Positions 1 through 64,000 of a stretch of 64,000 nt of DNA are shown here, piece after piece. The stretch is from Salpingoeca rosetta (lineage: Eukaryota > Protista > Choanoflagellata): positions 1,897,479-1,961,478 of the forward strand of contig JAWQFM010000001.1 of assembly GCA_033442325.1 (NCBI GenBank). Reading direction: 5' to 3'. The translations under genes were made by a program, and so were the position numbers. Each line of letters begins with the position of its first letter. The first letter of the stretch is position 1. Under the pieces are notes generated by a model. The model was given only the letters and a program-made list of their open reading frames with translations. It was not told where the DNA came from and did not search any database.

Positions 1-200
1 ACGTGGGATGGTTGTTGATAACGACGGAACAAAGCTTGGAGAGATGAGTGTTGAAGAAGCAAGAAAGCTTGCTCACCAGCGGAACCTGGAGTTGCGGCTC
101 GTTCACAAGGCACCCCGCCACTCAAATAAGCCAGCCTTGGATGTATACCGCCTCGTTGACGCCAACCGTGAACGCAAGAAGCAAGAACAGGTGTATGTGT

Positions 201-257
<57 letters not shown>

Positions 258-1127
258 CTCGTTTCTGTACATGTGTGTGTGTGTGTGTACGAACACATGC
301 AAGCGTGCACATTTAGCAGCTGTGGTCGCTGGTCACTGCTATCCCCACATCCTTGTCATCTCTCTGCCCTCACACCTGCTTTGGCATTTGACATTTGGTA
401 GCGTGAGAGGCAGCAGGCAAGGCAGCGACGCGAACGTGCGCGTCAAGAAAAGGAACTGGCAAAGCTGACCAAAGAGGTCCAACTCTCTGGTAAGAAGCCC
501 ACCGGGCTGTGCCCGCCATCACGGCATGCTCTTCCCTTCCCCTCATTGCGCACCCACCCACCCACACACGAACACTTACGCATGCACACACATTCGCGCG
601 TGTTCGTGGCGCCGTGGTTCACGCTTCGTCCGTGCACTGGACCGCGCGCACCCTGCTTGGTTTCATTCGCTCATGTTCCTGCACGGGCGCTCGTGCTGTG
701 CTTGTAACCCAACAGCATGGTGTGGTGAACACGACCTGCAGGTCAAAGTGAAGCAAGCACACAAGTTCCTGAGTAAGGGGTTGCGAGTGCGTATCGTCAT
801 CAAGCATCGGCGTGGCCAGAAACTCGACAGAGACGTACGCTGCACTGTCATGTCTCACTGCTGCTGAGCGTGTTTGCCTTGCTGTACGTGTTGGAAAGAT
901 CATGTGAACCTCATCCCGCGTGCACTGCGAAACCGTGTCTCCTCCACTTACACCTCACACGCTTGTGTGGATTTGCGCTGTGGTCGTGCTGCGTGTACAG
1001 CAACAACAACAAGTGATTCATCAGGTACAGGAGCAGCTGGCAGATGTGGGCATTCCCCACGATGCACGGCAGCAAGGTCGGTCGTGGCGCTGAGCGGCAG
1101 ACTGTGTCCTTCATGCGACACAAGGCG

Positions 1128-1166
<39 letters not shown>

Positions 1167-1511
1167 CACACAGACACACACACACACAGGCACACAGACA
1201 AACACACCACACACACACGCACAGGCACGCGCACACACACGCACACATACACACACACGCACAGGCACGCACAGGTACACACAGACAAACAGACACACAC
1301 ACACACACGCACAGGCACGCACACACACACACACATACACACCCACGCACACACATACACTCACACCTCCCTCCCCCGCTCATCACTGCCTGGCCATTCC
1401 TTTTGCTCAACCACCGCAGGCGCTTTCATGGTATCCATGATTGACCCTCGCCCTCCCTCCGATGACGACGACGGCGAAGTTGATGATAGGGGAAGCGGCA
1501 GCTCGCAATGA
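1..1511 (+). CDS. Translation initiation factor IF-3-like (probably mitochondrial), 5'-truncated, spliced
   Basis: Exons ~1-190 ([33 protein letters not shown]3 N-domain), ~402-489 ([20 protein letters not shown]), ~717-834 ([26 protein letters not shown]3 C-domain), ~1025-1076 and 1420-1511. GT-AG introns; stop TGA at 1509-1511. Confidence 0.8.
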
Positions 1512-1748
1512 CATTCACGCGTGTTGTTCTGTGTTGTGGTGTGTGTGTGATATCTTCGAGTCGTGTTCAAGTTACATTCCATTAAAGATATGTGTGCCCA
1601 ATGTGTCACGTTTATGTACAGCCCAGCTGTTCACCGTGGACGAGCAAAGCAATGGATGGCTGGTGAAGTACAACACACACACACACACACACACAAATTC
1701 ATGGATGCTCCTCTCTTGGTAGCGGCCCTGTTGCGACCGTGGCCTTGT

Positions 1749-2131
1749 TTATGCTCCATCGTGAGCACACACCAGCATTGCGCACACGCTGCCTGGCCTG
1801 AGCGGTTGGCATTGCTTCACACCAACATTCCATTCCAAAAACATTGCGTCCGTCTCCTGCAACCACGCACATGCGTGTCAGAGACAAGGTGTAAGCAAGC
1901 CAACACGAGCCAGGGATGCTCAACACACACACACAGACTCCAGCGTGGACTTGAGGCACGGGATTTGACGCATGCACACACCTTGCAGGCGCCGCCCACG
2001 GTGCCAGCCCATCCGTTGCACCATTGCAGCACATCCCAGTCATGCCTGCGAGGTGCAGTGGCGTTGTTACAGACACATGAAAATGCATGAACATACGCGC
2101 ACAACAGCGCGCGCACACACACACACACACT

Positions 2132-2228
<97 letters not shown>

Positions 2229-2773
2229 TTCCACACACACACACACACACACGCACTCTGTCGGTTGCCGGTCGGTGTTTGCGGCGCTGCATCGCGGCGA
2301 GAGCAGGCGGATGGCAACACAGCCATCGCTGGTCGCGCCCGTGTTGTGCTTCTTGCGATCCAGAGGGCCCACGTGCAGCAACTGCACATGCGGCGGCAGC
2401 GGCGGACGCGTGCGCGCGTGCAGCTGTGCGGGCAGGCCATCCATCTCCTGTTCAAAGGCATGGGACGTGACAGGCGGGCTGAGCACCGCGCTGGCAAACT
2501 GCCGCTCGCGCGCCACAGCATCCGGTGATGTTGATGTGTGGGTGGGCAGCGTCTGCAACCACAGGTCGTGCACGGCAAAGGAAGGGTCATCCAAAGGCTC
2601 AACAAGACCGCGCTCATCGTCAACACCGGGGCGGCGGTGGAAGCCAAGCTCAAGCCCGTCCACCTGACCACAACACAAACAGTAACAGCGAGGCACCGTG
2701 GCAGAAGAGCGGCGTGTGTGTGCGAGTGTGTGTGAGCAAGTGTGTGTGTGTGTGTGTGTGCGTGTGTGTGAGC

Positions 2774-2808
<35 letters not shown>

Positions 2809-3056
2809 TGTGTGTGTGTGTGTGTGTGTGTGAGGAGTTGAGGACAGCGAGACCCAGTGCAAGGAAACAGCAAGAGATAGAGATCGTGTGTGGAAAGCGA
2901 GTCAACAACGCACAAAGGATACGGCACCGGTTGGGTGGGACGAGACAGCCATCAGCTGTTGCGTCATGCACGACTGTCCCGCCATCACGGGCACTGGCAT
3001 GTAGTTCCCGTTCACGAGCCTGAATGGGTCGGGGCACACGGCAGCGCGTGCATGCG

Positions 3057-3135
<79 letters not shown>

Positions 3136-5007
3136 TTTGTCTTGACGATGGAGTGTGCCATTGAACAGCAAACCCAAAGCACCCACCCACATCAACTGCA
3201 ACGACATCATTCAACCCCCAACCTGTGCATGACATGACGGTGATGCTCACGGACAACGAGATCATCCGTCCACAGTCCATTTGTAGATGGGATGCAGTAG
3301 TTGATGCCAATCCTGTCAACTCAACTCGTGGCAGCAGCATGAGGCGTAGTTGCTCCATTCTCACGTGTGTGAGAAGCAGAGCATATGTTCCCAAACATGC
3401 TTCTGCAAGCATGTTACCACACAGACACAGACACACACACACAGACAAACACACACAGACATACATACAGACAGACACACAGACATACAGACAGACAGAC
3501 AGACACACAACGCACACATACCGGGTGGAGAGTTGAGAAAAGCGAGGCAGGGAACCGGCAACCCGAAGCTGCAGCCCAGCAGTCTCATTGCCAACATGCA
3601 CTTGCCGAAGTTGCTGTGCACGATCCAGCGATGCGCACAAGTACATGAGTGGAGTGTAAAGGCAATACAGACACAAGGGAAGCAGGCTGCAACTCAACGT
3701 CGCAATCTCAACACACACACACATAGTGTGTAGTTTCTTTCAGCTGGCAAGCGGTGGGTGGCAGATACGCACCACGTGATGATGAGCGCTGGTGGAGATG
3801 TGGAAACGCGTCTGCAGCGGCCCTTGCTGCACGACAATATGCGACGTGTTGATAGGTATCGGTCTGCACGCAGGTCGGGCGATGGATGATGGTGATGTGA
3901 CATGATGACTACAAGTGGCGCTTACTTCGCACAACAGCAGCGCATCCCCATCTGCACACGCAAGCGCGTGCTCTCAGTCAGTCACAAACACACGCAAACA
4001 CATGCAAACACAAGCGCGTGCTCTCATTTCGCACACCCACACCCACACTCACACCCACACTCACACTCACAGTCACAGTCACAGTCACACTCACACTCAA
4101 ACCCTCCCTCTCCCTCACCACCACACTCACACCCACACCCACACGCAGGCATGACAACAACAATGCAATTTGCCACAAAACCTTGATTGGATGGACTGGG
4201 CGAGGAGCAGCCAGAGGCCAAACGCAATCGGGATGTGCAGGGATGCGTGAATGGCCATCCACAGCTTGTCAAGTGTCGCAACAACAACAGCACAGGCTGC
4301 GCCCACAAACAGCATCGTCACATGCGGCTGATCCACGCTGATTCTGCACCATCAACATGCACGCACGCATCACGTCAACCAAGTATGGCCCACAGTGAAA
4401 AGGCAAAGTATGCACAAAACACAGCGAGACGCAGCACCAGTGCACACATGTCGACTACGTGTGTGTCCCCACATTGGCGCGTACATGTAGAGGAGGAGGT
4501 GTCGTGGCAGCAGTCGCGGCAGTAGGAACAGCACGCTTCCGATGATCACACCACAACCCGTGGCCAACACAAGGTCTCTTCGCAATTGTCGCATTTCTGA
4601 GTGGTAGCAGCGCCACAAATAGGCAGGACATGTGTGATCAAAGTCAGTGCACGCAGGTATATCACCAAGCGAGAGGGAGGACGCGAAATGGCCAGTCGTG
4701 AGCGTGGCTCACGCGTGCGCTGGTCATGCAAGGTGTCAAAATCGCATTGCTCACGAATGGATGGGCGACGGCGCAGGAAGGAGAAGAGCGCACGCACGAC
4801 GCGCAGCGGTCGTGGGCCAGCGACAATGTCCCAGAAGCTGCGACTGAAGGAATCGAACAATCGGTGAACGACACAGCACACAGAGTACAGGCACAGCACA
4901 CAGATGAGAGGCAGTCCACACGAGCAAGAATGAAGGACCAAGGATGAAGGAAGGCGTTTCATGACACGCCCGCGTGTGTCAAGTTGTGTGTGTGTGTGTG
5001 TGTTAAG

Positions 5008-5051
<44 letters not shown>

Positions 5052-6687
5052 AAGGCCAACAAGTGTCACTCACTACGGTGCAAATGGTCTTCAGCTGTGG
5101 CGTTTGGTGTTACACTGACCGTAATGTGGTGACGGTGATGATGACCTTTGCAACGAGGAGAATCGGCAGCAATGCAAATCCCCATCCAAACCCAATCCAC
5201 ACCATCACGAATGTGAGGAGATATGAACGAAAGATGTACGCGCCTGACGAATAAGTTTCTGCAGCAAGAAAAGAGGGGAGGGGTACGGTATGTAGCGGTT
5301 GAGCAGTGATGATTTGTACTCATGGGGATGGGGAGATGGAAACAAGGGACTGCGCTGCACGAGGTACAGAGTCAATGCAGCACACGTGGTGAACCACCAC
5401 AAGGGGCGTTGATGTATGCATCATACCCATGTCTGCTGCCAGATATTCGCGAAACTGAATCGTGTATGCCTCGTTGGCGGATACGCCATCCTGGCTACCG
5501 GCCTGTCAGTTCATGCACAGGCAGTCACAGCTCATGAGAACACCAACAACAACAACAGCCAGAACAACACCTCAGGCAATACAACACACGCAAACTTACA
5601 CACACACGCACGCACACCCATTCACACCCATTCACACCCATTCACACACACACACACGCATTCACACACACACACACACGCATTCACACCCATTTACACA
5701 CATTCACACGCATTCACACACACACACACACACACGCAACCGAAGCATGCCAGCGGGAATGACCTGGTGGCGACGGAGTGTGCGGTGGACTTCAAGGGCG
5801 CCGTGCGAGCGTGTGTCAATCGCCATGGTGTGCGTTGGCGTTGTGATTGACACGTGGCCGCGTGTCTCCGTTTTGACACTGGAGACAAAGCATGGTGCAC
5901 TGCACTCGCTGACGGACGCGTCAGAGACGCAGATGGTCGTTGTTTGCAGCGGCTCAAGCACCATGGCCACCAACACCTCCACCACCTCCACGTCTTCACT
6001 GGGCTGCGAGCGCTGTCTGGGTCGTGCGTTGCCAGCGTTGGCCTTCTCGTCTTGAGCTGTCTTCCTCATTGTCTGCTGACGGCGCACACGGTCGTTCAGG
6101 GTGGGCCTGAAGAGAAGCGAGGGCTTGTGTGGTTTCGCCTCGTTTGGCACTGACATCGGGACTCCCAACAGCACCATATCGTCATCTTCACTGAACAAGC
6201 GTTGCGCCCGGCCACCAGCCCTTCCCGCGCTCGCTGCTCGTGCCTCTCGCTCCGTAACGGTGGACGCGGCGGCTTCACATACGCTCGTCCACAGCACCTG
6301 ACACTGCAGCTCGCTAGTGGTGGGAGCATCGCGTACACACAGCGTGCGGCCCACTCTCGACGCAACGAACAGCGGCACAGTGCGATTGACGCGCCACCCA
6401 AGCGGGTTGGTGACTGTGACGCACGGGCGCGCTGCGGCTTGCCCGGGCCGGCGTCGTGTCCATGTGCAGCAGCGGAGCTTCGCTCGCGTCCTCGTACGCG
6501 GTGTGCACGGCCTGCAGTTGGGCAATTGACGACAGCAATAGAGAACAAAAAACCCAGAGGACGATCGCGCTAGTATCGTTATTCCTTCTATAAACGTTTT
6601 TATGACATTTCCTTTTTGACATTATGGCGTATGCTGCCACGACCACCGAGATCGATTTGAGTATGTGATTTGCAGTTGTGTAAATAC

Positions 6688-6729
<42 letters not shown>

Positions 6730-7151
6730 GCGGGTGCGTGTGCGTGTGTGCGTGTGTGTGTGTGTGTGTGTGTTGCGGGTGTGTCATGTGAACATGTGAG
6801 TGTGGTGGGCCAAAGTGTAGATGAGGTATGGTGTTGAATCAAAGAATCAGCACCAGTGCCTTGAACACAAACAAACAGACAGACACACGCATAGACACAC
6901 GCACACACTCGCACGCACACACGTGTACGGGGACAGCACCTGTGATCGAAGGTCTGCGAGCTTGGCGAGGCCTTTCAGGCGCCAGTGTTGGGGCTGAGAC
7001 GATGCGGCTGAGGCAAATGGAAGATGTTGCAGTGCAGTGGCCGTAGTCGCCGCCTCTACTTGGTGTTGGGCTCGAACGATTAAACGCTTGAGCGTTGGCC
7101 GGGACCAGTAGAACCTAATCATCCAGCAGGTACCCGATGGCACGGGAGTGA

Positions 7152-7191
<40 letters not shown>

Positions 7192-9993
7192 GTGCGTGCG
7201 TGTGTGTGTAGCTATTTGTGTTTGTGTAGCTATGTGCAAGTGCACAGCACATCTGACCACAGTAGCAACAGCACTGTCGTGGACAACAAGTACCAGAACA
7301 GCAAGCGCACCCGCTCCAGTAGTTGTCGGTGGTCTTGTCCTCGTATGGAAAGAATCCTTGCTGGTGAACAATCCCTTTCATCTCTGTAAACCGTGCGTTC
7401 ACAGTCAAGGATGCGCTTGTGAGTTGCTCGGTTCGACAGAAAGTTTGGTTCACGACGGACGTTGCCATCGTCACGCAAGGAGATCGCTCGTCGGTCAAGT
7501 GTATCCAGACACATGCATTCAACCGACCAAGGTGTGGACGGGTGGCGCGAAAGTAGCGGGATGGCGTGCTCAGGCTGCACGTCACACCCACTGCCTCCTT
7601 ATTGGTAAGTGCTGCACATGACATGCAGTGCAGAAAGAGGACAAATTGGAAAAAAAAGGCACAGCATACGTACTGTGAAGACGATGAAGGGTGGAAGGTG
7701 GGGAGCTGCGAGCAAAGCAAAGGCCAAGCCAAAATACACGCACACGCACACACATACACACACGTACACACACATACACACACATACACACGCGTACGCA
7801 CATAGGTCAGGAGACATCAACAAGCAAGCAACCGGCACGGCACGCATGGTCTTGCTCATGCTCACCACAGAGGCGTTGGATGTTGGAGAAAATGCGCGAG
7901 GCCTGGCTTGAAAAGCTGTTGGGATATTAGCACATGCCGGCGATGGCAAGCAAAGTTTCAATGCCGCAACACAGGGCACATAGAGCAAGCTGCAACACTG
8001 AAGACAGAACACAGGGGTGTGGAGATGCAAACACAAAAACATAAACACGCAAACGCACGAACAACGAGACATCATACACAGCGATAGGACACGCACACCC
8101 AGAGGCGTGAATATGCCATGCACGGGCAAACACACCTGAAATCATCCCCAATGAGGAGGAGGATGTTGCCTGAGATGTATGATGAAGACCGCTCCTTTGC
8201 GATGCGCACCAGCTCCTGCACCGCTGCCCGTGTCACGCGAAAACCTTGGGCAGACAACGGCAACCAATGGATGCAACACACGTGAGCACACGTGCTACCA
8301 ACGCCGACTTTGTGCTGCGTGGAATGATTGGCCGCGTGCACCTCGTCGAGAAGACGTAAACGAATGTGGAGGCGGGGAAGCCGTTGAAAAGCGAATCAGG
8401 CAACGTCAGTGGCGCACGTACGTGGATCGATGAGACGCAGGGAGCGGGGACAGTCGTAGTGGTCAAACAGCATATGCGCAGCAACATGCCCATCCAAGGC
8501 ATGGGTCTGACAACAAGAAAGGGGTGTGCATGTGGATGTGTGTGATGTGTGTGGGTGATGTTCCGTGCGCGCGTGCGTGTGGATGGTCGTGCACACGTGC
8601 ATACCTGCATATTTGTGTGGGTGGATGCATTGTGGGTGGTCGTACACACGCGCGCAGATTCATCTCTGAGTGTGAGCATGTCTTTTGAGCGTTGTTGTGT
8701 TGTTGCGAATACCTGCCAGTAGAAGTCCAGCTTGTGATCGGCTTTGAACCTCGCCTTGATGCTGTGGTGCACTCGTCCGATGATGACATGCTCATACCTG
8801 CACGATCGAGGCGGTGGCACAGCAGGTGCGTGATCGTGTCATGGAATTGCGAGAGAAGAAGCAAGAGTAACAGAGGACTTGTGCGAAACACACGGGGCAT
8901 CACAGGCGTGTTGATGATTGGCTGCCTCACCCCATGGCTGAAAAAATGCCAGGCGAAGCAGCAGCATAGCCGAATGGATCGAGCTGGCACGCTGTCCTTG
9001 GTCGAATACCAAACTCTTCCTGCAAGTACATCAGCCCTGCCAGTGACACGCGAGTAACAGCGGTTCCGGTAGTTGTTTTGGAAACGAGACAAAACAAGGT
9101 CATCGTCAGCGGCACAGGGCTGCGCTTGGCGCACGTCTGCAACTCAAATCTGCAGACACACACACACATACACACGCGGACATGTATGCATACACACATA
9201 CACACACAGACACACACACGCAAACACAGAAACAAACACACACACATACAAACAAACAAACAAACAAACACACACACGCACGAGCGCCCACCTTGATCGT
9301 GAATGTCCATGATGGGTTCGATGCGCGAGGCTGCTTCATCGTGAGAGACCAAACCACCAGAACAGAACTCCAGTTGCCCCGATGCAACCACGCTGTGTGT
9401 GAGGTGCCTCCAGGGCGTGCCCGTGCCTTGTGTTGGGGCCGTCTTCTCCCCTCGTTGAGCAAGCCAACGCCGCAAGAACACCGTCTCCGTCCACATGAAC
9501 GTCCGCCTCCTGTCCTCGTGCAATGCCAGCACCACCCCTTCCAAGATGCTGTTCACCTGTCGCGTGCATGTGAATATGAGCGAGACGAAGCGGCATGGAT
9601 GGGGCTGGTAGACATGGGCGCACAACTACAGGGAGGTAGTGGGGAAACGTGCGCAGAGGGAGAGAGAGACAGTTGACAGGTGACAGTTGACAGACAGACA
9701 GACACACACACACACACAGACACACACAGACAGACACACACAGACACAGACAGACGGACACACACACAGACACACACCTTGCTTTGGTACTGATCGAGAG
9801 TTGCGAGCCAGCCATGATCAACATGGGAGTGTGGAACAATGTGAACGTGGATATGTTCAGTGGCTCCTGCTTCAATCGGCGTGCCCGGTTCTCCTTCTAC
9901 GCACGCCACCACCACCACCAACAACAATAGCAGCGATGTCACCAACACTGCAACAGGCAGCCGCCAACCACGTGCAGCATCCCCCGTCAGCAT
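1749..9993 (-). CDS. GH38 (class II) alpha-mannosidase, multi-exon, N-terminal signal/anchor
   Basis: ATG 9993 followed by hydrophobic VAVLVTSLLLLLVVVVA. Motifs: VHIVPHSHVDHGW (Zn-binding), RRRTFMWTETVFLRRW, GQLEFCSGGLVSHDEA, FGIRPRTACQLDPFGY (nucleophile region), IGRVHHSIK, LLLIGDDF, FFPYEDKTTDNYWSG, RLVNGNYMP, DGLELGFHRRPGVDDERGLVEPLDD. The 3' end is approximate. Confidence 0.88.
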
Positions 9994-10794
9994 CGTCGTC
10001 AGCGCTGATATTCCCTGCTGCCAGTTTTTTTCGCTGTCCTCCTTTGCAGTTTTGTGTTGTGTGCGTGTGATGACAGATGTGTAGTAGATGTGTGACATGA
10101 CAGTTGAGAGACCACACATTCACTCCTGCTCCGTGTCACGATCACCGTGATTGATTTGACACCAAATGTGTGTAATTTGGGATCCTCTTCTCGTTACGCT
10201 TCCACCATCACATACAGAGACGCGGTCAGGAGGCCGCAGGAAGGATGGATGGAAACGCAACAGCAACAGTCGATCAACAGGGTAGGGTAGGAAGGAAAGC
10301 AAAGGGGAAGAAAAAACAACGCAACCAACACACACACTGCAGCACTGTCAACAAATGGAGACAGCGCATGCAGTGTGGTAACTGAACACACACACACACA
10401 CACACACACAACGCAGCACACACACTGCAACGCTGTCAACAAGGACAGCGAGTACAGTATGGTAACTGAACACACACACACGCCCACTCATGGAAGCATG
10501 GACCTTACCCATGCCTCGTACACAACTCCATACTTGCAATGTCAAAGCATACAGTTCATGACCCTCCACGTCATCAAAATGCGATACGTGAAGGACATGA
10601 GCTTGACGCTGTGGCACGAACAAGAATGAGAAGGGTTCTAGGCAACCGTTGGGGAGTATGTCCATGCTTCAACGCTCACTCACAACAAAAAGAAACGAGG
10701 AAGGATCGAAGAAGAGGATTCAACCAAAGGAAACAAGCATGCGGTCACAGTTGTGATCCACACGCAAAGAAGAAGGGGGTGGATTGACGTGAGG

Positions 10795-12357
10795 TCAATC
10801 CTGTTTGGCCCGCTTGGTGGACGGGACGTCCGTGTCGTCGACGGGCGAGCCAAAAGCCAAGCGAGTGCGGCGGACGGCCTGCGAGTACTTTGGGTCGCGC
10901 TTGACACCTTTGGGCACCATGCGCTTGATGGCGTTGTACTGGGCGCCGGAGATGTAGTTGATGATGTTCTGGATCTCATTCTTGGAGTTGCACTGCTTCA
11001 GGATGTACTGCAAAGTGCCCTTCTCGCGCTGAGTCGGCGAGCGGTTGGCCGCGACGAAGCGCATGATACGCAGGATGTTGTCTTTGTCAGCGCAACCGAG
11101 CTGATCGCACAGGAGCTGCAGACGACGCACAAACTCGGTTGAGGCCAGTGCAGCTAGCAGGGAAGCAACGTGCTCCACAGGGCCGTCCAGGACTGGAGGT
11201 GTACGCGACACTTCGGGCTGGGCTGGCAGCTGGTACTGGGGTGGCAGCTCGGAGAAGATGGATTGGAGGTGGGCCAGGCTGTGGACCAGGCTGCCATCTG
11301 CGTTCGATGGAAAGCCTGTGATCTCGTGCAGGATGAAGCGAGCAACAGCACGAAGGTTGACGCCTGCTTCCACGTCGGCAGGGCGCTTCTTGCGGGAGAC
11401 ATGTCCGTCCTTGTTCTTCTGTTGCGCGCGAACGAGAAGCACTTCACCGCTCAGCCACGCCAAACATGGAATGATTTCGAGAAACTCGGACGAAAAGCGA
11501 ATGTTGTGTGGCGGTGCCTGCAGCTTGGCCACCAGGTCCACCTGGCCTTCGGGTGCTGCCATCAGTACAGCTAACTCCAAATCCGCCACGGTCGGTGGGA
11601 ACGGAGCTTGAGGGCTCGCCTCACTGCTGCTGCTGCTTGTCGTGCTGGCCGGAGACAAGGGCGAAGAGAGCCACGCCGTACTCGAAGTCGGCGTACTTGG
11701 TGTCGATGACATGTCGTCATAGACTTGATCCTGCGGCGTGAACGTGGGCGTGTAGGCGAGCTCTCGGTCTTGCTGCGGCATGAAGAAGCCAGGCGCTTGA
11801 TCCTGCGGCGGCTGCGTGTAGGCGAGCTCTCGGTCTTGCTGCGGCATGAAGAAGCCAGGCGCTTGATCCTGCGGCGGCTGCGTGTAGGCGAGCTCTCGGT
11901 CTTGTTGCGGCTGCATGTAGGCGAGCTCTTGGACCTGTGCCGTTGGCTGTTGCGGCGACGTCATTGGCGGAATGAGCGGCGTAGTAGGTGTCACCGGTGA
12001 TGGGGCTTCACAACTGGAGAAGGGTCTGCCGCTGGAAACAGAAGAACCATCAGACAGGGACTGCTGCAGGTGCTGGTCACTGGGCATGAAGAGCTGATCA
12101 ACGTCGTCCACGTCGTACGGCAGGGAAAAACGCAGACCTTCAGCTTCTCCAGCAAGCAGGGATGGAGAGCCTTGGGTGCCATCAGTGCCGTCGACGTTTG
12201 GCTGTCCTTGCTGTGCTGGCTGTCCACCCATCATGGGTAAGTCTGAGCTGTCCGCAAAGGCAGCATTGGGGATGGGTGCCTGCAGGTCGCCTTGGAAGAG
12301 GTCTGCCAAAGACGGTGGAAAAGCATCGAGAAAGCCATCGGGCCAGGGCTGCTCCAT
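10795..12357 (-). CDS. Intronless hypothetical protein (~520 aa): acidic/Pro/Gln/Ser-rich N-half with 22-aa tandem repeat, globular-looking basic C-half
   Basis: Uninterrupted ORF free of microsatellites (track 10795..12534; likely start MEQPW at 12357). Basic clusters SRKKRP and KRAK. Confidence 0.75.
   Translation of the reverse strand: MEQPWPDGFLDAFPPSLADLFQGDLQAPIPNAAFADSSDLPMMGGQPAQQGQPNVDGTDGTQGSPSLLAGEAEGLRFSLPYDVDDVDQLFMPSDQHLQQSLSDGSSVSSGRPFSSCEAPSPVTPTTPLIPPMTSPQQPTAQVQELAYMQPQQDRELAYTQPPQDQAPGFFMPQQDRELAYTQPPQDQAPGFFMPQQDRELAYTPTFTPQDQVYDDMSSTPSTPTSSTAWLSSPLSPASTTSSSSSEASPQAPFPPTVADLELAVLMAAPEGQVDLVAKLQAPPHNIRFSSEFLEIIPCLAWLSGEVLLVRAQQKNKDGHVSRKKRPADVEAGVNLRAVARFILHEITGFPSNADGSLVHSLAHLQSIFSELPPQYQLPAQPEVSRTPPVLDGPVEHVASLLAALASTEFVRRLQLLCDQLGCADKDNILRIMRFVAANRSPTQREKGTLQYILKQCNSKNEIQNIINYISGAQYNAIKRMVPKGVKRDPKYSQAVRRTRLAFGSPVDDTDVPSTKRAKQD
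11749..11929 (-). repeat. Coding 66-bp tandem repeat (QQDRELAYTQPPQDQAPGFFMP), ~2.5 copies
   Basis: cgtgtaggcgagctctcggtcttg recurs at 11749, 11815 and 11881, with a partial copy at ~11916. Confidence 0.9.
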
Positions 12358-12805
12358 CTTGATGTTGGTGCTGGTGCTTTTGGGGATGCGTGATGTATCT
12401 GTGGGTACGCGCTCTGTCTCTCTGTCTCTGTCTGCAAGCCTGCAGGACGGCGGCGGCGACGACGACGGCAGATGGCAGCAAAGCCGCAAATGAAAAAATG
12501 GCCTGCGACGGAGTGGTTGCTGGATCCACCGCAAGGGAATTTTTGTTGCCCTTTGTTCCTTGTGGCTTTTGTCGTTGGCTTCTTTGTTGTTTTTTTGGGG
12601 TTGTTTCTCCCATCCGCCGAAAAATTATCCAGTGTCAGTGCCACTCCCTCGTCAACATCTTCCAGTTTATTTCCGCAATGACAAAAATAAACGTCACATC
12701 ATGTCACATCACATCAAATCCAAACCGACGAAAGAAAAAGAAAAAGAAGCAACGATGCAAAAAAGACACCAAAAATTGTGGTCGTCACCCTTCCCTTCCT
12801 TTCCT

Positions 12806-13558
12806 TCACGAGGCGTCTGGGGTGACGAGGGCGGCGAGGACGTCGCTGAGGGACACAATGCGCAGGAGGTTGCCTTGCTCGTCCTCCACGTAGATGCGGT
12901 GGATGCGTGAGATGGACATGCGCTGCACCACAATGTCCATGGTGGTGCTGGTCTTGCACGTGATGGCAGGCACCATCTCGTCACGCACTGTCGGAGGAAA
13001 GGGTGTTTGGGTTGGTTGTGTATGTGCGTGTATGTGCGTGTGCGTGTGTGCGTGAGTGTGAGTGAGCGAATACCACCACGAGTACAAGCAGTCAAACATG
13101 GACAGGTGTGTCCTCACAGAACTAGCCCATCAACAACTTAAACAACAACAACAACAACAACAACAACTTAAACAACAACAACAACAACAACTACTTAAAT
13201 AACTTAAACAACAACAACTTAAACAACAACAGCAACAACAACTACTTAAATAACTTAAACAACAACAACTACTTAAATAACAACAACAAACACCGACGAC
13301 GACGACACACCAGGGCGCACGCAAGCACACAAAACAAAACGGCACGCACTTGTATCTGGGACAACGGTGGTGAGGAATTCGGTGACGGGCCGCTTGAGGG
13401 TGCGGTAAGAGGCAGGGTTGCTGATGAGGTCGCGGAGACTGCGCACACTCACATTGCCCAAGATCCGGTTCTCATCGTCAAGCACAGGCATCGCAGACAC
13501 CTCCTGCACCCAAAAGCCAAGGACAGGGGATGGGGAAGAGAAATGTGAGTGTGTGTGA

Positions 13559-13595
<37 letters not shown>

Positions 13596-15158
13596 TGTGA
13601 GTATGTGTGTGTGTGTGTGTGCGCGCGCGTGTGAGACAGAGAGAGAGAGAGAGAGTGCGTGTGTGCATGTGTGTGTGTAAGCATGTGTATGTGTGCGAGT
13701 GAGTTTTTGCGTGCGTACGTGTTGATGCACAATGATGCTGCCAGCTCATACAAAGAAACACCCAGCCCCCACTCATCATACAACGTACGCACATGTGCAC
13801 AGCACTCACACGCAGCACAAGTAGTATTACACAACACATCACACACCAACATCCCCCCAACACACACACACACACAAAACATACGTGCTTTGACATGTGC
13901 TCAAACGCATCGATGGTGGTGCATGTAGCTGGGCAAGAGACGATGGTGGAAGGGGTGGCCAGGCGAATCTCGCGCAGGGACTTGTTGATGACGGGCTGCA
14001 GCTTGGGCAGGTTATCTGCCAGCACGCGCACGACGGCGCTCTGGGTGATGAGGTTGACAATGTTGTTGTCGTCATCCACCACAATCACGCGATGCACGTT
14101 CATCGTGCCCAGCAGCTTGCATGCATCCAGCAGTGAGCCCTTGTGCGACACAAGCTCCATGTCCTCCTGCAGATACAGGCCTACACGGACCACACAGAGT
14201 GCACACATACAGATACACAGACACGCATGTGCGTGAGACAGCTGAAATCTTGCGAGCGCAGCACGAGCAGACGCTGCTCGCAATCAACCACACGACTGGG
14301 CAACGAGGTACAAGAGGCAGAGGAGCGGTAATGTAACATAAAACAAAACACACAGAGAGAAACACAAGCACACTGGCCCGGACGCAACCATCATGCACAC
14401 AAACGGACAACAGGCATACGGGCAGAAGCAAAGACGCACAAAACACATCCGCTCTGACTCTTGTCGGGCTCACCACGCGCACCTACACAGACTGTCGCAC
14501 TCACACACACACACACTCCTTTTCGCGCCTCCTTCTCTTTCGTTCTCATGCACGGCCTCGTCTTCTCTCATGTCTCTCTGTCACATTTCAAGGACGAACT
14601 TGGCTGGGATTTGATTGGCTTTTGCACAATGGCGTCCAGGGCGACCAGGTCCTCCAGAACAGTGCGCTTGTCCTTGACGTTCGCCAGAGGGTGAAGGATT
14701 GTCCGCAGGATCGCGGACATGTCGATCAAGCCGACACAGCTGCGAGTATGATCAATGCATGAATGTGTGTGTGTGTGTGTGTGTGTGCGTGTGTGCGGGT
14801 GTGCATGTGTGTGTGTGTGTGTGCAACATCCACGGTGAGTGTCAGTGAAGGGGTTGCGCAGATGGGGTCGCCACCTCACACTGTGCATCCAACTTGTCGA
14901 ACAACAAGGGCGTACGTCAACAAAACTAGAGACAGATGAACGGTGGGATCAAAGCATTTTGACAGCAGCAGCATGCGCGCACCCACACATGGAAATGCAA
15001 ACAACGGCCACCGAAGAAGATCCACATGACAGACAGACGACAGATGGACAGACATTGACAGAGATACACAGACAGACATTGAAACACACACACATCCACA
15101 TCCACACAAGTGCACACATCCACATCCACATCCACATCCACATCCACACACACACACA

Positions 15159-15197
<39 letters not shown>

Positions 15198-15376
15198 AAA
15201 AGAGGCGCTCACCTTCCATCGTCCGAGAGCACGGGGGCGCACAGGATGTCGTTGGCAGAGAGCGTCTTGAGGGCAGATGCAATGGTGTCTGTTTCCTTCA
15301 CTGTGATGATTGCTTCAGGCGCAGGGAAGTTGGAGAGCGGATAGCTCTTGAGAAAAGCGATCGCTGTGCCAGCCAT
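12806..15376 (-). CDS. CBS-domain protein (four CBS repeats; SDS23/AMPK-gamma-like), spliced
   Basis: Exons: ITVKETDTIASALKTLSANDILCAPVL; CVGLIDMSAIL; SLLDACKLLGTMNVHRVIVVDDDNNIVNLITQSAVVRVL; VSAMPVLDDENRILGNVSVRSLR; IHRIYVEDEQGNLLRIVSLSDVL. Confidence 0.85.
13130..13290. repeat. Intronic compound AAC / ACTTAAATAACTTAA repeat
   Basis: caacaactacttaaataa occurs three times, interspersed with (AAC)n. Confidence 0.8.
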
Positions 15377-15887
15377 CTCGGAAGGTCTGTCGCTTCTTGT
15401 TTCCTCGACTTTTGCGTACAACAGCAGACAGGTGGTGCGTCGCTTGTTCCGTTGGGGGGGGTCTGTTCACCTCGATCAAGTTGCTTGAATCAACAACAAG
15501 GGGCTGTGATGAAGGGATGAAGGGTTGCTCGTCTTGCTTCTCTTGCTTCCTGCTTGTTGCTTGCGTCTTGTCGTTTTGTGAGTGTGTGTGACTGTGAGTT
15601 GAGTTGCAGGAGAGAAGAAAAAAAAAATAGCGAAGCAAGAAAACTGTCACGTTTGACGTGTGGGTGAAAAAGTTGAAAGTCTGAGGTTGGAATCCTACCC
15701 TCCTGCTGTTTTTTTATTCTGGTCGCTGTCCTCCAACATCGTGGGCGCGCCTGTGTTGTTGCTGTTGTTGCTGTTGCTGTTGATGTTGTTGTTGTGACAC
15801 ACACAGACAACAACTTTACAGCTCACTCTCCGCTCTCACCCAGTCACCCAGTCTCTGTCGCTTGCCATTTGAGCAAAAGGGACGACG

Positions 15888-21931
<6,044 letters not shown>

Positions 21932-21964
21932 TCACGTGTGCTGGTGTGTGTGTGTGTGTGTGCT

Positions 21965-22012
<48 letters not shown>

Positions 22013-23350
22013 TGTGTGTGTGTGTTGCTGTTGCGTTGTTTGTTTTTACCTCACTCTTCTCCCTTGCTTGACTGTCTGCGTTGTTATATTTGGCCACGAC
22101 ATACACAATTTTCCGCCCGTTGCTTGCGAACGTTTCCACCCACCCATCAACAACAACAACAATGCACGCACAACAACTACAGCCATTTTCTCACACACCA
22201 AATACACGAACAGCAAGCAAGCAAGGAACCAAGCGACCAACCAACAACATCTCCTGCCTGCACACGTTCACGCTCTTGGTGGGTATCCCTTCTCTGCCTC
22301 CTTTGCCTCTCCTTTGAACTTCTGTGCTGCCAAGTGGTTTTATTGTGAACCGCTTTGCGTTCCCCTTCCACTTGACTCTTTCTCCTGGTGCCACGAACCA
22401 GCCCATACCGTTCTGCGTGCCCCAAAGTGTTCCCATCATCAACCTTCTGCTCTTGTCGGTTGTGTTTGTTTACGTTTCAGCTTCCGGCTCTCTCTGTCTC
22501 TGTCTCTCTATCTCTGCCTCTGTCTCTCTGTCTCTCCGTCTCTCTGTCTCCCTGTCTCTCTGTCTCTATCTCTCTCGCCCGCCTGGGCATTCGTCCACAT
22601 CCCTCTTGTTCGCACATCACACTTTCCCTCTCGGTCTCATTTACCACACCCTGTCCAAATCTCTCCACCATGGCACCACCGCTCTTGGCACCCATCTCTC
22701 CCTCTGCCTCCTCTTACACAGCGTCTTGTTGCCGGCAACAACAATCGTTCTTGTTGCCTACACCAACGGCGCCACCCACCCCACCACGTCAACTTGCCCC
22801 TCCGCTGTGCTCACCTCCTTTTCATGCGTCCCATCCTTCTCCTCCTCCACCATCACCAGCCACAAGTGCCGCGTCACACTTGCCGACGCCTTCGCCAGCG
22901 TCACCACGCCAGCGCCAAGGAAGCCCGAAGCAGCGCCGCCGCAACAACCGCGGGCGCCGTCACCACAACAACCGTTGCCGCAATCGCAACCGCCGCTGCC
23001 ACAGCAACCGGCAACATCGTTGTCTGCGCCCTGTTGAACCCACAACCACAGCCACAACCACAGCCACCGCCACCCGTACACGCCAACATTCCGCTCACAC
23101 GCACTTCGTTTGTGCCTCTGTTCCCTTTGAACACCAATCCGCCTTGACACCCGCTCTGTTGTCACCCTCAACCACATCTGCACCACCGCACCCCCACTTC
23201 TCATCACCTCCACCACCCCCACCACCCCCACCACCACCGCTCGGCCCGCAAACTTGCTGTTGTGCGCCCAAGGCCGGTTCTTGGGGTGAGACACACGCCA
23301 TCCAAGACGCGCCCGACCCCACGCCGCAGGTAACAACTGAGTGCGTTGCG

Positions 23351-24244
23351 ATGGAGGGTACCCAGTGCCATCATCAGTCTTCCGCTGACACATCATCACT
23401 CCGGACCACATCCGATCCCCAGCATGACAAGGAGTGGGATGCCTCTGCCCCGCGCCGCATGGCGTCCCCGCGCATGGGCGGCCGCAAGACATACGGCAAC
23501 AAGCGCGCGCATGGCAAGCGCAAGCCGCGCCGATGGAAGCCCTACGCCGAGCTGACGTGGGAGGAGCGCCGCGACCTGGTGGAGCGGGAGGCGCAGCAGG
23601 CCGACGCCGCCAACACGGCCGCCCTCTCCCGCTTGCAGAAGAGCACCACAAAGGGCACCGTTGCCTTGCCAATTGCACCGCGCCTGACGGGAGCAACCAT
23701 CATGGACGAGCGCGAGGAGCGCCTCGGCCTCGCTCGGCTGACATCCCAGGACCACGGCGATAGCGAAGACGACGACAGCTACCATCACCAGCAGCAGCAG
23801 CAGCGGCAGCAGCGCGAGGCAAGCAAGTCGCAGCACGCTGACGCGACGCAGATGGACGGCAGCATGGATGCCCACGCGGGCCCGGACATGGCAACGACGC
23901 CAGCAGGCGCAAGGATGGATGAAGGTATGGACACGCGCGCATCGGAAGCAACGGCGGCGATGGATGGGCCGGCGTCGCCCGCGGACTCATCTGAGGAGGA
24001 CGAGTTTGAGGAGGCGTTTGAAGACTGCATGCACGAGGATTACGGCGCCATGTCACGGGAAGAGCTGATTGCCCGCTTGCAGGAAAAGGACGCGCAAGTC
24101 TCCACACTTGAGCGCAGGCTCTCCCAGGCGCAACAAGAACAGCAAGGGCAAGAGCAAGATCAGCAGCAGCAGCAGCAGCAGCATCAACAGCAGCAGCAGC
24201 AGCAGCATCAACAAGGAGGCGCTGTTGTGGGCGAGTCTGCGTAA
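23351..24244 (+). CDS. HEXIM: HEXIM homolog (P-TEFb inhibitor family), intronless
   Basis: Basic region KRAHGKRKPRRWKPYAELTWEERR (HEXIM1 KKKRHWKPYYKLTWEEKK); PIAPRLTGATIMDE (PVAPYNTTQFLMDD); acidic region then FEEAFEDCMHEDYGAMSREELI (FSETYERYHTESLQNMSKQELI) and a coiled coil. Start codon choice is tentative. Confidence 0.88.
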   Translation: MEGTQCHHQSSADTSSLRTTSDPQHDKEWDASAPRRMASPRMGGRKTYGNKRAHGKRKPRRWKPYAELTWEERRDLVEREAQQADAANTAALSRLQKSTTKGTVALPIAPRLTGATIMDEREERLGLARLTSQDHGDSEDDDSYHHQQQQQRQQREASKSQHADATQMDGSMDAHAGPDMATTPAGARMDEGMDTRASEATAAMDGPASPADSSEEDEFEEAFEDCMHEDYGAMSREELIARLQEKDAQVSTLERRLSQAQQEQQGQEQDQQQQQQQHQQQQQQQHQQGGAVVGESA

Positions 24245-25997
24245 GACCAGCACGCCTTGGGTGCTTGATTACATTATGCCTTCTCTCCTCCCTTTTGGAC
24301 CATTCTTGAATCCCTCGTGGGCTTTGTTGTTCTTCTCTCATGTCTATTCTCTCCACCTTTATACACGCACACGGCACACCGTGCACTCAGCGCTCACGCT
24401 TTGACCCACGCGTGGCAATATCTGATGTTGCTCCTTGCATGGCGCGGCACATGCGGAGCAGCAGCTTCAGCAGTGCTCCTTGCAGCCCTGGCCTGCACAG
24501 CCGTCGCGTGGCGACGTGTGGGTGGCAGCGGTGGTCGTGCTTGCACTTGCACGGTTGGGCGAACCGCCGTGCGGGTTGGCTTGACCTCCCCTTGCCCCTT
24601 GTCCACCGCGCAAGCTGCGTGAGTGCAGTTGCTGCTTGTTGTGGGTAAGAAGCCATGAAGCGTGCATGTTGTGAGGCATGTCCTCTCTTGCCGTTGTTGC
24701 GTGTGTCAATGCTTCTTTGCGCTTCGCTGTCAAGCATGCATGCACAGTCATTGCGGGGACAAGCACGGCCCTTGCCCTTGCCCTTGCGGCGTCGCTGGCT
24801 GCCTGACCGGTATTGTTTCCCTGTTGATGGCAAGCAGGTGTTGGTTGTGCCATTGTTCATGTGCGTGTTTGTGTGCGCTTGTGCGTGTTTGTATTTGTTC
24901 GCTTGGTTGGTGCTTAATTTGTATGTTTGTATGATTGCATGTACGTCTACGTGTCTTTTGTTTTGTTTTTGTTCGTTTGTTCCTTTTCGTTTCTTTGTAC
25001 TTGATTTCTTTTCTGTGTTCTCCCACGTGTGCGGCAGGCCTTCTCTCACTCGCTTTCTTACCCCTCCTCACGTTGTCTGTCTCTGTCACCCTTCAACTTT
25101 GTTTCTATCCCTGTATTCTGTATGTTGTCACATCATACATGCACTTCTGTGTGATTGTCCTTGGTGTCCGTGCATGCATGGCAGTTTGCACAGCAGCACG
25201 CAGGTGCGTGCGTGCAGTGGCGTGGCCCCTGGCCCTGTTCACTGCGCCAGCGCAGCGCCAACCACGATCGACCACGCCGCCAATAGACCAACCAACCAGC
25301 CAGTTGCAGGCTGGTGCTGCCGGTTGTTGGGTGTGCGTGGTTTGTATCAGTTTGTCTCCCGCGTTGTTGTCGCTCTTCCTTGTCTGAACAACAGAAATCA
25401 CGCGCAGGTCGCGTGCCGTCATTGTCTCCATGATGGCTTTGTCTCTCACCAATATAATGTCAACAGAACCAACAGAACCAACACAACCAACCACTTGTGA
25501 CTTTGTTGGGTGGAGGGAGGGAGGATGAGACAGATGAGTCTTGCTTGCTTCTTGCTTGCTTGCTTGCTTGCTTGCTTGAGAGGAGCACAAAACCCATGAA
25601 AATTAAAGTTGCATGGAATCCGCTGTGCGTTGGAGTATTGCCACACCCCTTCTTCGCAAAACAACCCCACCCACCTGCGCACTTGCCAGCCGACTGTTGT
25701 AGTTCCTCCCTTCCCGCCCACGACAGACTTGCTCCCATTCAAACAGTCGCTCGCCGACACACGCAGGCAGCCAAGAGCTAGCAGCAGCGCGAACCCTAGC
25801 AGGGAGCATCACCCCCTCCCCCTTTGCGTGTGCGTGCGCGTGTGTGGCGTAGTTTGTCACTGTCTCGTGGGGCAGTCGATTGAGAGAGACTGCGAGCACC
25901 GCTGTGCACGCTGGTGTCTGTCCTGCCGTCTGCTTGTGACGATCTGCGCGCACTGTGAGGACCACTTGGAGGAGACAACACAAGCGCCAGCATCGCC

Positions 25998-36629
<10,632 letters not shown>

Positions 36630-37010
36630 TGAACACGTGTGTGTGTGTGTGTGATCGTGTGTTTGTGTGTGATCGTGACTCTGTGTGTGTGCGAATGGAG
36701 TGTGACTATGTGTGTGTGTATGAACATGTAGCGCGAGTGCTGTTGTGAGTGTATCTGTGGGGATGTGCACATGTGTGAATCGCTGTGGTTTTGATTTGAC
36801 ACGACTGGTTGATTCATTGATTGTCACGGTGAGCGTGTGGCATGGATGGGTGAGCCATTTTGTACATGCTTTTGTTTGGTTTCAACATTTCCTTCCCATT
36901 GAGTTGTGTGCACTCCTGATGATGATAATGGATGGCACAAAGTGACAAACACGCGATCCGTTGAGAAGTCACATCCCAAGCACACACACACACACAGACA
37001 CACACACACA

Positions 37011-37051
<41 letters not shown>

Positions 37052-37319
37052 AGACACTTATGGTGGTTGCTCATTGTAGATGAGAGGGTGAGTGGTTTAC
37101 TGGTGGCGCCAAGGCCTTGCTCAACATCAAGTCGCAACACAGTCAACGCGACAACAGCAATACGGAGAACTCACAGATGAGGTAGGTAGGGGAGCACGGA
37201 ACACATGTGGAAGAAGGGGCGAACGCAAGAGGAGAGGATGCAAACGTGTTTTTGTTGTTGTTGTTGTTGTTGGGGGGGGGGGGGGGATATGAATTTGAGA
37301 GGAGGGGGACAGGAAGAGT

Positions 37320-38511
37320 TTACGACTCATCCTTTGCGCCGTGCTTCAGCACACGCGTGTATTCTCTGTAGTCGAACTTTCCATCGCTGTCAATGGGCGC
37401 TCCTCTGAACATTTCGTCCACTTCCTCGTCTGTGAACCGGTCTCCCATCGTCGTCAGCAACTCACGCAGCCTTTGTGTTGCGTTGTGTTGCGTTGTGTGT
37501 GTGTGTGTGTGTGTGAGTTGCAGGACAGCTCATCGTAGCACAGACGTCACACATGTTGGTGGCACTTGATAATGTTCGCTCGCACACAAGCGAAGTGTAG
37601 TGTAGTGCAGTGCAGCGCAGTGAATGAGTGAGCGGCAGTTGCAAACGAGTGCGCACAAGCAGGGCAGGCGCAAAATGGGGCGGTGACGCTTACTTGTCCT
37701 CATCTATTTTGCCCGTGCCTTCCGGGTCGAAGCATGCGAATGCGTTCTTGATCACGTCTTCTGGATCATACCCGGTCATCTTGTCGCCGAAGAGCGTGAG
37801 GAACATGGTGAAGTTGAGCTTGCTTGGGTTTGGTGCCTCGCTCAGCATCTTCATGATCTGTGCGTCATCAGGCACTTGACCTGTGTGTGTGTGTGTGTTT
37901 GTACATGTGTTGTGTGTGTGTGTGTGTGAGGGGTTAGGTTAATGTGTGAGGCAGCACGTACATGTGTGCACGCTTGTTTGAGAGTTTGTGTTGCGTTGCG
38001 TGTGTTGTTTGTTGTGTGTCGTTTGGTGAGCAGCCCCCAACAAAAAGGCAGAGAATGGACGCACCGAGGGAGGAGTACATCTCCCGCAGATCCTCCTCGT
38101 CGACGACGCCGTTGTGGTTTTGGTCAATCATGCTGAAGGCCTCCTTGAACTCCTGGATCTGTGCCTCGTCAAACATGGCAAACACATTGGACGTGGCCCG
38201 CTGCACGCGGCGCTTCCTTGTACGACGAGCAGCCTGTGCGTGATGCAATGCGTGTGTGTGTGTGTGAGTGAGTTATTGTGCGTGTGTGAGTGTGTGTGTG
38301 TGAGTGTGTGAGAGTTATTGTGTGTGTGTGTGTGTGTGTGTGTGCCGGGTCAAGTGTTTGTTTGTGTGCTCACGCACACGCACACACACACATGTGCCGG
38401 CATGATCTGCGATGCATGCACGATTGATTGGCTGACATGAACATGGTTGTTTGAGTGGCCGTGGCCGGCTACAACACACACACTCTCTCTCGCATACACA
38501 CAACACACCAT
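37320..38511 (-). CDS. Myosin II regulatory light chain (non-muscle type), 4 coding exons
   Basis: ATG at 38511-38509 then intron; exon 38233-38063 [39 protein letters not shown]; exon ~37880-37694 [30 protein letters not shown]; last exon [49 protein letters not shown]. Confidence 0.95.
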
Positions 38512-39542
38512 GGTTTGAAGCTGTGGTGTAGATGCAAAAGGAGGGAGAGCTTGCTTGCTTGCTTGCTTGCTTGGGAAGGTCGAGGAAGGACGGCTGACTG
38601 GCTGGCTGTGTAGCTTTTGTGTGTTTGCTTGCTTGCTTGCTTGCTTGCTTGCTGTTTGGTTGTCGCAAATGGATGGTTGGTTGGTGAAAACCGTTGCTCG
38701 CTGGCTCGCTGGCTGGCTGGCTGTGGTTTTTTTTCCTTTTTTGCCTTCGGCGACCACCTGGACTGAAGTCAGTCGACTGGTGCATATTTTATTCTTCCCA
38801 AGCGTGTGATTCCATGTGCATTTAGTTGTATTGCAGTAAGAGCGCCTGACGTGTCGCAACTGTTCAGGCTGGGCGGTGCCATCGCGAGCAAGAAGCATAG
38901 CCGGCAGGCAAGCAAGAAGAGGCGCAACCGCCACCAGCCAGCCAGTCTGTCACAGGAAGCTTGTGCGTGCTGTGAACCCAGCGCGACAGCACCTTGGGTG
39001 CAAAAACCAAAACAAAGGAACACAAGCACACAAGGTTTGTTGTTGCGAGATCTGCGCGTCGTCGGGCGGTGTATGGTTGGAGGTGGGATTGCATGACACG
39101 ACAAAAGGAAACAAGGCAAGACAGGGAGTCAGGAAGGAAGGAAGGTTGCAAGCACCATGTGATGTGCCATGGCACATGAGTGATTCGCGCGTATGTGGTT
39201 TTGTTTTGTGATTGAGATGGTGTTGTGACGTGGCTGCAAGTCGTGTCTTTTCGGGTCGTGGCTGCGCGCCGCACGCAGCCACTTGTCATACACACAACTG
39301 ACCGCCTGTGTGCATACATGTTATTATTGTTGTGTAACGTCACAACGGCTGGCACACGAAGGACAGTCCACGTCAACAGGTCAACGTCAACAGCACACTC
39401 AAGCTCACCCTCACACCCCTCCCTCCCTCATTGTTCCCTTGCCTCCTTCTGTTCCACCACCACCACGCGCATTTTGCAATCCAACGCGCGCACACAGAGA
39501 GTGTAGCTGGGACGGAACCGACACGATCGCGGCGCTGGAACC

Positions 39543-41345
39543 ATGCAGTATGGAGGAGGGTATGGCCCTCACTTCACAAACGCACCAAACCCGGGCATGC
39601 TGGATTACACGCCATCTTCGACCATGACCGCCATGGGCCAACCAGGTCAAACGGCACCGGCACAGGGCGTGGCCCACCACCAGCAGCTCATGCACATGCA
39701 GTCCATGCCGTCCATGCAAACGATGCAAACAATGCACGCCATGCACCCAATGCAGATGGGCCACATGCAGCTGCAGCCACAACACGTTCTCCCCTGGGCC
39801 ATGCAACCGCCAATCAGCAACATGATGCACGCCGGCATGGCTTCGCAAGTGCCCATGCACATGCAGTCCATGGCAGGCGCAGGCGGCGGTGACGGAAGTG
39901 GTGGTGCCTTGACTGCCGCCTCCCACGCAATGGGCCACCAACGCCACCACCAATACCAATCCGTGTACATGCACCCACATCCCACATACCCGGCCGCCAT
40001 TGGCACCAACGCTTACAGCAGCGCTGTCAACGGCGGCCACCAGCGCCACAGCAGCAAGCACCACCAGCACCAACACCAATCACCGCACGGCATCACACAG
40101 GTCTCCACATCCACATCCACACCACCCGCACCCACCACCAACACCACTACCGCCGCTGCCGCAGCCACCGCAACAGAGGGCAGCCATCAGCCGGCCGTCA
40201 AGCAGGAGCGCGGTCGTGTCCCCACCAAACCGCGGCTTCGTGCTACCTCCGGTCCGCGTTCAAGTCATGCCTCGAGCCGATCGTCCCGAGCACAGACGCC
40301 CACGCCAACACGGCTTGCTGCTGGTGGCACTGCCACGGCGCCCAGCGCTGCCACCGCTGCCGCCACTTCTACGCCCGCTGCAACTGCCGTGCCACCGCGA
40401 TCGGTGGTGTGGTTCCAGGTGTTCACGCACACGGGCCAAGCTGCCACAGAGGAAACCAAGGTGGAGGTGGGCCCGGCCACCCAGACGCTGGACGACCTGA
40501 AAGAGGCCATTGCCGCCAAAATGCCGCAGGTGGTGGAGTGCCCGCCGTCGGCCCTTCGCCTCAGCCAATGCGGCGAAGCTCTCAGTCCCCGCGCGCTCGT
40601 GTCAGCCGTCATTGCCAGATCGTTCGACAACCCCATTGTCGCCACCCTGCCCGCTCCTCACCACGCTGGTCGGTCATCACAGTGAACCTGTTTCGGTCCA
40701 CGTCATTGCTTTGTTTTTTTCCGCCTTGTGCCTCTTCTTCCACTTGCCTCCTCTGCCCTTGCCCCCCCTCTCCCTCCTTCTTGATCCATTTTGCTCCGCA
40801 GCCGTCCGCACCACATCCCATGCACACGCCCCCACCACAGCGCCAGCAGCGAGCTCCTTGACCCGTGAACCTTCGGTGCAGAAGTGTTGTTTCGTGAGCG
40901 TGAACGCCTATGACTCAGCGACTCTTGTGTGGTGCCGCTCTTGACCCACACTGCAGTGGTTGTTGTCAGACGCGCCCTCCTCTCCCTCTCCCTCTGCTTC
41001 TGTTGCTTCTTTGTTCGTCTCCGTTCTTTGCTTTGTTTCCCCTCTCCCTTTCTACTTCCCTTCTTCCCTTCTTCCCTTCTTCCCTTCTTCCCTTCTTCCC
41101 TTCTTCCCTTCTTCCCTTTCTTCCTTCACACGTTACACTATCCTGTCACACGTCTCCCGCACACGCACCCTGCTTTCCACATCCACTGTCGTGGAGGGTG
41201 ACCGTACGTTCTGCGCCGCTTCGCTTGTTTCATTGTGTTTTGCTCTGCGTGCATGCAAGCAGCGTGCACAGGCACAAACGCACATATGCGCATGGTTGTG
41301 TCTGTGTTTGCGTGCAGTAGCGTGAGCTCGCTCGCTGGCGCCCCC

Positions 41346-41380
<35 letters not shown>

Positions 41381-43166
41381 CATGCATTGTAACATGTATT
41401 TCCACCATTGCTCGCGTATTCTCATCATATGTCACCATGGCCATGCATGGCGTACACACACATACACATGTCCTACATGCGATTGGTCTCTGCCTTTTCC
41501 GCTGCTGTTTCTTCCCACGATGACCACCCTCGCTCTTGTTCTTAGACGCACCGTCCGTATCCTCAACGCCTGCCGACGCCTCTGCGAGCACCATCCACCT
41601 GCCCTCCCGCATCAACTCTGTCGGCGAGTCTGTGACGTGGGGCCGCAAGCTGTGGGACGCCGGCGTGCGCACCATGGCCGACGCCACGGCCCGCGGCATT
41701 GTCATTCGCCCCAAGCGGCTGTGGCGGCTTGTTCGTTGGGCCAAGGCCTACCTGGCCTGCCCGTCGCGCTTCACAAAAGAGATTGAGGCGCTGCCGCCGG
41801 CGTCTGCTGCCGCCCGTTCGCTGTGCGACGAGCTCGTGCCACCAAATCCAAAGCACAACGGACAGCCAAGCAAGGCCCGGAAATGGCTCCTCCAGGGCAA
41901 GACAAAGCGAGGTGTGTGTATGTGTGTGTTGTGCGTGCGTGTGTGCGTGCGTCTGTCTGCGTGCGTGCGTGCGTGCGTCTGTCTGTGTGTGTGTTGTGTG
42001 TGTGTGCTCGTGTTGTGTGGCGCTCGTGTTTTGTTGCGTGCATCCATGCGAGCAGTGCGCGTGTTTGCTTGTGCGCGTGTTTGCTTGTGCGCGTGTTTGC
42101 TTGTGCGCGTGTCTGTGCCCTCGCGCTGTTCAACCAACTGACCGCTCGCTCACTTTCTGGCCGTGGTTTAACAGAACCGCGCAAGAAGTCCATGGACAGA
42201 CCAGGTCTCGGCATCATCACGCCGGAACAGAAGAGTACGATCAGGAATGCTTGCTCAGCACGCTTTTTCTTCTTGCTGCTCCACCACCACTACCACCACC
42301 ACTATGACATGCCCGCACGCGTGCGCGGCTTAACTTCTCTGCCGTCTTGTCTGGTGCATGTTGTGACAAACCATGTGCACCTTCCACCCTTTCCTCTTCC
42401 CATGCTGCTGCTCATGCTGTTGCTGCAGAGCGAATTATGGCGTTAGCACCCCCGGCTCTCGCCAATCATTTTCTCTCCTACAGCCTCGACCACGACCAAT
42501 TGTGCGTGTGTTGTGTATGTGTGTGCATTTGTGTGTGTGTGTTCAGTGCCGATCTCTTGCCCCCCTCCCTTTCTTTGCTGGTCAGTTACATGCATGTGGC
42601 TCCTGGTTGCTTTGAGGTCACTTGTTCTTGCTGATCCCTTTCCTCCTCGACACACTCGCTGATGCTCCTCACACGCCCTCCCCACCGCACCCCTTCCACT
42701 CGCACGCATGCTCGCACGGCTGTGCAGTTTCTACACGCATCGCACGACAGGGCGTGTTTTCTGGCTGCCGAGCCCTCTCGCAGCAGCCGCCGACAACGAC
42801 CCGTCCGCGTCCTCCTCATCTTCCGCAGCGCAAACCCCTTCCATGCACACAGGTGTCCTGCACCCCGCTGGCATGAACCCGGGAAGCATGGGCCTGCCGC
42901 TGGGGCCCTTCCCCATGTCGCCGGTGTACCCTGCAATGCAGATGGGCACTGCTGTCGGGCCACCGCTTCATGCGCCCTCGAGCACAGCGCCGCCGCCGTC
43001 AGCCCCCGTCGCTGTTCACGCGGCCAATGCCAACGGCGGCGATGGCAGCACGCCCGCGAAGCGAGCAAAGCTGTTGTCCGGTGCAAGTGGCGCCCAGCCA
43101 CAACAGAGCAAGCACACAGACGACGACGACGATGATGACGATGATGATGATGATGATGACGACGAC

Positions 43167-43197
<31 letters not shown>

Positions 43198-43661
43198 GCC
43201 GTGATGGTGATGTTGCAGTGCAAGGTCGTGGCGAGGAGGAGGACGCGATCAAGACGGAGCAGTCGGACGCAGCCGACCAAAACGCACCACAACCTGACCG
43301 GCCCAGCAATGACAGTTCTGACAGCGACGAGACCTACGAAGAAGACGACAATGGCGGTGATGATGAACGCCTGGCCGTCGAAACAGTAGCAGCTGCGGCA
43401 AGCAGGACAGGCCCTGTTGAGCAGGCAGCGGCTGATGCTGGTGCAGAGGACGACGAGCGGGAAGCCAGCAGCATCGCGCCACCGCCACTGGTGCCGACTG
43501 CGGAACAAGTCATGGAGGCCATCCACGCGCAACGCGCTGGCATCCGTGATGGCGGCGAAGCGCAGTCTGCATCCGGCTCGTCTTCCTCTTCGTCCTCCTC
43601 TGCCTCGCCCTCTTCCTCCAAGCCTGCTTCTGTAGCACATGCTCCACAAGTCGCAGCCTGA
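39543..43661 (+). CDS. Hypothetical multi-exon protein: Met/Gln/His-rich N-terminus, ubiquitin-like (Crinkler-header-like) domain, basic domain, poly-Asp acidic tail
   Basis: Long first exon 39543-~40668; exon ~41546-41911; small exons near 42176, 42430 and 42728; last exon ending TGA at 43661 with a (GAT/GAC)n poly-Asp run at 43119-43196. Joining these into one gene is inferred. Confidence 0.6.
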
Positions 43662-44169
43662 CCCTGTTGCTCATCGTGCATGTGTGTGTATGTGTGCGTG
43701 TGTATGTGTGCGTGTTTTGTCCACTGCGATGCTTGGTTTGGTGTGGACGTCCTTGTCCTTAATGACAACTTTTGAAGAAGCCAAGTGTTACATGCACCTC
43801 CCAGCATACTTGACTTGCTTCTCATTTTGACGTGCTTGTTGCTTTGCTGTTCGCGTAGGCTGTCTTTCTTGTTTCCTGCTTTTCTTTGCTGCTCTTGTTC
43901 ACCTGCTGCCTGTGCTCTTTTGCTTGCCTCCAGCGTGGCTGGCGTGCGTATCATTCGTTTGACGTGACGAACCACATGTCCCTGCTTGCCTGTCTTGCTT
44001 GCTTGTTCCTGCTCTCCTGCTCTCCTCCTGCTCCCCTGCCCTCCTCTTGCCTCTCGTGTAGATCGTTGTAAAAGATATACAACAATTTTCCACAACCAAC
44101 GCAAACAGCACACTGCGAACGCGCTGCATCTGCCACTACTCGCTGCCACACACGCACACACACACAATC

Positions 44170-44921
44170 ATGGACGATGCGATTGAGCGCAAGCGTCGTG
44201 AGCTGGAGGACATTGAGAGCAAGATCACTCAAGTCACAGGCGCGAACCCAAACGAGAGGTGTGTGTGTGTGTGTGCGTGTGTGTGTGTGTGTGTGGTTAC
44301 CTTTTGCTTTGTGTGTGCTTGACCTTGTGTGCGTATGTGCGTACATCTTCCTGCCTGTGTTTCTCTGTTCGCACCTGCTCCTTTCGTGCTCTCGCCCTCA
44401 CATCAACTTTGTGCCATCAACCAGGCGGCTCCGCAACAAGCCGCAACAAAGGAGGCAACATGACCGGTGAGATGATGATTCGCGTTGACCCCATGCACCT
44501 GCATGTATGTGCACATGGGTGACCTTGTCTGTCGACAACAGTATGTCTTGCACACGTTGTGGCTTTTTGTTGACACCTGTGTTGCTCTATGACAGTCCCA
44601 AGCGAGGGCCATCAGACCGCCACATGAGGGAGGATGATGACGCTGATGACGAACAGTTCATGTCTGGGAGGCTGCGCAGTACCATCGCAACGTATGTCTT
44701 TGTTCAAATACAGCTTCTGATGGTCGAGGCTTGCAGTGTACTTCATGGCCCAGCAGTGTATGCTTTGTTGTGCTGGCTTTCTTGGCTCATGCTGGCACCC
44801 TGCCACTTTGTGATGTGACAGGAAACGTTCTCGCAACGGATCCTCCTCTGTAATCCCTGAGCGGTATCGTCTACATGTGTGTACATGTGTGTGTGTATGT
44901 GGTGGTGGTGGTGGTGGTGGT

Positions 44922-44970
<49 letters not shown>

Positions 44971-45650
44971 GTGTGTGCGTGCGTGTTTCCGTGCAAGGTT
45001 TGAAAGTCGCAGTTGCAGTTTCACTGGATGACACCATGCTGTTGTCACTCACACACACTCTCACACACACTCTCTCTCCCTCTGTCTTTCTCTCATGTTG
45101 TCACGCTTGCTTGGTTCACGTTGCGTTCAGGTCTCCGTCAAAGCCAGAGGCACCTCGCAGGCCTTCTTTGTCCGGGGGTGACGGCAAAAGCGCTGCACGG
45201 TACGCTGACATACACACACACACACACTATGAAATGCACTCTTTGCGAATTCATGGCCACACAAAGGAACACACACACACACACACACATATGCAGCATG
45301 CGATGCTGATCACACGCTTCTGTTGCCAATTTCGGTTTATCGCAGCAACCGCCGCATGTTTGGAATGCTCATGGGAACGCTAGAGCAAGCCAACAAGCGC
45401 ACCGAAAAGTCAACAACGGTGAGGATGACGTGTGTGGATGTGTCAAATTAGTGTGCTCTGCACTTGGGCGCGCGTCTAGTGGACCCTTTGTGCGCCTTGT
45501 GTCCAGCTGGCACCGCTCTCGTCCATCAACCACCACACCTGGTGTTGTGATGTGACTTCACAACGCCAACACCTGCTTCGCTCCACAACCCAACAGCAAA
45601 AGAAGTTTGACGAGATTGACCAGAGACTGCGAGAACAGACAGAGAAGGTG

Positions 45651-45747
<97 letters not shown>

Positions 45748-46224
45748 TACCGTCTTTGCTTGTGGATGCTCGCCCTTGCGGGTGTGAAAGTGCTGCGCGC
45801 TTAACGGTTTAATCGCATTTCTCTAGTTCCGCCCATCTCATACACCCACATCTTCGTTGTTCGTGTCTGTGTACATGTGTGTGTGTGTGTGTTCGTGTGC
45901 ATCGCAGGAGCGGGAGGAGTCGAAGCAGGAGCGCATCCAACTGTACACAGAGCGCCGTGCGAAGCAGGCCGAGCTCCTCACCCTCGAACAGAACGCCGTG
46001 CTTCCGCGCTTGGTGTGTATGTGTGTGTTGTGTGTGTTTGTGTGCGTGGGCGGGCTGTTCATGATGTCATTGTGATGGTAGCAACTACGTGCCCAGACTC
46101 ATTGCACAAGTACACGCATGCGCGTTGCGCTTCCACCACAGACGGATGAGTGGCAGGCACACTACGACTCCCTTAAGGTGGCCATCAAGACAAAGGCATC
46201 GCCCCCAATCTTCTTCCTCCCGGT

Positions 46225-46304
<80 letters not shown>

Positions 46305-46817
46305 TGCGTATGCGCGAGAGCCATCTTACAACAAGCTGTGACCTCGTCGCCCACGCATGTCTGCGGTGTCAGGGGAAGCACACTGAGAAGACGCGGGAAC
46401 TGCTTGAGGAGACGAGCAAAGACATTGACCAGCTCGTATCGTTCCGGAAAGACGACTACTGGAAGGTACGCTTGCACGCTTGCACGCTTGCACGCTTGCA
46501 CGCTTGCATGCTTGCATATACCCTGCTTGTGGTCATGTGCTATTCTCCCCAATGCGATTATCCTGTTTCTTCTCACGGTGCGCATGGCTTCCATGCCGAA
46601 TGATGGCTTCTAGGTGTTGTTGCCTGCACGGCTGCGAGGCGACGGCACAGAGGACCACGATGACGACGAAGACATTGGCGAAGAGAACGGCCACGGTGGC
46701 GATGATGGTGATGCGCACACCGCAACTGGCCATGGCATGGACGAGGGCGGGGACCAAGGTGCTGGCACAGGCGAGGAGAAGGCAGCACAGCAAGACAGCA
46801 AGGACACGGCACAGTAA
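44170..46817 (+). CDS. PNN: Pinin/SDK/memA homolog (PSAP/EJC-associated splicing factor), spliced
   Basis: MDDAIERKRRELEDIESKITQVTGANPNER; NRRMFGMLMGTLEQ (pinin RNRRIFGLLMGTLQ); IKTKASPPIFFLP/GKHTEKTRELLEET (IRTKTKPHLFYIPGR); acidic tail. Confidence 0.85.
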
Positions 46818-46841
46818 TGTTGCGCGAGGCATGACCTCGAT

Positions 46842-46934
<93 letters not shown>

Positions 46935-47362
46935 GCGAGCAAGCTTGTTGCTGCCTTTTGTCGCTTGTCGCTTTGTTTCCTTGGTGTTGAGATCGAGTCC
47001 AGTTCCTTTTTCTTGCATCTTTATGATGTGCAGCAACAAAGTAGAAGTTTGGGGGGGGGGGCATCTACAGGAATGAATGAAGAACCAAATGAAGCCAAAA
47101 ACGTGAACAATCTGTTGTGTGTTTTGTGTGATTGCTTTGTTGGCGACAACACAACGCCTGCCGCGTGTTGCAGTGAAGGAACCAACAACACAAGTGGAAA
47201 GCGAAGGCAAAGAGAACAAAGGAGAAAACAGAACCCCCATTCGCAGGACATGAATTGGCTGGTTGTGTGTGTTTGAAACAGAGGTGTGTGTGTGTGTGTC
47301 TGTGTGTGTGTGTGTGAACACAAGATCCTTGACGTTGCAAGCAGACCCAGCGCGTGGCGCGT

Positions 47363-48606
47363 CTACTTGTGGTAGAACTTCTTGTTGATGAGGAAGATGA
47401 GCAGGTTGACGTTGACGGTACAGCGGTCGTCAAAGATCTTCATCGTGTCCACGTTCTCATACTGCTTCTGCAGCAGATCCTGGAACACCAGCTGCTCCTT
47501 GGCGAGCGCCATGCCTGCGCCCTTGATGGTGATGTTGAAGATGCCAACCTCATCCGACGACACGTCAATGTGAAGCCCACGAAGCCTGCACAGTGGGAAG
47601 AGGGGGGGGGGAAGGAAGGCAGCGAAACGGGTGAGCAAGTATAAGCGTGACGCTTGCAGCTCAAGTGCGCCAGCACAGGGATTACAGCACAGGGAGTATC
47701 CAGACAGACAGACGAAACAAACAGACAAACAAACGGACAAACAAACGGACAAACAAACGGACAAACAAACGGACAAACAAACAAACAAACAAACAAACAA
47801 ACAAACAAACAAACAAACAAACAAACAAACAAACAAACAAACAAACAAACAAACAAACAAACAAAGAAGGAGCAATGCTCCAAACGCACTGGAAGTCTGA
47901 GACGCCGGTGACAGAGACGAGGACGCCGCGCTCCTTGAGTTTGTGGGCGTTTGTGCTGTATGTGCCAATCCACTGCCCGCTCTCCGTCTCCTTGCGGCGG
48001 TTCGGGCGGAACCAGAAGCGTTTCCTGTCACGGCAACGGGCCAACATCGCACAGATGGCGTCACGCAGGGTGAGCGGGGATAGATGCAGTCAAAACTCAT
48101 GTAACTCTGCACAAGTCATCAGCACAGACGGGTATTGATGATGCACACACTGGGAGTTGCACTCAACATGCACGACAACGCATCGCAAGCATGGGTGGCG
48201 ACGCACTTTGTGGCTGTGGCTTTGCCCATCTGCTTCATGCACTCCTTAACGTATTGGTCGTAGTAGTCCATGGCCTCAGACTGCTGGCGCTTCTTCACCT
48301 CAAGCTCCTCCAGCGTGTGCTTGAGCTTGGCCAGGTCCTGCTTGCGGTGCTGGCGGTAGATGCGCTGGTTGCGAATGTCCTGGGCAACGGCGTTGAGCAA
48401 GTTCTGGTAGCCCTGCTCCTTCGAGCACAGGCCTTCTTTCTCCAACACCTCCGCATTCGACAAAATCTTCTCCTTCGTCTGCTCCAGAGTCGAGCTGCGC
48501 AGCGCATACGCGTGTATGTATGTATGTATGTATGTATGTATGTATGTATGTATGTATGTATGTATGTATGTATGTATGTATGTATGTATGTATGTATGTA
48601 TGTATG

Positions 48607-48640
<34 letters not shown>

Positions 48641-49028
48641 TGTATGTATGTATGTATGTATGTGTAAGTGAGTAAGTGTGAGTTGAGTGTGTGATTGCAT
48701 GTCAAACAGCGAGTGCGTGAGTGGGACAAAGGGTCAAGGGAGCCTCGCTTGCCCACAACACCTCAAGCTGCTGGCATGACAGGAACACTCACAAATCGGA
48801 TCGCTGTTCTGCAATGACGTCTTTCAGGTCTGGATCAGATTGTGCAAGCTGTCACATACAGACCATACAGTTGATGTGTGAGGGCACATGCAGCTTCTAC
48901 TTGCACACAAGCGAACAACCAACAAGCCACAATCTCTGGCCGGCACACAGACACACAACACGCAATACACAAGACTCGCTCTCCTTCACGCACACACACA
49001 CACATACGCACGCTCACACATACGCACG

Positions 49029-49079
<51 letters not shown>

Positions 49080-49681
49080 GGTCGAGTTCAGCGCGGCGTT
49101 TCTTTGTGAATGCCAAGTGCTCCTCCTCCATCTCGCTGGTGGCGGGTGTCTCAAGAATGTCCTTGAGCGTCTTGCCCTGCTGAAACCGGATCACGTCCAC
49201 AACCATGCGCTTCGTCCTGCATACACACACACACACACATCGCACATCGCACATCGCACATCGCACATTACGTATGCACATGAACAGGAGCACAAAGTAA
49301 GCCCCAAGTCAAGTGGGAGGAACGAAAGCAAGGACACCCAAACAAAGGAATTAAGCTGAGGCGAGCACACGTGACACCTAAACATACACACATACACACC
49401 TGACAAAGAGCGCCTTGATGTCGGACGTGTCATCCTCCGGCACCTCAAACTTGTTGGCGAGAAGCATCCACATGGGCACCTTGTTGGCGCTGCGCTCGGG
49501 GCTGTCTGTGGACGGCCAACGCAAACACAGCATTCAGAGGTGGGGAGGAGGGTGGCGAGAGCGTTGCAAAAACAAGAAAGGACGATAGCGTGTGAGCGAA
49601 AAGCTGAGTCCGTTCGGCGGGGGAGGGGGTATGGCAACAGGCAGACAAGACAGACGGACAGCCAAGCCAGACAGACAGGCA

Positions 49682-49748
<67 letters not shown>

Positions 49749-52700
49749 CACCGCATTACACATGGGCAGCGCGCTGCACCTTCGGGCCCAATCTCGTCCT
49801 CGGGCTCGCCAATGGGACCAAGGTCTTCCAGAATCTCGTGAAGCTGCGTGTCGCCTTCGTCAACAAGCTGGTCCGCGTTGACGCTCAGCATCTTGTGCAT
49901 GTAGTAGATGTCCACGGGGGAGATGTTGATTTGCGGCTTGGTGAGCATGACTGCATCAGAGTACTCGTCAATGCCAAAATGCTGCTCCGCCGACATCACC
50001 GTTGCCGCGTCGTGGAAATACGTCCTGCGCGGCAAAGAGAAGATGGAACAAGGGTGTGGAGCAAGTGCATGTCACAAAGGGAGTGGGTGAGTCAGGTAAG
50101 GGGTCAGAAAGGATTTCTGTGTTGCGCAAAGCAGCAACAGACATGTACACACACACACACACACACACAAACGCACATCACACACGCACGAAAAAAAAAA
50201 AAAAACACACACATACACACAAACACAGAGCCGAGCAGACATGCGCGCAAAGGGAGCAACGCAAACAGAAGGGGAAAAGACGTACTTGAACTTCTTCCAT
50301 CCCTCGTAGAGGAACTTGTTGAGCGGGCTTGTCTTCTCGCCCTCAGAGAGCTCAAAGCGCAGCCCAGAGGCAGCAGACTGCAGCAGCTTGGCAATGGAAC
50401 CGAGGTTGCCACGCTTCAGCGGCGTCAGCTCCGTGTGGCCGGACGTCTCAATGACGCCAAACGCCTCTGGCGCGATGATGGCCGGGTTGATGTAGCGGTA
50501 ATACAGCACGTTGCCCAGCACTTTTGTGATCTCCACCTCGGGAGCATCAGGGAACCTGGCCCGCAAGTCCTCCCGCAAGGCGCCACAGATGCTGCGCAGA
50601 CCAAACGGCAGCAGCGACACGTTTGCGAGGATGGAGTCGAGGAACGCCTCGCCAATCTCAACGAGCTTGCTGACAGCCTTGTCCACTGCCGTGCGCACGG
50701 GCTCGTGCTTGAGCGCCTCCTCCCGCGTCACGTCGCGTGGAAGCGTCGACGCAACGCCAGTCTCACGCTCCTGTTGGTTGATCCACTTCTTGTACGCAAC
50801 TTTGGGGTCCGTGTTGAGGTCAAGCGACTCGTCTGCAAGGCACTGTTGCACCAGCGGCCGCAGCGTCGAGGACAGGTACTTCACGCCTGTGTCACACACA
50901 CACACACACACAAGGCATGGAGCGTATGTACAGGAAAAAATGATGACATGTTGGGGTGAGGAGAGTAGCAGAAGTGCACCAGACCCACGTGCACGCACAG
51001 CGATGGACATACAGACAAGAATGCATGTCATGCACACACATCACACGCATCACACACACACATCACACGCATCACACACACACACACACACATCACACGC
51101 ATCACACACACACACACACATGACAACACAAAGCGGCATACCCTGTGAAGAGGAGCGGTACTGGTTGATGACGAGCTTGATGGCTGTGGGATTGCCTGTG
51201 ATGATTTCCTTGACCGTGTTCACCTTCTCCTGGATCTCCGTCTTGAGCGCAGTGCGGTAGAGCTTCAGCAGCAGATACTGCTCGCGCGCGTTGCTGGCAT
51301 AGTTGTAGATGAGCTGGATGGCGTCCTCCAGGAAGCGGCTCGTCTTGTTGTTCGACCACCCGGGCATGGGCTGATCGAGGAAAACAAGTCGGGCGAGAAT
51401 TTCGGGCTTGGTCTGCACCAGGTAGAAGAGGTGCTGGTACGACTCAAGCTTCTGCCGTGACTGCTTGGTAAGGCTCTTCAGGCCGCCCTGTTGGTGCGGG
51501 AGCACGAGCTTCTGCTGGCTGCCGCGCTTGCGCGCCTTCTTCAGCTCCCTGTTCTGCTTCACGACATCATCGAGCTCAATGCGGTTCTTCACCAGGAGGC
51601 CAATCTTGATGTCCATCTGGTTCAGCGCATCGTCCAGCTCGTGGTTGGAGCGGATCGCCAGCACCACCTGGCCCGTTGTGTGTGAGACACGTGTATGAGG
51701 CGTGTGCGAGACACGTGTATGAGGCGTGTGTGAGACGTGTGTGTGTGTGTGTGTTTGTACATGTGATCAGCTCACGTGCATCCACGTGTGCACGTGGCGC
51801 ATCTGGGAACGAGCAGAGGGCAAACCGACCTTCTGCTTGAGCTGTTGACGCTCAAGCTCCTCTGCAAAGTCGAGATCGCTCTGGTCAAGAAGATGCAGGA
51901 ACCGGCGAACTGTCGCAACAGGCGGGTTGTCCACCTGCACCACGACACGAACACACAAACACACACACATCCACACATAAATACACACGCGTTGTGATTG
52001 TGAGCATAGGGAAACAGGCAAGGGCGTGAAATATCCAGTGGCCACGCACGCGTGACTAATTCGCAAACATACGTCGCCATGCAATGTCACACGAGCGGTC
52101 GGCAGCGAACCTTCGTGAGTGTCTTGTATTGCTGGCGTGCCTTCAGGCCCTTGTATGCAGCCTGCGTGGAAATACGAGGACCGCAAGAGGTGTGAGCGCA
52201 CACGCAAAAAAGACGAAGGTGATGGGGCGTGCACATGAGCGCAGGTACGCAACATGCCGGCACCCGTAAACACACACACACACATGCACACACATGCAGG
52301 CACGCGTGAACACACACACACACATGCAGGCACGCGTGAACACACACACATGCAGGCACGCGTAAACACACACACACACCTGGATCTTGATTGCGGCGTC
52401 CTCCTGGGAGTTGAGGTAGTCCAGGCGGTCCTTGTACTGCTTGCGCTGCTTGTAGCCCCTGAACGCCGCCTGAAGTTTCACGGCGTCGCCCTCGTGCTCG
52501 CGAAGATACTTCATGCGCTCCAGATGCTCCTTGCGGCGCAGCATACCGCGGATGTGTGCCTGCAGCGTCACAATCGCCGGCTCCGCCTCCACAAACGAGT
52601 CCCACCGCGCCTGGTCTGCGTTGCACTTGTCAACGACCTCCTGCACCTCCTCGACGCTCAGGTTGTTAGCAATCACCTCCTCCGGCGGCAGCCACTGCGT

Positions 52701-53852
52701 CTCCTTCGTCTCCTTGTTGAAGTAGTAGTCGCGTCCGTCGTCGGTGGCATACTTCTTCCACTTTTTCGCCGCAACCGCGTTGTCTGACTCCTTGCTTGCA
52801 AGCACCGGGGCCAGCGACTTCTGGTACCGCTCCCCGCAGCGGTCCTGCACATTGTCCACTCGCGTATACGGCTCCTGCAGCGTGTGCATGTGCATGCATT
52901 CGTATGTGTGCGTGTGCATGTATTTGTATGTGTAAGCGTGTGTGCGCGTATGCGTGCGAGAGATGCTGTGATTCAGAGTGCACAACGCTTACACGCACAT
53001 ACACACAGATGCAGCCACGAATTACACGCACCTTGAGCTGTGCCAGTGTCTTGTCGGCGTCGCCTTTGCGGATCGCGTCATTCAGCGCAAACAGCGCAGC
53101 CGCATCTGTGCACACGTGCAAATATCAAGCCGGGTAAACATAAGCCGGGACGCAATGCGACAGATAATGACCACTGGCAAGAAACGACTGGACACCATAT
53201 GGTACACACGATGATGCACAAACAAGAGGAGTCAGGACGTACGTTTTGCATTCTCTTCCGCTTCAAAGTTGGCGTCCTTGATCACCTTCTGCACATCATC
53301 ACGGCCGAGCTGTCATTGCCCCATTGTGATGTTTGAAGTGCAAGGAGGAGTAGGTGAGCGGAAGGAAGGCAAACTTGCGCTGTGCCACGGACAGAGCACA
53401 TGGTTTCATTCACAAGTAAAACGCACAACCACACACAAACGCAGACACACAAACTGACCATTTCGCCGCTGACTTCTTCCTTTGCTCGGACGAGTGAGGC
53501 CTGATAGTGCAGTGCACCAGCCTCGTCAACATCCTCAATCGCCAGCACAGGCGCCTGCAGGGCCTCTGTTGAAGGCATACACATGAACATACACGTGTGA
53601 ACGTATGCGCGTGCATGTCAGTGGGACGATCATGTTGCACATTGTGTCGCATGCCAACACGCAACAGCAGTGCTGTAGCCGCAGTTGGTGTGCAAATGCA
53701 TGCCAGAAGAGTAACGAACCAAGTGTTTGCTCTGCTTCGCCTTCGTCGATGCGCTTGTCCAGCTCCTGCAGTGCCGCTTGCACTGAGACATGGAGAGCAG
53801 ACACGCGCAGGTGGTGGAAGATGAGGAAGCACGACAAGAAATCAGCCGGGGG

Positions 53853-53936
<84 letters not shown>

Positions 53937-56818
53937 GCTTGTTTGTTTGTTTGTTTGTTTGTTTGTTGTGTGGTTTCCGTGTCATGATCTTGGTCACAGA
54001 GAACAGGACGCCTTTAAGTTTGGTGCCGTTAGTGTCGACAGCAGGGTGCTTACCAGCCGCTTCGTGCTGAAGTGTCTTGTTGACGTCCTGCAGCACCGCC
54101 CTGATCTGCTCCAGCGACAGCTGAATACCACAAACAGTATCAAGCAACACAAGCAACCACAGTGAGAAAGGATGTGCCCTCAAACATCGCACACACACAC
54201 ACATAAGCAACGCAGCCCACCTTCCACAAGCTATGACCAGTACACAGACATGCCATCCAAAGCCACAGGTTGCATTGTTCGCACCGGGCCGTGTTCGGCG
54301 GTCGCTGTCTTGAGCGCTTCGAGGTAGCGCTCTGTCACAGCACTGTCTGTTGGCGGAAGATCTGCTCGCAGAGAAGAGATAAGGGGCCATGAATGAACAC
54401 ATGAATGAATGAATGCTTGAAGTGAATGCCGTGCTTCGCGCGGTGATTGCGTATAATGGCAATGCATCACATGGTGTGTTGAGGCAGTAGCAGGCTGTCA
54501 CATCGCATCATCAACAATGCTGCGCACAATCAGAACCTCCCACGTGTATGAGAGCGTATGCGTGAGGCATGATGTGTACCATCGCCACTGACCAAGGAGT
54601 TCGGAGCATTCGTTGAAGAGCTCGCGAAGTTCGTCGACGCTTCCGGCAGTGACGGCCTCGTTGATCGCCTGCACAATCTCAGACACTGGCGGCCAAAGGA
54701 GCAACACAACCAGGCCGTGTCATGGTCGAGGTTGGTGAGCCAGGGAAATACCCCTTCACACTGATCAGCTGCCGTACACTCGCGTACGCAAGCACACACA
54801 CGCACGCACACACACAAACACACATCCACGCACACACACACACACACACATCCACGCACACACACACACACGTGCACGCAAACACACAACTCGTACCAAC
54901 GCCCATCTCCCAACGCCCGTCCCAACATGCATCGCACCTCGCTTGCGCTTGGCAGCGGCGTCGTTGCCATCGTTGACAGCCTCCTGCACCTGCTCAACCG
55001 TAAAGTACTCGTCATCGGGCAGGCTGTTCTGCAGGGCGGTCAGCGACACCATGTAGTGCGGTGCAAAGGCTGGATCGACGTCCTTGAGCTCCATGGCCGG
55101 CGTCTGCAGTGCCGTCATCATCTTCTCCTCGTTCTTCTCGTCAATCGCCTCGCTCAGGTCCTGGATCGCTTGCTCAACTAATGAGGGGGGGGGGGTGTTC
55201 GCGTTTTGCAAGCAAGCGCCCAACGCAACAAAGGTGAGTGTGTGAGCAAAGCCAAGGTACCTTCATTCGCATTGTAACAGACACGCCTAAACAAGCTACG
55301 CGGCACTGCCACTCACACACGCATAAAGGCAAACACACGCACCCGCGCATACACATACACGCACGACAACGGCACAGTGGCAATAATAAACGCACTTGCG
55401 GCGCGCTTCTTCTCTGCAGCGACGGTTGTGTTGATGACGTTGATGATCTTCTGGATCTCATCGCGCGTGAGGTTGGTGTCGTACACGTCCACCTGCTCGG
55501 CGTCACCGGCCTGCTGCGAGTCGTTGAGCCCGACGTGTGACGCCTCGGGCGCGTTGGCCGTCTTCTCCATCTTGGCCGCAATGAGCGTGTCGCGGTAGCC
55601 GTCCATGTTCTCCTTGTCAATCTTCTTCAGCTTTGCAGCAGAGGCAGACAGCAGCGGGTACAGCTCGTCGCTCGGCGCTTCCGTTTCGAGCGCCTGGTTG
55701 ATCTTCAAGATGGCTGCGTGCACTGCACTCGCACAAACAGACACACACAGGTGAATGCAACGCCATGTGGTTGACATGTGAGAAGCACGAAGAAAAAAGG
55801 CATAAGCAGACTCACACACGGATTGCTGTTATCCTCTTCCTATGTTGCACACACACACGCACACACACGCACACACACGCACGCACGCACACACACACAC
55901 ACACATACACACACATAGGGCACGTACTCGCTGCGTCGTCCTCGCCAAGTTCCTTTGCCAAGATGCCACCAATCTTGCCAAACTTGGGCATCTGCACGCC
56001 GGCTTTTTGCAGCTCCTGCACAAGATGAACACACGCGCACGGGCGAGGTGGGAGTGGAGATGACGACATGAGCAGGCAGGGCACTCGGCATTGCAGCATA
56101 CATGAACTTGGCAGCATCAACCGACAGACACCAAAGGACAACACAAACCATCGTCGTGATCACAACCAAGACGATCGCCACCACGACCACCAACGCCATC
56201 ATGACCAGGATCACGGGTGCGGACCTGTTCCATGGCAGAGAGCTCTTCCTCCGTAAACTCTGCGACGCCGTGCAGGTCCTCCATCTCTGGGGCGATGCCG
56301 AGGCCAAACAGGTAGCGGCTGAGGGCGTGGATGCAGTAGATGACGCGTGGCATGTTCTTCTTGTCGTACAGGTCGGTGATCTCGGGATAGAAGATCTGGT
56401 GGAACCAGTCGACGCAAGCAGACAGGGACACGGATGCACAAAGACCAAGCACACACACACACGAGAGGTGAGCTAGCTTACAACTGCCACTGCGCCACAT
56501 TGTGTTGAGATTTGACATTCACTCTCAGCCCCTCAATCCCACCACTTATAGCTTCGCACACGCCACATTGCCACACGCACACACGCACACACACACACAC
56601 ACATGCATTGCCACGTGCGCATTGCTCGCACCTCTGGGAACTTCTTCTTCTCCATGGCGCGAAGCCAGTGGTTGATGTTGTCCGTGTGGCGGAAAACAAG
56701 GCCCTTCTCCTACTCATAAATGCACACACACACGCAGTCGCATACATATGCAGTCACCAATGGCACAGCGCTTGTGAGCGACACACAGATACAGGCGCAC
56801 ACATCAACATATGCACAG

Positions 56819-56884
<66 letters not shown>

Positions 56885-57489
56885 GAGGCGGACCTTGTAG
56901 ATTTTCTCTTCTGGATCGTAGATCTTCTTTGGGTTGACGACATCTGGGGCGAAGAAGAGGGCAAGTTTGGCCACAATGACGCCGTTGCGCAGCGCGCCTT
57001 CCAGCTCGCTCGCAGGCGGGAGCTCTGCTTCCAGGCACGCCTCCAGCCACCTTGGGTTGCACGTTCACGAGAGTCACAAGCACGCAATCACACAATCACG
57101 CAATCACACAAGCACGCAAGCACACAAGCACGCAAGCACACAAGCACGCAAACAAGCAAACGTGCGCACACGTGACGTGAGAGGCCGCAGGCAGGCGTGT
57201 GTATGTGTGTATGTGTATGTGTATGTATGTATGCGTGTGTGTGTGATCGTGGAGCGACGGGGTGCAGTGGCAAACATCCAGCGTCGCTGTCACCTCACGC
57301 GCCACAGTCGTACAAAACAGCGACTCACTTTCTTGCTTCCTCAAGATGGCAGAGGTACTCATAGGCGGTGTTGCGTTTGCGGGCCGCGTCAAGCTCAGCC
57401 CCGGACTTGCCTGCGTTGCCAGTCATTTCTCCTCGAGGACCAGCTGCACAACCACAGCAGTGACAGAGCGCACATGAGCCAGGCACAGT

Positions 57490-57559
<70 letters not shown>

Positions 57560-58199
57560 CGTGCGTGCGTGTGTGTGTGTCTGTGTGTGTGCGCGCATGC
57601 GGGCATCCATGTATGTGCATTTGTTCAAAGTCGAACAGTGCACATGCGTGTGGTGCACAAGCACGCACACAGGGTGGGTGGAGCGGTACTGACCATCCTC
57701 GAGGAATTGGCGGCCTTTGCGCGGCATGTTGGTGATTGCCTCGGTGCTCGCTGCGGATGTTCGGCGAGATGCAGTTGAGGCCTCACTAAGGCAGCTACAA
57801 TGCGCGCGCGCGCGTGTGTGTGTGTGTGCGTGTGTGTGTGTGTGTGTGGAGAGTCGGTGGAGAAGAGGGGGCGATGAGGTTGGAACAGGGCAATGCATGT
57901 GGCACATATTGAGCCTTACAAGCAAGCTTGTAAAGCAGCAGCACACAGACTCCGTCAACATGCATGAACCCTCAAGCAACTGAGTGCAGGCAACTGAGTG
58001 CAGGCAACTGAGTGCGGCAGCTTTCCCCCTTTGACACCACCTGGTTGCCAACAAGCACACGATACGTGCAACTGACGTACCTGTCGCTGTTGCGACTGTC
58101 CTCCCACTTGCTCAAATGTGATCCAACTTCTGGTGGAGAGGCGTCAACAGTCGCCGTAGAATCTGTGATAACAAGGTCGTTGTGCTGCACACCCTCCAT
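47363..58199 (-). CDS. IQGAP: IQGAP (CH domain, IQGAP repeats, WW, IQ motifs, RasGAP-related domain, RGCT), multi-exon
   Basis: [29 protein letters not shown]; FRHTDNIN; [25 protein letters not shown]; [15 protein letters not shown]; [29 protein letters not shown]; [14 protein letters not shown] and [12 protein letters not shown]; [13 protein letters not shown]; [15 protein letters not shown]; [15 protein letters not shown]. First exon MEGVQ (58199) splices in frame. Confidence 0.95.
47716..47864. repeat. (CAAA)n / CAAACAAACGGA intronic repeat
   Basis: Read directly from the sequence. Confidence 0.9.
48513..48662. repeat. (TATG)n tetranucleotide microsatellite, next to an IQGAP acceptor
   Basis: Read directly; reads (CATA)n on the transcribed strand. 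Confidence 0.9.
53852..53963. repeat. (GTT)n followed by (GTTT)n intronic repeat
   Basis: Read directly; reads (AAC)n on the IQGAP sense strand. Confidence 0.9.
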
Positions 58200-58734
58200 G
58201 GTGGATGTGGTGGTGGTGGTGGTGGTGATGAGGCGGACCGATGCGATTGTGTTTGTTGAGGCGAGTGTTTGTTGATGTTGACAAAGTTGGTCGTAGCCGG
58301 CGTGGTGGTGGTGGTGGTGGTGGTCAAAGTCATCGGGTGAGAAATAGAACACGGCTCAACCAACAATGCATTCAAGCGTGTGCTGGAAACAAAGCGAAGG
58401 ACAGCAAGCAAGCGACGAAGCGAGCGAGCGAGAGCAATGGCAGCCGCATACACACAAGCACACACGCCAGTCATGCCATACACGACACACATTCACATCA
58501 CAACAAGCAGCAGCACCCTTCTCGTTGCTCGTTGCTTGTGCACACTCAGCAAGCGGTCCAACTCGCACCTCTTACTCTTCTCCTTCTTCTTTGCTTTCGC
58601 GCACCCCACCAAAAATAAAAAATCGAAAACGGTTTCACCCAGATTATTCGCCACATCTCCAACAACTATTCCCAACCCCTTGCATTGCTTGCGGTTGTGC
58701 GGCAACAACAACACAAACAACAAGGACAGCCACG

Positions 58735-62243
<3,509 letters not shown>

Positions 62244-62258
62244 GCTAGTCATTGTTTG

Positions 62259-62319
<61 letters not shown>

Positions 62320-62436
62320 GCGTCTTGCTTGGCACTGTGTGCAGGGCTTCTGTCTGTTGTACCCAGGCTTGCAGCTGACTTTTTTTCTTGGAAGGAAGAG
62401 GCAGCTGGTTTGCCCCTCTCAGATACACGCACACAC

Positions 62437-62474
<38 letters not shown>

Positions 62475-62636
62475 CTGGCGTTCTTTGTTGTCGTTTCTGT
62501 TGTTTATGGAGTACCAGACGCATGGCTCCGCCACATCCCACCTTTGGTTACGATTAAAAGCTACGCACTGACGAACACAATTGCCAAACACCCCTGTCTC
62601 AACGCATCCCTAACAAAGGAACATCAAACCCTCCAC

Positions 62637-62717
<81 letters not shown>

Positions 62718-63221
62718 CATCGCCGCCACCACCCTCCAACACCAACAACACCAACCAATCGTTGCTTAGTGCGCGCTGGACGGTGCGAGCGCTGGCAAAG
62801 ATGATGTTTCCGACACGAGCGAGGAATACACCGCGCGCATGCTGTCAGACGCAAGCTCCTGTGCGCGCTCGACAGCCTGTGAACAGAAACAATACGACCA
62901 AAACAAAGCAACATTGAATCAGAGCGGACAGCACAACCACAGGCCAATCAAACATCATTGTACAAACACCACCCACGGGCAAGAGCGCGAGTGCACATGA
63001 ATCGCAAACCAAGAAGCATTTTAGTGGGAGGCGACTCTGGTTAATTTGATACATGGTCAAAATGTCAACTGCATTCCACAGTTCACCCACACTCCTCCAC
63101 CATCAATACCACCATCAGGACGCACCGCTTGTAACTGGGAGCTGTCAGGGCACACGGCAAAGGATCCTGGTCGCTGCCCCTGATATGCCGCAAACACATG
63201 GGTCTGCCATGGTCGTTGCCA

Positions 63222-63257
<36 letters not shown>

Positions 63258-63400
63258 AAGCACGTAGGAACATAAACAGACGCACACTTTATCATCCTGC
63301 CACACACACACACAACCAACAGCAACCTGTCACAACATCATGTGGCCACAATCACAAAACACAAACTCACGCAATTGTGCTTACCAAAACTGTCAAATCA

Positions 63401-64000
63401 TCACTGCTTGATGCACCAAAGAGGTCGTTCTTCCAGTGATGCCTGAAAGCTGTCAACACAAGAACACAATTGCACACATGTGAGAGTGGGCAAACCATGC
63501 AACCTCAAACAACGTCTGCACTCACTCAACTCACTCACTCACTTCACTGCACTCACTCACTCACTCTCTCTCTCACTCTCTCTCTCACTTCACTTCACTT
63601 CACTCCACTCACTCTCATACGCAGCATGCTCACCATCAAGAAGCGACAGCGCCTGCTGTGTCTGCTTTGCTTCGAGGTGGCTCTCAAGGGATTGGATGGC
63701 GCGCTGCTTCGACAGGTTTGAGCAGTCCACTCGACGAATAGCGCTCGGCTGGCGCTCAATCGCTTCCTGGATCTCGTTCATCACCACCCCGACTTCCCCG
63801 CTGATGTTGTGCATGAGCGGGTAGCGGCCAATGCCCTCCACCCCGGTCACAAGCTGCACATACACACCCAGCATCATGCCAAGCACCGTGTGCAGCCGAC
63901 ACACCATCACCACCAGCGCCTTTGCCTGTGCGCGTGGCGCTGCGCCATCCGCCTCATCGTCCGTGTCCGCCACAGAGAGCACTGCGCCGGAGGAGCGGGG
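63401..64000 (-). CDS. 3' end of a hypothetical protein (gene continues beyond the window)
   Basis: Open frame 64000-63635 (..GRYPLMHNISGEVGVVMNEIQEAIE..QALSLLD), donor gtgag, acceptor at ~63450 giving AFRHHWKNDLFWCIKQ* (TGA 63403-63401). Confidence 0.6.

Follow-up and report, generated by a model that had tools for sequence, protein, structure and literature searches.

In animals, HEXIM proteins hold the elongation kinase P-TEFb in check. Control of P-TEFb by HEXIM and 7SK RNA is usually presented as an animal feature, and in the literature that we searched 7SK is described in animals only (PMC10083321). In human HEXIM1 two basic segments precede the sequence WKPY (PMC10083321), a linker helix spans residues 171-194 (10.1101/2024.10.10.617642), and residues 200-211 occupy the substrate site of CDK9 (PMC10083321, PMC1183248); Thr205 has been called critical for P-TEFb binding (PMC1183248). 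NMR work on HEXIM1 describes basic and acidic regions that mask the PYNT segment until RNA binds (10.1101/2024.10.10.617642).

The family is not confined to animals. Chivu et al. (bioRxiv 10.1101/2023.02.19.529146) traced HEXIM to choanoflagellates and other unicellular relatives, noted that the inhibitory Thr, Phe and Tyr residues are often missing from the choanoflagellate orthologues, and tied key residues to the strength of promoter-proximal pausing. The core idea of a non-animal HEXIM lacking functional residues is therefore already known, both from their text and from the PRLT-type sequences in their supplement. Here we describe an open reading frame from Salpingoeca rosetta that belongs with these proteins. 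It lies at 23351-24244 of the window, the 64-kb stretch of DNA that was analysed, and, judged by its sequence, it is an intact gene for the HEXIM orthologue of this craspedid choanoflagellate.

Family membership and gene model

The reading frame runs from an ATG at 23351 to a stop codon at 24242-24244 (297 codons plus stop) and encodes a protein of 297 residues, apparently in a single exon. A search of Pfam-A returned a single match, to HEXIM (PF15313), with a score of 33.8 bits (E 4.6e-8; gathering cut-off 29); the match is end to end, covering profile positions 1-142 of 142 and protein residues 62-253. The preliminary description of this DNA had called the product a HEXIM homolog and had named the Pfam profile as a means of checking it. 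The identification is borne out by that match, above the cut-off over the whole profile, and by a search in the reverse direction. For the latter, a profile was built from four choanoflagellate sequences (the S. rosetta protein and three relatives) and compared exhaustively with all 1.84 billion cluster representatives; 87 proteins were found at E <= 0.001, at least 43 of which carry the animal-type motif AP(Y/F)N(T/S)TQF. Those animal-type matches that were checked are strong Pfam HEXIM proteins (144-167 bits). The 167-bit match is a protein of Pleurodeles waltl, whose cluster includes a protein named HEXIM1-like by NCBI. By sequence or by profile none of the solved HEXIM chains was matched, and Foldseek with the AlphaFold2 (AF2) model of the S. 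rosetta protein matched no solved structure; the latter is expected, because the protein is largely disordered.

Word-index searches recovered three relatives in all. The whole protein led to one relative, and residues 40-132 led only to P0001 and P0002. P0001 is Microstomoeca roanoka transcript EP00043_P009508 (38% identity to the S. rosetta protein); P0002 lies on a Logan contig of SRR14727191 and in its conserved part matches Barroeca monosierra EP01147_P008825 at every residue (45% identity to the S. rosetta protein); P0003 is a partial, Choanoeca-like JGI protein (37% identity). With Microstomoeca and Barroeca as the nearest relatives, the earlier attribution to a unicellular holozoan was correct. 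A tree of 77 family members groups the S. rosetta protein with P0001 and P0002 (SH-aLRT 96), and the gene trees of Chivu et al. show S. rosetta and Microstomoeca as sisters. Sequence comparison places the protein in a subclade with Microstomoeca, Barroeca, Monosiga brevicollis and Choanoeca.

Among the four choanoflagellate sequences, identity is concentrated in three near-invariant blocks with unalignable linkers between them. This pattern bears on the suspicion that the resemblance to HEXIM is spurious, produced by low-complexity basic, acidic and Gln-rich sequence. The Pfam score is just 4.8 bits over the cut-off, and a word search with a two-sequence whole-protein profile scored only the 8000 candidates with which it had the most words in common, an outcome attributed to low-complexity words; both would fit such an artefact. 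However, the elements that match animal HEXIM columns are not repetitive (WKPY..LTWEE, xPxAP..T..(I/L)MD and F..A(F/Y)...), the spacing to the coiled coil agrees column for column with animal HEXIMs as well, and the reciprocal search returns HEXIMs. The low-complexity reading, to which we assign next to no probability, is effectively refuted.

The translation start is likely at 23351. The same frame is open back to 22388, some 960 bases 5' of the ATG (22388-23350); this stretch is probably a long noncoding leader. The start was placed at 23351, and the preceding frame taken as leader, because of a contrast in GC3 and because of the context of the ATG, gcgATGG: GC3 is 0.758 in the HEXIM frame but drops to 0.551 before the ATG (22670-23350), where this frame has the lowest GC3 of the three. 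A start at 22670 was ruled out on the same ground, GC3 in that frame being only 0.55. In the Microstomoeca transcript the predicted reading frame starts at base 810, and about 138 residues of poor conservation precede an internal Met (MESTDF...).

It might also be supposed that the locus is a decaying or silent relic, its frame open by chance in GC-rich DNA. The protein is missing from every public protein set searched, and the GC-rich DNA of the window yields many long spurious reading frames on both strands. Against this, all 297 codons are intact, GC3 is highest in the coding frame across the reading frame, the start context is good, and the identity is block-wise, at about 80-100% in the functional motifs between species that elsewhere agree at about 40% of positions. 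We consider a relic very improbable. The Microstomoeca orthologue is derived from a transcriptome, and the gene is therefore expressed in that sister species. The flanking long reading frames at 19380-20798 (+) and 24655-25500 (+) have no Pfam match at E <= 0.01, and the second of them resembles translated low-complexity DNA.

The gene is apparently unannotated in the S. rosetta genome, since it is absent from the data of Chivu et al., from an exact look-up and from the exhaustive profile search. The peptide WKPYAELTWEERRDL was not found in the 143 supplementary files of Chivu et al., whose HEXIM files hold no S. rosetta entry. Exact look-up of the protein from four possible starts gave no match among about 15 billion proteins, as did look-ups of a 524-residue reading frame, two other reading frames of the window and P0001. 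Among the 1.84 billion representatives none fits the S. rosetta protein: the top matches were two members of the query itself (372 and 355 bits), followed by a protein at 169 bits. What is new is only this absence of the S. rosetta copy from public protein sets.

Domain layout

The preliminary description had listed all HEXIM blocks in their usual order, and each of them was found: the basic patch, WKPYAELTWEE, P-I-A-P, the acidic stretches and the MSREEL helix. Their succession fits the published layout of HEXIM1 (basic region, linker helix, PYNT, acidic region, coiled coil). Coordinates are collected in Table 1.

Table 1. Features of the S. rosetta HEXIM gene; positions are those of the window, and helices and pLDDT values are from the AF2 model.
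Feature	Position	Residues	Strand	Remarks
HEXIM coding sequence	23351..24244		+	complete ORF; Pfam PF15313 33.8 bits; GC3; start context gcgATGG
Basic region GRKTYGNKRAHGKRKPRR	23477..23533	43-61	+	net charge +5 to +8 per 15 residues; abuts W62-K-P-Y
WKPYAELTWEERRDLVERE block and linker helix	23534..23641	62-97	+	WKPYAELTWEE is residues 62-72
Inhibitory-segment counterpart PIAPRLTGATIMDEREERLG	23669..23728	107-126	+	matches PYNTTQFLMDD segment
APRLT	23675-23689	within 107-126	+	
First acidic stretch QDHGDSEDDDS	23747..23779	133-143	+	net charge -6 per 15 residues (131-145)
Linker, Gln/Asp/Met-rich		146-210		unalignable; pLDDT mostly <50 (56-57 over 141-160)
Second acidic block SSEEDEFEEAFEDCMHEDY	23987..24043	213-231	+	net charge -9 (211-230)
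C-terminal amphipathic helix MSREELIARLQEKDAQVSTLERRLSQAQQ	24050..24136	234-262	+	AF2 helix; heptad pattern
Gln-rich tail	24137..24220	263-290	+	two runs of seven CAG/CAA codons

The basic region is the putative equivalent of the RNA-binding region of HEXIM, which is also a nuclear localisation signal. It fits in composition and position; the exact bipartite KHRR/PS pattern is absent, and with it the KHRR...PS...KKKRH arrangement of animals. In the block that follows, all four choanoflagellate sequences have W70, R73, R74 and L76. The AF2 model has helices at 70-97, 214-227 and 236-289 and is otherwise disordered, save for a short helix at 114-124. The first of these (pLDDT 81-87) is equivalent in position to the linker helix of human HEXIM1; the second lies in the second acidic block, where F223 occupies the position of human Tyr271. 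There are two acidic stretches downstream of the motif, as is expected of the HEXIM family, in which such regions can pair with the basic region in autoinhibition.

The third and longest helix goes with MSREEL, with pLDDT of 93-96 over residues 230-260. A heptad pattern extends over 239-260, with L239, L243, K246, V250, L253, L257 and A260 at a and d positions, and the four sequences agree at L239, I240, L243, L253, R256 and L257. [quoted passage not shown] The predicted coiled coil is about one third the length of that in human HEXIM1, which has about 65-100 residues (254-359 segment).

Comparison with animal HEXIM1 and HEXIM2 reveals much in common: a basic region adjoining WKPY..LTWEE, a linker helix, the pattern xPxAP-x-x-T...(L/I)MD, two acidic stretches, an F-x-x-x-aromatic block and, by prediction, a C-terminal coiled coil. 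The proteins of M. roanoka, B. monosierra, M. brevicollis (XP_001745553.1), Choanoeca perplexa and C. flexa are closer still, at 37-45% identity. They share with S. rosetta the order of blocks, the motif AP(R/K/H)LT...(I/L)M(D/E)ERE, EEAF or DDAF at the Tyr271 block and an equally short predicted C-terminal coiled coil. Where S. rosetta differs from them is in its longer Gln/Asp/Met-rich linker and in its poly-Gln tail, which is species-specific, being absent from the aligned choanoflagellate orthologues.

The PYNT position and the direction of its change

The principal departure from animal HEXIM concerns the inhibitory segment. In a MAFFT alignment of the 77 family members returned by the searches, the motif columns are free of gaps, and APRLTGATIMDE aligns with animal APYNTTQFLMDD; residues A109-P-R-L-T-G-A-T-I-M-D-E120 stand under animal A-P-Y-N-T-T-Q-F-L-M-(D/E)-(D/E). 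In S. rosetta P-I-A-P at residues 107-110 is followed by RLTGATIMDE. Where animals have PYNT(TQF), the aligned residues are P-R-L-T-G-A-T, so that Pro and Thr are kept while Tyr, Asn and Phe are replaced. This agrees with the preliminary description, which read PRLT in place of PYNT and drew attention to the downstream Phe; the Phe is gone. In the numbering of human HEXIM1, Pro202, Thr205, Met210 and Asp211 are retained, whereas Tyr203 has become Arg, Asn204 Leu, Phe208 Thr and Tyr271 Phe.

A sequencing error had been named as a circumstance that would undo this reading. It is unlikely, because 99-100% of the sampled 31-mers of 23100-24500 are present in 19 runs from eight studies (sequencing runs of the organism span the years 2013 to 2026 and ten studies) and because APRLT occurs in four other sequences. 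The alignments of Chivu et al. have APRLT in Monosiga, Choanoeca and Barroeca, and APKLT in Microstomoeca. Their supplementary alignment gives the species motifs as APRLTAGVIMEE (M. brevicollis), APRLTKASITEE (C. perplexa), APHLTKASLMDE (C. flexa), APRLTGSDIMDE (B. monosierra) and APKLTATNIMDE (M. roanoka); for Capsaspora, ichthyosporeans, Syssomonas and Picozoa it gives AP(R/K)NT(T/S)Q(F/S/E). The deviation from PYNT is common to the whole subclade, the members of which are still classed as HEXIM or HEXIM-like by Pfam and by Chivu et al. Within the subclade A109, P110, L112, T113 and I117-E122 are invariant.

Consensus sequences from across the family bear on the order of events. The consensus is APYNTTQFLM in animals, APrNTTQf in scattered non-animal sequences and APRLT.a.IMDERE in the S. 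rosetta group; in other choanoflagellates, with the prefix REQPPPAP, the motif is variable and TTQ is often kept. The non-animal HEXIM-like proteins outside the S. rosetta subclade (ichthyosporeans, Capsaspora, Syssomonas, Picozoa and the REQPPPAP choanoflagellates) share WKPY..LTWEE and AP-(R/K)-x-T with it. Unlike it, most of them keep N-T-T-Q-F, that is Asn204 and Phe208, and several keep Tyr at position 271. The published Capsaspora candidate, CAOG_03225, is without the WKPY..LTWEE block. Because non-animal relatives mostly carry AP(R/K)NTTQF, the widespread and probably older state at Tyr203 is Arg or Lys, and Tyr is the animal change. The change of Asn204 to Leu, the loss of Phe208 and the gain of the invariant IMDERE, on the other hand, are derived within one craspedid choanoflagellate subclade. 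At the Tyr271 position animals have F-S-E-T-Y, the subclade has F-E-E-A-F or F-D-D-A-F, and Tyr is kept in other choanoflagellates and in an ichthyosporean-like sequence. As far as the motif is concerned, the suggestion that the S. rosetta system is either ancestral or divergent can accordingly be divided. The first half falls, given AP(R/K)NT(T/S)QF in non-animal relatives; the second stands, on the Leu, the lost Phe and the IMDERE of the subclade.

To ask whether the PRLT-type motif arose once, the motif columns were removed from the alignment, the tree was rebuilt and the seven PRLT-type rows were constrained together. The constrained tree gains 31.6 lnL over the tree from the free search (p-AU 0.975), and a single origin is not rejected.

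Adjoining the PRLT-type subclade in the tree is a small group of four sequences (P0013, P0015, P0016 and P0036; from Logan and other sources, the origin having been checked for P0015). Their motif is AP(L/I/R)IT..A(L/A)MDERE, with the consensus APlITssAlMDERE, and they have the MDERE tail in common with the subclade. The group may mark an intermediate stage through which the motif passed.

A proposed kinase contact and RNA partner

Taken together, the explanation that best accounts for the data is that the gene encodes a HEXIM orthologue of the PRLT subclade, acting as an RNA-gated dimeric binder with a rewired contact to a kinase of the CDK9/cyclin T type; we put its probability at roughly 0.8. 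The protein would be mostly disordered and would dimerise through its short C-terminal coiled coil. A structured RNA would be bound by the basic patch that precedes WKPY; binding would release the patch from the two acidic stretches and expose the conserved APRLT-IMDERE segment, which, together with the coiled coil, would contact the kinase. The contact has probably been rewired in this lineage rather than lost, since the changes at Tyr203, Asn204, Phe208 and Tyr271 leave Pro202 and the critical Thr205 untouched. The altered segment is near-invariant among species that elsewhere are about 40% identical, and this suggests a conserved binding partner rather than decay. Three of the residues tied to inhibition in human HEXIM1 (Tyr203, Phe208 and Tyr271) are changed, which speaks against this explanation, as does the shortness of the coiled coil. 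With the critical Thr205 among the residues kept, altered inhibition of CDK9, as proposed in the preliminary description, is plausible.

The same replacements admit a second interpretation, in which the protein has kept RNA binding and dimerisation but lost its inhibition of CDK9, APRLT-IMDERE having been retargeted to another partner; the gene would then be uninformative on the sequestration of P-TEFb before animals. All four of Tyr203, Asn204, Phe208 and Tyr271 are replaced, Chivu et al. (bioRxiv 10.1101/2023.02.19.529146) tie these residues to pausing strength, and the subclade has a new invariant tail, IMDERE(E/K/A)R(L/T), which is helical by prediction. HEXIM1 is moreover described as a promiscuous binder of double-stranded RNA (PMC1885667). 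Yet Pro202, Thr205, Met210 and Asp211 are in place, including the very Thr described as critical for P-TEFb binding (PMC1183248), and the best-conserved parts of the protein are the acidic/helix block and the coiled coil, which bind cyclin T in human HEXIM1. Retargeting is for these reasons an unlikely account, and a rewired contact with the kinase is preferred.

Less can be said of the partners of such a protein. Chivu et al. list two cyclin T/K-like proteins of S. rosetta, PTSG_07096 and PTSG_12114. Their final CDK9/12/13 files contain no S. rosetta sequence, the only one being a CDK10 in a preliminary CDK set; S. rosetta CDK9, the presumed partner of this HEXIM, was either missing from the proteome used or filtered out. 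LARP7 and MePCE are absent from their supplement.

Rfam scans covered the 64-kb window, split at 22530 and 22570. No 7SK match was obtained there, either at the gathering score or at E <= 1, and no family of any kind matched at the gathering score. The matches at E <= 1, to mir-297, mir-466, MIR2646 and mir-3149, lie far below the gathering scores of these families (62260-62475, 59103-59367, 48572-48640, 52914-53017, 38314-38397 and 6694-6929); we ascribe them to simple repeats of the (CA)n/(GT)n type, which abound in this genome, and do not regard them as RNA genes. A window of 64 kb is near-silent on the presence of 7SK genome-wide, and 7SK diverges so rapidly that homology searches are no proof of its absence (PMC2655684). 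These results speak neither for nor against the undescribed 7SK-like RNA partner that the preliminary description proposed. Nothing in the literature searched links 7SK to Monosiga or Salpingoeca.

A bolder proposal is that S. rosetta and its near relatives possess a pre-animal, RNA-gated brake on P-TEFb, built from the rewired HEXIM with its APRLT-IMDERE segment and a putative 7SK-like Pol III RNA. We regard this as tentative, and doubtful as a whole. Were it true, the origin of 7SK/HEXIM control would be directly testable in S. rosetta, because the organism is genetically manipulable.

The result is a useful annotation and a refinement, and no new kind of system. The direction in which the motif changed is corrected, with Arg as the probable older state and Tyr as the likely animal innovation. 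S. rosetta is probably the main experimental choanoflagellate, and its HEXIM provides a concrete target, which is of some practical value.
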